The notes beneath the pieces were generated by a model. That model did not search any database. It worked only from the letters and a program-made list of their open reading frames with translations, and was not told where the DNA came from. The position numbers were made by a program, and so were the translations under genes. From a bacterium (GTDB lineage Bacteria > UBA8248), in the NCBI GenBank assembly GCA_965199855.1, contig OZ241326.1, positions 864,001-928,000 of the forward strand: 64,000 nucleotides of DNA. The letters run 5' to 3'. Below are positions 1 through 64,000 of the stretch, piece by piece (positions within the stretch are counted from its first letter, which is position 1; the number at the start of each line of letters is the position of its first letter).

Positions 1-250
1 GACTCCGCGCGAACGGGAAACGCCCGAAAATTTCACGGGGGGATATGTCGCACATCCCTCCCCGCGTTTCAACCGGGGCGCGCCGCGCGGACCTTCGCCG
101 CCCCGGGCGCCGCTCCTTGACGCCCGACTTCGCGGCGTTGAACTGCGGGAGCCTCGCCGTATATGCTTGCTCCGCGCGCCGCGGCGGCCTCGCGCGCCGG
201 CGCGGAAGCGAGAGGAGCCGCCCGCAAAAACCCTCATCGGATGCGCGAGC

Positions 251-700
251 GTGAGAGCAGTCGTTCAGCGCGCGAGCCGCGCGCGCGTCAGGGCGAACGG
301 GGAGATCATCGGCGAAATCGGGGCCGGGATGCTCGTCTTTCTGGGCGTCGGCCGCGAGGACGCCGAGGAGGACGCCGACTCCCTCGCCGGGAAAATCGCG
401 AATCTCCGGATATTCCCGGACGCGGAGCGGAAGATGAACCTCTCGCTGCTGGACGCGGGCGGGGAGATGCTCGTCGTCAGCCAGTTCACCCTGCAGGGCG
501 ACTGCCGGAAGGGAAGGCGGCCGGCCTTCGCCGCCGCCGCCCCGCCGGAGAGGGCGGAGCCGCTCTATGAGCGCTTCATCGCCCGGGTCGAGGAGCGGGG
601 GGTCCCGGTCGCCAGGGGCCGCTTCGGCGCCATGATGGAGGTGGAAATCGTGAACGACGGCCCCGTCACCCTGCTCCTCGACACGGGCGGCGCGTTCTGA
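251..700 (+). CDS. dtd: D-aminoacyl-tRNA deacylase
   Basis: GTG start; MRAVVQR N-terminus, SQFTL and NDGPVT motifs typical of DTD. Confidence 0.95.
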
Positions 701-1713
701 TGCGGCCCGCGGACGCCGCGCTCCTCAAGGAGAAGCTCGACGCGCTCGCGCGGACGTATGACAAATCCTACCTCGCCACCGACCCGCTCGGCGTCGCGCA
801 CGCCTATGAGGACGCGGCAGACCGCGAGGCCGCGGCGTTCATAAGCGCCGCCCTGGCCTTCGGCGGCGCCGCGGCCATCCGCCGGAGCGCGAGGCGCGTC
901 CTGGAGCGGCTGGGGCCCCGCCCGGCGGCCGCGCTGCGCCGCCTCTCCCCCCGAAAGAGCGCGCGCCTCTTCGAGGGCGTTCGCCACAGATGGGTGGGCC
1001 CCGAGGCGCTGGGGCTCCTCGCCCTCGCGCTGGGCGCCGCGCTCAAAAGCGAGGGGTCGCTCGAAGCCCTGTTCCTTCGCGGCTACCGCCCGGAGGCGGA
1101 GACGCTGCAAGGGGCGCTCAAGGCCTTCCGGGACGCCCTGTTCGGCGCGCTTCCGGCGAGGGTCTCGAATCCGGCCGTCGAGCGCGGGGCGCGCTACCTG
1201 CTGCCCGATCCGGCGGGCGGGGGCGCGTGCAAGCGGCTCCACCTGTTCCTGCGCTGGATGATACGGCCCGCCGACGGCCTGGACCTGGGGCTCTGGAAAG
1301 CGCCCGGAACGCACCAGCTCGTCATCCCCCTCGACACGCACGTCGCGCGCATCGGGCGGCTTCTGGGACTCACGGACAGGAAAACGCCGGACATGAGAAT
1401 GGCGCTCGAAATCACCCGGAGCCTCAGACGCATCGACCCCGCCGATCCCGTGCGCTACGATTTCGCCATCTCGCGCATGGGCATCCTCAGGCATTGCCCG
1501 AGCAGGAGAGACGTCAGGCTCTGCGCGGGCTGTCCCCTTCAGGACGCCTGCCGCTACTGGCGGCGCCTGCCGGGGCGAAGAAAGGAAGCCGCGAGGCGCG
1601 CCGCGCGCGGGCGTGAGCGGTTGCGGGCGGAACGAACCCTTCGAGATACTCCGAAACCCACGCCGATTCGGGAGGCGGGCGCTTGCCGACGAACATCAAA
1701 CGCATCGCGCTGA
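700..1713 (+). CDS. TIGR02757/DUF2400 family protein (HhH-like) with C-terminal Cys cluster
   Basis: ACKRLHLFLRWMIR, DLGLW, PLDTHV, DPVRYDFA motifs; C-terminal CPSRRDVRLCAGCPLQDAC. Confidence 0.8.
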   Translation: MRPADAALLKEKLDALARTYDKSYLATDPLGVAHAYEDAADREAAAFISAALAFGGAAAIRRSARRVLERLGPRPAAALRRLSPRKSARLFEGVRHRWVGPEALGLLALALGAALKSEGSLEALFLRGYRPEAETLQGALKAFRDALFGALPARVSNPAVERGARYLLPDPAGGGACKRLHLFLRWMIRPADGLDLGLWKAPGTHQLVIPLDTHVARIGRLLGLTDRKTPDMRMALEITRSLRRIDPADPVRYDFAISRMGILRHCPSRRDVRLCAGCPLQDACRYWRRLPGRRKEAARRAARGRERLRAERTLRDTPKPTPIREAGACRRTSNASR

Positions 1714-2585
1714 CCGCGCGGCCCGAGGCGCAGAGGAGCCCGCTCGACTTCGCCGCCCTCGCCGCTTGGCTGAGGGAGCGGGGCTTCGAGGCGCGGCTCG
1801 ACGCGGACACCGCGAAAATGGCGGGCGAGAAGACGGGCGCGCCGCGCGAGGAGGTCGTCCGCGAAGCCGACCTCGTCATCGTCTTCGGCGGGGACGGCTC
1901 CATGCTGCGCGCCGCCCACGGCGTCGAGGGGGATTCTCCCCTCCTGCTCGGCATCAACACCGGCCACCTGGGGTTTCTCGCCGACGTGCCGCAGGCCGAC
2001 CTCTATCCCGCGCTCGAGAGAATCCTGATCGAGGGGGAATTCTCCATCGAGTCGCGGATGCGGCTCACGGCCTCGGCGCGCAAGAGCGGGGAGGCGCAGA
2101 AGCTCGCCGATTCGCTGAACGACGTCGTCCTCACCACCGGCCCCCTCGCGCGCATGGTGGAATACCGCATCGACATGGAGGGCCGCCACCTGGGCTACTT
2201 CCGCGCGGACGGCCTCATCGTCGCCACGCCCACGGGATCCACCGCCTACTCCCTCTCGGCGGGCGGGCCGCTCGTGCTGCCGGACATGAACGTGACGCTC
2301 ATCAACCCGATATGCCCGCACACGCTCAGCAACCGGCCCATCGTCGCGCCGGCGGAGGCGGCCATCGAAATCACCATCTTCCCGGACACCGAGGCGCAGG
2401 GGCGCGAAGTGCTCCTCACGCTGGACGGCTTTCCCGGCTGCGAGCTCGAGGCCGGCGATTCGGTGCGAATCCGCAAGAGCCGCTCGCCCGCGCGAATCAT
2501 CCGCCCGAAGGGCGCGGACTTCTTCGGGACCCTGCGGGAGAAGCTGCTCTGGGAGACGCATCCGCGCGGCGGGCGGAGGGGCTGA
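1683..2585 (+). CDS. nadK: NAD kinase
   Basis: GGDGS, GHLGFL, ND, DGLIVATPTGSTAYSLSAGGP motifs; upstream of recN. Confidence 0.95.
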   Translation: MPTNIKRIALTARPEAQRSPLDFAALAAWLRERGFEARLDADTAKMAGEKTGAPREEVVREADLVIVFGGDGSMLRAAHGVEGDSPLLLGINTGHLGFLADVPQADLYPALERILIEGEFSIESRMRLTASARKSGEAQKLADSLNDVVLTTGPLARMVEYRIDMEGRHLGYFRADGLIVATPTGSTAYSLSAGGPLVLPDMNVTLINPICPHTLSNRPIVAPAEAAIEITIFPDTEAQGREVLLTLDGFPGCELEAGDSVRIRKSRSPARIIRPKGADFFGTLREKLLWETHPRGGRRG

Positions 2586-2592
2586 GTCCGCC

Positions 2593-4305
2593 ATGCTCCG
2601 CCTGCTGAGAATCACGAACCTCGCCATCATCGACGACCTGGAGATCGCCTTCGGCCCCGGCCTCAACGTCCTCACGGGCGAGACGGGGGCGGGAAAATCC
2701 ATCATCTTCGACGCCCTGAACCTCACCCTCGGCGCGCGGGCGAGGGGCGACCTCGTTCGCGCCGAAACCCGGGAGGCCGTCGTCGAGTCCGCATTCGCGC
2801 TTCCGCGGACGCCGGGCGGCCTCGCGGCGCGCGCCCTGCTGGAGGAGGCGGGCGTGGAGGTCGAGGAGGAAGAGCTCATCGCGCGGCGGCGGGTCGCGGC
2901 GGCGGGCGGAAGCCGCATCTACCTGAACGGCGCGCTGGGAACGGCCTCGCTGCTCTCCGCCGTGGGCGAGCGCCTCGTGAACATCCACGGCCAGCACGCC
3001 CACCAGAGCCTCCTTCGTCCCGCCGGCCACCTGGGGCTGCTGGACGACTTCGCGGGAACGACGGCGCGAAGGGACGCCCTGGGGGGGCTTTTGCGAAAAC
3101 TCCGCGCGGCCCAGGAGGCGCTCGGCGCGCACCGAGAGGGCGTCAGGGAGCGCGCCCGGCGGGAGGACCTGCTCCGCTTCCAGGTCGAGGAGCTGGAAAA
3201 CGCCGCTCTGCGCGCGGGCGAACTCGCGGAGATCGAGGCGGAACTGCCGAGGCTCCGGAACGCGGAGCGCCTGGAGAGCGGCGCGGCCTCCCTGTATGCG
3301 CGGCTCTACGAGGCGGAAGGGGCCATCGTCGAGAAAACGGGCGAGCTACGCCGGGAGCTCGAGGGCATGAGCGGCCTGGATGAATCCCTGCGCCCGCTGC
3401 TGGAGGAGGCCGCCTCCGCCCAGGCGCAGCTGGAAAGCCTCGCCGACGCGCTCCGCGACTACGCGGCGGGAATCGCGCGCGACCCCGGCCGCCTGGAGGC
3501 GCTCGAGGCGAGGCGCGCCCTCATCCGCGAGATGTTTCGCAAATACGGGAGCGACGAGGCGCAATGCCTCGCCTTTCTCGAGGCCTGCCGCGAGCAGCTC
3601 GCGGCGATCGCGGACGAGACGGGAGCCGAGGCGCGGCTCGCCGGGGAGCGCGACGCGCTGAGGGCGCAAGTCGCGGAAGCCGCCCTCGCCCTCTCGGAGA
3701 AGCGGGGGCGCGCCTCGCGGAAGCTCGACTCAGGGATGGAGAAGGGGCTGGGCGAGCTCGGGCTTTCGGGGGCGAAATTCCGGACCCTGCTGTCGCGTCA
3801 GGAGGACGCGGCGGGCTTCGTTCAGGCGGACGGCCTGCGCGTGGCGGTTCGCGCCGACGGAATCGACCGCGCCGAGTTCCACTTCTCGCCCAACCCCGGC
3901 GAACCCCCGCGCCCTCTGAGCCGCGTCGCCTCGGGCGGCGAGCTCTCGCGGCTGATGCTCGCCCTCGAATCCGTCCTGCGGCGCGCCGACCTCATCCCCA
4001 CCCTGATCTTCGACGAGGTGGACGCAGGCATCGGTGGGGCGGTGGCCGAGGTGGTGGGGCGGAAGCTCAAGGGGGTGTCGGAGAGCCACCAGGTCATCGT
4101 CGTCACCCACCTGCCGCAGGTCGCCAGCCTGGGGGATCGCCATTTCCGCATCGAGAAGCGGGTCGCCGGGGGGCGCACCCTCACGAAAATCAAACTCCTC
4201 GAAGGCGAGGACAGGGTGGAGGAGATCGCCCGCATGGGAACGGGGCTTTCCATCACCGACGCCGCCCGCGAACACGCGCGCGAGATGCTCGGCAGCGCGG
4301 GGTGA
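2593..4305 (+). CDS. recN: DNA repair protein RecN
   Basis: TGETGAGKS Walker A, coiled coil, ASGGELSR signature, IFDEVDAG Walker B. Confidence 0.97.
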   Translation: MLRLLRITNLAIIDDLEIAFGPGLNVLTGETGAGKSIIFDALNLTLGARARGDLVRAETREAVVESAFALPRTPGGLAARALLEEAGVEVEEEELIARRRVAAAGGSRIYLNGALGTASLLSAVGERLVNIHGQHAHQSLLRPAGHLGLLDDFAGTTARRDALGGLLRKLRAAQEALGAHREGVRERARREDLLRFQVEELENAALRAGELAEIEAELPRLRNAERLESGAASLYARLYEAEGAIVEKTGELRRELEGMSGLDESLRPLLEEAASAQAQLESLADALRDYAAGIARDPGRLEALEARRALIREMFRKYGSDEAQCLAFLEACREQLAAIADETGAEARLAGERDALRAQVAEAALALSEKRGRASRKLDSGMEKGLGELGLSGAKFRTLLSRQEDAAGFVQADGLRVAVRADGIDRAEFHFSPNPGEPPRPLSRVASGGELSRLMLALESVLRRADLIPTLIFDEVDAGIGGAVAEVVGRKLKGVSESHQVIVVTHLPQVASLGDRHFRIEKRVAGGRTLTKIKLLEGEDRVEEIARMGTGLSITDAAREHAREMLGSAG

Positions 4306-4344
4306 TGCCCAAGGGACGCCCGCCGTCTGGCGGAACGCCGTTTT

Positions 4345-4520
4345 CGCAGGTTCTCCGTAGGGGCGGTTCGGGAACCGCCCGCCGCGTCGGTTGCGTCTCC
4401 GACGGCGCAGGGACGGGTCGCGCAACCCGTCCCTACAAACCCCCTCGCCGCAACGATGGAGAACCCCGAAACCGCAAAGGACAGCCACAGGGGGCTGTCC
4501 CTACGAAACATGAGCCGCCA
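4345..4520 (+). repeat. 176-bp REP-like composite repeat, copy 1
   Basis: Direct repeat of 4941-5116 (about 8 mismatches counted by eye); built of GTAG/CTAC-bounded palindromes such as GTAGGGGCGGTTCGGGAACCGCCC. Confidence 0.9.
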
Positions 4521-4656
4521 TGCGCGCAACGGGGCGCATGAATGCGCCCCCTACGGTGGGCAAACACTGAAAAACGCGCCGAGAGCGCCATCGCTTGCAA
4601 CTCGTTTTCACGGGAAATCTGTGGTAAAGATCAGCAGACCAACTGGAGAAAAAACG

Positions 4657-4803
4657 ATGAGCCGCGCCGTGACCGAGAACATGGCGACCAAGGCCGATCT
4701 CAAAGCCGAGCTCTCGGCCCTTGAGCAACGAATCACCATCCGGCTGGGCGGGCTCATCGTGGCTGGCGTCGGCTTCCTCGCCGCCCTCATCAAGCTGTTC
4801 TGA
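4657..4803 (+). CDS. Small DUF1640/CCDC90-like coiled-coil membrane-anchored protein (48 aa)
   Basis: GGAG RBS; ATKADLKAELSALEQRITIRLGGLIVAGVGFLAALIKLF resembles the DUF1640 C-terminus. Confidence 0.6.
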   Translation: MSRAVTENMATKADLKAELSALEQRITIRLGGLIVAGVGFLAALIKLF

Positions 4804-4860
4804 CGGCCGCCGGGAGAAGCCCCCGCGCCCTTCCCTACCGACGGTCTGTATTCCTTCTCC

Positions 4861-4924
4861 GTAGGGGACGCATATATGCGTCCCGCCGGGAAGCCTCGTC
4901 ATTCCGGCGGAAGCCGGAATCCAG
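4861..4924. repeat. REP-like palindrome plus ATTCC-N-GGAAT (dRS3-type) palindrome
   Basis: GTAGGGGACGCATATATGCGTCCC at 4861-4884; CGTCATTCCGGCGGAAGCCGGAATCCAG at 4897-4924. Confidence 0.75.
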
Positions 4925-4940
4925 AAAGGCGAGCGACCTC

Positions 4941-5116
4941 CGCAGGTTTTCCGTAGGGGCGGTTCGGGAACCGCTCGCCGCGTCGGTTGCGTCTCCGACG
5001 GCGCAGGGACAGGTCGCGCAACCCGTCCCTGCGAACCCCCTCGCCGCAACGATGGAGAACCCCGAAACCGCAAAGGACAACCACAGGGGGCTGTCCCTGC
5101 GAAACATGAACCGCCA
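4941..5116 (+). repeat. 176-bp REP-like composite repeat, copy 2
   Basis: Near-identical to 4345-4520. Confidence 0.9.
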
Positions 5117-5218
5117 ATCCGCGCGGGGGCGCATGGTGGACAAGCCGCCTTGTTCGGCGCGCATGAGTGCGCCCCCTGCGGGCGGGCGGCGCGTGAAAAA
5201 GCGCGGCGGGGGCGGGCG

Positions 5219-6358
5219 TCAGCCCTCAAGCAGCCTCAACTGCGATCCGAATTTCACGCCCGCGACCTCGCAGGCGGTTTGGATGTATTGCCGCTTTAGG
5301 GCTGTATTGTTGTTGGTCGCCAGCCACCAGCCGTTCCCCAGGTTGCGTGATGCGTTCTGCGCCAATTCTGGATTGGCATAGAGATCGTTGCGGTTGCGAG
5401 CTACCAATCGGCGCTTTGGAGCGCCATCCGCCGTTTTCTGCTTCCCCTCTACTTGAGGCGCGAAGCGCGCCATGAATTCTGAATCCCTGTCCGCAAACGC
5501 TTTCAGTATTCCAGTGAGTGCTTCTATGGCAGTTTTGGTATCGAAGCGTTCGCTATCAAGGATGAAGCCGCGGATTTTGGATTTCCCATCGTCCTGTGGC
5601 GGCGGCTCAGATCGGGGCCGCTTCTCCGCCTTGCCAGCCGAAGTTTCTGACGCGGGAAGGGGTGGCTTTTGAGTCTGTGTAACGCCGCTATCGGCGAGTT
5701 CCTTCAAAAACCTCTCCACGTCGTCTGCTTCCGGCCTGGTTCCACACGCGCTCGCCACTTCTTCGGCGAGCAGGTCTCGAAGCATTTCATCCGGGCCTTC
5801 CAGCAGTTTTCGCCAGATGCCCTGAATGGCCTTGCGCGCCTTTGCTCGCTCCTTGGCACTCTCGTGCCGCCGCTCCGCCTCTTGGCGGGCTTTCCCCGAA
5901 ACGACCCGATCTTTCCCAAAATGCTTTCCGAAAAACTCCACGTATTCGGGCATCCTCTCCTCGCGCTTTAACTCCGCCCGATAGAAACGCCGCTCGGCGG
6001 GGTCGCCTTCCGCCATGCTGAGATAGAAATCCCAGAGATTGCCGTCCGTCAGGATGAGAAAAGGAACTCCCCGGTTGACGGCGTACCCGAACACCTGCTC
6101 CTCCCCGGCAATATCCACGCGGCCGAGTGCCTTGGCTTCGATGAAAACTAAAGGACTGCCGCCATCCCGAAGCAGGGCGTAGTCCACCCGACCCGCGTCG
6201 ACGGAAAATTCCACCCTGACCTCGGCAGGGTCTGTGTCATCCCAGTCCAGAGCACTCAGAATCGGATCGATGACGGACTTCTTCACCTGCGCCTCGTTCT
6301 CCAGCGCGCCGGAGCGGATGTGCCCGACCGCCTTTTTCAGGGCTTCTTCGAGGCTCAT
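5219..6358 (-). CDS. HsdR N-terminal-type PD-(D/E)xK restriction endonuclease with C-terminal SeqA-like domain
   Basis: NEAQVK..IDPIL..LDWD, RVDYAL, FIEAK, QVFGYA, ILTDG..WDFY; C-terminal WWLATNNNTALK resembles SeqA WVITNTNTGRK; lower GC than flanks. Confidence 0.75.
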   Translation of the reverse strand: MSLEEALKKAVGHIRSGALENEAQVKKSVIDPILSALDWDDTDPAEVRVEFSVDAGRVDYALLRDGGSPLVFIEAKALGRVDIAGEEQVFGYAVNRGVPFLILTDGNLWDFYLSMAEGDPAERRFYRAELKREERMPEYVEFFGKHFGKDRVVSGKARQEAERRHESAKERAKARKAIQGIWRKLLEGPDEMLRDLLAEEVASACGTRPEADDVERFLKELADSGVTQTQKPPLPASETSAGKAEKRPRSEPPPQDDGKSKIRGFILDSERFDTKTAIEALTGILKAFADRDSEFMARFAPQVEGKQKTADGAPKRRLVARNRNDLYANPELAQNASRNLGNGWWLATNNNTALKRQYIQTACEVAGVKFGSQLRLLEG

Positions 6359-6495
6359 TTTTTCAAAAATTCCTCTCCTTCGGACCTCAAAGGCGCGGGC
6401 GGCTCTTGAAAACCCTCTCCGCGTGAATCATGGACATGGCGGAGGCCGCATGGTCGCATACAGGCGACACGCCCGCAAGTTGGAGCCATTATGAA

Positions 6496-6703
6496 GCAGG
6501 GACAGGTCGCGCGACCTGTCCCTGCGATTCAAACCGCCACGCGGGGCGCATATATGCGTCCCCTACGAACAACCCCGGAAGCCCGACATTCCTTGCGGAG
6601 CCCGCCCCTTCATCTCCTCCCGCGGGGACAACCACGGGGGGTTGTCCCTACGAACCATGAGCCGCCAAGCCACGCCCGGGGCGCGCATATATGCGCCCCC
6701 TAT
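6496..6703. repeat. Cluster of REP-like palindromes
   Basis: Perfect 30-bp palindrome GCAGGGACAGGTCGCGCGACCTGTCCCTGC (6496-6525), two GGGGCGCATATATGCG-type palindromes, GGGACAACC..GGTTGTCCCTAC; same family as 4345-5116. Confidence 0.85.
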
Positions 6704-6727
6704 AAGCGGCCCGCGCGCTCCCTCCCC

Positions 6728-8683
6728 CTACTCGTCCTGATACTGCTGGAGACTCTGGAGGACGGAGATGTCCTCGAGCGTGGTGGTGTCGCCGATTCTC
6801 TCCGCGCCCGAGGCGATGTCGCGCAGGAGGCGGCGCATGATCTTCCCGCTCCTCGTCTTGGGCAGGGCGTCGGTGAAGCGCATGTAGTCGGGCCGGGCGA
6901 TGGCGCCGATCTCCTTGACGACCCACTCCTTGAGCTTCTTCTCCAGCGCCTCGTCCTTCCTGTTCGCCCCCTTCATGGTGACGAAGGCGGCGATGCACTC
7001 GCCCTTGATCTCGTGCGGGATGCCCACGCAGGCAGCCTCGGCGACGGCGGGGTTCGCCACCAGCGCGCTCTCCACCTCCATGGTGCCCAGGCGATGGCCG
7101 GAGATGTTGATGACGTCGTCCACCCGGCCCATGATCCACACGTAGCCGTCCTTGTCGCGGCGCGCGCCGTCGCCCGTGAAGTAGTAGCCCTTCACGTCGC
7201 TCCAGTATTGCTCGCGGTAGCGCGCGTCGTCGCCCCAGATGGTGCGCAGCATGGAGGGCCAGGGCCTGCGGATGACGAGCAGGCCGCCGCCCTCGGGCCC
7301 CACGCTCCGCCCCTCCTTCGTCACCACGTCCGGCGCTACGCCGAAGAACGGAAGGGTGGCGGTGCCGGGCTTGGTGGGCGTGGCACCGGGCAGGGGGGTG
7401 ATCATGATGGAGCCCGTCTCGGTCTGCCACCAGGTGTCCACGATGGGGCAGCGCTTCCCGCCGATGACGGCGTGATACCACATCCAGGCCTCGGGGTTGA
7501 TGGGCTCGCCCACCGTCCCCAGAAGCCGCAGGGAGGAGAGGTCGCGCTTCTTCGGGTGCTCGTCGCCCCACTTCATGAAGGCGCGGATGGCGGTGGGGGC
7601 GGTGTAGAAGATGTTGACCCGGTATTTCTCCACGACGTCCCAGAAGCGGCCCGGGTCCGGGTGGTTGGGCGCGCCCTCGTACATGACGGAGGAGGCGCCG
7701 TTCAGCAGGGGCCCATAGACGATGTAGCTGTGCCCCGTCACCCAGCCGATGTCCGCCGTGCACCAGTAGGTGTCCTCGTCCTTCAGGTCGAAGACGTATT
7801 TCGAGGTGAGGCCGGCGCCGCACATGTAGCCGCCCGTGGTGTGCATGATGCCCTTGGGCTTTCCCGTCGTGCCGCTCGTGTAGAGGATGTAGAGGGGATG
7901 CTCCGAGTCGAGCTTCGCCGCGGGGCAGACGGGCGAGGCGTCCGCCATGAGGTCGTGATACCAGTGGTCGCGCCCGCGCTTCATCGTCACCTTGTTGCCC
8001 GCGCGGCGCAGGACGATCATCTTCTTCACCGACTTCGCGCCCTTCACCGCCTCGTCCGCGTTCTTCTTGAGCGGCACCACGCCGCCGCGCCGGAAGCCGC
8101 CGTCCGCCGTGAGGACGGCCTTGGCGCGGCAGTCGTCGATGCGGTCCCTGAGCGAGTTCGCGCTGAAGCCGGCGAACACCACGCTGTGCGGGGCGCCGAT
8201 GCGCGCGCAGGCGAGCATGGCGACCGCCGCCTCCGGCGTCTGCGGCATGTAGATGATGACGCGATCGCCCCTGCGGATGCCCACGCTCTTCATCGCGTTG
8301 GCGAACTTGCACACCTCGCGGTGGAGCTCCTGGTAGGTGAGAATCCGCGAGTCGCCCGGCTCCCCCTCCCAGATGATGGCCGCCTTGTTCTTGCGCCAGG
8401 TGGAGAGGTGGCGATCCAGGCAGTTGTAGGAGACGTTCGTCCGCCCGCCCACGAACCATTTGGCGTGCGGCGCCTTCCACTCCAGCACCTTCCTCCACCT
8501 GTCGAACCAGTGAAACTCGTTCGCCACCCGCGCCCAGAAGCGGGCGGGCTTTTTGATGGATTCCTCATACATTTCCCGGTACTGGGCCATGGATTTGACG
8601 TGGGCGCGCCTGGCGAATTCCGCGCTCGGCCTGAAGACCCGCTTCTCCTGGAGCAAGGTGTCGAACTGCTTGGCGTCGGCCAT
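6728..8683 (-). CDS. acs: Acetyl-CoA synthetase
   Basis: [31 protein letters not shown]. Confidence 0.97.
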
Positions 8684-8781
8684 GGGATCACTCCTCCGGT
8701 TCGGTCGCGTGGAACGATTCGGTTGGCGAATTTGCGCTTATTATTCAGCATCCGGGGGGATTTCTCAAACGGAGGGGGCGA

Positions 8782-9405
8782 TCAGGCGCGGAGCGCCGCG
8801 CGCACCGCCCGCGCCGCCCGGGCGGGATCGGCGGCGCCCAGAACCGCCCCGATGAGCGCGACGCCGCGCGCCCCCCGCGCGAGACACCCGGCCGCGTTGC
8901 CCGCGTCCACGCCGCCCAGTGCATAGACGGGGCCCTCGCACGCCGCGCACGCGCGCCCGAGCGCGTCCAGCCCCAGGGCGGGGCCGGAGGAGAATTTGCT
9001 GTTGGTGGGGAATACGGGGCTGAGCGTCGCGAAATCCGCGCCCCGGGCGAGCGCCTCCGCCGCCTCGGCTCCGTCGTGGGCGGAGTAGCCGATGAGGCCC
9101 CGGTATCCGCGCGCCCGCGTCTCGCGGACGGAGACCGTCCCCTTGCCCAGGTGCAGGCCGGCCGCGCCCAGCGCCTCGGCCAGCCGCGGATCGCCGTTCA
9201 CCAGCACGCGCGCGCCGCGCGCCTCCGCCAGGGCGGCGACCCGCTCGCCCAGCCGCAGACGCTCCGCGGGCGGCAAATCCTTCTCGCGGAACTGGACGAG
9301 GCGCGCCCCGCCCTCGAAGGCGGCCGCCAGCGCGCCCAGGAGGTCTCCCGAGGGAGGAGCGCGCCTGTCCGTGATGAGGTAGAGCGGGTCGAGAGCCGGG
9401 TTCAA
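8782..9405 (-). CDS. thiE: Thiamine phosphate synthase (ThiE/TenI family)
   Basis: LYLITD, VQFREK, SAH, SPVFPTNSK, VYALGG; downstream of thiG. Confidence 0.8.
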   Translation of the reverse strand: MNPALDPLYLITDRRAPPSGDLLGALAAAFEGGARLVQFREKDLPPAERLRLGERVAALAEARGARVLVNGDPRLAEALGAAGLHLGKGTVSVRETRARGYRGLIGYSAHDGAEAAEALARGADFATLSPVFPTNSKFSSGPALGLDALGRACAACEGPVYALGGVDAGNAAGCLARGARGVALIGAVLGAADPARAARAVRAALRA

Positions 9406-9418
9406 GGCGCAACCGACT

Positions 9419-10192
9419 CTAGGAGCCGATGACGCCCGCCAGGGGACTCGACGCCGTGGCGTAGAGCTTCATGGGAATGCGCCCGGCCTCGTGGGCGAGC
9501 CTGCCCGACTCGACCGCCAGGTTCATCGCCCGTGCCATCTTCACGGGGTCGTCCGCGCCCGCGATGGCCGTCTGCATCAGGACGGCGGTCGCGCCCAGCT
9601 CCATGGCGACCGCCGCGTCCGAGGCGGTGCCCACCCCGGCGTCCACGATGACGGGAACCGAAATCTGCTCCAGGATGATCTTGAGATTCCAGGGGTTGCG
9701 GATGCCCAGCCCCGAGCCGATGGGCGCGGCCAGGGGCATGACGGCGTGGCAGCCCAGATCCTCGAGCTTCCTGCACACCACCGGATCGTCGATGCAGTAG
9801 GGCAGGACGATGAAGCCGTCCTCCAGCAGAATCCGGCACGCCTCGAGCAGGCCCTCGTTGTCCGGGAAAAGGGTGTCCTCATCCCCGATGACCTCGACCT
9901 TCACGAAGTCCGACCCCGTGGCCTCGCGCGCGAGCCGCGCCGTCGTCACCGCGCTCTTCACGTCGCAGCAGCCCGCGGTGTTGGGCAGGATCGCGTATTT
10001 CTCCCTGTCGAAGTGCGCCCAGAAGCCCTCCGCCGAGTCGTCGGCCAGGTCCACGCGGCGCACGGCGACGGTGACCATCTCCGTCCCGCTCGCCTCCAGG
10101 GCGCCGCGCATCACGGCGAAATCCGGATATTTGCCCGACCCCACCCAAAGGCGGGAAGTGAACGTCCTGCCCCCGATTTCATACGCGCCCAT
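9419..10192 (-). CDS. thiG: Thiazole synthase
   Basis: [42 protein letters not shown]. Confidence 0.96.
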
Positions 10193-10244
10193 CACGCCGT
10201 CCTCCCGGCGCGCGCCCGCAGGCCGCGCCCGCTTTCCACGCTGA

Positions 10245-10445
10245 TCAGCCCCCGCCCACGGCGCGGACAATCTCGACCTCATCCCCCTCCGAGAGGCTCG
10301 TCTCGCCGTATGCGCCCCGGCGGACGATCTCCATGTTCACCGCCACGGCGATTCCGCTGGCCGCGAGCGGCATGGAGGCCAGAAGCGCCGCGACCGTCGC
10401 GCCCTCGTCCAGCTCCCTCTCCTCGCCGTTCACCCGAATCCGCAA
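10245..10445 (-). CDS. thiS: Sulfur carrier protein ThiS
   Basis: TTG start, IRVNGE, AVAVN, C-terminal VGGG; upstream of thiG. Confidence 0.92.
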
Positions 10446-10741
10446 GCGCCCGCCTCCCCGGGAGGCTTCCGAAGGGGCGGCTCCCGCCAGGCCCGCGCCG
10501 TTCTCCGAAGCCTCCCGCGCAGCGCCGGAAAAACCGCCTTCCCGATTATATACGCGCGCGCGCCGGGTTGCAACGCGGGAGAATGAACGCGGCCCAAGCC
10601 CGCCCGCGCGCCTCCTCCCGCGCCCGCCGGGCCGCGCGCGTGCAATTCCACCGGATTTCGGGTATGAATGCGGAAGCCGCATGAGGCCGCCGGGGCTCCT
10701 CGCCTCGCCCCGCGCGCATCCACCCGCCGAGGAGCGCATCC

Positions 10742-11842
10742 ATGAAAGCAGCCATCTTCCACGAAGTCGGCAAGCCGATGACCATCGAACCCATCGAGGT
10801 GGCGCCGCCCAGGGCCGGGGAAGTCCTCGTGCGCTACCGCGCGGGCGGCGTCTGCCACAGCGATCATCACGCCATGGCGGGCGTGTTTCCGGTGCCGACG
10901 CCCATCGTGATGGGCCACGAGGGGGCGGGCGTCGTGGAGGAGGTGGGCCCGGGGGTGGACTCCGTGAAGCCGGGCGATCACGTGGTCTCCGTCTGGCGCT
11001 ACAGCTGCGGCGCCTGCGAGCTCTGCCTGGCGGGGCGGCCCGCCATCTGCGGCGAGGGCATCCGGATGCGCGCCGACGGCACCCTCTCGGACGGCACCAC
11101 GCGCTTCTCCGTCAACGGCGAGAAGGTGCACCACTTCCTGGGCGTCTCCACGTTCAGCTCCTATTCGGTGGTCTCGGAGAAGTCGGTTCTCAAGATCCGC
11201 GAGGACATGCCGCTCGAGAAGGCGGCGGTGGTGAGCTGCGCCGTCATCACGGGCGTGGGCGCGGTGGTCAACGGCGCCAAGGTGCGCCCGGGCGAGAGCG
11301 TGGCGGTGTTCGGCGCGGGCGGCGTGGGGCTGAACGCCATCCAGGGCGCGGCGCTCGTGGGGGCGGAGCCGATCATCGCGGTCGATCTGATGCAGAACAA
11401 GCTGGAGATGGCCAGAACGTTCGGCGCCACCCACGTGGTGAACTCCTCGGACGAGGACGCGGTGGAGACCATCCGGGAGATCACGGGCGGCAAGGGCGCG
11501 CACTACGCCTTTGAATTCATCGGCGTCCCCGAAGTGATGGCGGCGGCGTTCCAGAGCGTCCGCACGGGCGGCGCCGCCGTCATCGTGGGCATCGCCGACG
11601 TGAAGTCGCGGGTGTCGATTCCCCCGACCGCGCTGGTCACGGAGGAGAAGCGGCTCATCGGCTCCCTCTACGGCTCCTGCAGCCCCCGCATCGAGGTGCC
11701 CAGGCTCATCGACCTCTACATGGCCGGCAAGCTCAACCTCGACGATCTGCTCACGAAGGAGTGGCCGATAGAGCAGATCAACGAAGCCTACGAGGCGCTC
11801 CTGAACGGCGAGGTGGCGCGCAGCGTCGTCGTGCACGGGTAG
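10742..11842 (+). CDS. Zn-dependent alcohol dehydrogenase (class III-like MDR)
   Basis: CHSD, GHEGAG, structural CxxCxxC-x7-C, GAGGVG. Confidence 0.92.
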   Translation: MKAAIFHEVGKPMTIEPIEVAPPRAGEVLVRYRAGGVCHSDHHAMAGVFPVPTPIVMGHEGAGVVEEVGPGVDSVKPGDHVVSVWRYSCGACELCLAGRPAICGEGIRMRADGTLSDGTTRFSVNGEKVHHFLGVSTFSSYSVVSEKSVLKIREDMPLEKAAVVSCAVITGVGAVVNGAKVRPGESVAVFGAGGVGLNAIQGAALVGAEPIIAVDLMQNKLEMARTFGATHVVNSSDEDAVETIREITGGKGAHYAFEFIGVPEVMAAAFQSVRTGGAAVIVGIADVKSRVSIPPTALVTEEKRLIGSLYGSCSPRIEVPRLIDLYMAGKLNLDDLLTKEWPIEQINEAYEALLNGEVARSVVVHG

Positions 11843-11915
11843 GGAAGAGGGGCTATCGCGCTACGGACGCTCCGAAGCAAGAGGATGAATGACTCGATGG
11901 GCAAGGAGCTGCGCG

Positions 11916-12290
11916 ATGAACGAGCAGCTCGGCCACTACTCGAACAAGCCGGCCTATGAAACCGATTCGCGGGATATGAAAGCCGCGCCGGAGGCGGGGG
12001 AGAACATCGTCGCCGTTGACGCGCGCTCGCCCGAGGCGTTCGAGCGAGAGCGCATCCCGGGCGCCGTGAACATCCCGCATCGGCGCATGAGCGCGGAGAC
12101 CACCGGGCACCTCGACGGGAAGGCGCTGATCGTCGTCTATTGCGACGGCACAGGCTGCAACGCCTCGACCAGGGGCGCGCTCAACATGACGCGGCCGGGC
12201 TTCCGGGTCAAGGAACCCATCGGCGGGCTGGATTGGTGGAAGCGGGACGGGCATGCGACGGAGAGCGCCGCCGCGCCCTTGAAGGCGTGA
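11916..12290 (+). CDS. Rhodanese-like domain protein, possibly degenerating
   Basis: AGGAG RBS; VDARS, IPGA, YCDGTGCNAS, GGLDWW. Confidence 0.75.
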   Translation: MNEQLGHYSNKPAYETDSRDMKAAPEAGENIVAVDARSPEAFERERIPGAVNIPHRRMSAETTGHLDGKALIVVYCDGTGCNASTRGALNMTRPGFRVKEPIGGLDWWKRDGHATESAAAPLKA

Positions 12291-12385
12291 CAAGGAGGCC
12301 GCCCCGCCCGAAAGCCGCCGTCCGGACGCGGGCGGGCGCTTTCTGATATTTCGACACTTCTTTTCGTCCCGCCGGAGGAGACTCC

Positions 12386-13027
12386 ATGGACATCATCGAC
12401 ATTTCGGTTCCCGTGCGGGAGGGGGAGACGCCCCTCTGGCCGGGCAACCCGGGCCTCAAGATGCGCTTCCACAAATCCTTCAAGGCGGGGGATTCGGTCT
12501 GCCTGACGGAGGCGGTCATCGGCGTCCACACCGGCACCCACCTGGACGCGCCCATGCACTACCTGCGGGATCAGGGCGGCATCGAGACGCTCCCCCTGGA
12601 AGTCCTCGTCGGCCCCGCCCGGGTCATCGAGACGGAAAACCCCGAATGCGTGAGCGCGGAGGAGCTCGGGACGAAAAACCTGGAGGGGGCGACGCGCTTC
12701 TTGATCAAGACGCGAAACTCGGCCGAGAGGTGGTGGGAGAAGCCCTACGATCCGCATTTTTGCGCCATGACGCCCGACGCCGCGCGTCTTCTGCTCGAAA
12801 GCGGAATGACGCTCCTGGGCGTGGACTACCTCTCCGTGGACGCGCCGAAAAGCGGCGCGCCCGTCCACCTGCTCCTGATGCCCGAGGGGGTCGTCCTGCT
12901 GGAGGGGCTGAACCTGGGCGGCGTCGCCGAGGGCGACTACGAGCTCATCGCCCTGCCCGCCCTGTTCGCCGGGCGCGACGGCGCGCCCGCCCGCGCGATT
13001 CTGCGGCCCCTCCCCGCGTCCGCCTGA
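12386..13027 (+). CDS. Cyclase family metal-dependent hydrolase (KynB-like)
   Basis: HTGTHLDAPMH, GVDYLS, LEGL, DGAPARA. Confidence 0.9.
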   Translation: MDIIDISVPVREGETPLWPGNPGLKMRFHKSFKAGDSVCLTEAVIGVHTGTHLDAPMHYLRDQGGIETLPLEVLVGPARVIETENPECVSAEELGTKNLEGATRFLIKTRNSAERWWEKPYDPHFCAMTPDAARLLLESGMTLLGVDYLSVDAPKSGAPVHLLLMPEGVVLLEGLNLGGVAEGDYELIALPALFAGRDGAPARAILRPLPASA

Positions 13028-13165
13028 GCGCGCCTTTCGGGAGGCGCCCGCAGGGAGCGCGCGCGAGCCGCGCGGCGTCGAAAACCCTCCCGCCGCTTGC
13101 CCGAAGCCCGGTTTTGGGGAAATACTCCCCCGTCGGGCCGGGTTCACCTTCCCGCGGGGAGCCGC

Positions 13166-13951
13166 ATGAACGACTCCAAAGAACAGCGCGACGCCGTCCA
13201 GAGAATCTACAACCAGGATTCGGACTACTACGTCACCAGCGCGCCCCACGCGCGGAGCAGCTCCCTCGCGCGCGCGGCCGAGGTGCTGGACCCGAAGGGC
13301 GGCCTGCACCTGGACGTCGCCACCGGCGCGGGGCACACCGCCTACCGGATGGCGGAGCGGTGCCGCCGCGTGATAGCGAGCGACCTGACCGCCGGAATGC
13401 TCGACGCCGCGCGTAGGCTCGGCCGGGAGAGGGGCGTCGAAAACGTATCGTTCCTGAGAACCGACGCCGAGCGCCTGGGCGTCCTCGACGAGGCGCTCGA
13501 TTCGATCTCCGTGCGCATCGCGCCGCATCACTTTCCCGACGCGCAGGCCGCCATGCGCGAGATGTTCCGCGCGCTGAAGCCGGGGGGAAGGCTCATCTAC
13601 ATCGACAACGTCGCGCCCGAGGAGCCGAGGGAGGCGGCGAGCTACAACGACTTCGAGCGGCTGCGCGACCCGAGCCACAACCGATGCGAGAGCCTGCCCG
13701 GCCTGGTGGAGATGCTGGAGGCGGCGGGCTTCCGCGTCCTCTACTCCGAAGCCCTGCGAAAGAAGATGGTTCTCTCCGAATGGGTGAACCGCCCCCACCT
13801 CTTGGAAGAAGACAGGGCGGCGCTTCGGGAATACCTGGAGACCGCCTCGCCCGCCATCGCCTACTGGCTCGACCCGCGCGAGGAGGAGGGCGAGTTCTTC
13901 TTCGACGAGCGCGAGGCCGTCATCCTGGCCGAACGCCCCGCGCGGGCATGA
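13166..13951 (+). CDS. Class I SAM-dependent methyltransferase
   Basis: LDVATGAGH, APHHFPD, LKPGG, LRDPSH. Confidence 0.9.
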   Translation: MNDSKEQRDAVQRIYNQDSDYYVTSAPHARSSSLARAAEVLDPKGGLHLDVATGAGHTAYRMAERCRRVIASDLTAGMLDAARRLGRERGVENVSFLRTDAERLGVLDEALDSISVRIAPHHFPDAQAAMREMFRALKPGGRLIYIDNVAPEEPREAASYNDFERLRDPSHNRCESLPGLVEMLEAAGFRVLYSEALRKKMVLSEWVNRPHLLEEDRAALREYLETASPAIAYWLDPREEEGEFFFDEREAVILAERPARA

Positions 13952-15315
13952 GCGGGGAGAGGCGCACGGGCCGCCTGGCGGCCGCGGACAGAAAGCACCT
14001 GTGGCACCCCTTCACCCCCATGGACGAGTGGGAGCGCGAGGATCCCCCGCTCATCATCGAGCGCGGCGAGGGCGCGTATCTCATCGACGTGGAGGGCAGG
14101 CGCTACCTGGACGGCGTCTCCTCCCTGTGGGTGAACCTGCACGGGCACCGTCGGGAGGAGATCGACCGCGCGATTCGCGCCCAGCTCGACAGAATCGCCC
14201 ACACCACCCAGCTCGGCATGACGAACCCCGCGGCCATCGCGCTCGCGGAGAAGCTCGTCCATATCGCCCCCGCCGGCCTCACCCGCGTCTTCTATTCGGA
14301 CTCGGGCGCGACGGCGGTGGAAATCGCCCTCAAGATGGCCTTCCAGTACCAGAAGCAGAGAAAAAGCCCGAAGCCGGAGAAGGACAGGTTCCTCGCCCTG
14401 AGCCTCGCCTACCACGGCGACACGATAGGGGCGGTCTCTCTGGGCGGAATCGGCCTGTTCCACCACATTTTCGGCCCCCTGCTCTTTCGCGCCATGCGCG
14501 CGGAGGCGCCCTACTGCCTCTGGTGCCCGAGGGGAGCGGAGCGTCCGCCGTGCGCGGTCTGCTCGGGCGAGGAAATCGCGCGCCATATCGAGGAGAACGC
14601 GGCGCATCTGGCGGCGGTGGTCGTCGAGCCGATGGCGCAGGGGGCGGCGGGGATGATCGTCCAGCCCCCCGGCTTTCTGCGGCGGGTGCGCGAGGCGTGC
14701 GCGGCGAACGACGTCCTGCTCATCGCCGACGAGGTGGCCACGGGCTTCGGACGCGCGGGGACGATGTTCGCCTGCGAGCTCGAGGGGGTCGCCCCCGACA
14801 TCCTCTGCCTCGCCAAGGGAATCACGGGCGGCTACCTGCCGCTCGCGGCGACGCTGGCGACCGAGGAGATATTCGACGCCTTCCGGGGCGCGCCCGAGGC
14901 GGGCCGCGCCTTCTTTCACGGACACTCCTACGCGGGCAACCCCCTGGCCTGCGCCGCCGCGCTGGCGAACCTGGAGATTTTCGAGAAGGAGCGAACCATC
15001 GAGCGCAATCGGCCGAAAATCGCGCGCCTGTGGCGCGAGCTCGAACGCCTGAGGGACTCCCCCCGCGTGGGCGAGGTTCGCGGCCTCGGCTGGATGGTGG
15101 GAATCGAGCTCGTCAAGGACAGGGAGAAGATGGAGCCCTACGCCCCCGCCGAGCGCAAGGGGCGCGAGGCGGTTCTCGCGGCGAGAAGGCGCGGCCTCGC
15201 CATCCGGCCGCTGGGAGACGTCCTCGTCCTCATGCCCCCCTACTGCGTGACGGAGGAGGAGATCGCCTGGATGGTGGATGTCCTCGCCGAAGCCCTCGCC
15301 GAGGCGCGCGCCTGA
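13948..15315 (+). CDS. bioA: Adenosylmethionine-8-amino-7-oxononanoate aminotransferase
   Basis: LWHPFT, DGVSSLW, YHGDT, DEVATGFGR, AKGITGGY, HGHSY; ATGA overlap with upstream gene. Confidence 0.93.
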   Translation: MSGERRTGRLAAADRKHLWHPFTPMDEWEREDPPLIIERGEGAYLIDVEGRRYLDGVSSLWVNLHGHRREEIDRAIRAQLDRIAHTTQLGMTNPAAIALAEKLVHIAPAGLTRVFYSDSGATAVEIALKMAFQYQKQRKSPKPEKDRFLALSLAYHGDTIGAVSLGGIGLFHHIFGPLLFRAMRAEAPYCLWCPRGAERPPCAVCSGEEIARHIEENAAHLAAVVVEPMAQGAAGMIVQPPGFLRRVREACAANDVLLIADEVATGFGRAGTMFACELEGVAPDILCLAKGITGGYLPLAATLATEEIFDAFRGAPEAGRAFFHGHSYAGNPLACAAALANLEIFEKERTIERNRPKIARLWRELERLRDSPRVGEVRGLGWMVGIELVKDREKMEPYAPAERKGREAVLAARRRGLAIRPLGDVLVLMPPYCVTEEEIAWMVDVLAEALAEARA

Positions 15316-15319
15316 GGCC

Positions 15320-16048
15320 TCAGCGGGATTTCTCGGGCGCGCCCACCGCGCCCACGTCCGGCTCGCCGCGCGGCGCGCCCACGGCGCGGACGGGCGCCTC
15401 GCCCGCGCGTGGCGTCCTCTCCGCGGAGGAGCCGGCGGCTCCCGCGGACGCCCCGGCGCCGGGGCGCTTCGCCATCAAATCCTCGCGGAGCCTCAAGGGC
15501 CCCGTGATGGCGAGCGAGCCGGCGACGGTCTGCGCCTCCTGACCCTCCACGAGCAGCGTCACGCGGTCGAAAAGATGCGGAAAGTTGCGGATGACGACGG
15601 CGGCGACCCCGTAGGCGGTCATCAGCTCCGCCCAGGCGCCTCCCGGGTGCGCCTCACGGAAGGCCTTGTCGAAATCGACGTAAGCCGCGCCGCCCGCGCC
15701 GGGAAAAACGGCGCGCAGCTTCGTCCCCGGAGGCAGAATCGGCGCGCGGCCCTCCTCCTTCGGCCCCTCGATGAGCGCCTCCAGCGCGTTGCGGAGGGTG
15801 TGGACGTCGTCCTCTCCGATCTCCACCTCCGCCGGATGGGGAACCAGCAGGTCATCCTCCGCGTCGGCGAAGTAGAGCGTCGCCTCGACGGTCGGCGCGA
15901 GCGCCGCCTCCTCCGGCGCGGGACCGAAGGCGACTTCCCGGCCGCGCTCCACGAAGTCGAAAACGGCGTCCTGAAACGCCCAGACGAGCGCCGCTCCCCC
16001 CGCGACGATAAGGCAGGCGAGGGCGAGGTTCCGCATCACCCTGCTCAC
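15320..16048 (-). CDS. GerMN domain-containing exported protein
   Basis: N-terminal hydrophobic helix, TLYF, ALIEGP, AYVDF, LLVEG. Confidence 0.8.
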   Translation of the reverse strand: MSRVMRNLALACLIVAGGAALVWAFQDAVFDFVERGREVAFGPAPEEAALAPTVEATLYFADAEDDLLVPHPAEVEIGEDDVHTLRNALEALIEGPKEEGRAPILPPGTKLRAVFPGAGGAAYVDFDKAFREAHPGGAWAELMTAYGVAAVVIRNFPHLFDRVTLLVEGQEAQTVAGSLAITGPLRLREDLMAKRPGAGASAGAAGSSAERTPRAGEAPVRAVGAPRGEPDVGAVGAPEKSR

Positions 16049-16896
16049 CTTCGGCCCTCCCCCGCGGCGGATTCGCGCTCCGGCGCGGCCTCATCGCTTT
16101 CGGCGGCCCCGGGCGGCGCGTCCCCGAACGCCGGGGGGGCTTCCGCGGGAATCTCCTCGTCCAGGCCGGCGAAGGCGAATATCTCCCGGACGACGGCGAT
16201 GACGTAGGCGTCCTCCTCCCCCATCTCGCGGAGCCGCGCCTCCTCCTCCGGCGTGCTGATGACGCCCAGGCTTACGTAGACCGCGGGCATCCGCGCCCCC
16301 TCCAGATCCCGCGCGGGCAGGACGCGGAGCGGCGGCTTCTCCCCCGCGCCGAGGGCGGCGAAGCGCCTCTGCAGCCCCTGGGCGAAGCGGCGGCCCGAGG
16401 CCAGATGCACGTTCTGGCTGCGCTGCCAGCGAAGCGCGACGGCCCCGGGCGGTTCGCCCTTCACGCGGGGCGGGCGGCGGGGCGCCGCCGTGATGATGAG
16501 AGGCCCCCGCGCTCCCGGCCGCCAGGAGGCGTCCGCGTGCAGGGAGAGGAACAGGGAGGCGCCCTGGTAGTTCGCGACGGCGGCGCGGCGCGCGGCGCTC
16601 ATCTGCGCGTCCGTCTCGCGCGTCAGCGACGCCTTCACCTCGGGCCGCCTGGAGAGGAGATCGGCGATCATCCGCGCCGCGCGCAGGGTGAAGTCCTTCT
16701 CGGCGAGCGAGGCGCCGCGGCTGCCCGAATCCCGCCCTCCATGGGCGGGGTCGATCACAACGACGAAGGGCGCGTCGGACGAGGGGAGCGGCGCTTCCTC
16801 CCCCCGCGCGGGCGCCGGGAACGCATGACCCGACAGACAGGCGAGCGCCCCGAAGAGCGCCGCCAGCGTGAAAACAGCGCGACCGCGCGGCGACAA
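16045..16896 (-). CDS. N-acetylmuramoyl-L-alanine amidase family protein (Amidase_3)
   Basis: VVIDPAHGGRDSG, EKD, LTR, SLHAD; signal peptide. Confidence 0.82.
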   Translation of the reverse strand: MSPRGRAVFTLAALFGALACLSGHAFPAPARGEEAPLPSSDAPFVVVIDPAHGGRDSGSRGASLAEKDFTLRAARMIADLLSRRPEVKASLTRETDAQMSAARRAAVANYQGASLFLSLHADASWRPGARGPLIITAAPRRPPRVKGEPPGAVALRWQRSQNVHLASGRRFAQGLQRRFAALGAGEKPPLRVLPARDLEGARMPAVYVSLGVISTPEEEARLREMGEEDAYVIAVVREIFAFAGLDEEIPAEAPPAFGDAPPGAAESDEAAPERESAAGEGRR

Positions 16897-17081
16897 AGCT
16901 TTCCCTCCCCTTCTCTGGCTTCAAACTAACACCGCGCGGGAGGGGAAGCCAGCCGACGGCGCGGGCGGCGGCGCGCTTGCGTCGGGCGGGAATTTCCCCG
17001 AACATGGGCGGCGGTTTCCTCCGTCGAAAGCGAGGCGAATCGGGAGGCGGGCGCGTGTGGGGCGACGATGCGCCGGACGGC

Positions 17082-17327
17082 GTGAAGGGCCTGTCGGATT
17101 CCAGGCGAATCCTCACGGTGGGCGGGCAGATGGAGGCGCTCATCCTCAAGGGCAGGCTGGAGGCCGAGGGCATACCGGCGCACCTGAGCTACGACTCGGC
17201 GGGGGCGATCTACGGCTTCAGCCGGACGAACCTGGGCGCGGTGCACGTCATGGTCCCCGAGGGCTTCGAGGAGGAGGCGCGCCGCGTCTGCCGCAGAATC
17301 CGGGAGAGCGACCGCGCGCCCGAATAA
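17082..17327 (+). CDS. DUF2007-like small protein (start uncertain)
   Basis: EALILKGRLEAEGIPA...VHVMVPE...EAR pattern. Confidence 0.65.
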   Translation: MKGLSDSRRILTVGGQMEALILKGRLEAEGIPAHLSYDSAGAIYGFSRTNLGAVHVMVPEGFEEEARRVCRRIRESDRAPE

Positions 17328-17375
17328 GCGCATTCGACGACTTTTCTCCGCGCCCGGACACCCGAAGGCGGCGTC

Positions 17376-17978
17376 GTGACGAGCATTCAGGCGGACATCG
17401 AGGCCCTGCGCCGGCTCCTGATCGAGAAGGCGTATGAGAAGCGGGAGGTGACGCTCGCCTCGGGCCGGCGGAGCGACTTCTACGTCGACTGCCGCCAGGT
17501 CACCCTGCACGGCGAGGGGGCGCGGCTCGTGGGCCGGGTGGTTCTCTCGCGCGTCCGGCGAAGCGGCGTCCGGGCCGTGGGCGGCCCCACCCTGGGGGCG
17601 GACCCGATGGTGACGGCCGTCTCGATGACCGCCGCGCTCGAGGGCCTCGACCTTCCCGCCTTCATCATCCGAAAAGGCGACAAGGGCCACGGGACGCGCA
17701 GCCGCATCGAGGGGATGGGCAACCTGCGAAGCGGCATGAGGGTCGCCATCCTCGAGGACGTGGTGACCACGGCGGCCTCGAGCCTCGCCGCCATCGAGGC
17801 GGCGCGGGAGGCGGGGCTGGAAGTCGCCCGCGTCGTCTGCCTCGTGGACAGGGAGGAGGGCGGACGGGAGAGCCTCGCCGCGCGCGGCTTCGCCCTCGAC
17901 GCCGTCTTCACGAAAACGAGCCTGCTGAGAGGCGGGGGGATGAGAAGAGCGGCAAACGGACAGAAAGGGCGACTCTAG
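17376..17978 (+). CDS. pyrE: Orotate phosphoribosyltransferase
   Basis: TLASGRRSDFYVD, IRK..KGHG, ILEDVVTT PRPP-binding motif. Confidence 0.95.
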   Translation: MTSIQADIEALRRLLIEKAYEKREVTLASGRRSDFYVDCRQVTLHGEGARLVGRVVLSRVRRSGVRAVGGPTLGADPMVTAVSMTAALEGLDLPAFIIRKGDKGHGTRSRIEGMGNLRSGMRVAILEDVVTTAASSLAAIEAAREAGLEVARVVCLVDREEGGRESLAARGFALDAVFTKTSLLRGGGMRRAANGQKGRL

Positions 17979-18078
17979 GCTAATCAAGGCCAGCTCAATA
18001 TATCACGCAATTTTCATCAGAAAAACGACTTCGTAATTCCCTCTTTACCTCCGAGTTCTCGAAACAGAAATTTGCAGT

Positions 18079-19431
18079 TCAAAATAGACGGGGGTCAGCA
18101 GAAAACTTATCTTTCGCCAAGTATTCACGAACCAATTCTACTGACCAAGGTTCTTTCAGTTTTTTCTTTTCAACGTCTTTGGCAAGTTCAGCGGCAGACG
18201 CAAAACTACCGCTGAGAGATGTCCCTCGCCTCTCAAAAAACTCAGTTCTACTAAGCACTACTGCAACTTCGTCTTTCGGTGCGCGCCATTCGTACACGAT
18301 TGCAACATGCTTCGAAGTACTTCCACCGCTATCAAAGTATACCGCTCCAATCAATTTAATGGATGAGGGATCGACTTGGAGTCGCAACTCCTCTTCGAGT
18401 TCCCGGACGGCGCAACTAACTAATGGGGTGCCGTTAACGGCATCTTCGCATCGGACATGTCCACCGGCCCAAATTACGAGCTTCTCATGCAAGGGATTAC
18501 TATTCTTTTTTTCATGGCGGCGAAGACGAAGGACGTCCCCGTTCGCATTCCGAACAACTACTACTGGGAGTGCCTGGACCCGAGAAGCATCATTTTCTAC
18601 CTCGTCTCTAATCAAGAAGTTGCTATCGTCACATTCTGCGAAATATCGGACCAATTCATGCGCTTTGGAATTATCAATAAAATTTCTACCTTCAAATAAT
18701 CCCGTCACGACTTCCTTGGAGCATGAAAGAATATTTTCTGCGATTTGCTCTTCTATCAAACCAAGAATGCAATCAACGACAGTTTCAGCCGTAGATTTTT
18801 GCTCTCTTTTTCTAGAAGTATCAAGGCAATATATCCGAAAATCTTCCCCAAGCTGCGAGGCGCATTGTTTGTTAACTTTCTTAATCTGCTCGAGTATCAG
18901 AGGATTCATGATGGAGCCCTCTTTTTCATCCACAGGGAGTATGCCTTGCTCACGTTTCATTGCGTCCGATGGAGAGACAAGCATTACAAAAACAGCCGAG
19001 ATTCGCTTCCTCCAATCATCAATCGTGAGAAATCTTTGGATGATTTCCCTTTCACTCGAGCGCAAGCGCGAGATTTGCTCCATCATGGTCAGCCAGCAGA
19101 TGGAATCGAAGAGCCCTCGATCGAGAAAAAGAATCTGTGGGTCATCGGCTCGTGGTGGCTCTTGTGTTTTGTCTAAAATCTGAGCGAGTGTCGTACACGC
19201 GGTCCAGATATTAAAATTCGCGTGTTTTTTATCTCGAATTGGGCAAACAGAAGCACGCTCGACAACGACATCCGTCCGAAAACCGGAACGCTTGAGAAAT
19301 GTCTGCACATGCGACAGAGTTGTCGTTTTACCTGCTTTTGGGACTCCCGCAAACTCAATGACCAACGGCTTGCGGGCTTTTTCATCAAATTGTTTCGCTA
19401 AACGCTCTGCTCGTTTTTGAAAATCTCCCAT
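18079..19431 (-). CDS. Thymidylate-kinase-like P-loop domain fused to NUDIX hydrolase
   Basis: IEFAGVPKAGKTT, DRG; C-terminal GGHV...AVRELEEEL Nudix box; AT-rich relative to host. Confidence 0.8.
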   Translation of the reverse strand: MGDFQKRAERLAKQFDEKARKPLVIEFAGVPKAGKTTTLSHVQTFLKRSGFRTDVVVERASVCPIRDKKHANFNIWTACTTLAQILDKTQEPPRADDPQILFLDRGLFDSICWLTMMEQISRLRSSEREIIQRFLTIDDWRKRISAVFVMLVSPSDAMKREQGILPVDEKEGSIMNPLILEQIKKVNKQCASQLGEDFRIYCLDTSRKREQKSTAETVVDCILGLIEEQIAENILSCSKEVVTGLFEGRNFIDNSKAHELVRYFAECDDSNFLIRDEVENDASRVQALPVVVVRNANGDVLRLRRHEKKNSNPLHEKLVIWAGGHVRCEDAVNGTPLVSCAVRELEEELRLQVDPSSIKLIGAVYFDSGGSTSKHVAIVYEWRAPKDEVAVVLSRTEFFERRGTSLSGSFASAAELAKDVEKKKLKEPWSVELVREYLAKDKFSADPRLF

Positions 19432-19541
19432 GTCCGCCCACTCCCATTAATGACTAACTTCCAACGACGCTTTGATCTTCATCGGCATCCTTTCAGATCT
19501 TGATGGGATGGAATCTGCTATTTTCAGAGGGTCATGGGTGC

Positions 19542-19571
19542 ATTATATTCTTGACACCCCTATTGAAGCAA
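19542..19571 (-). promoter_or_regulatory. Putative sigma70 promoter of the kinase-NUDIX gene
   Basis: TTGCTT-N18-TATAAT on minus strand about 110 bp upstream of the ATG. Confidence 0.45.
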
Positions 19572-19865
19572 ATCCACCCCGTTCAATTTCAGGACTTCAA
19601 TGCCCTTATCGGTAATACACTAACAATCTTTTTGGCCTTTCAACTATTTTGAAATTTTCTAAGTATCCCTTTCTCCTCATAATCGGGACTTATTGCAAGG
19701 ACAGGTTTTCACCTTTCGTCATTTTTTAAGAGGTTCTCTTGCCTTTCGTGGTTCAATATTGTGTCAATTCAAGCTACGGGCGTGAACACCACAACGAGGA
19801 TACATACGCGAGGATTTACAGGGAACACCCCCCGCGCGCATTCGCCCGCATTGGCGGGCGGCGGC

Positions 19866-20477
19866 TCATCGCTCCCCGGGCTTCTCCCAGTAAATCCACA
19901 GACCGCGCCTTGAGGCGACGCGGGCGGACGCGCCGATTCCGGCGCGCCGGGCGACGGCTTCCGCCTCCGCGCGGGAGAGGCGCTTCTTGCCCAGGCGGTC
20001 GTTCAGCTCGCGCGCGGCGGGCAGGAGCGACTCGACGAGCGCGTCCGGCGCGCCCGCCCCGAAGCCGCCGCCGTGCGCGCCCAGGCCGCCGGGCCGGAGG
20101 ACGCGGTTCATCTCGCCGAGAATCTCCTCCTGCCGCTCCCAGAAGAACAGCCCGCCCCGGAAGACCACCAGGTCGAAGGCGTCCGCCTCGAAGGGCAGGC
20201 GGTATTTGTCGAGCGGCGCCACGCGGACGCGCGCGCTCATGCCCGCCTCGGCTATCCTCTCGGCCAGATAGCCGTTCAGGAGGTCGGAATCGTCCCCGCA
20301 GACGAGGCGCATTCCGGGACACCGCGCGGCCAGGGCGAGCGCGACGCCGGGGCCGTAGGGGCCGATTTCGAGAGCGTCTCCCGCGTCGCGCCCGTATCGC
20401 GCGTGAATCTCCTCGGCCGCGTAGGCGTAGAAGGGCTGAAAGTGGGCGTTCACGGCGCGTATCAGGTCGAAATCCAT
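19866..20477 (-). CDS. Class I SAM-dependent methyltransferase
   Basis: LEIGPYG, LPFEADAFDLVVFRG, RVLRPGG. Confidence 0.8.
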   Translation of the reverse strand: MDFDLIRAVNAHFQPFYAYAAEEIHARYGRDAGDALEIGPYGPGVALALAARCPGMRLVCGDDSDLLNGYLAERIAEAGMSARVRVAPLDKYRLPFEADAFDLVVFRGGLFFWERQEEILGEMNRVLRPGGLGAHGGGFGAGAPDALVESLLPAARELNDRLGKKRLSRAEAEAVARRAGIGASARVASRRGLWIYWEKPGER

Positions 20478-20659
20478 GCGGCGATCCCTTCCCGGGCGAC
20501 GGCGCTTCCCGAAGCGGATGATACGCGGCCCGCCGCCCCGGCGGAACCCGCGCCCCGCGAGCGGAGCCTGCCCGGAATCGCCGCCCCCCGGTTTTCAAGG
20601 CCGCCTCTCTCGCGTATGCTGTCGAAAAACCGGAAGGACGAGCGCAGGGAGAGACCCCG

Positions 20660-21745
20660 ATGGACGCGGCGGGCGAAGCGGCGGACGTATATGAGGCGAT
20701 GGAGGCGTATCACGCCAGGGGCTGGACGGACGGCCTGCCCGTCGTCCCCCCGACGGCGGAGGCGGCGGAGCGCTTCCTGGAGGCCGCCGGGCTGGAGGCG
20801 GAGGACGCCGTATTCCATCTGGCCGAGCGCAGGCGAACCGTCCGCGCCGGGAAGGTGGCGCTCAACGCCGTCATGGCGGGGTGCCTGCCCGCCTACATGC
20901 CGGTGATTCTCGCGGCGCTCGAGGCGATGGCCGATCCGGCCTACAACCTGCATTCCAGCGCCACCAGCACGGGCGGCGCCGCCCCCTTCATGGTCGTCAA
21001 CGGCCCGGTTCGCCGCGAGATCGGCCTCAACATGGGGGGGAACATCTACGGGCCGGGCAGCCGCGCGGGCGCGACCATAGGCCGCGCGCTCCGGCTCGTC
21101 ATCATCAACTGCCTGGGCTCGAAGCCGGGGCTTCTGGATCGCTCCACCCAGGGGAATCCGGGCAAATACAGCTTCACCTTCGCCGAATGGGAGGAGAAGA
21201 GCCCTTGGGAGCCGCTGAGCGCGGACCTGGGCCATCCCGCCGGAGCGAGCGCGGTGACCCTCCTCGCCGCCGAGGGGCCGCACAACATCCAGAACCACTA
21301 CGGGCGGGGGCTGGGGATAGCCCGCACCGCCGCGGCCACCATGGCGGGGCTGGGCAGCATGAGCGAGGGACAGTCCTTCTTCGTGTTCGCTCCCGAGCAC
21401 GCGCACCTTCTGGCGGAGGAATTTCCGACGAAGAGGGCGCTCCGGGAGTATCTCTTCGAGAACGCGACCCTCCCCCTCGACCTCCTGCTCGAGACGGGCA
21501 AAATCGACAGGCCCGTCGCCGCCGATGAAAAGGGCCGCGTGCGCCACGCCCTCGCGCCGGAGGACATCCACGTCGTCGTGGCGGGAGGCGAGGCGGGCGG
21601 GCACTCCTCCTGGGTGCCCTCCTGGAGCAGGCGGCGAAACGGCGAGGCGGTCACCCGCCCGGTGCTGGGCGCGGAGGCGCGGCGCGCGCTGAAGAAGCAA
21701 GGCCGCCCCATGGGGGATGAACGCAGGGGAGGGAGCATCGAATGA
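20660..21745 (+). CDS. Conserved protein associated with UGSC (seleno)proteins
   Basis: GWTDGLPVVPPT, NAVMAGC, VNGP, ATIGRA, GNPGKY, VVVAGG; ATGA overlap with next gene. Confidence 0.75.
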   Translation: MDAAGEAADVYEAMEAYHARGWTDGLPVVPPTAEAAERFLEAAGLEAEDAVFHLAERRRTVRAGKVALNAVMAGCLPAYMPVILAALEAMADPAYNLHSSATSTGGAAPFMVVNGPVRREIGLNMGGNIYGPGSRAGATIGRALRLVIINCLGSKPGLLDRSTQGNPGKYSFTFAEWEEKSPWEPLSADLGHPAGASAVTLLAAEGPHNIQNHYGRGLGIARTAAATMAGLGSMSEGQSFFVFAPEHAHLLAEEFPTKRALREYLFENATLPLDLLLETGKIDRPVAADEKGRVRHALAPEDIHVVVAGGEAGGHSSWVPSWSRRRNGEAVTRPVLGAEARRALKKQGRPMGDERRGGSIE

Positions 21746-22275
21746 ACCCGGCGATACCGATTTACGACCCGACCGTGGAGCCCGAGACCGAGGCGGGCGA
21801 GCGCCCGCGCCGGGACGGCGCGCTGGCGGGCAGGCGCATCGGCCTGCTCTGGAACTCCAAGGCGGGCGGCGACAAACTGATGCGCTACGCGCTGGAGGAG
21901 CTCCGGGCGGACGGGGCGGACCCCGCCCTCGCCATCGAGCTCTCCAAGGAATACGACACCCGGCCGGCGCGGCCCGAGGTCTATGCCGAAATGGCCGAGC
22001 GGTGCGACCTCGCCATCACCGCGGTGGGCGACTGAGGCTCCTGCTCCTCGTGCAGTGTGCACGACGGAATCGAGCTGGAGAAGAGGGGCGTCCCCACCGC
22101 CGTCATCTGCACCGAGCCCTTCCGGCCCACGGTCGAGATGGTCGCCAGGGTGCGCGGGATGCCCGGCTATCCGGTGGCCTACATTCCCCATCCGGTGGGA
22201 AGCCTGACGGACGCGCGGCTCAGGGAGCGCGCGCGCGCGGTCGCCCCCGAAATCCGGGCGCTCCTCACGGGCTGA
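21742..22275 (+). CDS. UGSC-family selenoprotein (Sec at TGA 22033-22035, residue 98)
   Basis: ORFs 21742..22035 and 22057..22275 are in one frame; read-through gives AVGD-U-GSCSSCSVHDG..LEKRGVPT. Confidence 0.85.
22045..22068 (+). promoter_or_regulatory. Putative bacterial SECIS hairpin
   Basis: TCC-TCGTGCA-GTG-TGCACGA-C-GGA, with apical-loop G 20 nt after the UGA. Confidence 0.65.
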
Positions 22276-22297
22276 CGCGCGAAGCCCCCGGGGCCGC

Positions 22298-23179
22298 CTA
22301 CATCGCCTTCAGCGCGATGAGCGCCCCGCCCGCCACGACCGAGAGCGTCCCCAGCAGGATGGGGGGCGTTATGCGCTCCACGTCGCGCAGGAACATCCAG
22401 GCGAACAGCAGCGCGAAGAGCGGCGCGGTGGAGGAGAGCGGGGAGACCACCGAGACGTCCCCGTATTTGAGCGCAGCGAAGTGGCTCAGAAAGGCCAGCG
22501 TGTTGATGATCCCGCAGGGGCCGTAGAAGCTCCAGGCGCGCCCGCGCCCGAGGGAGGGGCGCTGGGCCCGCGGCAGAAATCCCACGAGGACGAGCAGTGC
22601 CGCCAGGCCGAACGCGCTGGTGAGCGTGATGCCCAGAAGCGCCGAGGGAACGAGGTCGATTCCGATCTTCCGGAAAATGTTGGAGGCGGAGAAGCCGAGC
22701 ACGGCCACGAGCGGCAGCCAGACGGCGCGCCTGTCCCAGGGGGCGTCGCTCTTCCGCCGCCAGGTGATGCCCGCGCAGCCGAAGACGACCAGGAGGATTC
22801 CCGCCCACACCCAGAAGCCCGGCCGCTCGCCCAGGAAGACGAAGGCGAAGCCCGCCGAGAAGAGCGGATTCGCGGCGAGAAGCGGAATCGCGCGCGACAC
22901 GCCCAGGCTGTGGATGGCGCGGAACATGAACACGCGGCCTATCGCCGGCCCCGTGACGCCCGAGAGGAAGAACCAGAACCACGCCTCCGCGCTCCACCAG
23001 GCGGGCTCCCAGGCGAGAACGGTGAGCGCGGCGAGCCAGGGGACGCTGACGATCAGGCCGATGACGACGCCCGTAAGCGCCGTTCCGTGCCGCTGCCCCC
23101 GCCGGGCGATGAGGCTGAACGCCGAGGACATCGACGCCGTGCCCAGGGCGAACCCCGCCGCCAGCAGCGCGTCATTCAT
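22298..23179 (-). CDS. DMT/EamA family transporter
   Basis: About 10 hydrophobic segments in two repeats; GVSRAIP..NPLF, FLGE, GDVSVVSPL. Confidence 0.88.
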   Translation of the reverse strand: MNDALLAAGFALGTASMSSAFSLIARRGQRHGTALTGVVIGLIVSVPWLAALTVLAWEPAWWSAEAWFWFFLSGVTGPAIGRVFMFRAIHSLGVSRAIPLLAANPLFSAGFAFVFLGERPGFWVWAGILLVVFGCAGITWRRKSDAPWDRRAVWLPLVAVLGFSASNIFRKIGIDLVPSALLGITLTSAFGLAALLVLVGFLPRAQRPSLGRGRAWSFYGPCGIINTLAFLSHFAALKYGDVSVVSPLSSTAPLFALLFAWMFLRDVERITPPILLGTLSVVAGGALIALKAM

Positions 23180-23310
23180 CGCTCCATGCGCCTCTCCCCC
23201 GCCTCGCCGGAACGAAACCCCGCGCCCGACTCCCGCAAGCCTCATACCAGAGGCGGGAGCGGGCGGCTATCGGGCGCAGGCTCCCGGCGCGTCGCTCGCC
23301 CCCCGGCGCG

Positions 23311-23339
23311 TTGTCAGCCCTTCTCCCAAGCCTTATAGT
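23311..23339 (+). promoter_or_regulatory. Putative sigma70 promoter of the dndC-like operon
   Basis: TTGTCA-N17-TATAGT ending 32 bp before the GTG start. Confidence 0.6.
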
Positions 23340-23371
23340 GCCTCCTCCGCTCATTCCGTATCGGGGACGCC

Positions 23372-24520
23372 GTGAGCCTGCTTCCGCAAATGGACGTGGA
23401 TGACGCCGCCGCGCGGCTGGCCTCGGCGCGCGAGGTCATGCGCGCGGAGTATCGCAAGAGGCACCGCGATCCGTGGGTCGTCGCCTACTCCGGCGGCAAG
23501 GATTCGACCCTGCTCCTCCATCTGGCGTGGGAGGTCATGCTGTCGCACCCTCCGGAGGAGCGCAGGCGCGAGATTCACGTCGTGGCGAACGACACCCTCG
23601 TCGAATCGCCCCTCGTCATCCGGCATCTGAAGAAAAGCCTCAACGCCATCCGCAAGGCGGCGGAGAAGGATCGCCTGCCCGTTCGCGTCACCCTGACGAA
23701 GCCCTGCGTCGATCAGACCTTCTGGGTGAACGTGATCGGGCGCGGCTACATTCCGCCGACGCGCAACTTCCGGTGGTGTACGGACAGGATGAAGATAAAG
23801 CCAACCGAATACGTATTGGAAAAACTGATGCTCGCCCACGGGCGCGCCGCGCTGCTGGTCGGAACCCGCAGGAGCGAATCCCAAACCCGCCGCCGCAGCA
23901 TGAAAAAGCGCGGCGTCCGCGCCGACAGGATGAAGCCGCACGGAAGCGTGAAGGGCCTGCGTATGTTCGCGCCCCTCGCCGACCTGCGGGACGAGGACGT
24001 GTGGATGATTCTCATGCAGCTCAAGCCGCCCTGGGGCGGCTCCCACCGCGACCTCGTCACCCTCTACCGCAACGCGGGCGGCGGCGACTGCCCGCTCGTG
24101 CTGAGCAAGGAGGACGCCCCCTCGTGCGGGACGACCTCGCCGCGCTTCGGCTGCTGGACGTGCACCGTCGTCAAGAAGGACAGGAGCCTGCGCGGGCTGA
24201 TCGACTCCGGCCACGAGGAGGAGAAGCTCGAGGCGCTCGCCGACTTCCGGGAGTGGCTCATCGAGCTGCGCGAGAACGACGGAAACCGCATGACGGTGCG
24301 GCGGGACGGCAAGATCAAGCTCAGGACGAACGGAGAGGTCGTCATGGGGCCGTTCCGCTTCGAGGCGCGCGAGGAGATTCTTGCGCGCCTGCGGAAACTG
24401 GAGGGCGAGGTCGGGGAGCGGCTCATCTCGCCATCGGAAATCGAGATGATCGAGGACATCTGGCGGGTCGATAGAATCCGCGAAGACGGGCGGCTGGCGC
24501 TGATAGAGGCGTGCGGATGA
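23372..24520 (+). CDS. dndC: DndC-like PAPS-reductase-family DNA phosphorothioation protein
   Basis: YSGGKDS PP-loop, DTLVESP, TFWVNVIGRGY, FRWCTDRMKI, GTRRSES, CPLV..SCG...RFGCWTCTVV. Confidence 0.88.
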   Translation: MSLLPQMDVDDAAARLASAREVMRAEYRKRHRDPWVVAYSGGKDSTLLLHLAWEVMLSHPPEERRREIHVVANDTLVESPLVIRHLKKSLNAIRKAAEKDRLPVRVTLTKPCVDQTFWVNVIGRGYIPPTRNFRWCTDRMKIKPTEYVLEKLMLAHGRAALLVGTRRSESQTRRRSMKKRGVRADRMKPHGSVKGLRMFAPLADLRDEDVWMILMQLKPPWGGSHRDLVTLYRNAGGGDCPLVLSKEDAPSCGTTSPRFGCWTCTVVKKDRSLRGLIDSGHEEEKLEALADFREWLIELRENDGNRMTVRRDGKIKLRTNGEVVMGPFRFEAREEILARLRKLEGEVGERLISPSEIEMIEDIWRVDRIREDGRLALIEACG

Positions 24521-26298
24521 GTATCTCGAACGGCACCGGGACTATCATCAATACCAAACCGATGATCTTCTCGCATCTGTTTCATACAGGAAGATTTGAG
24601 GTCCCTTGGCACCAACGCCGCTACGACTGGACGAAAGAGCACGTCTGGGAGCTGTTGCGCGATATTGACGAAGCCGTCAGAGAAAAGCGCAAGTGCTATT
24701 TTCTCGGCGCGATCATGCTTTTGCAAAAAGACGAAAGAGTTTGGGAAATCAACGACGGCCAGCAACGCATGGTGACGTTTTCTCTCATCTGCGCCTGCCT
24801 CTGCCGCTTGTTCTATGAAGCGAGCGAACAGCTTCACGAGAACCGCGCACTTCGGGTTTTGTTCAACTTAGATGTGAACAGTACCGCACGATTGCCCGAC
24901 GCCGCCGAACTTGACCCGCGGCTTACACCGCCACGAGACGACAAGACCCGCTACAACCTGATGATTCGAGGAGAAAGCATCGGGACCAACGGCAAGCTCA
25001 CCGATGCGTGGGCGGAAATTGAGCGATTCTTTGAGGGCATGGAAATAGAAAAGCATAAGCAGTTCATGGATTATCTACTCAACAACATCGAAGTCGCGTG
25101 CCTGTACATCCCGGACGACGTTGACCCAAACTCCGTCTATGAAACACTCAACTGCCGGGGAAAACAGCTCGAAGATTTAGACCTGATCCGCAACTACCTG
25201 TATTCCTACTTCAACGCCGCTGAGGAACAACCCCGCCGCGACACAGTGCATGATAATCTCGAAAATATACGCACCCAGCTTAGAACAGACGCAAAAACAG
25301 GTGAATATGCGCGATGTTATTTTCAGTGCAAATATGGCTTTTTGCCAAAGCAAAAATTTTACCGCACGGCCCGCATCAAAATCCGTTCCCTGCTGAGCCC
25401 CGAAAAGCCGGCGGATGACATCTATAATTTGGTGACCGACTTCGCCCGCCAAGAGCGAGTAGAGATTTTTCAGACAATCACAAATCCGAGTGCAACAGAT
25501 TCTCTGATCAAAACCTTTCAAACACATTCCAACTCGAACAGAACCAAGCGAAATTTGTCGATTTTCCTACAGGAACTGAAAAACTATAAAGTAGCGCAAC
25601 CCATGGTGTTCGCGTTGCTAAACCGCTATGTCATGGAATCAAACGCGACAGAGAAGAGGCGTTTGGCGAAGCGCATTCACGGCAACCTGAAACACATTAC
25701 TTCTTTTGTCATGCGGACGGCTTTCGTCGCTCCCAAATTCGAGCCCTCACACTTCGAGAGCGAATTTTCCAGCCTCGCGAAAAAGATCATGTCAGCCGAA
25801 AAGCCTGACAATATCGACATCATGCGCTCCCTAAAAGAGTTTGACGGCACTTATGGAATAATCGACGATGACAGATTCATTGACAAGATGAAGGTTGTCG
25901 AAATGCGAAATACGCGCGATACGAGAAGAAAGCGTTTTCTGCTCGGCGTGAACCACTCCATACAAAGAGACAGTAGCCTGCTCAACGAAACACAGTGCAC
26001 CGTCGAGCATATTTTTCCCCGGTCTGAGGAACATTGGCAGGGCTGGCATAATTTCGAGGAGCATAATCCCGAAGATTGGGTGCATAGGCTTGGCAATCTG
26101 ACGCTACTGGGACAAGAAGACAACAAACCGGGGAGAGACGACAATAGAGATTTCTCTCGCAAAAAAGAAGTTTTCGATCGGAGTGCAATCACGCTTACCC
26201 GAGAATTGCTTGATCGGGAAGATTGGTCTCCGAAAGCGATAACCGCCAGGCAGGAAAAATTGGCGAAAATCGCCGCAAAGGAAGTGTGGTCTTTTTAA
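24517..26298 (+). CDS. DUF262-DUF1524 (GmrSD/SspE-like) NTPase-HNH endonuclease
   Basis: VPWHQRRYDW, DGQQR, ETLNCRG; C-terminal VEHIFP...LGNLTLL...N HNH; ATGA overlap with dndC stop. Confidence 0.88.
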   Translation: MSISNGTGTIINTKPMIFSHLFHTGRFEVPWHQRRYDWTKEHVWELLRDIDEAVREKRKCYFLGAIMLLQKDERVWEINDGQQRMVTFSLICACLCRLFYEASEQLHENRALRVLFNLDVNSTARLPDAAELDPRLTPPRDDKTRYNLMIRGESIGTNGKLTDAWAEIERFFEGMEIEKHKQFMDYLLNNIEVACLYIPDDVDPNSVYETLNCRGKQLEDLDLIRNYLYSYFNAAEEQPRRDTVHDNLENIRTQLRTDAKTGEYARCYFQCKYGFLPKQKFYRTARIKIRSLLSPEKPADDIYNLVTDFARQERVEIFQTITNPSATDSLIKTFQTHSNSNRTKRNLSIFLQELKNYKVAQPMVFALLNRYVMESNATEKRRLAKRIHGNLKHITSFVMRTAFVAPKFEPSHFESEFSSLAKKIMSAEKPDNIDIMRSLKEFDGTYGIIDDDRFIDKMKVVEMRNTRDTRRKRFLLGVNHSIQRDSSLLNETQCTVEHIFPRSEEHWQGWHNFEEHNPEDWVHRLGNLTLLGQEDNKPGRDDNRDFSRKKEVFDRSAITLTRELLDREDWSPKAITARQEKLAKIAAKEVWSF

Positions 26299-26345
26299 GC
26301 TGTTGCATGGAAAGACATTTTGGGAGATATTGAACTGGAGGATGG

Positions 26346-26373
26346 TTGATTCAGTTGTCGCACAAAGTAGTAT
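26346..26373 (+). promoter_or_regulatory. Possible internal promoter before the ParB-like gene
   Basis: TTGATT-N16-TAGTAT in the 124-bp gap. Confidence 0.3.
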
Positions 26374-26422
26374 TCACATGCCAAGAACAAAGGGCGCAAA
26401 ATTATCGTAAGGGGTCAAACCT

Positions 26423-27241
26423 ATGGCAAGGATTGTCGAATATCGGGAAATCCCGCTTGATCAACTGGTCATCAGCAAGGGACAAGCGCGAGTAGAGAAT
26501 GTTCGGCAAGGAATTGAGGATTTGGCCAGGAGCATTGAGGTACAAGGACTTCTGCAACCGATTGTAGTGTGCCCGGCAACGCAGGAAGGAAAATACGAAA
26601 TACTTACGGGGCAACGACGTTTTCTTGCGCATCAAGAACTGAAAAAGGAAACCATCACTGCCGCTGTTCTTGATGAGCGCGTTGAAGAGGAACAAGCCAA
26701 GACCATCTCAATTACCGAAAATCTGATGCGGCGCAAGCTATCCGGGAAAGAACTGATCGATGGAGTCACTTATTTGCACAACAAATACGGGAGTGCAAAA
26801 GCTGTAGCCGAAGCCACGGGCCTACCCTCCAATGATGTCAGGCAATATGTGAAGTATCCGCGGCTAATACCCAAACTGAAAAAAATGGTCGATGACGGTC
26901 TCGACATCAAGGTTGCCTTGAAGGCTCAGGATGCCGCTACAGAAGGCGATGAAGTCAACCACGAAGACGCTATCAAACTAGCGCAGGAAATGCCCCCGAT
27001 GTCTGGCGCCCAACAGAAAAAGCTCGTTCAAGAGCGTAAAAGTCATCCTGACAAACCGATCGATGATGTAATCGAAGACGCGAAAACCGGCTCAAAGATC
27101 ACCCAGGTACTCGCAACCGTAACCCGAAACACGCATGTCGCTATCCAGAAATTCGCCAATGAGGAAGGATATAACCAGGATGAAGCGGCGGCAGTTCTCA
27201 TTGAGGAAGCGTTGATCGGTCGCGGCCTCCTGGAAGAATAG
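26423..27241 (+). CDS. ParB/Spo0J-like protein
   Basis: LARSIEVQGLLQPIVV, YEILTGQRR, ENLMR, HTH region, short C-terminal dimerisation-like segment. Confidence 0.85.
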   Translation: MARIVEYREIPLDQLVISKGQARVENVRQGIEDLARSIEVQGLLQPIVVCPATQEGKYEILTGQRRFLAHQELKKETITAAVLDERVEEEQAKTISITENLMRRKLSGKELIDGVTYLHNKYGSAKAVAEATGLPSNDVRQYVKYPRLIPKLKKMVDDGLDIKVALKAQDAATEGDEVNHEDAIKLAQEMPPMSGAQQKKLVQERKSHPDKPIDDVIEDAKTGSKITQVLATVTRNTHVAIQKFANEEGYNQDEAAAVLIEEALIGRGLLEE

Positions 27242-27246
27242 ACTAG

Positions 27247-27969
27247 ATGATCTCCGGTTTGAGTTCCTTGGAACTTGGGCGTCTCCGAATGTCCGTGGGC
27301 TACGGAGCAAACAAGAAGGGCCGACTTCTCTCTCCCATAGAAGTTGCTTCGCTTCTTCACAATGCGCGCCACGAGGGCGCTTCTCTTAGTGACTGCGCAA
27401 CCGCAATCCACCTTAACGAAACGGGCGCCAGTCGTTTTCTTCGCATTCTAAACCTCCCCCAGGATATTCAGCATCTAATCGACTGGGGAACTCCCCAAAA
27501 TGGCATTGGCTTTTCGACTGCCGTTGAGCTGGCCCGGCTTCAGGATGTTGACGATCAGCGCGCTGTCGCCGACTCGATTCTCTCGATCGGCCTAACCAGC
27601 AAAGAAGTCCGACAAGTCGCGCAACTCCGGATCAGATCGGGGCGCTCCATTGGCGCGTGCGTCAAAGAAGTCTTGGGAATGCGCCCAACTATCGAGAGAC
27701 GCTATGTTTTTATTGGCTCAGTACTTGAGCAGGGCATTGCGGATGCGCTCACCGAGCTTACTCAAGCGGAGAGAGATTCCATCCTTGAATCAGGCATTGA
27801 GCGACTCCATCTTCAAGGAGCATCCGGCCGGCTTGGAAAGCGGCTCTTCACGCTGGTCGGGGACGAGAGCTTTAACGAATCGATGAAAACTGTCGGCAAG
27901 GAGAACATCGAGGAGCAGCTCTGCAACCACATCGCAGAGGCTGTCGGGAATGCCTTCTCCCACCGTTGA
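27247..27969 (+). CDS. Hypothetical protein with ParB-type HTH region but no N-terminal CTPase domain
   Basis: LSPIEVA...SRFLRILNLPQDIQ...GFSTAVELARL resembles the ParB central DNA-binding domain. Confidence 0.6.
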   Translation: MISGLSSLELGRLRMSVGYGANKKGRLLSPIEVASLLHNARHEGASLSDCATAIHLNETGASRFLRILNLPQDIQHLIDWGTPQNGIGFSTAVELARLQDVDDQRAVADSILSIGLTSKEVRQVAQLRIRSGRSIGACVKEVLGMRPTIERRYVFIGSVLEQGIADALTELTQAERDSILESGIERLHLQGASGRLGKRLFTLVGDESFNESMKTVGKENIEEQLCNHIAEAVGNAFSHR

Positions 27970-28978
27970 CGTTTTGGGGAGCGGCGCCATCTGCCTCGGC
28001 TCGAAAATAGTATGTGATGGTTTCGCGGAGGGGTATCCTTTCCGCGTGCAGACGCATGTCCACGACGATCACATGAGCGAATTCAACAAGAGCAAGGGGT
28101 TTCAGGACATTTTTATGAGTCCGGAAACCCATGATCTGCTGATCGCGGAATACGACGCGGATATTGAATTTCGCAGCAACCTCCGGCGGGTCGAGCGCAA
28201 CATCGAACATGTCTTTGCCGATGGTTCAAAACTATCTCTTCTGCCCTCCCACCACATGCTTGGTTCGCGCCAAGTCGCGCTCGAGTTGTCCGATGGCTAC
28301 TGCATCGGCTATTCGGGCGATTTCGGTTGGCCTCTTGATGAGGTCATTCAGGTTGACGAACTTGTTGTGGACAGCACCTATGGAAGCCCCCAAAGCGTGC
28401 GTCGCTACACCCAAGCGGAAGCGGAAGAATGTCTGTTGGGTATTGTATGTGAACGATTGCACTATGGCCCCGTCCATATCAAAGCCCACAGGGGAACTAT
28501 CGAGCGCGTCCTCCAGGTCCTGTGGGGCGACATCAGCGTTCCGATTCTCGCGACCGAACGCCTCATTCGGGAAGTGGAAGTCTATCAGAACTACGGATTC
28601 GCTATTGGAACTTTGGTTTCACTTGACTCGGAAGCAGGCCAATCCGCCGTGAAGGAGCGGGCCTATGTTCGATTGTATTCAAAGGGCGATGGCTTCGGAA
28701 ACGAGCCCGCCGGCGGGACGAGCGTCACATGCAGCGCTTATATGACCAACGTCGACCATCCGCTTATTACATATTCAGAGCGGGCTTATGGCGTGGCGCT
28801 GTCCAACCATGCGGATTTTAATGGAACGCTCGCCTATATCGAGGCTACGGGAGCCAAGAAGGTCGTCACGGACAACACGCGAAGGCATGGGTGGGATTTG
28901 GCCATCGCCATCAATCAGCGTCTTGCGGGCGTGGAAGCCAAGCCGTCGTCGAACCTGACCGGATCGCGCTGGCAATAG
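27950..28978 (+). CDS. MBL-fold beta-CASP nuclease
   Basis: THVHDDH, HMLGS, YSGDF, DSTYG, SNHAD motifs; 20-bp overlap with upstream gene. Confidence 0.85.
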   Translation: MPSPTVDVLGSGAICLGSKIVCDGFAEGYPFRVQTHVHDDHMSEFNKSKGFQDIFMSPETHDLLIAEYDADIEFRSNLRRVERNIEHVFADGSKLSLLPSHHMLGSRQVALELSDGYCIGYSGDFGWPLDEVIQVDELVVDSTYGSPQSVRRYTQAEAEECLLGIVCERLHYGPVHIKAHRGTIERVLQVLWGDISVPILATERLIREVEVYQNYGFAIGTLVSLDSEAGQSAVKERAYVRLYSKGDGFGNEPAGGTSVTCSAYMTNVDHPLITYSERAYGVALSNHADFNGTLAYIEATGAKKVVTDNTRRHGWDLAIAINQRLAGVEAKPSSNLTGSRWQ

Positions 28979-29012
28979 GTGATGTTCCCTCACCTCCTCG
29001 CGGCGCGGAAGA

Positions 29013-31052
29013 TCACCCCCCCGGCGGGTCGCAGGGGGCGTAGCGCGAAAAGCGCATGACGAAGGCGGCGCGGCCCTGGGTGGCGGAGCGAAGCGCCGTG
29101 GCGTAGCCGAACATCCTGGCGAGGGGCGCCGAGGCGCGGACGACGCTCACCGGCGAGGCGCCGCCGCGCTCCTCCGTCGCGGATATCCTCCCGCCGCGCG
29201 CGGCGAGGTCGCCCAGGACGGCGCCCAGGAACTCCCCCGGGGTCGTCACCTCCACCGACATGACGGGTTCGAGCAGCCGCCCGCCCGCCGCGCGGCAGGC
29301 CTCCGTGAAGGCGTTCGCCGCCGCGATGGCGAAGGCGGCCTCGGAGGCGCGGGCGGGGTCGTAGTCCGCCTCCAGCAGGCGGACGCGCAGGTCGGTCATC
29401 TCGTAGCCCGCCATCGCCCCGCTCGACGCGGACGCCTCGATGGATTCCAGCGCGGCGGCGGCGAGGCTCGCGGGAATCACGGAGTCCTCCAGCGCGCTCT
29501 CGCGCGAGACGCCCGCCCCGGGCGAAGGCGCCACGCCCACGCGCACCCGCGCGAAGCGGGGCTCGCCCGCCAGCTCGCGCTCGAAGACGGACTCCGCCTC
29601 AGCCTCCTTCAGGAGCGTCTCCCGATACACCACGCGGGGGGCGCCGACGCGGACGCGGACGCCGAATTCCTCCTCCAGGCGGCGCGCGAGCACCTCCAGA
29701 TGGAGCTCGCCCATGCCGCTCATCACCGTCTGGCCGGACTCCGCGTCCGCCCGCGCCAGGAAGGTGGGGTCCTCCGCCTGGAGCTTCGCCAGCGCCTCGT
29801 CCAGCTTCCGCGCGCCCGCGGCGTCCGCGGGCTCCGCCGCGACCGAGATGACGGGCCGGGGCGCGCGAATGGACTCGAACGCCACCGGCTCCCTCCCGTC
29901 GCAGAGGGTGTCGCCCGTGGCGGCCTCCTTCAGGCCCGCCGCCGCCACGATGTCGCCCGGCCCGGCGGACTCCAGGCGCTCGCGCTTGTGGGAATACATC
30001 CTGAAGATCCGGGCGAGGCGCTCGGCGCGCCCCCGCGCGGGGTTCCACAGGCTCTCGCCCGCCCTGGCCGAGCCGCTGTACACCCTCAAATAGGTGAGGC
30101 GCCTGCCCTCGTCCATCTGCACCTTGAAGGCGAGGGCGGAGAAGGGGGCGTCCTCCGTCGGCGGGCGGACGGCGCGCTCCCCGTCCCCGGGCCGCGCGCC
30201 GCTCGCGGGGGGGACGTCCGCCGGCGAGGGCAGATAGTCCACCACGGCGTCCAGCAGGGGCTGCGCGCCCATGCTCCTGAGAGAGGAGCCGCAGAAGACG
30301 GGCACGAGCTCGCCCGCGAGCACGGCGCGCCGCAGCGCCGCCTTCACCGCGCCGGCGTCCGCGCGGCCGTCCTCCAGATACGCCTCCATCAGGGCTTCGT
30401 CGCAGTCCGCCGCCGCCTCGACGAGCGCCTCCCGCAGCCGCGCCGCCTTCTCCGCGAGCGCCCCGGCGGGCCGGGAGCGGCGGAGCGCCCCCTCCTCCCA
30501 GGTGAGAAAATCGCCGCTCAGCGCCTCGACCTGGCCGGCGTAGCGCTCCCCCTCCCCGTCGGGCCAGTGCATGAGCGCGGGCCTGGCGCCCAGTTTCTCG
30601 GCCATCATCTCCACCGTCCGCTCGAAGTCGGCGCCCAGGCGATCCATCTTGTTGATGAAGGCGATTCTCGGCACGCCGAACCTGTCCGCCTGGCGCCAGA
30701 CGGCCTCGCTCTGCGGCTCGACGCCCTCCACCGCGCTGAAAATCGCGACGGCGCCGTCCAGCACGCGCAGGCTTCTTTCCACCTCGATCGTGAAGTCCAC
30801 GTGGCCGGGGGTGTCGATGATGGTGATCTCGTGCCCCGCCCAGACGGTGGTGATGGCCGCCGAGGTGATGGTGATGCCGCGCTCGCGCTCCTGGCGCATC
30901 CAGTCCATGGTCGCCGAGCCGTCGTCCACCTCGCCGAGGCGGTGCACGGCGCCCGAGCAGAACAGCATCCGCTCGGTGGTCGTCGTCTTCCCGGCGTCGA
31001 TGTGGGAGATGACGCCGATGTTTCTTCTCATCGAAAGCGCGGGGCGCTTCAT
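29013..31052 (-). CDS. fusA: Elongation factor G paralog (EF-G2-like)
   Basis: [46 protein letters not shown]; outside the str operon. Confidence 0.88.
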
Positions 31053-31152
31053 CGGAAAATCCCCTCCCCCCGGAGCCGGGGCGCAGGTTACCTTGACGGG
31101 GACGGGACGGGAAAGCGCGGGCGCGCGCCGGGGACGCGCCCGGACGGGGGAA

Positions 31153-31383
31153 TCAGGCGGCCTCGGGCCTCTGCGGGGTTTTGGGATTCCACCCGGCGAA
31201 GGGGAGCTCAGGCGCGGGCGTAAGCCTCGACTCGAGCTCCTCCTGGCGATGGCGCCAGTCCTCATAGGAGATTCGGCGCTGCAGATAGAGGGCGAGGTTC
31301 CTCATGCACGCCTGGTGGATGCGCCTCGAGTTCCGGCTCGTCTCATTCATTCCGTATCCGGGTCTTCGTTCCGTGGTCGCCAT
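31153..31383 (-). CDS. Small hypothetical protein (76 aa)
   Basis: Strong [13 protein letters not shown] 6 nt upstream of ATG; AT-rich upstream region. Confidence 0.55.
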
Positions 31384-31431
31384 GACGGGCCTCCTTTCCT
31401 GCCTGCTCTCCGCGAGAGAGAATCCCTCTTG

Positions 31432-31478
31432 ATCCTATATATAGTGCCTGTTTCGCTGTCGCGCACTATATTTTGTGT
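31432..31478. promoter_or_regulatory. Tandem NrdR-box-like operators
   Basis: ATCCTATATATAGTGC (31432-31447) and GCACTATATTTTGTGT (31463-31478), 31 bp start-to-start; resemble the NrdR consensus acaCwAtATaTwGtgt. Confidence 0.6.
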
Positions 31479-31701
31479 TAAAATCCCGTTAAAAATCCGC
31501 CGCCGGACGAAGAATTTCCGGATTCCCCATCCCGCGCGAATACGAATATAATACGAAAATATGAATCGCGCAACTCTTTTTTTCGCCCCGGCGCGCCAAA
31601 CGCTATACTATCGGGCGGGCGTCGCTTCGGGACGGCTTCCGACGTCCCTGACGCCCCGAAGCTTTCGCGCTCCCCCGCCCCAGGGATGCAAAGGACGCGC
31701 C

Positions 31702-32610
31702 ATGGCCCCGAAGAGAATCTCCCGCAATCCGCTTTCCGGATGGCCCGCCCTGCTGGCGTCCATCCTCCTGCTCGCCGGCTGCGGCGGAGGCTATGAAACG
31801 AAAACCGCGCGCGGCGAGGGCGTTCGGGAGTGGTTTTTGGAATTCTCCTGGGGGCGCGTGGAGGCTTACGCCGTCTGGCCTCCCGACGAGGGGCGCTTCT
31901 CCGGGCGAGGCCGCCCGGCGATCCTTCTCCTGCACGGCTCGAACGCCCGCGCCCAGCGATTCAGGCGCGCCATGCTGAATCACGCGCGGGACGGGTTTTT
32001 CCTCATGAGCGTCTCGCTTCCGGGCTTCGGCGCGTCGACGGGGCCGGAGGATTTCGCCGGGCCGAGAAGCGTGGAGGCCGTCCTGGGCGCCGTTCGGCAT
32101 CTGGGCGCCAGGCCGAACGTCGACAAAGCCGGCGTTTTCATCTACGGCGTCGGGCAGGGCGCTTCGACGGCGGCGCTGGCGGCCGCCGCGGGCGGGGAGG
32201 CCGCGGGCCTGATTCTCGAAAACGGATTCTACGACATGGAGACAGCCTACGCGCGCTCATCGGAGAGCCGGCGCGCCAGAATCCGCGCGGCGCTCGGCGG
32301 CCCGCCCGCTCAAAGGCCGGCCGCCTACCGGGAGCGCTCCGCCATTCGGGCGGCGGCCGGAATCAGGTCCCCGGTTCTTCTCCTTCACGGCCGGAAGGCG
32401 CCCTATCCCCTCGGCGGCGCCGAGGCTTTTCTGAAAGCGCTGAGGGCGGGCGGCGGAAGCGCGGAACTCCGGCGGGTGGACAAGCCGGGCCCCTTTGCGT
32501 CTCCCGGAAGCCCGAACATCGGGAAGCGGGTCATCCCCTACGCCAGGAGAATATACGAGGCGCGCCGGAGCGTCTCCGGCGATCGAAAGCCCGGGTCCGG
32601 TCGGCGATAG
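31702..32610 (+). CDS. Alpha/beta-hydrolase-fold lipoprotein lacking the canonical nucleophile
   Basis: LAGC lipobox, ILLLHG, SLPGFGAS, GVGQG at the GxSxG position, PVLLLHG. Confidence 0.75.
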   Translation: MAPKRISRNPLSGWPALLASILLLAGCGGGYETKTARGEGVREWFLEFSWGRVEAYAVWPPDEGRFSGRGRPAILLLHGSNARAQRFRRAMLNHARDGFFLMSVSLPGFGASTGPEDFAGPRSVEAVLGAVRHLGARPNVDKAGVFIYGVGQGASTAALAAAAGGEAAGLILENGFYDMETAYARSSESRRARIRAALGGPPAQRPAAYRERSAIRAAAGIRSPVLLLHGRKAPYPLGGAEAFLKALRAGGGSAELRRVDKPGPFASPGSPNIGKRVIPYARRIYEARRSVSGDRKPGSGRR

Positions 32611-32633
32611 CGCCCGGTTCGCCGGGACGCGCT

Positions 32634-33776
32634 CTATGGCGCCCTCTCCCGGGACTCGATTCTCGCCAGCCGCTCCGCAACCGGCGGATGCGAATGAAAG
32701 AGCGCGACCACCCAGCGGGGCGGCGCGGGGTCGGTCAGGTTCCGCTCGCACAGCCTGGCGAGGGCGGAGGCCAGGCCGCCGCCCGTCCCCGCGCGGAGGG
32801 CGGCCCAGCGGTCGCACCGATGCTCGAGGGCGCGGGAGATCGCCAGAAGCAAGGGCGAGGCCGCCGCCCCCGCGCAGGTCAGGACGACCCAGACGACCAC
32901 GAGGCCGGCGGGCGCGCCCGGCCGCGCGAGAGCGGGGCTTCCCCACGCGCCCGGCCAGCCCAGCGCCTCGTGGGAGAGGCAGAGGCCCAGCGCCAGCGCC
33001 GCGCTCCTCATCGCCAGAAGGGCCGCGATGTGCCGGCCCGCGTGATGCGCGACCTCATGCGCCAGGACGGCCTCGATTTCATCGTGGGGAAAGCCGAGCA
33101 GGGTATCCGAGAGAATCACGCGCCGGGAGGGCCCCCAGCCGACCAGGGCGGCGTTCGCCGTCCGGCTTTTGGAGCTCATCTCCATCTCCCAGACGCCGCC
33201 GCGCACCCTCGCCTTCGTTCTATCCAGCAGGCCGAGGAGCCGCTCCCTGAGCTCCCCGTCCGCCAGGGGCCTGAAGCGAAAAAAAAGGGGCGCGAGCAGA
33301 ACGGGGGCGATCAGGGAGAGGAAAGCCAGCAGCAGCGCCCCGGCCAGCGCCGCCATCCACCACCAATCCTCCGGCCGCGCCGCCATGAGCACAAGGCAGC
33401 CGCCGCTGGCCCCGCCGCCGAAAAGGAGCAGAAGCGCCAGGCCCTTGCATCTGTCCCGCAGCCAGCCGGCCGCCGATTCGTTCGAGAGTCCCTCCCGGCG
33501 GGCGAGGACGCGGCTTCCGTAGAAGTCGGAAGGCAGGGAGACCAGCGCCTTCGAGACGGCGATGAGGGAGAACGCGGCGAACCCGCTCCAGAACGCGCCG
33601 CCCGACGCGCTTCCGGCGTCCGCCCGCAAATGCCAGAGCAAAAACAGCAGCAGGACGCCGAACTCCAGCGTCGAGGACAGCAGGCCCCAGAGCAGGCGCC
33701 GCGTCTGATACGCCCGCGCGCGCCTCAGAAAATCCTCCTCGAAAATCGGAAGCCCGGCGGGGCTCGGTGCGTCCAT
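32634..33776 (-). CDS. M48 family (Ste24-like) metallopeptidase
   Basis: TM helices, ANAA, ILSDTL, HEVAH, HSHPP..ER. Confidence 0.88.
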   Translation of the reverse strand: MDAPSPAGLPIFEEDFLRRARAYQTRRLLWGLLSSTLEFGVLLLFLLWHLRADAGSASGGAFWSGFAAFSLIAVSKALVSLPSDFYGSRVLARREGLSNESAAGWLRDRCKGLALLLLFGGGASGGCLVLMAARPEDWWWMAALAGALLLAFLSLIAPVLLAPLFFRFRPLADGELRERLLGLLDRTKARVRGGVWEMEMSSKSRTANAALVGWGPSRRVILSDTLLGFPHDEIEAVLAHEVAHHAGRHIAALLAMRSAALALGLCLSHEALGWPGAWGSPALARPGAPAGLVVVWVVLTCAGAAASPLLLAISRALEHRCDRWAALRAGTGGGLASALARLCERNLTDPAPPRWVVALFHSHPPVAERLARIESRERAP

Positions 33777-33940
33777 TCGCGTCTCCGGGCGCGGGTTTCG
33801 GAAGCCGAAAAGGGCGAGGCGATAATTTGGCAAATCGCCCGCGATTGTGCAAATATGCTTCCCGGAAGCCCGAGCCGAAGAAGCCGGGCGCGCGAAGCCC
33901 GCCCCCCGGAGGCGCGCCTGAAGCCCAGGAGATTTCGCCC

Positions 33941-34975
33941 GTGTCCCGCCGCCTCATCGACTTCAGAAGCGACACCGCGACGCGCCCCACGCCCGCGATG
34001 CGCGAGGCCATGGCCGGGGCGCGGGTGGGCGACGACGCAATCGGGGAAGACCCGAGCGTCAACGAGCTCACCCGCAAGGCGGCCGCCCTCTTCGGCAAGG
34101 AGGACGCCCTCTTCGCGCCGTCCGGCACGATGGCCAACCAGCTGGCCATCAAGGCGCACACGAACCCCGGCGAGGAGATCATCGCCGATTCGCACTGCCA
34201 TCCCTTCAGAAGCGAGCTGGGCGCGGGCGCCTTCCTCTCCGGAGTGCAATTCGCCCTCGTCCCCGCTCGCCGCGGCGTCTATGGCCGCGGCGAGGCCGAG
34301 GCGTGGCTGCGGCCCGAAGGAGGGCATCCCAGAAGCGCGCTCCTCTGGGTGGAGAACACGCACAACCAGGGCGGGGGCAGCGTATTTCCCCTCGATCGCC
34401 TCGACGAGCTGCGCGCCTTTTCGAAGGAGCGGGGCGTCCCCCTGCACATGGACGGGGCGCGCATCTTCAACGCCGTCGTCGCCTCGGGCGTTCCCCCGCG
34501 GGAGTGGGGGAGGCGCTGCGATTCGATGTGCTTCTGCCTCTCCAAGGGGCTGGGCTGCCCCGTGGGTTCTCTCCTGCTCGGGGAGGAGGCGTTCATCCGG
34601 GAGGCGCGCCGGTATCGGAAAATGTGGGGCGGCGGCTGGCGGCAGGCGGGCGTTCTGGCCGCGGCGGGAATCTACGCCCTGGATCGCCACGTGGAGCGTC
34701 TGGCGGAGGATCACGCCAACGCCCGGCTCTTCTCCGAGCTCACCGCCGGCATTCCGGGGGTTCGGCCGGTCCATGACACGACGCCCACCAACCTCGTGTT
34801 CCTGGACGTTTCGGAAACCGGAAGGACGGCGCGCCGGATCAGCGAGGCGGCGATGGAGCGCGGCGTCGCCTTCTCGGTTCCGAACGAGAGGACGCTTCGC
34901 GCCGTCGCCCATCTGGACGTATCGAGAGAAGACGCGCGGACGGCGGCCCGGGTATTGGCGGAAGCGGCGAAGTGA
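33941..34975 (+). CDS. ltaE: Low-specificity L-threonine aldolase
   Basis: DFRSDT, SGTMAN, ENTHN, HMDGAR, SKGLG, RQAG. Confidence 0.92.
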   Translation: MSRRLIDFRSDTATRPTPAMREAMAGARVGDDAIGEDPSVNELTRKAAALFGKEDALFAPSGTMANQLAIKAHTNPGEEIIADSHCHPFRSELGAGAFLSGVQFALVPARRGVYGRGEAEAWLRPEGGHPRSALLWVENTHNQGGGSVFPLDRLDELRAFSKERGVPLHMDGARIFNAVVASGVPPREWGRRCDSMCFCLSKGLGCPVGSLLLGEEAFIREARRYRKMWGGGWRQAGVLAAAGIYALDRHVERLAEDHANARLFSELTAGIPGVRPVHDTTPTNLVFLDVSETGRTARRISEAAMERGVAFSVPNERTLRAVAHLDVSREDARTAARVLAEAAK

Positions 34976-35763
34976 GCGCGCCCGCGCGGGTCACCGTCCT
35001 CGGCTGCGGAACCTCCACGGGCGTCCCCACCATCGGGTGCGAGAGTCCCGCCTGCCTTTCGGACGATCCCAGAAACAAGCGGCTGCGCCCGAGCATCCTC
35101 ATCGAGCGCGCGGGGCGAAACCTGCTGGTGGACACGGGCCCCGACCTGCGGGCGCAGGCGCTCGCGCACCGCGTCACCCGCGTGGACGCCGTGGTCTATA
35201 CCCACTTTCACGCGGATCACACCCACGGCATCGACGATCTGCGAACCTTCAACTTCCTGATGGGAAAGCCGATTCCCTGCTACGCCTACCCGAACACGGC
35301 GCGGATTCTCCGCCGGAACTTCAGCTACATCTTCGGCGGCGCGCGGGACGAGAGCGGCGAGGGCGGCTTCAGACCGCAGCTCACGGTGGAGGAGGTGGAC
35401 GGCGGCTCGTTCCGGGCGGCGGAGATCGACGTCGTCCCCTTCGAGCTCGAGCACGCCGGCATGAAGGTGATGGGGCTGCGGGTGGGCGACTTCGCCTACG
35501 CCACGGACTGCAACGCCATCCCGGAAGAATCCATGGGCATTCTGGCGGGGGTGCGCGTCCTCATCCTCGACGCCCTGCGCCACCGGGAGCACCCCTCCCA
35601 CTTCACGGTCGCCCAGGCGCTGGAAGTCGTCGAGGCGCTCAAGCCCGAGCGGACGTATTTCACCCACACCAACTACGAGCTGGAATACCACGAAACCAAC
35701 CGGAGCCTGCCCGGCGGCGTGGAGCTCGCCTACGACGGGCTGCGCTTCGAGATATTCCCGTAA
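34972..35763 (+). CDS. PhnP-like MBL-fold metallo-hydrolase
   Basis: LGCGTSTGVP, DTGPD, THFHADHTHG, YATD, LAYDG. Confidence 0.9.
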   Translation: MSAPARVTVLGCGTSTGVPTIGCESPACLSDDPRNKRLRPSILIERAGRNLLVDTGPDLRAQALAHRVTRVDAVVYTHFHADHTHGIDDLRTFNFLMGKPIPCYAYPNTARILRRNFSYIFGGARDESGEGGFRPQLTVEEVDGGSFRAAEIDVVPFELEHAGMKVMGLRVGDFAYATDCNAIPEESMGILAGVRVLILDALRHREHPSHFTVAQALEVVEALKPERTYFTHTNYELEYHETNRSLPGGVELAYDGLRFEIFP

Positions 35764-35770
35764 GGGGGGG

Positions 35771-36586
35771 CTAGGCGCCGCCCGCGTCGTCCGGGGCTTC
35801 CTCCGATCCGTTCGCGCTCGCCCCTTGGCAAAGGTCCGAGAACAGGAGATACCCCGCCAGATAGTACGAGATCGAGGTCACCATCACGCCCGTCTGCAGC
35901 AGCACCTGGCCCAGGAGCCCGCCGCCGAAGATTCCCTGCGTCAACTGCCACAGAATGAACCAGACCAGAAGATAGGTCATCGCCAGGGCGACGACGGCTC
36001 TCTCTCCGCCGCCCGAAATCGCGCCGGCGCGGCGGAAGGCCCCTGCGAAGCCGTCCCCGTAGAGCAGCGCGGTGAGCGTGCAGAAGTAATACCGCACGGC
36101 GGGGGCGAGAACGAGAAAGGCCGTTATGGCGAAGGCGAAGGGGAGCGCGATGGGCGAATCCCCGAACAGAGAGCCGAAGAGAAACAGGGTGGACGCGAAC
36201 CCGACGACGCTCAGCAGCTGGAGGCCGAAGGTGTAGGCGAGGTCCACCCCGGCGACGGACGCGAGGCGATTCATCGCCGAGGCGACGTCCCAGACGCCGC
36301 CCTCGCCCTTGCGCTCGGACTCCACCCGCAGAATCAGGAGGATGAACAGAAACACCTGCAGCACGCGCAGGAGCAGCTGGGAGGCGATCATGAGAGGAAA
36401 CAGGAGCGCGAGGTTCGCCTTCGGGTCCATCAGCGACTTGAGCGAGGGGTGAACCGAGAGCGCCGCCATGGAGACGGGAACGTAGATCATGACGACGAAG
36501 CGGGTGATTCGCGCGAAATCCGCCGCGTGGCCGCGCACGCCGTATTCGATGTATTTCGAGAGGGGCCCGACCGCCTGGACGCTCAT
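35771..36586 (-). CDS. Hypothetical multi-pass membrane protein
   Basis: Six hydrophobic segments in the 3' part of ORF 35771..37456; ATG at 36586. Confidence 0.7.
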   Translation of the reverse strand: MSVQAVGPLSKYIEYGVRGHAADFARITRFVVMIYVPVSMAALSVHPSLKSLMDPKANLALLFPLMIASQLLLRVLQVFLFILLILRVESERKGEGGVWDVASAMNRLASVAGVDLAYTFGLQLLSVVGFASTLFLFGSLFGDSPIALPFAFAITAFLVLAPAVRYYFCTLTALLYGDGFAGAFRRAGAISGGGERAVVALAMTYLLVWFILWQLTQGIFGGGLLGQVLLQTGVMVTSISYYLAGYLLFSDLCQGASANGSEEAPDDAGGA

Positions 36587-36766
36587 AAGAATAAACCCTT
36601 GAGAAGGACGCGGCCGCGCGAGCGTTGACCCTCCGCCGCCGGAAGCGATACACTGGGCCCGCTTTTCCGCCGCCGCGCGAATCGCGCCGCGCCGCCCCCG
36701 GCAGCCGCCCCGCAGCCGATGACGCCCACTATACTTGCTCGCGGCGAGGAATAGAAGGCAGGCCCG

Positions 36767-37555
36767 ATGAGTTTCGCGGCAATCATCCAGGGAGGCGTCC
36801 GGGCGCTCGGCCGGCGCGCGATGGAGGCCGTCGGCGGCATGGGGAGCGCCGCGATCTTCCTGGCCGAATCCGTCCGGTGGCTCTTCGCGCCGCCCTGGCG
36901 GCTCTCGCTCCTGACGCGCCAGATCTACGTTATCGGCGCGGGTTCGCTCTCCATCGTCCTGCTGTGCGGCCTGTTCACCGGAATGGTGCTGGCGCTCCAG
37001 GGAATCTACGCCTTCAGGAAATTCGGCTCCGAGGCCTTCCTGGGCCCCGCCGTCGCCTTCAGCCTCATCCGGGAGCTGGGGCCCGTGCTCACCGCCCTCG
37101 TCGTCACCGGCAGGGCGGGCTCCGCCATGACGGCCGAAATCGGCATCATGCGGATCACCGAGCAGGTGGACGCCCTCAAGAGCATGGCCGTGAACCCCCT
37201 CCAGCGCCTCGTCTCTCCCCGGCTTCTCGCGGGCGTGATAGCATTTCCGCTGCTCACGGCGCTCTGCGACGTCATCGGCATATTCGGCGCCTACCTCGTG
37301 GGCGTGGAGCTGATGGGCATGAGCCCCGGCACTTTTTTCGGCGAAATGCGGGACAAGATCGAGATGCGCGACGTCATGGTGGGCGTCTGGAAGTCTCTCG
37401 CCTTCGGCCTGCTCGTCACCTGGGTCTGCTGCTACAAGGGGTATCACTGCGGGCACGGCGCCGAGGGGGTGGGGCGGGCGACCACCTCGGCCGTCGTCCT
37501 CTCTTCCGTCCTGATACTGGTGGGCGACTACTTCCTCACCTCGATTCTCATCTGA
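36767..37555 (+). CDS. mlaE: MlaE-family ABC permease
   Basis: RELGPVLTA, GRAGSAMTAEIG.MRITEQVDAL, GAEGVGRATT. Confidence 0.93.
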   Translation: MSFAAIIQGGVRALGRRAMEAVGGMGSAAIFLAESVRWLFAPPWRLSLLTRQIYVIGAGSLSIVLLCGLFTGMVLALQGIYAFRKFGSEAFLGPAVAFSLIRELGPVLTALVVTGRAGSAMTAEIGIMRITEQVDALKSMAVNPLQRLVSPRLLAGVIAFPLLTALCDVIGIFGAYLVGVELMGMSPGTFFGEMRDKIEMRDVMVGVWKSLAFGLLVTWVCCYKGYHCGHGAEGVGRATTSAVVLSSVLILVGDYFLTSILI

Positions 37556-37570
37556 AGAAGGAACGGAGCC

Positions 37571-38014
37571 TTGTCCCGGAAAAACGTGGAAATCGGCGTC
37601 GGCGCGTTCGTTCTGGCGGGCGTCCTCGCCCTCGCCTATCTCTCCATCCAGCTCGGCGGCCTCGACATTTTCGACGCCGGCACCTACGAGGTCTCGGCGA
37701 AGTTCACGAACGCGACGGGCCTGAGGCGGGGCGCGCCGGTGGAGATGGCGGGCGTGCGCGTCGGGCGGGTGAGCGGCATCGCCCTCGACGGGGAGGACGC
37801 GAGGCTCACGCTGCGCCTCGATGAAAGCCTCCGCCTCTCCCGCGACTCCATCGCCTCCATCCGGACGAAGGGAATACTGGGGGACAAATACGTCAGCCTC
37901 AGCCAGGGGGGCGCGGAGAAGATCATCCCCCCGGGCGGACGGATTCGGGAGACGGAGCCCCCGATTGACATTGAAAAGCTCATCGGCGAATTTGTATTCG
38001 GCAAGGTGAAGTGA
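37571..38014 (+). CDS. mlaD: MlaD MCE-domain protein
   Basis: EIGVG.F TM, F..ATGL..GAPV..AGV.VG.V, GILGDKYV. Confidence 0.92.
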   Translation: MSRKNVEIGVGAFVLAGVLALAYLSIQLGGLDIFDAGTYEVSAKFTNATGLRRGAPVEMAGVRVGRVSGIALDGEDARLTLRLDESLRLSRDSIASIRTKGILGDKYVSLSQGGAEKIIPPGGRIRETEPPIDIEKLIGEFVFGKVK

Positions 38015-38091
38015 AGCCCCGCCCCGAAAGGATCGGCGCGAAGCGGCGGCCCGCCGCCCTTCCGTCCGCGAGAGCCGCGCAGGGAGACCCC

Positions 38092-38697
38092 ATGCTTTCG
38101 AGAAAGCGCCTCTCCCTCCTTCTCGCCCCGCTTCTCGCCGGCGCGCTCATGGCGCCGCCCGCCGGCGCGGGAGAGCCGACGGAGATACTGCGCGCGGGGA
38201 CAAGCGGCGTCCTGGAGATTCTCCGGGACCCCGACCTCAAGGCTCCCGAGAAGAAAGCGGAGCGCAGAAGCCGCATCCGCGGGATCATTCATCGGTATTT
38301 CGACTTCGAGGCGATGTCGCGGCGAAGCCTGGCGAGGAGCTGGCGAAAGCGCTCGCCGGAGGAGAAGCGCGAATTCGTCCGGCTTTTCAGCCGTCTCATG
38401 GAGCGCAACTACGCCGACAAGCTGGAAAGCTACACGGACGAGAAGATCGTCTTCGGCAAGGAGACGCTCGACGAGGAATTCGCCAGGGTCGAGTCGAAGG
38501 TGATTCTCACGGACGAGCGGGAAGTCTCCATCGCCTACCGAATGCACAGGGTGGAGGGCGAATGGCGCGTCTATGACGTCCTGGTGGAGGGCATCAGCTT
38601 CCTCAAGAACTACCGCGAGCAGTTCCGCTCCGTCATCCGGAGAACCTCCTACGCCAACCTCGTGAAGATGCTCCGGGCCAGGCGAGACGGGGACTAG
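38092..38697 (+). CDS. mlaC: MlaC/Ttg2D periplasmic lipid-binding protein
   Basis: Signal peptide, FDF..MSR..L...W, WRVYDVLVEGIS...NYREQF. Confidence 0.9.
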   Translation: MLSRKRLSLLLAPLLAGALMAPPAGAGEPTEILRAGTSGVLEILRDPDLKAPEKKAERRSRIRGIIHRYFDFEAMSRRSLARSWRKRSPEEKREFVRLFSRLMERNYADKLESYTDEKIVFGKETLDEEFARVESKVILTDEREVSIAYRMHRVEGEWRVYDVLVEGISFLKNYREQFRSVIRRTSYANLVKMLRARRDGD

Positions 38698-39019
38698 AAG
38701 GATCGCCCGCGGCGGGCGGGCGGGCCGGCGCGGGAGGAAGCGGGTATCTGCGGCCCACTTCCGCGTGATCGCGAAGCCCCATCGCCTCCCTCTGCGCGAT
38801 GAGGAAATAGCGCCAGCGCTCCGCTTCGTCCATCGCGCGGTGGAGCGCGCCTTCGAGCCTTTCCCGGCTCTCGCCATCCTGCCCCTTCTCCCGGGCGCGC
38901 CACGCGCTCCACGCCCTTTGACGGCGCTTCTCGAACTCGCTCCCGACGCGGCCCAGCGAGGCGGCCTTCTCCCCGGCTATCTCGCGCTCCACCGCCAGGG
39001 GCCTGAAGTTTCCGCTCAC
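38633..39019 (-). CDS. Conserved hypothetical protein (DUF6665-like)
   Basis: GTG overlapping the MFS stop; EIAGEKAASLGR...WRYFLIAQREAMGLRDH pattern. Confidence 0.55.
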   Translation of the reverse strand: MSGNFRPLAVEREIAGEKAASLGRVGSEFEKRRQRAWSAWRAREKGQDGESRERLEGALHRAMDEAERWRYFLIAQREAMGLRDHAEVGRRYPLPPAPARPPAAGDPSSPRLAWPGASSRGWRRRFSG

Positions 39020-40209
39020 GGCGCCTGTCCCGTCTCCCTGGGCAGCCGCAGGGAGAGGAGGGAGCCGGCGGTGCCGAACGCCATGCAGACGGCGGGCAGC
39101 GCCCTCTCCACGCCGATATGGTCGGCCAGGCCGCCCACGGCGATCATCCCGACGCTCGCGGCGAACCAGACCACGCCCAGCATGAAGCTGCTCACCAGGG
39201 CGGCGTGCCGGGGGGCGATTTCCTGCGCATACGTCACCGAAACCCCCATTTGCGCGTAGAAGGCGGCGCCCGAGAGCGTCACGAACAGCGTCCGCCAGGG
39301 GTCGTCGAACAGAAAGGCCATGCCCAGCGCCGGCGTGCCCAGGCAGATGGCCGCTATCGTCACCACCCGCCTGCCGAAGACGTCGGAGAGATGCCCGCCG
39401 TAGATGCCGCCCGCGGCCGCGGCGAACAGGAACAGGGTGATCGCCGTTCCGCCCGCGGCCAGCGAGCCGCCCTTGGCGATGACGTAGATGGGCAGGAACA
39501 CCTGCACGGTCATCGTCACCGTGGTGCGGCACAGGTTCACGAGCCACAGCAGGAAAAGCGGGCGGAACACGAACCCGAGCGTCCGCATCGTCCGCGCGAA
39601 GCCTTGCGGGGCGCCGCCTCCGTCCGCGCCCCTGACGGGCGGGGAGACGAAAAGCAGGGGCGCGCCGACGAGGATGCCGACGAGGCTGGCGTAGGGGATG
39701 GCGTCGATGCCCCAGCGCGTGACGATGAACGTGGCCATCCCCGCTCCCAGCCCCACGCCCAGGCGTCCGCCCGCGACGTAGAGCGACATGCCGAACCCTT
39801 TTCGCGCGCCCGAGGACTGCCCGGCGATGACCGAGGCCACCGGGTGATAGCAGGCCGAGCCCGAGCCCGCGACCAGCATGAGAAGCATGAGGAGCCAGAA
39901 GTTCGGCATGTAGAGCATGAACGCGAGGAGGGCGCCTCCCAGCGGGCCGAGCGCCAGAAGCCACCCTTTCCTGAGCCTGTCCGCGAAGTAGCCGAAGAGG
40001 GGCTGGCCCACGGCGCCGGTGACGGAAAGCGTGGTGGCGAGAAGCCCCGCCAGGCTCAGGGGCAGGTCCATGCGCTGGACGATGAGGGGAAGCAGCGGCG
40101 GGAGAAAGCCGAAATAGCTGTCGTTCGCGACGTGGGAGACGATGAGCAGGGAGATTCTTCTTTTCTTCAGGCGTTCCGGCGCCGCGCCGGCCGCGGCCGC
40201 ATCGCTCAA
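39016..40209 (-). CDS. MFS transporter (Fsr-like)
   Basis: H..ND, QPLFGYFADR, YHP, G.LSD.FGRR; about 12 TM helices. Confidence 0.9.
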   Translation of the reverse strand: MSDAAAAGAAPERLKKRRISLLIVSHVANDSYFGFLPPLLPLIVQRMDLPLSLAGLLATTLSVTGAVGQPLFGYFADRLRKGWLLALGPLGGALLAFMLYMPNFWLLMLLMLVAGSGSACYHPVASVIAGQSSGARKGFGMSLYVAGGRLGVGLGAGMATFIVTRWGIDAIPYASLVGILVGAPLLFVSPPVRGADGGGAPQGFARTMRTLGFVFRPLFLLWLVNLCRTTVTMTVQVFLPIYVIAKGGSLAAGGTAITLFLFAAAAGGIYGGHLSDVFGRRVVTIAAICLGTPALGMAFLFDDPWRTLFVTLSGAAFYAQMGVSVTYAQEIAPRHAALVSSFMLGVVWFAASVGMIAVGGLADHIGVERALPAVCMAFGTAGSLLSLRLPRETGQAP

Positions 40210-40270
40210 GACGTTCTCCGAAAAGACGAATGCTCCGGCGGGTCCGCGCGAGGCGGGCGCGGAGGCGCCC

Positions 40271-42916
<2,646 letters not shown>

Positions 42917-42982
42917 GCGGGATTTCTCCAAATGGCGCCCCGCGCTCCCCGGAATTCCGGGCGGGACGAAGCGGGAGCCGCC

Positions 42983-44614
42983 TCAGACGAAGGCGCTTTC
43001 CCGATGCAGGCCGAACGCCTCGCGCAGGGCGTCCGCGATTTCCCCGACCGTGGCCTTCGCCTTCACCGCCGCGACGATGTAGGGCACGAGGTTCTCCGGC
43101 CCCCGGGCCGCCCCCCGCAGGGATTCCAGCGCCTCGCTCGCGCGGGCGGCGTCCCGTCTTCTTCTGAGCGAGGCGACGCGCTCCTTCTGCTCCGCCTCGA
43201 CCTCCGGGCGAATCCGGAGCGTCGAGACGCGCGGCTCCTCTTCCCTTTGATGGCGGTTCACGCCGACGACGGCCACCTCCCCCGCGTCCACGAGGCGCTG
43301 GTAGGCGTAGGCGCTCTCCTGAATCCGGCGCTGCGCCCATCCGCTCTCGATGGCGCGGAGCATCCCTCCCATGTCGTCGATCTCGCGAATCATATCCTCC
43401 GCCCGGGAGGCGACCTCGGAGGTGAGCGCCTCGATGGCGTAGGCGCCGCCGCAGGGGTCCGCCACGCTCGCCGCGTTCGACTCCTCGGCCAGTATCTGCT
43501 GGGTTCTGAGCGCGAGCCGCGCCGCCTCCTCCGTGGGCAGGGAGAGGGCCTCGTCCATGGAATTCGTGTGAAGCGACTGCGCGCCCCCCAGCACGGCGGC
43601 CATCGCCTGAAGCGCGACGCGGACGACGTTGTTCCTCGGCTGCTGGGCGGTCAGCGCGCTGCCGGCCGTCTGGGCGTGGAACCGCAGCGCGCAGGCCTTC
43701 CCGGAGCGCGCCCCGAACCGCTCGCGCATGATTCGCGCCCAAAGCCTTCGCGCGGCGCGGAACTTGGCGATCTCCTCCAGAAAATGATTGTGCACGTTGA
43801 AGAAGAAGGAGATTTGCGAGCCGATTTCATCCACGTTCATGCCGGCGTCCACGACGGCCTGCACGTAGGCGACGGCGTTCGCGAGCGTGAAGGCGACCTC
43901 CTGGACGGCCGTGGCCCCCGCCTCCCGGATGTGGTAGCCGCTGATGGATATGGCGTTCCACTTCGGCGCCCTCTCCCTGCAGAACGCTATGGCGTCGGTG
44001 ATGAGGCGCAGGCTCGGCCCCGGCGGGTAGATGTAGGTTCCGCGCGAGATGTATTCCTTCAGGATGTCGTTCTGGATGGTTCCCCGGAGCGCCTCGGAGG
44101 GGACGCCGCGCCTCTCGGCCGCCGCGACGTAAAGCGCCAGCAGGATGGCGGCGGTGGCGTTGATGGTCATCGACGTGGAGATTTTGTCGAGGGGGACGCC
44201 CTCCAGCAGAACCTCCATGTCCTCGATGGAGGCGATGGACACCCCCACGCGGCCCACCTCGCCGCTCACGAGAGGGTGATCCGGGTCGTAGCCGATCTGG
44301 GTGGGCAGATCGAACGCCACGGAAATGCCCATCTGCCCCTGCTCGAGGAGGTAGCGGTAGCGCTCGTTGCTCTCCCTCGCGCTGCCGAAGCCGGCGTATT
44401 GACGCATCGTCCAGAGCCTGCCGCGATACATGCTCTCGTAGATGCCGCGCGTGTAGGGATATTCGCCCGGCCTCTCGTCGAGACACCCCGAATCCGCATC
44501 GCCGGGGCCGAAGAACGCGGGCAGGGGGATGCCCGAGAGGGTGGCTCTGCCTCCCTCCTCCTCCGCGTCCTCGCGCCAGGCGCTCCGCGCCGCGGCGATG
44601 CTCGGCTCGCCCAT
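42983..44614 (-). CDS. Methylmalonyl-CoA mutase, substrate-binding (large) subunit of split enzyme
   Basis: [46 protein letters not shown]; no DxHxxG B12 domain. Confidence 0.9.
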
Positions 44615-45130
44615 CGTGAGAGTCTCCGCAGGAACGAACGATTCCCTTGTTTCCGGTCGGGCCAAAATACCACACTCGCCCCCCATCAGACCAGTCCGAG
44701 GGGGGCTTCCGGCGCCTGGCGATTCAGACGAATTTCTTGCAAATTCCGACAAATTCACGGCCTTTTTCCTGCAAATACGCAGCTATTTCCCGTCCTTTTT
44801 CCACCCTTTTGACGACCCCGCCCGGTTTCCGAATCATCTTGTTCTCCTCTTCACTTTTCCCGTCCCGGCGCGCCTCTTTTCTCGCCCCGCGCGTCTCTTC
44901 ACGCATCCGCAATATAACCCTTCCGCGCCGCCCCTCCACGGCGCAAATGCGGGCTGATGCGGGCAAATGCGCGCGAGGCTCCACTTTCACGGCGCGATCC
45001 TCGGAAAAACGCCCGCTTCCCGGTCGAAGGCGCGGCCCGCAGGCGCGCCTCGGGAGCCGCCCGGGCGCCCCTTCTCCTCCGCAACGCTTCAAGAGTTCAC
45101 AAATCAAGCCGTTCGGGATACGCTTTTCAC

Positions 45131-45736
45131 ATGGCCGCCTATCGCTTGCCCCTGTTTCCGCTCCGGGTCGTGCTCTTTCCCGAACAGCGCCTGCCCCTGC
45201 ATATCTTCGAGGAGCGCTACAAGATCATGATTGGCGAGCGCATGGAGGAGAACGTGCCCTTCGGGATCGTCTTGGCGGAGAAAAGCGGCATCCACAAAGT
45301 CGGCTGCGCGGCCCGCGTCATCCAGCTGCTCGAAAAATTCCCCGACGGCCGGATGAACATCCTGACCCGGGGCGAGCGGCGCTTCGAGCTCTTTCGCACC
45401 TACGACTCCCGCCCCTGCCTGGAGGGAGAGGCGGGCGACGTCCATGACGAGGCGGAAGACGCCGGGGCGCTGTGCCGAAGCGTATGGGACGCCCTCAAAA
45501 AGCGGGGGCCGGCGCTTCCGGGCTTGCCAGAAGAATGGCGAAGCGATCCGTTTCGCCTCTCCTTCGCTCTCGCCGAGGCCCTGAGACTTTCCCTTCCGGA
45601 GAAGCAGGCCTTCCTCGAGTCGCGCTCGCCCAGATGGCGCCTGAAGCGGCTGCTGGAAATCCTTGAAAATCAAAAGACGCGGGCGTCCGCGCTGAACGCC
45701 TACGAAAAGACCGCCCACCGAAACGGCCGCCCCTGA
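45131..45736 (+). CDS. LON peptidase substrate-binding domain protein
   Basis: LPLFPL..VLFP...LPLHIFEERY, VGC.A, DGR.NI. Confidence 0.88.
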   Translation: MAAYRLPLFPLRVVLFPEQRLPLHIFEERYKIMIGERMEENVPFGIVLAEKSGIHKVGCAARVIQLLEKFPDGRMNILTRGERRFELFRTYDSRPCLEGEAGDVHDEAEDAGALCRSVWDALKKRGPALPGLPEEWRSDPFRLSFALAEALRLSLPEKQAFLESRSPRWRLKRLLEILENQKTRASALNAYEKTAHRNGRP

Positions 45737-45766
45737 CGGCCGGCGTCGGGGCGGAGCGCAGCGGCC

Positions 45767-46561
45767 TCAAGCGCCGCCGCCGTCGCCCTCGCAAATCCGG
45801 ACGCGCTCGATGGAGAGCGCCCTTCCGGCGTCCGGCTCCATCTCGACGAGCGCGCCGTCGAGCTGCCCTTCTCCTCCGGCGACCTCGAAGCGGCGCGGAA
45901 GCCCGGACAAGAACCTGTCCACAACGATCTCCGTCTTCATGCCGATGACGGAGTTGCGGGGCCCCGTCATCCCTGCGTCCGTGATGAAGGCGGTTCCCCT
46001 GGGCAATACCCGCTCATCCGCCGTCTGGATGTGGGTGTGCGTCCCCAAAACGGCGCTCACGCGGCCGTCGAGGTGCCAGCCCATCGCCACCTTCTCGCTC
46101 GTGGCCTCCGCGTGAAAGTCAACCATGATCATCTTCGTCTCACGCCTCATGCTTCCCAGGATTTCGTCGGCTTCCCGGAAGGGGCACTCGGCGGGCGGCA
46201 TGAAGACGCGGCCCATGAGGTTCACGACGCCCAGGCGCCCCTTTTCGCATTCCAGAATGAAGGCGCCCTTGCCCGGCGTTTTCGGGGGGTAGTTCGCGGG
46301 CCTGAGCAGGCGGGGTTCGCGCAGGATGAAATCCGCGGTTTCCTTGCGGCGCCAGATGTGATTCCCCGACGTGATGACGTCCGCGCCCGCGTCGAGGAGC
46401 TCGTCGACGTGCGCGTTGCTGATCCCGAAGCCGCTCGTCGCGTTCTCCCCGTTGATGACGCACACGTCCGCCCCGCGCTCCTCCCGGAGGGCGCGGAGAT
46501 GGGCGGAAACCATGCGCCGGCCCACTTTTCCGTTGACGTCTCCGACGAAAAGGAGCCTCAA
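45767..46561 (-). CDS. ymdB: YmdB/TIGR00282 metallophosphoesterase
   Basis: FVGDVNG, NGEN, TSGNH, DFHAEATSEK, GTHTH, TDAGMTG; downstream of rny. Confidence 0.92.
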   Translation of the reverse strand: MRLLFVGDVNGKVGRRMVSAHLRALREERGADVCVINGENATSGFGISNAHVDELLDAGADVITSGNHIWRRKETADFILREPRLLRPANYPPKTPGKGAFILECEKGRLGVVNLMGRVFMPPAECPFREADEILGSMRRETKMIMVDFHAEATSEKVAMGWHLDGRVSAVLGTHTHIQTADERVLPRGTAFITDAGMTGPRNSVIGMKTEIVVDRFLSGLPRRFEVAGGEGQLDGALVEMEPDAGRALSIERVRICEGDGGGA

Positions 46562-46568
46562 GGCGGCC

Positions 46569-48152
46569 TCAGCGCGCGGTGGCCGTATGGCGGGTTTCGC
46601 GGATGACGGTGACGAGGATTTCCCCCGGATAGGTGCGCTCGCTCTCGATCCGCTTGGCGATGTCCCGCGCGAGGAAGGTCGCCTGCGAATCGGTGATCTC
46701 ATCGGGCAGGACGGACACGCGAATCTCGCGGCCCGCCTGGATGGCGAAGCACTTCTCCACGCCCCTGAAGGACTCGGCGATCTTCTCCAGCGCCTCGAGG
46801 CGCTTGATGTAGCTTTCCACCATCTCGCGCCTCGCGCCCGGCCGGGCGGCGGAGAGCGTGTCGGCCGCCTTCACCAGGACGGATTCGATGCAGTTCGCCT
46901 CCTCGTCCTCGTGGTGGGAGACAATCGCGTTGAGCACCTCAGGCGGCTCGTTGTAGCGCTTGGCGATATCGTAGCCTATCTGCACGTGGGAGCCCTCGAC
47001 CTCGTGCGTCGCCGCCTTGCCGATGTCGTGGAACAAGCCGGCGCGCCTGGCCATCGCGGGGTCTATTTTCAATTCATCCGCCAGCATTCCGGCGAGATAG
47101 GCCACCTCCTTCGAGTGCATCAGCGCGTTCTGGCTGTAGCTCGTGCGGTATTTGAGGCGCCCCAGAAGCTTGACGAGTTCGGGGTGCGCGTCGCCGATCC
47201 CCAGCTCCGCGACGGCCTCCTCGCCCGCCCGGCGTATCTGCCCGTCGATGTCCTTCTTCGTCTTGTTGACGATGTCCTCGATGCGGCCCGGGTGGATTCT
47301 CCCGTCCTGCACCAGCGCCTCGAGCGCGAGGCGCGCCGTCTCGCGGCGAATCTTGTCGAAGCCGGAGACGACGACGGCCTCCGGCGTGTCGTCGATGATC
47401 ACGTCCACGCCGGTCGCCATCTCCAGGGCGCGGATGTTTCTGCCTTCGCGCCCGATGATGCGGCCCTTCATCTCATCGGTCGGCAAATCCACCACGCTCA
47501 CCAGATTTTCCGCCACGTGCTCGGAGGAGAAGCGCTCCACGGCGAGGGCGAGCGCCTTTCTCGCCTCGGAGTCCACGGAATTTCTCGCCTGCCGCTCGAT
47601 GCGCCGCACCTCGGCGGCTATATCCTGCTTCGCCTCCTCCATGAAGCGATCCATCAGCTCCTTTTTGGCGTTCTCGGCGCTCAGACCGGAGATTTCCTCA
47701 AGCTTTCTGACTTCCTCCTCCTGCAGCTCTTTGTACCGCGCCTGCTCGCGCCTCAGCTCCTGCTCCCTCTCGCCCAGTTCGGCGGCGCGGCGCTCGACGG
47801 CCGCCTCCTTGGCGTCCATGCTCTCGCGGCGCCTCTCCAGCGTCTCTTCGCGCTGGTTCACCCTTTGCTCGAGCTTCTGAATCTCCTCCACGCGGGCCTC
47901 GTTCTCCCGCTGAATGCGCTCCCTCTCCTGGAGCAGCTCCGCCTTGTGCGCCACCTCCGATTCCTGAATCTTCCGCGAGAGCTCCTTCGAGGCGCTCTCC
48001 TCGGCCTGGCGAATCCGCTCGCCGGAATCCGCCTCCCGCCGGGCGATCTCCCCGTCATGCCGGCGCCGCATCGCCCGCATGACGAAGAGCAGAGCCGCGC
48101 AAGCGGCGGCAACGGCGACAACGATGATCCGCAACAACGCCACGTTATCCAT
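46569..48152 (-). CDS. rny: Ribonuclease Y
   Basis: N-terminal TM, coiled coil, KH ([13 protein letters not shown]), HD domain (HDIGK), SAARPGAR. Confidence 0.97.
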
Positions 48153-48161
48153 GTTCGCCTC

Positions 48162-48779
48162 CTAGGGCATATATTCACGTGGAAGGCGCCGCAGCGCCTC
48201 CCTGTCGGTTATCACCCAATCGACATCGACGTCCCAGGCGTCCCGCTCCCAGGATTCGCCGGCGAGCAGCTGAAACGCATAGCAGACGCCCAGCAACAGG
48301 GGCCCGGAGTCGCGCGGAGCGCCGCCCCGCCGACCGAGCGCGCGGTCGTAGAATCCGCCGCCGCCGCCCAGCCGACCCCCGCGGGCGTCGAACGCAAGGC
48401 CGGGGACGACGACTGCGTCCAGTTCACGCGTGTCCAAGGCGGGAATATCGGGGAGGGGCTCCGGAATCCCGAACGCGCCGGGCCGCAACTCCGCATCGGG
48501 ATGATTCACCAGGCAGAAGCGCAAGGCGTCTTCTTCCACTCTGGGGAAGTAGTATCTTCTTCGGACGCCGCTTCCTTCGTTCCAGAGCGGCGAGAGATCC
48601 GCCTCGCCGCGAACCGCCGAGTACACCCCCATCCTGCGGACGCCCATGAAGCGCAAAAGCGCCTCCAGGCGCCGCCCCGCCGACCGGCTCCGCCTGCCGG
48701 CCTCGGCGGGAGAGAGACCCGCCCTCATCTCCTCCATTCTCAGCCGAACGGCCCGCTTTCCGCCGCCTGATCCGGCCAT
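48162..48779 (-). CDS. ygfA: 5-formyltetrahydrofolate cyclo-ligase
   Basis: FGIPEP, VVPGLAFD..G.RLG.GGGFYDR, WD..VD. Confidence 0.9.
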   Translation of the reverse strand: MAGSGGGKRAVRLRMEEMRAGLSPAEAGRRSRSAGRRLEALLRFMGVRRMGVYSAVRGEADLSPLWNEGSGVRRRYYFPRVEEDALRFCLVNHPDAELRPGAFGIPEPLPDIPALDTRELDAVVVPGLAFDARGGRLGGGGGFYDRALGRRGGAPRDSGPLLLGVCYAFQLLAGESWERDAWDVDVDWVITDREALRRLPREYMP

Positions 48780-48867
48780 GAGTCCGCTTTCATCGCCGCG
48801 GCCGAGCCTCAGCCGCCCGGCGAGCGAAAATCCCGGGCGCGCCCGGAGAGCCCGCCCGAATGATGAC

Positions 48868-49045
48868 CCCGCCCCTGTGCCGTGTGAGGTTCGCTTTGAA
48901 CCCAGCTTTCGCCAGGTGGGCGTCCAGATCCCCAGCTTTAGGCCCGACTCCCCGAGAGGAGGCGCTCACCACCGGGGAGAAGAACTCCCGTCAAAGTAGT
49001 ACTGGGTCAAGATGCTTTCCCCCATCACGAACACGGCAGGGCCAA
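48868..49045 (-). ncRNA. ssrS: 6S RNA
   Basis: Between zapA and ygfA (conserved synteny); closing stem CCCTGCCGTGT / ACACGGCACAGGG, TTGACCCAG / CTGGGTTCAA stem, central bubble; ends approximate. Confidence 0.85.
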
Positions 49046-49121
49046 AGCAAAACCGCACTATGCCACCAAAGCCGGAGGATTGATACCGGGGGGAAGCTGC
49101 CGCGTGGAGAGAGATTTCGGC

Positions 49122-49400
49122 TCAGCCCGCTCGTTTCACCAGGTCCAGGAGGGAGTCGGCGCGCTGCGAGAGGGCCTCTTCGCTCTCTTCCTTCGCCTTC
49201 TTCTCCTCGAACAATTCGTTGGCGATGTTCATCGACGCGAGCAGAACGATCTTGATCGGATCGTTCGACTGGCGCGAGACCTTGTGAATCTGGCTGTCCA
49301 CGTATTCGGCGAGCTGCGAAGTATATTCGGGATTGGCCGAACTTCTCAGGTTCAGGGCCTGTCCAAAAATCTCCACAACGAGCTTGTTGCCCCCGGCCAT
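49122..49400 (-). CDS. zapA: Cell division protein ZapA
   Basis: VEIFGQ, LAEYVD, LASMNIANELF. Confidence 0.88.
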   Translation of the reverse strand: MAGGNKLVVEIFGQALNLRSSANPEYTSQLAEYVDSQIHKVSRQSNDPIKIVLLASMNIANELFEEKKAKEESEEALSQRADSLLDLVKRAG

Positions 49401-49453
49401 AAGCCGCCTCCTCACGCCGTCTTATGCCGTTCTCGTCCCCACCGCATCACAAG

Positions 49454-49708
49454 TTACTCGATATGGCTTAAAATCTTCTCCACCCGCTCCCGAACCTCGG
49501 CCTGCTCCTGCTGGAGCCGTTCGTTCTCCGCCCGGAGCTTCGCCAGCTCGTCCGCCTGGGCGCGCGCGGATTCCGAATCGGTGCGCGCCTCCTCCCTCGC
49601 CCTATCGAGCTGCGACTCCAGCTCCACCCGGGAACCCTTCAGCCTGTTGAGCTCCTCCAGCATGTTCGCGAGCGCGGCTTCGAGCGCATCCAGCTTTTCC
49701 ATGACCAT
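49454..49708 (-). CDS. zapB: ZapB-like coiled-coil protein
   Basis: All coiled coil ending VRERVEKIL; between pheT and zapA. Confidence 0.65.
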   Translation of the reverse strand: MVMEKLDALEAALANMLEELNRLKGSRVELESQLDRAREEARTDSESARAQADELAKLRAENERLQQEQAEVRERVEKILSHIE

Positions 49709-49808
49709 TCGACTGCTCTTCCCAAGGGCGAAAGAAAACCGGGAACGCGATTCACCAACGCATGCGCTTCATTTTAGATTCGCAAACAGGCGGTGTCAAG
49801 GAAACTCA

Positions 49809-52220
49809 TCACGACCGAAGGCGCGCGCCAAGGCGCTTCGCCAAACTTCCGAGAATCTCCTCGAACGCCTCGCCGACCTGCGCGTCGGTGAGCGTGGCTT
49901 CGGGATGGCGGAACACCAGCGAATACGCCAAGCTCTTCTCACCGGAGGCCCTGAGGGCGGAATCTTCATAGACGTCGAACAGCTCCACCGATTCGAGCCA
50001 CTCCCCGCCCGCCTGCCGTATGACCTCTTCCACCTGTCCGTTGGTTCGTCCGGCGTCCACCACCACCGCCAGATCGCGCAGGGAGGCCGGGTATTTCGGC
50101 AGGGGCGTCACGCGCGAAGACGCGGGCTCGATTTCAGCCAAAGCGTCGAGGCTGATCTCGAAGGCGAAGGCACCGGTCTCGATGTCCCGGACGCTCAGCG
50201 CCTCGGGCGAGGGCATCCCGATGTGGCCCAGCGCGGCGTCGCCGGCGAGAATCCGCGAAACCGCGGCCGAATCCCACCCCGGAGCGGCGTCCGCCGGCTC
50301 GAATCGGAGGAGCCGCATCCTGAGCGAAGAGAGGAAGCGCTCGAGGACTCCCTTGAGCTCGAACAGGGCCTCCGAATGCGGCGCGTCCTCATCAGGCGGC
50401 GCGCTCGCCGCGAGGAGGCCGGCCAGGCGCAGCGTCTGCTCCGGCAACGCCTCTCCTTCCAGAGGATGAAACGAGCGTCCCAGCTCGAACAGGCGAACCT
50501 CGCGCGCCCCGCGGCTCATGTTGCGCGCCGCGTTCGCCAGCAGGCCCGCCAGCAGGGTGGTTCTGAGCGCATCCATCTCGGCGCTGAGCGGATTGCGCAG
50601 CGCCACCATCTCCGCATCGCGCCACCCCATGCGCCGCAGGGCGTCCCCGCTGACGAAGCTGTAGTTCAGCGCCTCGCTGAATCCTCCGGCCAGCATCATC
50701 CGCCGCGCCCGCAGCTCGAGAGAGCGGACGCGCGTCGCCCCTGCAACGGGCCTTCCCGCCGCCGGCAGGGTGGAGGGAATGCTCTCGTAGCCCACCCGCC
50801 TGGCCACCTCCTCGATCAGGTCGATTTCGCGCTCGATGTCCGGCCGGAACGTCGGCACCTCGACGCCCAGGACGCCGGCGTCCTCCGCGCTCACGGACAG
50901 CCCCAGGGATTCGAGGCTCTCCCTCACCCGGGACGCATCAAGAGAGACGCCGAGCAGGCCGGACGCGCGCGCCACCCGAATCGGCACCCGCTTCGGCGCG
51001 ATGGGCGACGGATAGGCGTCGACCACCCCGGCGGCGATGACGCCGCCCGCCGTCCGCCGGATGAGTTCGGCGGCCGAATCCGCCGCGCGGACGACGCCCG
51101 AGGGGTCCACCCCGCGCTCGAAGCGGTAGGACGCCTCCGTGGACATGCCCAGACGCCTGCGCGTGCGCCGGATGGCGACAGGCGCGAAGTAGGCGCTCTC
51201 AAGAAGAATGTCCCGCGTATCCGCGCTCACCTCGGAATCGAGGCCGCCCATCACGCCGCCGATGGCGACGGGCTTCTCCGCGTCGCATATCATGAGATCC
51301 TCCTCGTCCATCCCACGCTCCTGGCCATCCAGCGTGGTGAAGGGACCGTCGTCCCCGGCCCATCTCCTCACGACGATTTTCCGCCCCGCCAGGCGGCGCA
51401 AATCGAAGGCGTGGAGCGGCTGCCCCAAGGAGAGCATCACGTAGTTCGTAACATCGACCACGTTGTTGATCGGCCGCATCCCCGCCGCCCGCAGACGCCG
51501 CCGCATCCATCCGGGGGAGGAACCGATCCGCGCGCCCCGGACGACGCGGGCGGCGTAGCGCGGGCACTTGTCCGCGTCCTGAATCTCGACCGCGCAGATC
51601 GAAGCCGCAGGCGCGTTTTCATCCTCTCGCGCGGCGATCTCCGGCGTCCGCAGCGGCGCGCCCAAAAGAGCCGCCGCCTCGCGCGCCACGCCCAGGACGG
51701 AGAGGCAGTCCGCCCGGTTCGGGGTAATCGAGATGTCGAAAACGACGTCGTTCAGACCCAGGAGCTCCGCCGCGTCGCCCCCGACGGCGGGCGCGCCGTC
51801 CAGCGCCATGACGCCGCCGTGCTCCGCCCCCAGGCCAAGTTCGCGCTCCGAGCAGATCATCCCCTCGCTCCGCTCGCCGCGAATCTCGGCGATTCCGATC
51901 TCCATCCCCCCCGGCATCCGCGCTCCGGGCTTCGCCAGGACGACGCGCAGGCCCGCCTCGACGTTGGGCGCGCCGCACACCACGGATCGCTCCCGCGCGC
52001 CGTCGGCGAGGCGGCAGACCTTCAGTCTTTCCGCGTTCGGGTGCGGCGCCACGGACAACACCTCGGCCACCACCAGTCTGTCGCAGGCCCGCTCTGGACG
52101 CTCGAGGGCCTCGACCTCGAGGCCCGCCAGCAAAAGCCCGTTCGCCAGGCGTTCGGGCAGCTCCGGGTCTTCCAGGTCGAGCTCGACGAAATCGGCGAGC
52201 CACTCCAGGCTAATCCGCAT
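49809..52220 (-). CDS. pheT: Phenylalanine--tRNA ligase beta subunit
   Basis: HPNA, VCGAPN, SEGMICS, TPNRADCLS, RFERGVD, DLIEEVAR, FDVY. Confidence 0.97.
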   Translation of the reverse strand: MRISLEWLADFVELDLEDPELPERLANGLLLAGLEVEALERPERACDRLVVAEVLSVAPHPNAERLKVCRLADGARERSVVCGAPNVEAGLRVVLAKPGARMPGGMEIGIAEIRGERSEGMICSERELGLGAEHGGVMALDGAPAVGGDAAELLGLNDVVFDISITPNRADCLSVLGVAREAAALLGAPLRTPEIAAREDENAPAASICAVEIQDADKCPRYAARVVRGARIGSSPGWMRRRLRAAGMRPINNVVDVTNYVMLSLGQPLHAFDLRRLAGRKIVVRRWAGDDGPFTTLDGQERGMDEEDLMICDAEKPVAIGGVMGGLDSEVSADTRDILLESAYFAPVAIRRTRRRLGMSTEASYRFERGVDPSGVVRAADSAAELIRRTAGGVIAAGVVDAYPSPIAPKRVPIRVARASGLLGVSLDASRVRESLESLGLSVSAEDAGVLGVEVPTFRPDIEREIDLIEEVARRVGYESIPSTLPAAGRPVAGATRVRSLELRARRMMLAGGFSEALNYSFVSGDALRRMGWRDAEMVALRNPLSAEMDALRTTLLAGLLANAARNMSRGAREVRLFELGRSFHPLEGEALPEQTLRLAGLLAASAPPDEDAPHSEALFELKGVLERFLSSLRMRLLRFEPADAAPGWDSAAVSRILAGDAALGHIGMPSPEALSVRDIETGAFAFEISLDALAEIEPASSRVTPLPKYPASLRDLAVVVDAGRTNGQVEEVIRQAGGEWLESVELFDVYEDSALRASGEKSLAYSLVFRHPEATLTDAQVGEAFEEILGSLAKRLGARLRS

Positions 52221-52253
52221 GGGGCTTCCTCATCGCGCGTCCGGCGCGGGACT

Positions 52254-53366
52254 TCAGAACTGGCGCAGCATTCTCAAGTCATTCTCGAAGAAAAGGCGGA
52301 TGTCGCTGATGCCGTATCGAAGCATGGCGATGCGCTCCACGCCCAGGCCCCAGGCGAACCCGCTCCACTTCTCGGGGTCGTAGCCCACGGCCTCGAAGAC
52401 GGCGGGGTCCACCATCCCTGCGCCCAGAACCTCCATCCACTCCCCGCCCGCCAGATATTCGCTGGCGACGTCGACCTCCACGCTCGGCTCCGTGAAGGGG
52501 AAAAAGCTGGGCCGCATCCGCACCCGGTATTCGGGGCCGAAAATCTCGCGTACGAAAGTCTCCAGGGTTCCCTTGAGATCGGCGAGGGTTACGCCCTCGT
52601 CCACGTAGAGGCCCTCGATCTGGTGGAACATGGGCGAGTGCGTGACGTCGGCGTCGCAGCGGAACACCTTGCCGGGGGCGATGATCTTGACGGGCGGGGG
52701 CCGGCTCTCCATCACGCGAATCTGCACGGGCGAGGTGTGCGTGCGCAGCAGGGCGTCGCCCGCCAGATAAAACGTGTCCTGCATGTCGCGGGCCGGATGA
52801 TCCTTGGGAATGTTGAGAGCCTCGAAATTGTAGTAGTCGAGCTCCGCCTCCGGCCCCTCGGCCACGGAATAGCCCAGGCGCGCGAGCACCTCGATCAAAT
52901 CCTCCATGGTCTGCGTCAGCGGGTGTTCGTGGCCGATGAGCGGCGCGCGGCCGGGAATCGTGAGATCAACGCGGGGGCGCGAGGCGGCGGCGACCTCTCC
53001 GGCGGCCAGAATCCCGTCCGCCGTTCGCTTGAGCTTCTCGACCAGCGCCGCGCCCTTCTCCCTTCCCCCGAGCGCCTCGCCGAGGGCGCGGTGCGCTTCG
53101 ACGACTGCTTCCTTCTTCCCCTCCTTGATCGCCGAAACGCTCGCCTCGATGTAGGAGCGAACCGAATTGGCCAGCGAGCCGACGACGCGCTTCTCATCGG
53201 CGGACAAATCCTTCAGGCTCCTCATCACCCCGCTGAGCTCGCCTCCCTTGCGGCCCAGGTAGCGGATGCGTGCGCGCTCGGCCGCCCGCGCGTCGCGCGC
53301 CTCCCACGCCTCGGACACCGCGTCCGATGATTCACGGATGATGTCGAACAGGCGATCCTCGCTCAC
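52254..53366 (-). CDS. pheS: Phenylalanine--tRNA ligase alpha subunit
   Basis: HPARDMQDTF, LRTHTSPVQ, FPFTEPS, GLGVER. Confidence 0.97.
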   Translation of the reverse strand: MSEDRLFDIIRESSDAVSEAWEARDARAAERARIRYLGRKGGELSGVMRSLKDLSADEKRVVGSLANSVRSYIEASVSAIKEGKKEAVVEAHRALGEALGGREKGAALVEKLKRTADGILAAGEVAAASRPRVDLTIPGRAPLIGHEHPLTQTMEDLIEVLARLGYSVAEGPEAELDYYNFEALNIPKDHPARDMQDTFYLAGDALLRTHTSPVQIRVMESRPPPVKIIAPGKVFRCDADVTHSPMFHQIEGLYVDEGVTLADLKGTLETFVREIFGPEYRVRMRPSFFPFTEPSVEVDVASEYLAGGEWMEVLGAGMVDPAVFEAVGYDPEKWSGFAWGLGVERIAMLRYGISDIRLFFENDLRMLRQF

Positions 53367-53420
53367 GCTCTTCCCTTCCGCTTCCCGCCCCGGGAGACCG
53401 CGCGCCGCCGGGGACGCCTA

Positions 53421-53450
53421 TAAAAAAAGCCCCGCCCCGTAGGGCGGAGC
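53421..53450 (-). terminator. Intrinsic terminator after rplT
   Basis: GCTCCGCCC-TACG-GGGCGGGGC followed by T7 on minus strand. Confidence 0.8.
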
Positions 53451-53476
53451 CAGAAGCCGCGTATTCTCGCCCGACC

Positions 53477-53830
53477 TTAAGCCTGCGCCCGGGCGATTTC
53501 CGCCAGCTTGCCGAAAGCCTGGGGGTCGGAGACGGCCAGCTCCGCCAGAATCTTGCGGTTCACCTCCACGCCCGCCTGCCCCAGCCCCCAGATGAAGCGG
53601 CTGTAGTTCAGACCGTGCAGACGCGCCGCCGCGTTGATGCGAACGTTCCAAAGACGCCTGAACTCGCGCTTGCGCGCGCGGCGATCCCGATAGGCGTAGG
53701 CGCGGGCGCGATGGACTGACTCCTTGGCGGAGCGATAGCGCTTCGAGCGCGCGCCCCTGAAGCCCTTCGCCTCCTTCAAAAGCCTGCGATGCCGCTCTCT
53801 GGCGGCCGGTTTTCCTGTCGCGCGCGGCAT
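53477..53830 (-). CDS. rplT: 50S ribosomal protein L20
   Basis: AKGFRG, AYRDRR.RKR.FRRLW..RINAA, NRK.LAELAV. Confidence 0.97.
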
Positions 53831-53990
53831 GGTTCGGACGCTCCCCTATGCGGTGTTCTTCCCGAAGTCCACCCGGCGGCCTCGCGCCTCCGCGATGTCA
53901 GGTTTCCGGCCGCCGACCGAGGGAATATACCCGTCCTGCCGAACGACCGCAAGCCCAAAGCGCCAAAAGCGAAAAAGGGGACTGCGCCCC
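53831..53990 (-). promoter_or_regulatory. Terminator-like hairpin, putative promoter and structured leader upstream of rplT
   Basis: GGGGGC-GCA-GTCCCC+TTTTT (53972-53991); TTGCGG-N17-TATATT (53952-53924); CGGCGGCC/GGCCGCCG stem enclosing hairpins. Confidence 0.5.
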
Positions 53991-54024
53991 CCGGCGAAGC
54001 CGCCCGTCCTTCGGTATGCGAGGC

Positions 54025-54222
54025 CTACAGATAGGGCAGCAGCCGCTTGATCATCTTCGCGTCCGTCTGGTTCGCGATGACGCCGTGGCGAAGCTCTCTT
54101 TTTCTCTTCGTCGTCTTCTTCGTCAGAATGTGCCGGTGATGGGAATGGGAGCGCTTCACCTTCCCCGTGGCCGTCAGTTTGAAGCGCTTGGCCGCCCCCC
54201 GGTTCGTCTTCATCTTAGGCAT
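54025..54222 (-). CDS. rpmI: 50S ribosomal protein L35
   Basis: [26 protein letters not shown]. Confidence 0.97.
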
Positions 54223-54943
54223 CTTCTTTCGCTTCTCCTTCAGGCTGCGCGTCATCGGCCCCCTCGGCCGGGCCGCGTTCGATTCCCGCCTTCTCGAGCG
54301 CCTCCGCCAGAGGGGTCGTCGGCTCCTCCCCGGCGCCCGGAGCGTCCGTCCTCCTGCCCGGCTTCTTCTTGGGCGTTGTATCTCTCCTGGGCGGCTTTGT
54401 CGATTTCGGCGCGAGCACCATCGTCATGTTGCGGCCCTCCAGGTTCGGGAACTGCTCCACCGCGCCGATTTCCAGCAGGTCGTTCGCCATGCGCTCCAGG
54501 AGCTTTCTGCCCAGCTCCGGGTGCGTCACCTCGCGCCCGCGAAACATGATGGTGACCTTCGCCTTGTTGCCGTCGTTCAGAAACCGCTCCGCGTGCCGCT
54601 TCTTGATCGCGTAGTCGTGCTCCTCAATCTTGATGCGCAGCTTGACCTCCTTCACCTCCACCACGCGCTGCTTTTTCTTGGCCTCCTGCGCCTTCTTCTG
54701 CTGGGTGTATTTGTAGCGGCCGAGATCCATGATTTTGCAGACGGGCGGATCCGCGTTGGGAGACACCTCCACCAGATCCAGGTCCCTCTCCTCGGCGGCC
54801 TCCACCGCCTCCTCCACCGGGAGGACGCCGAGCTGCTGCCCCTCCTCGTCGATGACCCTCACCATCGGAACGCGGATGTCCCGGTTCGCTCTGGGCCCGG
54901 TGGCCGTCGGGTGGATGTCCCGCCCTCGGAAGCGCGAGGCCAT
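54215..54943 (-). CDS. infC: Translation initiation factor IF-3 with C-terminal extension
   Basis: [35 protein letters not shown]; start uncertain. Confidence 0.95.
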
Positions 54944-54944
54944 G

Positions 54945-56822
54945 TCAGAGCGTTCCCGCGGCGAGCGATTTGCTCTCGACGTCGTTTCGCATTCTCTCCA
55001 TCAACTCCTCCAGTGAAATGGAACCCGCCTCGCCCCGCTCCCGGAGCCTGAGCGCGACCTCGCCGGCCTCGGCCTCGCGGGAGCCCACGACGAGCATATA
55101 CGGCACCTTGTCTCTCTGGGCTTCCCTGATCTTATACCCTATCTTCTCGTTTCGGAAATCCCCCTCCGCCCGAAAGCCGGCGGCGAGCAGCTTCCGCTCC
55201 ACCTCGCGCCCGTAGGGGACGTGGGCGTCGGTGATCGTCATGACGCGCGCCTGCTCGGGCGCGAGCCACGGCGGAAACGCGCCGGCGTAGTGCTCGAGCA
55301 GTCCGCCCACGAAGCGCTCCATCGACCCCATGACGGTTCGGTGAATCATGACGACCTTGTGGCGCGCGCCGTCCGCGCCGACGTAGTTGAGATCGAAGCG
55401 CTTCGGCAGGTTGAAGTCGAACTGAATGGTGGGGCCCTGCCAGCCCCGCCCGAGGGCGTCGCGCATCTTGATGTCGATTTTCGGCCCATAGAACGCCGCC
55501 TCGCCCTCGATGCGCTTGTAGGCGATGCCGCGCTTCTCGAGCGCAGCGCGCAGCGCCGCCTCCGCCGCCTCCCAGTCCTCGGCCACGCCCGCGTATTTGC
55601 TGAAATCGGAAGGATCATGTACGGAGAGCTCGGTCTCGAAATCATCGTAGCCGTAGGTTCCGAGCATGAAGTGCGCCAGGTCGATGACGCCCAGCACCTC
55701 CTCCTCCGCCTGCTCCGGCGTGCAGAAGATGTGCGCGTCGTCCTGGGTGAAGCCCCGCACCCGGAGCATTCCGTGCAGCGCGCCGCTGCGCTCGTAGCGA
55801 TAGACCGTGCCCAGCTCCGCCAGGCGGTAGGGCAGATCGCGGTAGCTGTGGATCTTCTGCTGATAGATCAGGATGTGGCCCGGGCAGTTCATGGGCTTCA
55901 GGACGTATTCATCCTCGTCGATGTTCAGGACATACATGTTCTCGCGGTAAAAATCATAATGCCCCGAGGTCCTGAAGAGAGCGTCCCGCGCGATGTGGGG
56001 GATGGAGACGAGCCGGTAGCCGCGCTTGACGTGCTCGTCCTCCCAGAAGCGCTCGATCACCTTTTTTACCACGGCGCCCCTGGGCTGCCAGTAAATCAGG
56101 CCGCCTCCCGCGTCCTCATCGACCAGGAATATGCCGAGCTGCCTGCCGAGGAGACGATGATCCCGCCTCCGGGCGTCCTCCAGGTTCCGGAGGTGGGCGT
56201 CCAGGGCCTCCTTCGTGCCGAAGGCGGTGCCGTAGATGCGCTGGAGCATCTTGTTTTTCTCGTCGCCGCGCCAGTAGGCGCCCGCCACGCTCAGGAGCTT
56301 GAAATTCCTCAGCATTCCCGTGCTGGGCGCGTGCGGCCCCCGGCACAGATCCACGAAATCGCCCTGGCGGTAGATGGAAAGCGCCTCGTCTTCGGGCAAT
56401 TCGCGGATCATCTCGAGCTTGTAACTCTCACCCCTTTCCCCGAAAAGGGCCAGCGCGTCCGCCCGGGAGATATCCTCGCGCCGGATGGCGTATCTTCTGC
56501 CGGCGAGCTTCTTCATCCTCCCCTCGATTTTCTTCAGGTCATCGGGGGTGAACGCGGCGTCGACGTCGACGTCGTAGTAGAACCCGCTTTCGATGGGAGG
56601 GCCGATGGCAAGCCGCGCGCCCGGGTAGAGCTCCCGCACCGCCTGCGCCATGAGGTGCGCCGTGCTGTGGCGCAGAATCTCAAGCCCCTCCTCGGAGTCG
56701 AGGGAGATGAACTCCGGCCGGGCGTCGCCGGGGAGGTCGCGATTCAGATCAACGGCCGCGCCGTCAAGCCTGAGCGCGATGGCGTCTTCGGGGAAATCTT
56801 TCCGGTCGGCTGGCTGGGACAT
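54945..56822 (-). CDS. thrS: Threonine--tRNA ligase
   Basis: RHSTAH, DLCRGPH, GAYWRG, RDHR, KPMNCPGH, RVRGFTQDDAH. Confidence 0.98.
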   Translation of the reverse strand: MSQPADRKDFPEDAIALRLDGAAVDLNRDLPGDARPEFISLDSEEGLEILRHSTAHLMAQAVRELYPGARLAIGPPIESGFYYDVDVDAAFTPDDLKKIEGRMKKLAGRRYAIRREDISRADALALFGERGESYKLEMIRELPEDEALSIYRQGDFVDLCRGPHAPSTGMLRNFKLLSVAGAYWRGDEKNKMLQRIYGTAFGTKEALDAHLRNLEDARRRDHRLLGRQLGIFLVDEDAGGGLIYWQPRGAVVKKVIERFWEDEHVKRGYRLVSIPHIARDALFRTSGHYDFYRENMYVLNIDEDEYVLKPMNCPGHILIYQQKIHSYRDLPYRLAELGTVYRYERSGALHGMLRVRGFTQDDAHIFCTPEQAEEEVLGVIDLAHFMLGTYGYDDFETELSVHDPSDFSKYAGVAEDWEAAEAALRAALEKRGIAYKRIEGEAAFYGPKIDIKMRDALGRGWQGPTIQFDFNLPKRFDLNYVGADGARHKVVMIHRTVMGSMERFVGGLLEHYAGAFPPWLAPEQARVMTITDAHVPYGREVERKLLAAGFRAEGDFRNEKIGYKIREAQRDKVPYMLVVGSREAEAGEVALRLRERGEAGSISLEELMERMRNDVESKSLAAGTL

Positions 56823-56915
56823 AAACGGGCGTTTGCTGGCGCCGCAACTCCTTTTAGGCTACTCGAGTCATCATTCCCCGCGATGCGGCGGCGCGCCCCA
56901 TCGCTCGAGCCGTCA

Positions 56916-56990
56916 TGGTAGGCGCGGGCGGTTTTGAACCGCCGACCTCTTGCGTGTCAAGCAAGCGCTCTCCCCCTGAGCTACGCGCCT
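56916..56990 (-). tRNA. tRNA-Val(GAC)
   Basis: AGGCGCGTAGCTCAG...CTTGC-TTGACAC-GCAAG...GGTTCAAAACC...CGCGCCTACCA cloverleaf with encoded CCA. Confidence 0.95.
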
Positions 56991-57146
56991 TCGCCTGCAT
57001 CGTGAAATGATAGGAAGCGCTCCCCGCCTTGTCAACGCGCCCACCGACGAAGACGAGAGAGACAATTTTCGGGAAAACGGCGGCCTCCCGCAGCGCGCCG
57101 CCGGACCCGCGCGGCCCGTTCGTCGAACCGGACGCGGGAGGATGGC

Positions 57147-58388
<1,242 letters not shown>

Positions 58389-58446
58389 CGACCGTTCCTC
58401 CCTCGGGGCAGAGCGCTTCCTGATCCGGCGAAAAGCCGGCTCCCGC

Positions 58447-59097
58447 CTAGGAGCCGTTGCTCTCCTGGTTCTTGGCGTTCTCGCCCCCGGCGGACGGCCT
58501 GGCGTCCGACGAATCCGTGCGCGAGACGATCACCGCGTCGAGCAGGCCGTAGTCCTTCGCCTGCTCCGCCGTCATAAAGTTATCACGATCCGTGTCCTTT
58601 TCAATCCTGTCGAGCGGCTGGCCGGTGTGCCTCGCGAGAATCTCGTTGAGCTCCTCGCGCATCCGCAGAATCTCGCGCGCCTGAATGTCGATGTCGGTCG
58701 CCTGTCCCTGCACGCCGCCCAGGGGCTGGTGGATGAGGATGCGCGAGTTGGGCAGGGCGTAGCGCTTGCCCCTGGCGCCCGCCGTCAGCAGGAGCGCGCC
58801 CATGCTCGCCGCCTGGCCGATGCAGATGGTGGACACGTCGGGGTTGATGTATTGGATCGTGTCGTAGATGGCGAGGCCCGCCGTCACGGAGCCCCCCGGG
58901 CTGTTGACGTACATGGCGATGTCCCGATCCGGCTCCTCCGCCTCCAGGAAGAGGAGCTGGGCCGTCACGAGGTTCGCTATGTAGTCGTCTATCGCCGTGC
59001 CCAGAAAGATGATTCTCTCCTTGAGCAGGCGGCTGTAGATGTCATACGCCCGCTCGCCGCGGTTCGTCTGTTCCACCACCATGGGTATGAGAGCCAC
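58447..59097 (-). CDS. clpP: ATP-dependent Clp protease proteolytic subunit
   Basis: DIYSRLL, NSPGG, AASMG, IHQP, RDNFM. Confidence 0.98.
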
Positions 59098-59100
59098 TGT

Positions 59101-60486
59101 CTATCCATCCTCTTTGGAATCGCCGCCGGGGGAGGGCTTCTCGCCGGCGCCTTCGTCCGGGCCGCGAGAACCCTCCCCATGCTCGCCGTGTTCGGCGGCG
59201 TCGTGAACGTCGAACTCCACGTCGGCGCGCTCGTAGAGCCACTCCACCGTCTTGTTGTAGTTGATGCTCGAGACGAGCGAGGCCATCGCCCCGGTCGTCA
59301 GCATCCTCTGCCTGAGTTTCTCGGGCGTCATGCCGTAGCGCGCGGCCGAGAGGTCGATCTGCGCCTGAACCTCCTCGGCGCCCGCCTCGATTCCCTCCGC
59401 CTCCCGAATGCGCTCGACCAGAATGCGCCGGCGCGCGCGCTCCTCGGCCTCGGGTCTCGCCTCTTCGCGCAACTCCTCGATTTTCGCCTCCGAGAGCCGA
59501 ACGTCGGGGTTCTCCTGGCGGAGCCTGCGCTCGTATTCCCGAATCTGCTCGTCCGCCTCTCCCCGCACCAGCGTGGGCGGCGCCTCGAAGGGATGCGCCT
59601 CCAGCAGCGCGCCCAGGAGCTCCGAGATTCCCTGGCGGCGCGCGTTCGCGTCCTCCATGGATTCCATCTCCCTCGCGACGTCCGCCCTCAAGTCCGCCGC
59701 GCTCGCGTAGCCGCGCCCCAGGGACTTGACGAAATCCTCATCCAGCGCGGGCGGATGCGCCTCCTTCACCTCCTTGAGACGGAGCCGGAACGTCAGCCGC
59801 CTGCCGGCGATGCCGGGCGCGGCGTTCTGAGGAACGTCGATCTCTATCTCCTTCTCCTCCCCGCCCCTCATGCCCGTGAGCGCGTCGCCCAGCTCCTTCT
59901 CGCTCTCGTCGCTCCCTATCATCAGCGCCTGGCTCTCCCCCCGGGTGCCGGGGACGGCCTCCCCGTTCTCGAAGCCCTCGATGTCGAAAAGAACATAGTC
60001 TCCGCTCCGCGCCTCCCTGTCCACGTCCTCGAAGGCGGCGGCCCGCTGGCGGAGCGCCTCGATCTGCTCCTCGACCATCTCCTCCGTCACCGCGTGGCGA
60101 TGAACCTTCACCTTGAGCCCCGCGTATCGCCCGAGCTCGAAGGGGGGGACGACCTCCACCGTCGCCTTGAAGGTGAGCTCCGGCGCGTCCTCCTCCATCC
60201 GGATGTCGCTCACGTTCGGCTCGCCCACCGGGCGCATCCCCTTGTCCTCGAGAATCCTTCGGTAGGAAGCGGATATCACGTAGTTCAGCACCTCCGCCCG
60301 CACCTCTTCGCCGTAGTAGCGCTCGAGCACGCGGCGCGGAACTTTCCCCTTCCTGAAGCCTTTTATCTTCACGCGCCCCGAGAGGCGCCTGTAGGCGCGC
60401 TCGGTCTCCTCGGCGACCTCCGCGCGCGGAACGGCGACCTCCAGCCGCTTCGTGCAGGCGTCGACGTCGCTCACGGTGCCCGTCAT
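59101..60486 (-). CDS. tig: Trigger factor
   Basis: GFRKGKVP ribosome-binding motif; upstream of clpP-clpX. Confidence 0.95.
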   Translation of the reverse strand: MTGTVSDVDACTKRLEVAVPRAEVAEETERAYRRLSGRVKIKGFRKGKVPRRVLERYYGEEVRAEVLNYVISASYRRILEDKGMRPVGEPNVSDIRMEEDAPELTFKATVEVVPPFELGRYAGLKVKVHRHAVTEEMVEEQIEALRQRAAAFEDVDREARSGDYVLFDIEGFENGEAVPGTRGESQALMIGSDESEKELGDALTGMRGGEEKEIEIDVPQNAAPGIAGRRLTFRLRLKEVKEAHPPALDEDFVKSLGRGYASAADLRADVAREMESMEDANARRQGISELLGALLEAHPFEAPPTLVRGEADEQIREYERRLRQENPDVRLSEAKIEELREEARPEAEERARRRILVERIREAEGIEAGAEEVQAQIDLSAARYGMTPEKLRQRMLTTGAMASLVSSINYNKTVEWLYERADVEFDVHDAAEHGEHGEGSRGPDEGAGEKPSPGGDSKEDG

Positions 60487-60543
60487 TCCCCACTCCCCGG
60501 AATCAAGGTCAAACCTGAACGGCGTGAAAGCGGGCGCAGCCTC

Positions 60544-60628
60544 TGGTGCGAAGGGGGGGACTCGAACCCCCACGCCCGAAGGCACTGGAACCTAAATCCA
60601 GCGCGTCTGCCAGTTCCGCCACCCTCGC
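60544..60628 (-). tRNA. tRNA-Leu(TAG)
   Basis: GCGAGGGTGGCGGAACTGGCAGACGCG-CTGGA-TTTAGGT-TCCAG, long variable arm, GGTTCGAGTCC, CCA end. Confidence 0.95.
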
Positions 60629-60829
60629 ATCCCGCCGGCGAACAAGGGGTTGCGCCGTCCGGAAAGCCCCCTCCAACTCCCCGCCCGTGAAGAGGACGAA
60701 GGCGAAAGGCTCCCCGGCCGGGATTTCGCGCCCCCCAATCTAGTCGCGCGGCTCCCGGCCGTCAACGGCGAGACGGGACGAGACGGCCCGTCCGGACGCG
60801 AGACCGGCGCGGAAGCGAAAATCGGGGCT

Positions 60830-63800
60830 TCAGGGGGAGCGGCGTCCGAGGGGCGTCGCGCTCGCCGCCGCCTTCTCCTCCTCGCCGCGCGTCGGGCGGG
60901 AGACCTCGTAGTTCAGGGAGGAAGCGAGCCATTTCTCGATGAAGGCGGGCTCCATGCCCTTCCTGCGGGCGTAGTCGCGCGCCTGATCGCGCCCGATTTT
61001 GCCCACGCCGAAATAGCGCGCCTCGGGATGGGCGAAATACCACCCGCTCACCGAGGCGGCGGGCAGCATGGCGAAGCTCTCCGTGAGGCTCACGCCCGCG
61101 CGCCCCTGCGGGTCGATGAGGTCGAGGAGCGTCTGCTTCTCGGTGTGGTCGGGACACGCGGGGTAGCCGGGCGCGGGGCGGATGCCCCGGTATCTCTCCT
61201 TGATGAACGCCTCGTTGTCCAGCCCCTCTTCTTTCGCGTATCCCCAGAACTCCTTGCGGACGCGCTCGTGAAGCCGCTCGGCGAACGCCTCGGCCAGCCT
61301 GTCGGCCAGCGCCTTCACCATGATGGCGCCGTAGTCGTCGTTCGCCCGCTCGCGCGCCCGCGCCGCCTCGTCCGCCCCCAGGCCCGCCGTCACCACGAAG
61401 GCGCCCAGGTAGTCCGCCGCGCCGCTCTCCTTCGGCGCCACGAAATCCGCCAGGCAAAGGTTCGCGCCGGCGGGGGCCTTCCTCATCTGCTGGCGCATGA
61501 AGCGGGCGACGGCGAGCGTCTCGCTCCTGGATGAATCGGCGTAAATCTCCACGTCGTCGCCCACGGAATTCGCCGGAAACAGCCCCACGGCTCCCCTGGC
61601 CCTCAGCATCCGCCGATCGATGACGCGCTCGAGCATGTCCTGCGCGTCCCGGTAGAGGCTCTGCGCGGCTTCGCCCACCATCGGGTCCTTGAAAATCGCG
61701 GGATACGCGCCGCTCAGCTCCCAGGTGCGGAAAAAGGGCGTCCAGTCGATGCGGTCCCGCAGATCGGCCAAGGGGTAGTCCTCGAAAAACTCGACCCCCT
61801 CGAGGTTCGGCCTGGCGACGGCGTCCCAATGGATTCGCAGGCGATTCCCGCGCGCCTCCTCCAGTGAGCAGAACGCCGCCTGGGCGCGCCCCGCCTCGTG
61901 ACGCGCCTGCAAGCCCTCATACTCCTCGCGCCGCGCCCGTATGAAATCCGCCTTCAGGGCGTCGCTCATAAGATGCCCCATCACGCCCACGCTCCTCGAC
62001 GCGTCCTCCACGTAGACCGTAGGCCCGCTGTAGTTCGGCGCGATCTTGACGGCGGTGTGCGCCCTGGAAGTCGTCGCGCCCCCGATGAGGAGGGGGATAT
62101 CGAAGCCCAGGCGCTCCATCTCGCCCGCCACGTGCGCCATCTCATCGAGCGAGGGGGTGATGAGGCCGCTCAGGCCGATGACGTCCGCTCCCTCCTCGCG
62201 CGCGGTCTCCAGAATCCTCGCGCACGGGGCCATGACGCCCAAATCGACGACCTCGTAGTTGTTGCACTGAAGCACGACGCCCACGATGTTCTTGCCGATG
62301 TCGTGAACGTCGCCCTTCACCGTGGCCAGGAGCGCCTTCCCGTTCGAGCGCCCCGCGCCCGCCTCCTTTTCGGCTTCCAGAAAGGGGACCAGGTGGGCGA
62401 CGGCGGTCTTCATCACCCGGGCGCTCTTCACCACCTGGGGCAGGAACATCTTCCCCGAGCCGAACAGATCGCCCACGACGTTCATCCCGTCCATGAGGGG
62501 GCCTTCGATCACCTCGATGGGACGCGCGGAGGCCAGGCGGGCCTCCTCGGCATCCTCCACGACGTATTGCGTAATCCCCTTGACCAGGGCGTGGGCCAGA
62601 CGCTCGGCCACCGGCCGCTCGCGCCAGGCGAGGTCCTCAACGCGGGATTTGGCCTGCCCCTTCACCGCGTCGGCCACCTCGAGCAGGCGATCGGTGGCGT
62701 CCGGCCGGCGGTTCAGGAGCACGTCCTCGACCCGTTCGAGCAGATCCGCCGGAATTTCCTGGTACACCGCCAGCTGGCCCGCGTTCACGATGCCCATGTC
62801 CATTCCGCTCTTGACGGCGTGGTAGAGGAACGCGGCGTGCATGGCCTCGCGCACGCCGTCGTTTCCCCGGAAGGAGAAGGAGACGTTGCTCACGCCCCCG
62901 CTCACGAGCGCGCCCGGAAGCTCCGCCTTGATGCGCCGGACGGCCTCGAAATAGGCCGCGGCGTATTCGCCGTGCTCCTCGATGCCCGTGGCGACGGCGA
63001 AGATGTTGGGGTCGAAGATGACGTCGTTCGGCGCGAAGCCCACCTCGCGCGTCAGAATCCCGTAGGCGCGCCTGCATATCTCGAGCTTCCGCCCGGCGGT
63101 CTCCGCCTGCCCCTCCTCGTCGAAGGCCATCACGAGAACGGCCGCGCCGTAGCGCTTCACCAGCCGCGCCTGCTCGATGAAGGGCGCCTCCCCCTCCTTC
63201 AGGCTGATGGAGTTGACGATGGGCCTGCCCTGGAGGCATTTCAGCCCCGCCTCGAGGACCTCCCACCTCGAGGAGTCGATCATCACCGGCACGCGGCTGA
63301 TGTCGGGCTCGGACGCGATGAGCCGCAGGAAGGCGGCCATCGCCTCCTCGGAGTCGAGCATCCCCTCGTCCATGTTCACGTCGATGATCTGCGCCCCGCC
63401 CCGCACCTGCTGGCGCGCGACTTCGAGCGCCTTCTCGTAGTCCCCCTCCCGAATCAGCCTGGCGAAGCGCGCCGAGCCCGCCACGTTGGTGCGCTCGCCC
63501 ACGTTCACGAAACCCGTATCGGGCCCGATGTTCATCGGCTCGAGGCCGCTGAGGCGGCACCGGGGCGGAATTTCCGGAATCCGGCGCGGGGCGAAGCCCT
63601 CCACCGCCTCCCGAATCGCTCGAATGTGGGCGGGCGTGGTGCCGCAGCAGCCGCCCACCAGGTTCAGAAAGCCGCTCCGCGCGAATTCGCCGAGCACCTC
63701 CGCCATGAGTTCGGGCGTGTCGTCGTATTCGCCGAACTCGTTGGGAAGACCCGCGTTGGGGTGCACGCTCACCGGCGCGTCCGCCACGCGGGAGAGCTCC

Positions 63801-64000
63801 CGGACGTAGGGGCGGAGATCGCCCGCGCCCAGGGCGCAGTTCAGCCCGACGCTCATGGGCCGGTAGCCCGCGACGGAGTTCCAGAACGCCTCGGTCGTCT
63901 GGCCGGAGAGGGTGCGGCCGCTCGCGTCCGTGATGGTTCCCGAAACCATGACGGGAACGCGCTCCCCCAGGGACTCGAAGAGCTCCTCCAGCGCGAACAG
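60830..64000 (-). CDS. metH: Cobalamin-dependent methionine synthase (5' end outside window)
   Basis: [28 protein letters not shown]12 motif, [12 protein letters not shown]. Confidence 0.97.

Follow-up and report, generated by a model that had tools for sequence, protein, structure and literature searches.

Can a DndC-type enzyme mark DNA with sulfur when DndD and DndE are missing? To our knowledge, every demonstration of canonical DndC activity has involved these two proteins as well. The question is raised by five genes in the genome of a UBA8248 bacterium (GCA_965199855.1, contig OZ241326.1), which is complete as a single contig of 3.04 Mb. The genes lie in a stretch of 64,000 nucleotides of that contig, the window, whose own numbering we use. 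They encode a short DndC, a nuclease of the GmrSD type, a ParB-family protein, a second protein with a ParB-type helix-turn-helix (HTH) and a beta-CASP nuclease. Current surveys, in their available text, define phosphorothioate systems by DndC plus DndD (or by SspBCD or BrxPCZL). A DndC without DndD and DndE falls outside such definitions, yet the clade of this one has hundreds of loci.

On balance, we think that these genes make up a mosaic, reduced version of a cassette that spreads horizontally, resembles restriction-modification and acts through DNA phosphorothioation. The cassette is recurrent, mobile and common to many bacterial phyla in sponge microbiomes. Most likely it puts sulfur marks on the DNA of its host cell and cleaves foreign DNA that has none, and does so without the helper proteins normally thought to be needed. 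Judged from its genes, it appears to be a previously uncharacterised variant of phosphorothioate-based restriction-modification.

The layout of the locus is as the initial annotation described it. All five genes lie on the + strand. The nuclease gene starts within the end of dndC (ATGA at 24517-24520); 124 nt separate it from parB (26299-26422), 5 nt separate parB from the HTH gene, and the last two genes overlap by 20 nt. The near-consensus promoter reported upstream of dndC is also there: a putative sigma-70-like site, TTGTCA-17-TATAGT (23311..23339, + strand), lies 33 nt 5' of the start codon and matches at 10 of 12 positions in a simple consensus scan. The same kind of scan finds a weaker promoter-like site (9/12 matches) at 26373..26402 (+ strand), in the 124-nt gap. 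Altogether the region holds six promoter-like sites, compared with 2.4 +/- 1.8 in shuffles. None of the five reading frames is interrupted, and no invariant catalytic column is altered. Contigs from runs labelled sponge metagenome span the junctions at 24520, 26298-26423 and 28978, and contigs from other runs match the arrangement, which lacks an SNF2 gene found in relatives, at 95-100% identity. It is unlikely to be an assembly artefact, because sponge-run contigs bridge its junctions. Among 22 runs, none is listed as an RNA run that carries the locus. Run X9 has no contig over approximately 26316-28400; this is a coverage hole and carries no weight either way.

The predicted writer is encoded by dndC (23372..24520, + strand). 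Its product is a PP-loop/PAPS-reductase sulfurtransferase of 382 aa that scores 332 bits against TIGR03183 (cut-off 290.4), covering positions 11-361 of the 447 in the profile. PADLOC matches it as DndC at 2.4e-109 and as SspD at only 8.2e-8; no solved structure matches it at E<=0.001. The SGGKDS motif (residues 40-45) and Cys136, Cys240, Cys252, Cys261 and Cys264 show at least 90% conservation in an alignment of 80 sequences (the window protein and 79 homologues). The protein ends about 85 profile positions early at the C-terminus. We rejected truncation as the cause: the best 120 homologues listed are all short, at 328-416 aa, most of them 376-416. By its sequence, then, the window DndC is a member of a large family of DndCs of about 380 aa. 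One scan of this clade gave 567 relatives; at 60-80% identity, its members are spread over many phyla. On Rhizobiales plasmids, short DndCs are also part of full DndD/DndE clusters; these plasmids hold the nearest cultured relatives of the window protein, at 45-51% identity, beside DndD-like and DndE genes. Comparison with the nearest relative (dN/dS = 0.17) indicates that dndC is under purifying selection. Its GC3 of 0.89 resembles that of the host.

Are the usual partners encoded elsewhere? The initial annotation called this an orphan DndC, and whole-genome profile searches bear this out: there is no complete dnd locus in the rest of the genome. Searches of the complete genome for DndD (TIGR03185) and DndE (TIGR03184 and PF08870) gave no match; positive controls in other genomes scored 546 bits (genome G001) and 97.7 bits, respectively. 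The complete genome likewise gave no second DndC and, in a search run without a positive control, no SspB (DUF4007, PF13182). Of the DndBCDE operon, only DndC is present. In nine other genomes carrying this short DndC, no DndD exceeded the cut-off; one of the nine has a DndD-like gene of 226 bits far from the locus. A DndA/IscS-like desulfurase is linked to DndC in 60 of 80 loci, and the window has no linked copy. Two cysteine desulfurase genes lie elsewhere in the genome; their products share 48% and 42% identity with the DndA-like proteins that relatives encode at the locus. Housekeeping desulfurases can stand in for DndA, according to the available portions of PMC12839542 and PMC12914056, and the latter also describes a precedent for a single-gene phosphorothioate writer, tdpC.

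The second gene (24517..26298, + strand; the ORF is also open from 24511) encodes the candidate reader and effector. It has an N-terminal DUF262 domain with DGQQR (PF03235, 1.5e-25) and a C-terminal DUF1524 domain with HNH (PF07510, 4.6e-25), the composition of GmrSD/HEC-06 enzymes. D80-G-Q-Q-R84, H498, N527 and N536 are invariant in the family alignment (A3). Its best PADLOC model is HEC-06 (1.8e-72, end to end); SspE models reach only 1e-13, and the type IV model mREase_IV matches weakly (1.6e-11). The closest solved structure is DndI (9JFL, E 3.7e-9), a distant resemblance of 38.9 bits in the C-terminal region only; SspE follows at E 4.7e-5. The initial annotation had paired a DndC writer with an SspE-like reader. 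The pairing with a DUF262-DUF1524 protein is recurrent and tight; among solved structures, however, the nuclease is nearer to DndI than to SspE. DndI itself has been shown to sense phosphorothioate, as the accessible text of PMC11662687 reports.

How tight is the pairing? We counted neighbours in 80 DndC loci out of the 567 relatives scanned. In this clade, which comes from sponge MAGs, GmrSD follows DndC in 72 of the 80 and is missing from the other 8. Starting from the nuclease, a single-protein query returned 3 loci and the alignment query a set of 80. DndC lies upstream in every one of these 80 and is directly adjacent in 79. In these loci the nuclease is never found without DndC, yet DndC is sometimes found without the nuclease, an asymmetry that is expected if the nuclease needs the mark. 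Several loci share the 4-nt DndC/GmrSD overlap of the window. The genes downstream of dndC have a GC content of 0.47-0.55, against 0.68 for dndC, and this difference holds family-wide: GmrSD GC does not exceed DndC GC in any of the 73 loci holding both genes. We rejected, as a general explanation, the idea that the low-GC genes are an unrelated later insertion into a dnd remnant; the family-wide GC pattern and the near-universal pairing speak against it. The adjacency of DndC and DUF262/DUF1524 genes has already been noticed in print as an uncharacterised association (in the available parts of PMC6790972 and in section 6 of PMC12914056).

The three remaining genes are less familiar. The ParB-family protein (26423..27241, + strand, 272 aa) consists of an N-terminal ParB/Srx NTPase domain and an HTH (PF02195, 2.6e-16; TIGR00180, 1.1e-20), with conserved GQRRFLA and ENLxRR motifs. 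This combination of N-terminal domain, GxxRxxA and ENLxR boxes and HTH predicts a ParB/Srx protein of the CTPase type. The next protein (27247..27969, + strand, 240 aa) has a ParB-type HTH (PF17762, 1.4e-6), no ParB N-terminal domain and, in its AlphaFold model (pLDDT 91), a small C-terminal alpha/beta domain; Foldseek places ParB/Noc/Spo0J proteins at the top over about 110 residues (E 2e-3). By its metallo-beta-lactamase motifs and modelled fold, the last protein (27950..28978, + strand, 342 aa) is a beta-CASP nuclease. H36xH38xD40H41, H102, D141 and H287 are invariant, and the model (pLDDT 87) resembles CPSF73, Artemis, SNM1A and Apollo (Foldseek E ~1e-14, TM 0.6-0.76). Its NCBIfam match is below threshold and it has none in Pfam. 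Its homologues number 1199, mostly unnamed; tblastn against plasmid and phage collections found no match. A predicted complex of the HTH and beta-CASP proteins, run without controls, scored 0.00, which speaks neither for nor against an interaction.

These three genes keep company with DndC. DndC lies within 10 kb in 70 of 80 beta-CASP loci, including canonical DndCDE operons at only 36-41% DndC identity. In most relatives the three are preceded by an SNF2 gene whose product resembles the defence helicases ZorD, DpdE and DrmD. This four-gene block adjoins canonical DndCDE in Poribacteria; in one locus (L151) it follows a complete DndC-DndD-DndE operon. It also lies beside another PAPS reductase in a Caldilineaceae MAG, and in locus L156 a different PAPS reductase is directly upstream. 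Such neighbourhoods make SNF2-ParB-HTH-betaCASP look like a phosphorothioation-linked effector module that has not been described before. The initial annotation did not recognise the gene order as a named system; nor did we find one with this order in the literature or any description of SNF2-ParB-HTH-betaCASP, which may nevertheless appear in the neighbourhood tables that supplement PMC10853773 and PMC12914056.

If the five genes belong together, as had been proposed, their order should recur in other genomes. The neighbourhoods of homologues show that it does so widely, in two main forms. The first, (DndA)-DndC-GmrSD-SNF2-ParB-HTH-betaCASP, accounts for 41 of the 80 DndC loci; the second, (DndA)-DndC-GmrSD-DndB-like, has no ParB or HTH and accounts for about 25. 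Relatives carry two genes missing from the window, a cysteine desulfurase upstream and the SNF2 helicase between GmrSD and ParB. SNF2 is kept in 40 of the 41 DndC loci bearing the ParB-HTH-betaCASP trio, and one further lineage (L078/L121) lacks it too. The UBA8248 genome as a whole has no SNF2 homologue.

The window is a reduced mosaic without linked desulfurase and SNF2. Its DndC and GmrSD belong to the DndB-type lineage (by a quick IQ-TREE tree of DndC in which we disregarded row L146, an ORF from the wrong strand with a very long branch), whereas the closest relatives of its trio are in other lineages. Since the parts come from different lineages, they appear to have been joined by recombination, and the 124-nt GmrSD-ParB gap is the probable joint. 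In the nearest relative genome, homology extends to the stop codon of dndC and no further; in place of the four downstream genes are those for an HNH protein and an Sll1717-family ATPase. Such a precise break offers a clear case, from nature, of effectors being swapped while the modification gene in front of them is kept.

How might the cassette work? We propose that a housekeeping cysteine desulfurase of the IscS/NifS type loads sulfur onto the short DndC, which would write phosphorothioate on the cell's own DNA through its PP-loop ATP-pyrophosphatase site and conserved cysteines, with no need for DndD or DndE. The translationally coupled nuclease would read the mark through its DGQQR NTPase domain, and its HNH domain would nick or cut unmarked incoming DNA, by the logic of DndI. 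ParB, the HTH protein and the beta-CASP nuclease may act together as another effector tied to this mark: the first two would load on DNA and the third would cut it, joined in most relatives by the SNF2 translocase that is lost here. Since nearly all trio-bearing relatives keep SNF2, this second effector may be crippled in the window. The trio could also act independently, given its own promoter-like site and the 10 of 80 beta-CASP loci in which no DndC is detectable.

The latter point leads to an explanation that we consider unlikely but the strongest of the alternatives: DndC-GmrSD is one system, and ParB-HTH-betaCASP (with SNF2 elsewhere) is an independent neighbour that travels in the same hotspot and ignores the mark. 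Besides the promoter-like site and the loci lacking DndC, this reading can draw on several loci where the trio has another orientation or position with respect to DndC-GmrSD, and on the window itself, in which the two parts were apparently brought together by recombination. Several of the ten exceptions lie at contig ends, however (L106, L120, L155), and in the other 70 loci the trio keeps to within 10 kb of DndC. Moreover, it tracks one enzyme family across wide divergence, accompanying short DndC, canonical DndC with DndD and DndE and, in L156, a further PAPS reductase, which is not expected from chance co-location in an island. A somewhat less likely alternative makes ParB and the HTH protein parts of the writer, supplying NTP-driven DNA loading or nicking and site choice to a DndC that lacks DndD and DndE. 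The available text of PMC12839542 offers a precedent in ParB-like DpdB, which helps DpdA to insert preQ0 into DNA, and no cassette variant is without a ParB-superfamily NTPase, be it the DUF262 of GmrSD, a DndB-like DGQHR protein or ParB. The initial annotation held this view, with ParB-family proteins in place of DndB, DndD and DndE. The loci do not support it. The block also follows a complete DndC-DndD-DndE operon, where no substitute is needed, and it is absent from the DndC-GmrSD-DndB-like variant, a distribution that fits a downstream effector better than a modification substitute. Moreover, a nuclease is always part of the block and a translocase usually is, as one would expect of an effector.

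Might the window copy be a decaying remnant that no longer works as a defence? The loss of DndA and SNF2, the latter retained in nearly all other trio loci, would fit, as would the nearest relative, which has already replaced everything downstream of dndC. We find this improbable given the five open frames, the intact catalytic columns, the low dN/dS of dndC, the near-identical SNF2-less arrangement in other runs, the second lineage without SNF2 and the ability of housekeeping desulfurases to replace DndA. It is just as improbable that the chemistry or logic differs altogether, with short DndC making a sulfur modification other than phosphorothioate, or GmrSD working as an ordinary type IV enzyme that attacks modified phage DNA independently of DndC. 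Cleavage of modified DNA is the classical activity of the GmrSD family, and the weak mREase_IV match agrees with this; the missing C-terminal profile positions of short DndC and its lack of a solved relative leave room for other chemistry. But DndC scores above a curated equivalog cut-off, short DndCs occur in otherwise canonical DndD/DndE clusters, and the presence of DndC upstream of all 80 nuclease loci argues that the nuclease depends on it.

With the phosphorothioate cassette as our preferred reading, a bolder version can be put forward tentatively. Short DndC may be a self-sufficient phosphorothioate writer that forms, with its overlapping DndI-like nuclease, a two-gene restriction-modification unit moving freely between phyla in sponge microbiomes. 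SNF2-ParB-HTH-betaCASP may be an undescribed phosphorothioate-dependent restriction machine that can combine with three or more kinds of DNA-modification system based on a PAPS reductase; it would then stand as a new class next to DndFGH, PbeABCD, SspE/SspFGH, DndI and TdpAB. Should short DndC prove able to write phosphorothioate by itself, less would be required for this chemistry in the Dnd lineage than is now assumed, and a compact tool would be gained. If the SNF2 block reads the mark, it adds an effector class built on a ParB clamp-type protein and an Artemis/CPSF-like nuclease.

Among known systems, IscS-DndBCDE-DndI of Salmonella enterica Cerro 87, as described in the available text of PMC11662687, likewise combines a DndC-type writer with a single DUF262 (DGQQR)-DUF1524 (HNH) nuclease, of about 596 aa, and can draw its sulfur from a housekeeping desulfurase. 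In contrast, the window lacks DndB, DndD and DndE, its DndC is the short form, its nuclease gene overlaps dndC and is only remotely similar to DndI, and it has the extra ParB-HTH-betaCASP block. TdpABC (An et al. 2025, Nat Chem Biol) is similar by description only: in the portion of PMC12914056 available, phosphorothioate synthesis is reported to need the single gene tdpC, the logic that we propose for DndC without DndD and DndE. Comparison with NCBIfam, PADLOC and PDB gave, in this respect, no match other than to DndC-type models. The restriction partners of TdpC, TdpAB, are reportedly a hexameric translocase and a nuclease rather than a GmrSD protein.

SspABCD-SspE also joins a PAPS-reductase-family writer to a DUF262/DUF1524 nuclease, SspE, that senses phosphorothioate. 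Unlike that system, the window has no DUF4007/SspB match, its writer scores as DndC and not SspD, and its nuclease fits HEC-06 far better than the SspE models; SspE chains, moreover, are about 770 aa. DndFGH and PbeABCD resemble the SNF2 block in being multi-gene sets directly 3' of dnd genes, as in L151, that combine a helicase or translocase, DNA-binding parts and a nuclease. The protein families differ, and neither has a ParB or a beta-CASP nuclease. DndFGH, in the sources as available, comprises a kinase-like protein, a wHTH protein and a HerA/FtsK-REase giant; PbeABCD comprises an HKD nuclease-SF2 helicase, a small protein, a CxC ABC ATPase and a DndE-like protein (available text of PMC6459918 and PMC10853773). 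We rejected the identification of this block as PbeABCD, since the genes in the window encode other domains than those described. Finally, HEC-06/GmrSD type IV enzymes share both Pfam domains with the window nuclease, which matches HEC-06 over its full length. Those enzymes are treated as single-gene systems, whereas the clade of the window nuclease is always preceded by DndC.

The cassette comprises five co-directional open reading frames (23372-28978) in a window of ~70% GC; the genome it comes from is complete, a single contig of 3.04 Mb. Coordinates and sequence agree with the spacings in the initial annotation: the dndC-like gene overlaps the next one by ATGA, and a 124-nt gap, a 5-nt gap and a 20-nt overlap follow. 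The promoter-like site reported upstream of dndC is likewise present (TTGTCA-17-TATAGT, 23311-23339). DndC (23372-24520) matches TIGR03183 at 332 bits (cut-off 290.4) over profile positions 11-361 of 447. Domain searches identify GmrSD_N and GmrSD_C in the second protein, ParB_N in the third and HTH_ParB in the fourth. The likeness of this fourth protein (240 aa; model pLDDT 91) to ParB/Noc is limited to the HTH DNA-binding domain, and its structure model has an additional small C-terminal domain. The sole domain-search match of the fifth protein is a sub-threshold exonuclease model. Its AlphaFold model (pLDDT 87) resembles CPSF73, Artemis, SNM1A and Apollo (E about 1e-14), and HxHxDH, H102, D141 and H287 are invariant in 20 homologues; on the strength of fold and residues together, we identify it as a beta-CASP nuclease.

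This DndC had been called an orphan, and a profile search of the complete genome bears this out: there is one DndC, without DndD or DndE. Neither DndE (two models) nor DUF4007, the SspB domain, has a match there; the DndE negative is meaningful because the search recovered DndE in another genome. Away from the cassette, the chromosome encodes two cysteine desulfurases. Whole-genome searches of nine further cassette-bearing genomes found DndD above the cut-off in none, with a control genome scoring 546 bits. In G008, the genome of related locus L017, a DndD-like gene (C1:1743441-1745420; 226 bits) falls just below the 245.85 cut-off, ~1.1 Mb from the short-DndC cassette, and may be part of a distinct Dnd/CxC-type system.

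Is the short DndC a remnant? Partial profile coverage, together with a fall in GC from 0.68 to about 0.47-0.55 immediately after dndC, suggested as much. We reject truncation: the best 120 of 6294 homologues, 68-100% identical and from many phyla, are also 328-416 aa long, most of them 376-416. Later insertion of the low-GC part is rejected too, as the GC of the nuclease gene never exceeds that of dndC in the 73 loci with both genes. Rhizobiales plasmids carry short DndCs (45-51% identity) within ordinary DndD/DndE clusters. On two of them (L082, L083) a DndC of about 378 aa accompanies a DndD-like AAA ATPase, DndE, a small 'DNA modification system-associated' protein, a second AAA ATPase, an FtsK-domain protein and a DGQHR protein, which shows that the short form predates the loss of DndD/E.

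The pairing of DndC with a DUF262-DUF1524 protein recurs in other genomes. A DndC-side scan of species-representative genomes gave 567 loci; in the best 80, nearly all from metagenome-assembled genomes and many named as sponge-associated candidate taxa, a GmrSD-like gene lies 3' of DndC in 72 and a cysteine desulfurase 5' in 60. (Two studies contributed the runs, labelled sponge metagenome, in which the window's own stretch is present.) ParB-HTH-betaCASP is present in 41 of these 80, with an SNF2 helicase core between GmrSD and ParB in 40 of the 41; a DndB-like DGQHR gene occurs with or without the trio in 32, and is the downstream partner of DndC-GmrSD in about 25. An alignment-based search from the nuclease side yielded 97 relatives. 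Among the 80 examined, DndC is directly upstream on the same strand in 79, and 550 nt upstream of a shortened match in the other. In this sample DndC is found without the nuclease but the nuclease never without DndC, the asymmetry that would be expected of a restriction enzyme needing its cognate modification.

What do the remaining genes do? A beta-CASP-side search gave 96 relatives; of 80 examined, 70 have DndC within 10 kb and 58 the short-DndC-GmrSD arrangement. The informative members are the more distant (47-53% identity). In L151 (Poribacteria) the SNF2-ParB-HTH-betaCASP block lies 3' of full-length DndC (584 bits), DndD (546 bits) and DndE (98 bits); in L163 (Poribacteria) and L141 (Gemmatimonadaceae) it follows apparent full-length DndC/DndD/DndE, judged from ORF sizes alone; in L156 (a Caldilineaceae MAG) the gene before it encodes a different type of PAPS reductase (282 aa). 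From L151 and L156, the block goes with PAPS-reductase genes for DNA modification even where the writer differs. The proposal that ParB-family proteins replace DndD/E finds no support in L151, with its complete DndC-DndD-DndE set. Following different writers, and unneeded as such a replacement, the block has a gene context that points to a role as effector. The SNF2 protein comprises just the helicase core and is closest to the defence helicases ZorD, DpdE and DrmD.

Some loci extend the block's surroundings. At L151:11185-13918, and in L163, the array continues with a GHKL-type ATPase (534 aa; BbrUII/HgiDII/MutL-like N-terminus) and a PP_RS20740-family protein (368 aa), which may be further members. 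Upstream of the block in L156 (L156:164-7038), the PAPS reductase, of PRK08557 type, accompanies proteins of 544 and 688 aa without family and a GHKL/histidine-kinase-like one of 782 aa; this set may be another sulfur-modification system using the same effector block.

In the nearest relative genome, L002, the DndC protein is 93% identical and the flanks are syntenic (82-86% nucleotide identity). Homology ends at 24515, the dndC stop codon, and restarts at 29029; between these points L002 carries an HNH protein and a Sll1717-family P-loop ATPase. The dS of dndC (23372-24520 versus L002:10001-11146), 0.20, is below that of three flanking genes (0.31-0.54), possibly because dndC was recently converted or transferred between the two lineages, or because its codons are more constrained. 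A second low-GC island (17938-19857; 0.45-0.50) holds a minus-strand gene (18079-19431) for a protein of 450 aa that combines a P-loop (AAA_28/MeaB-like) at the N terminus with a NUDIX domain at the C terminus and for which PADLOC gave no match; L002 has there a different 2.8-kb insert including a DNA methyltransferase-like gene, and the site looks like another swap hotspot. Directly 3' of the cassette is a 750-aa EF-G paralogue (29013-31265, minus strand). A plasmid of Rhizobium phaseoli likewise has an EF-G gene close to dndC (L083:4875-6836), probably by coincidence.

We somewhat favour, as the most likely reading, a putative phosphorothioate restriction-modification-like defence. DndC would write phosphorothioate without DndD/E, the translationally coupled DndI-like nuclease would read it and cut unmarked DNA, and ParB-HTH-betaCASP, here without SNF2, would be a second effector. 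The trio might instead be an independent system that merely neighbours DndC-GmrSD. The window's DndC and GmrSD are closest to DndB-type loci (80% and 73% to L003) and its trio to SNF2-bearing loci (75%); the cassette is a mosaic, with the 124-nt gap its likely joint. Against mere adjacency stands the block's association with different writers. ParB and HTH might also assist the writer, an idea less easily squared with the complete DndC-DndD-DndE set of L151. The mosaic copy could be in decay, and it does lack SNF2; dndC has a dN/dS of 0.17 and is under purifying selection, and all three cassette junctions are reproduced in contigs of other runs. Finally, DndC might perform a different chemistry.

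No description of SNF2-ParB-HTH-betaCASP was found in the main-text literature searched. As published descriptions present them, DndFGH and PbeABCD consist of protein families unlike those of the block. In sponge Thaumarchaeota, dndA-, dndB- and dndC-like genes were reported in 2019, the dndB-like ones with DUF262/DUF1524 (PMC6790972). A 2026 paper presents the dndC-DUF262 neighbourhood as an uncharacterised candidate and states that in the Tdp system tdpC by itself is enough for phosphorothioate synthesis (PMC12914056). Among proteins of solved structure, the best relative of the window's nuclease is DndI. This DUF262-DUF1524 protein is described as a phosphorothioate sensor that partners IscS-DndBCDE and is toxic when phosphorothioate is absent (PMC11662687).
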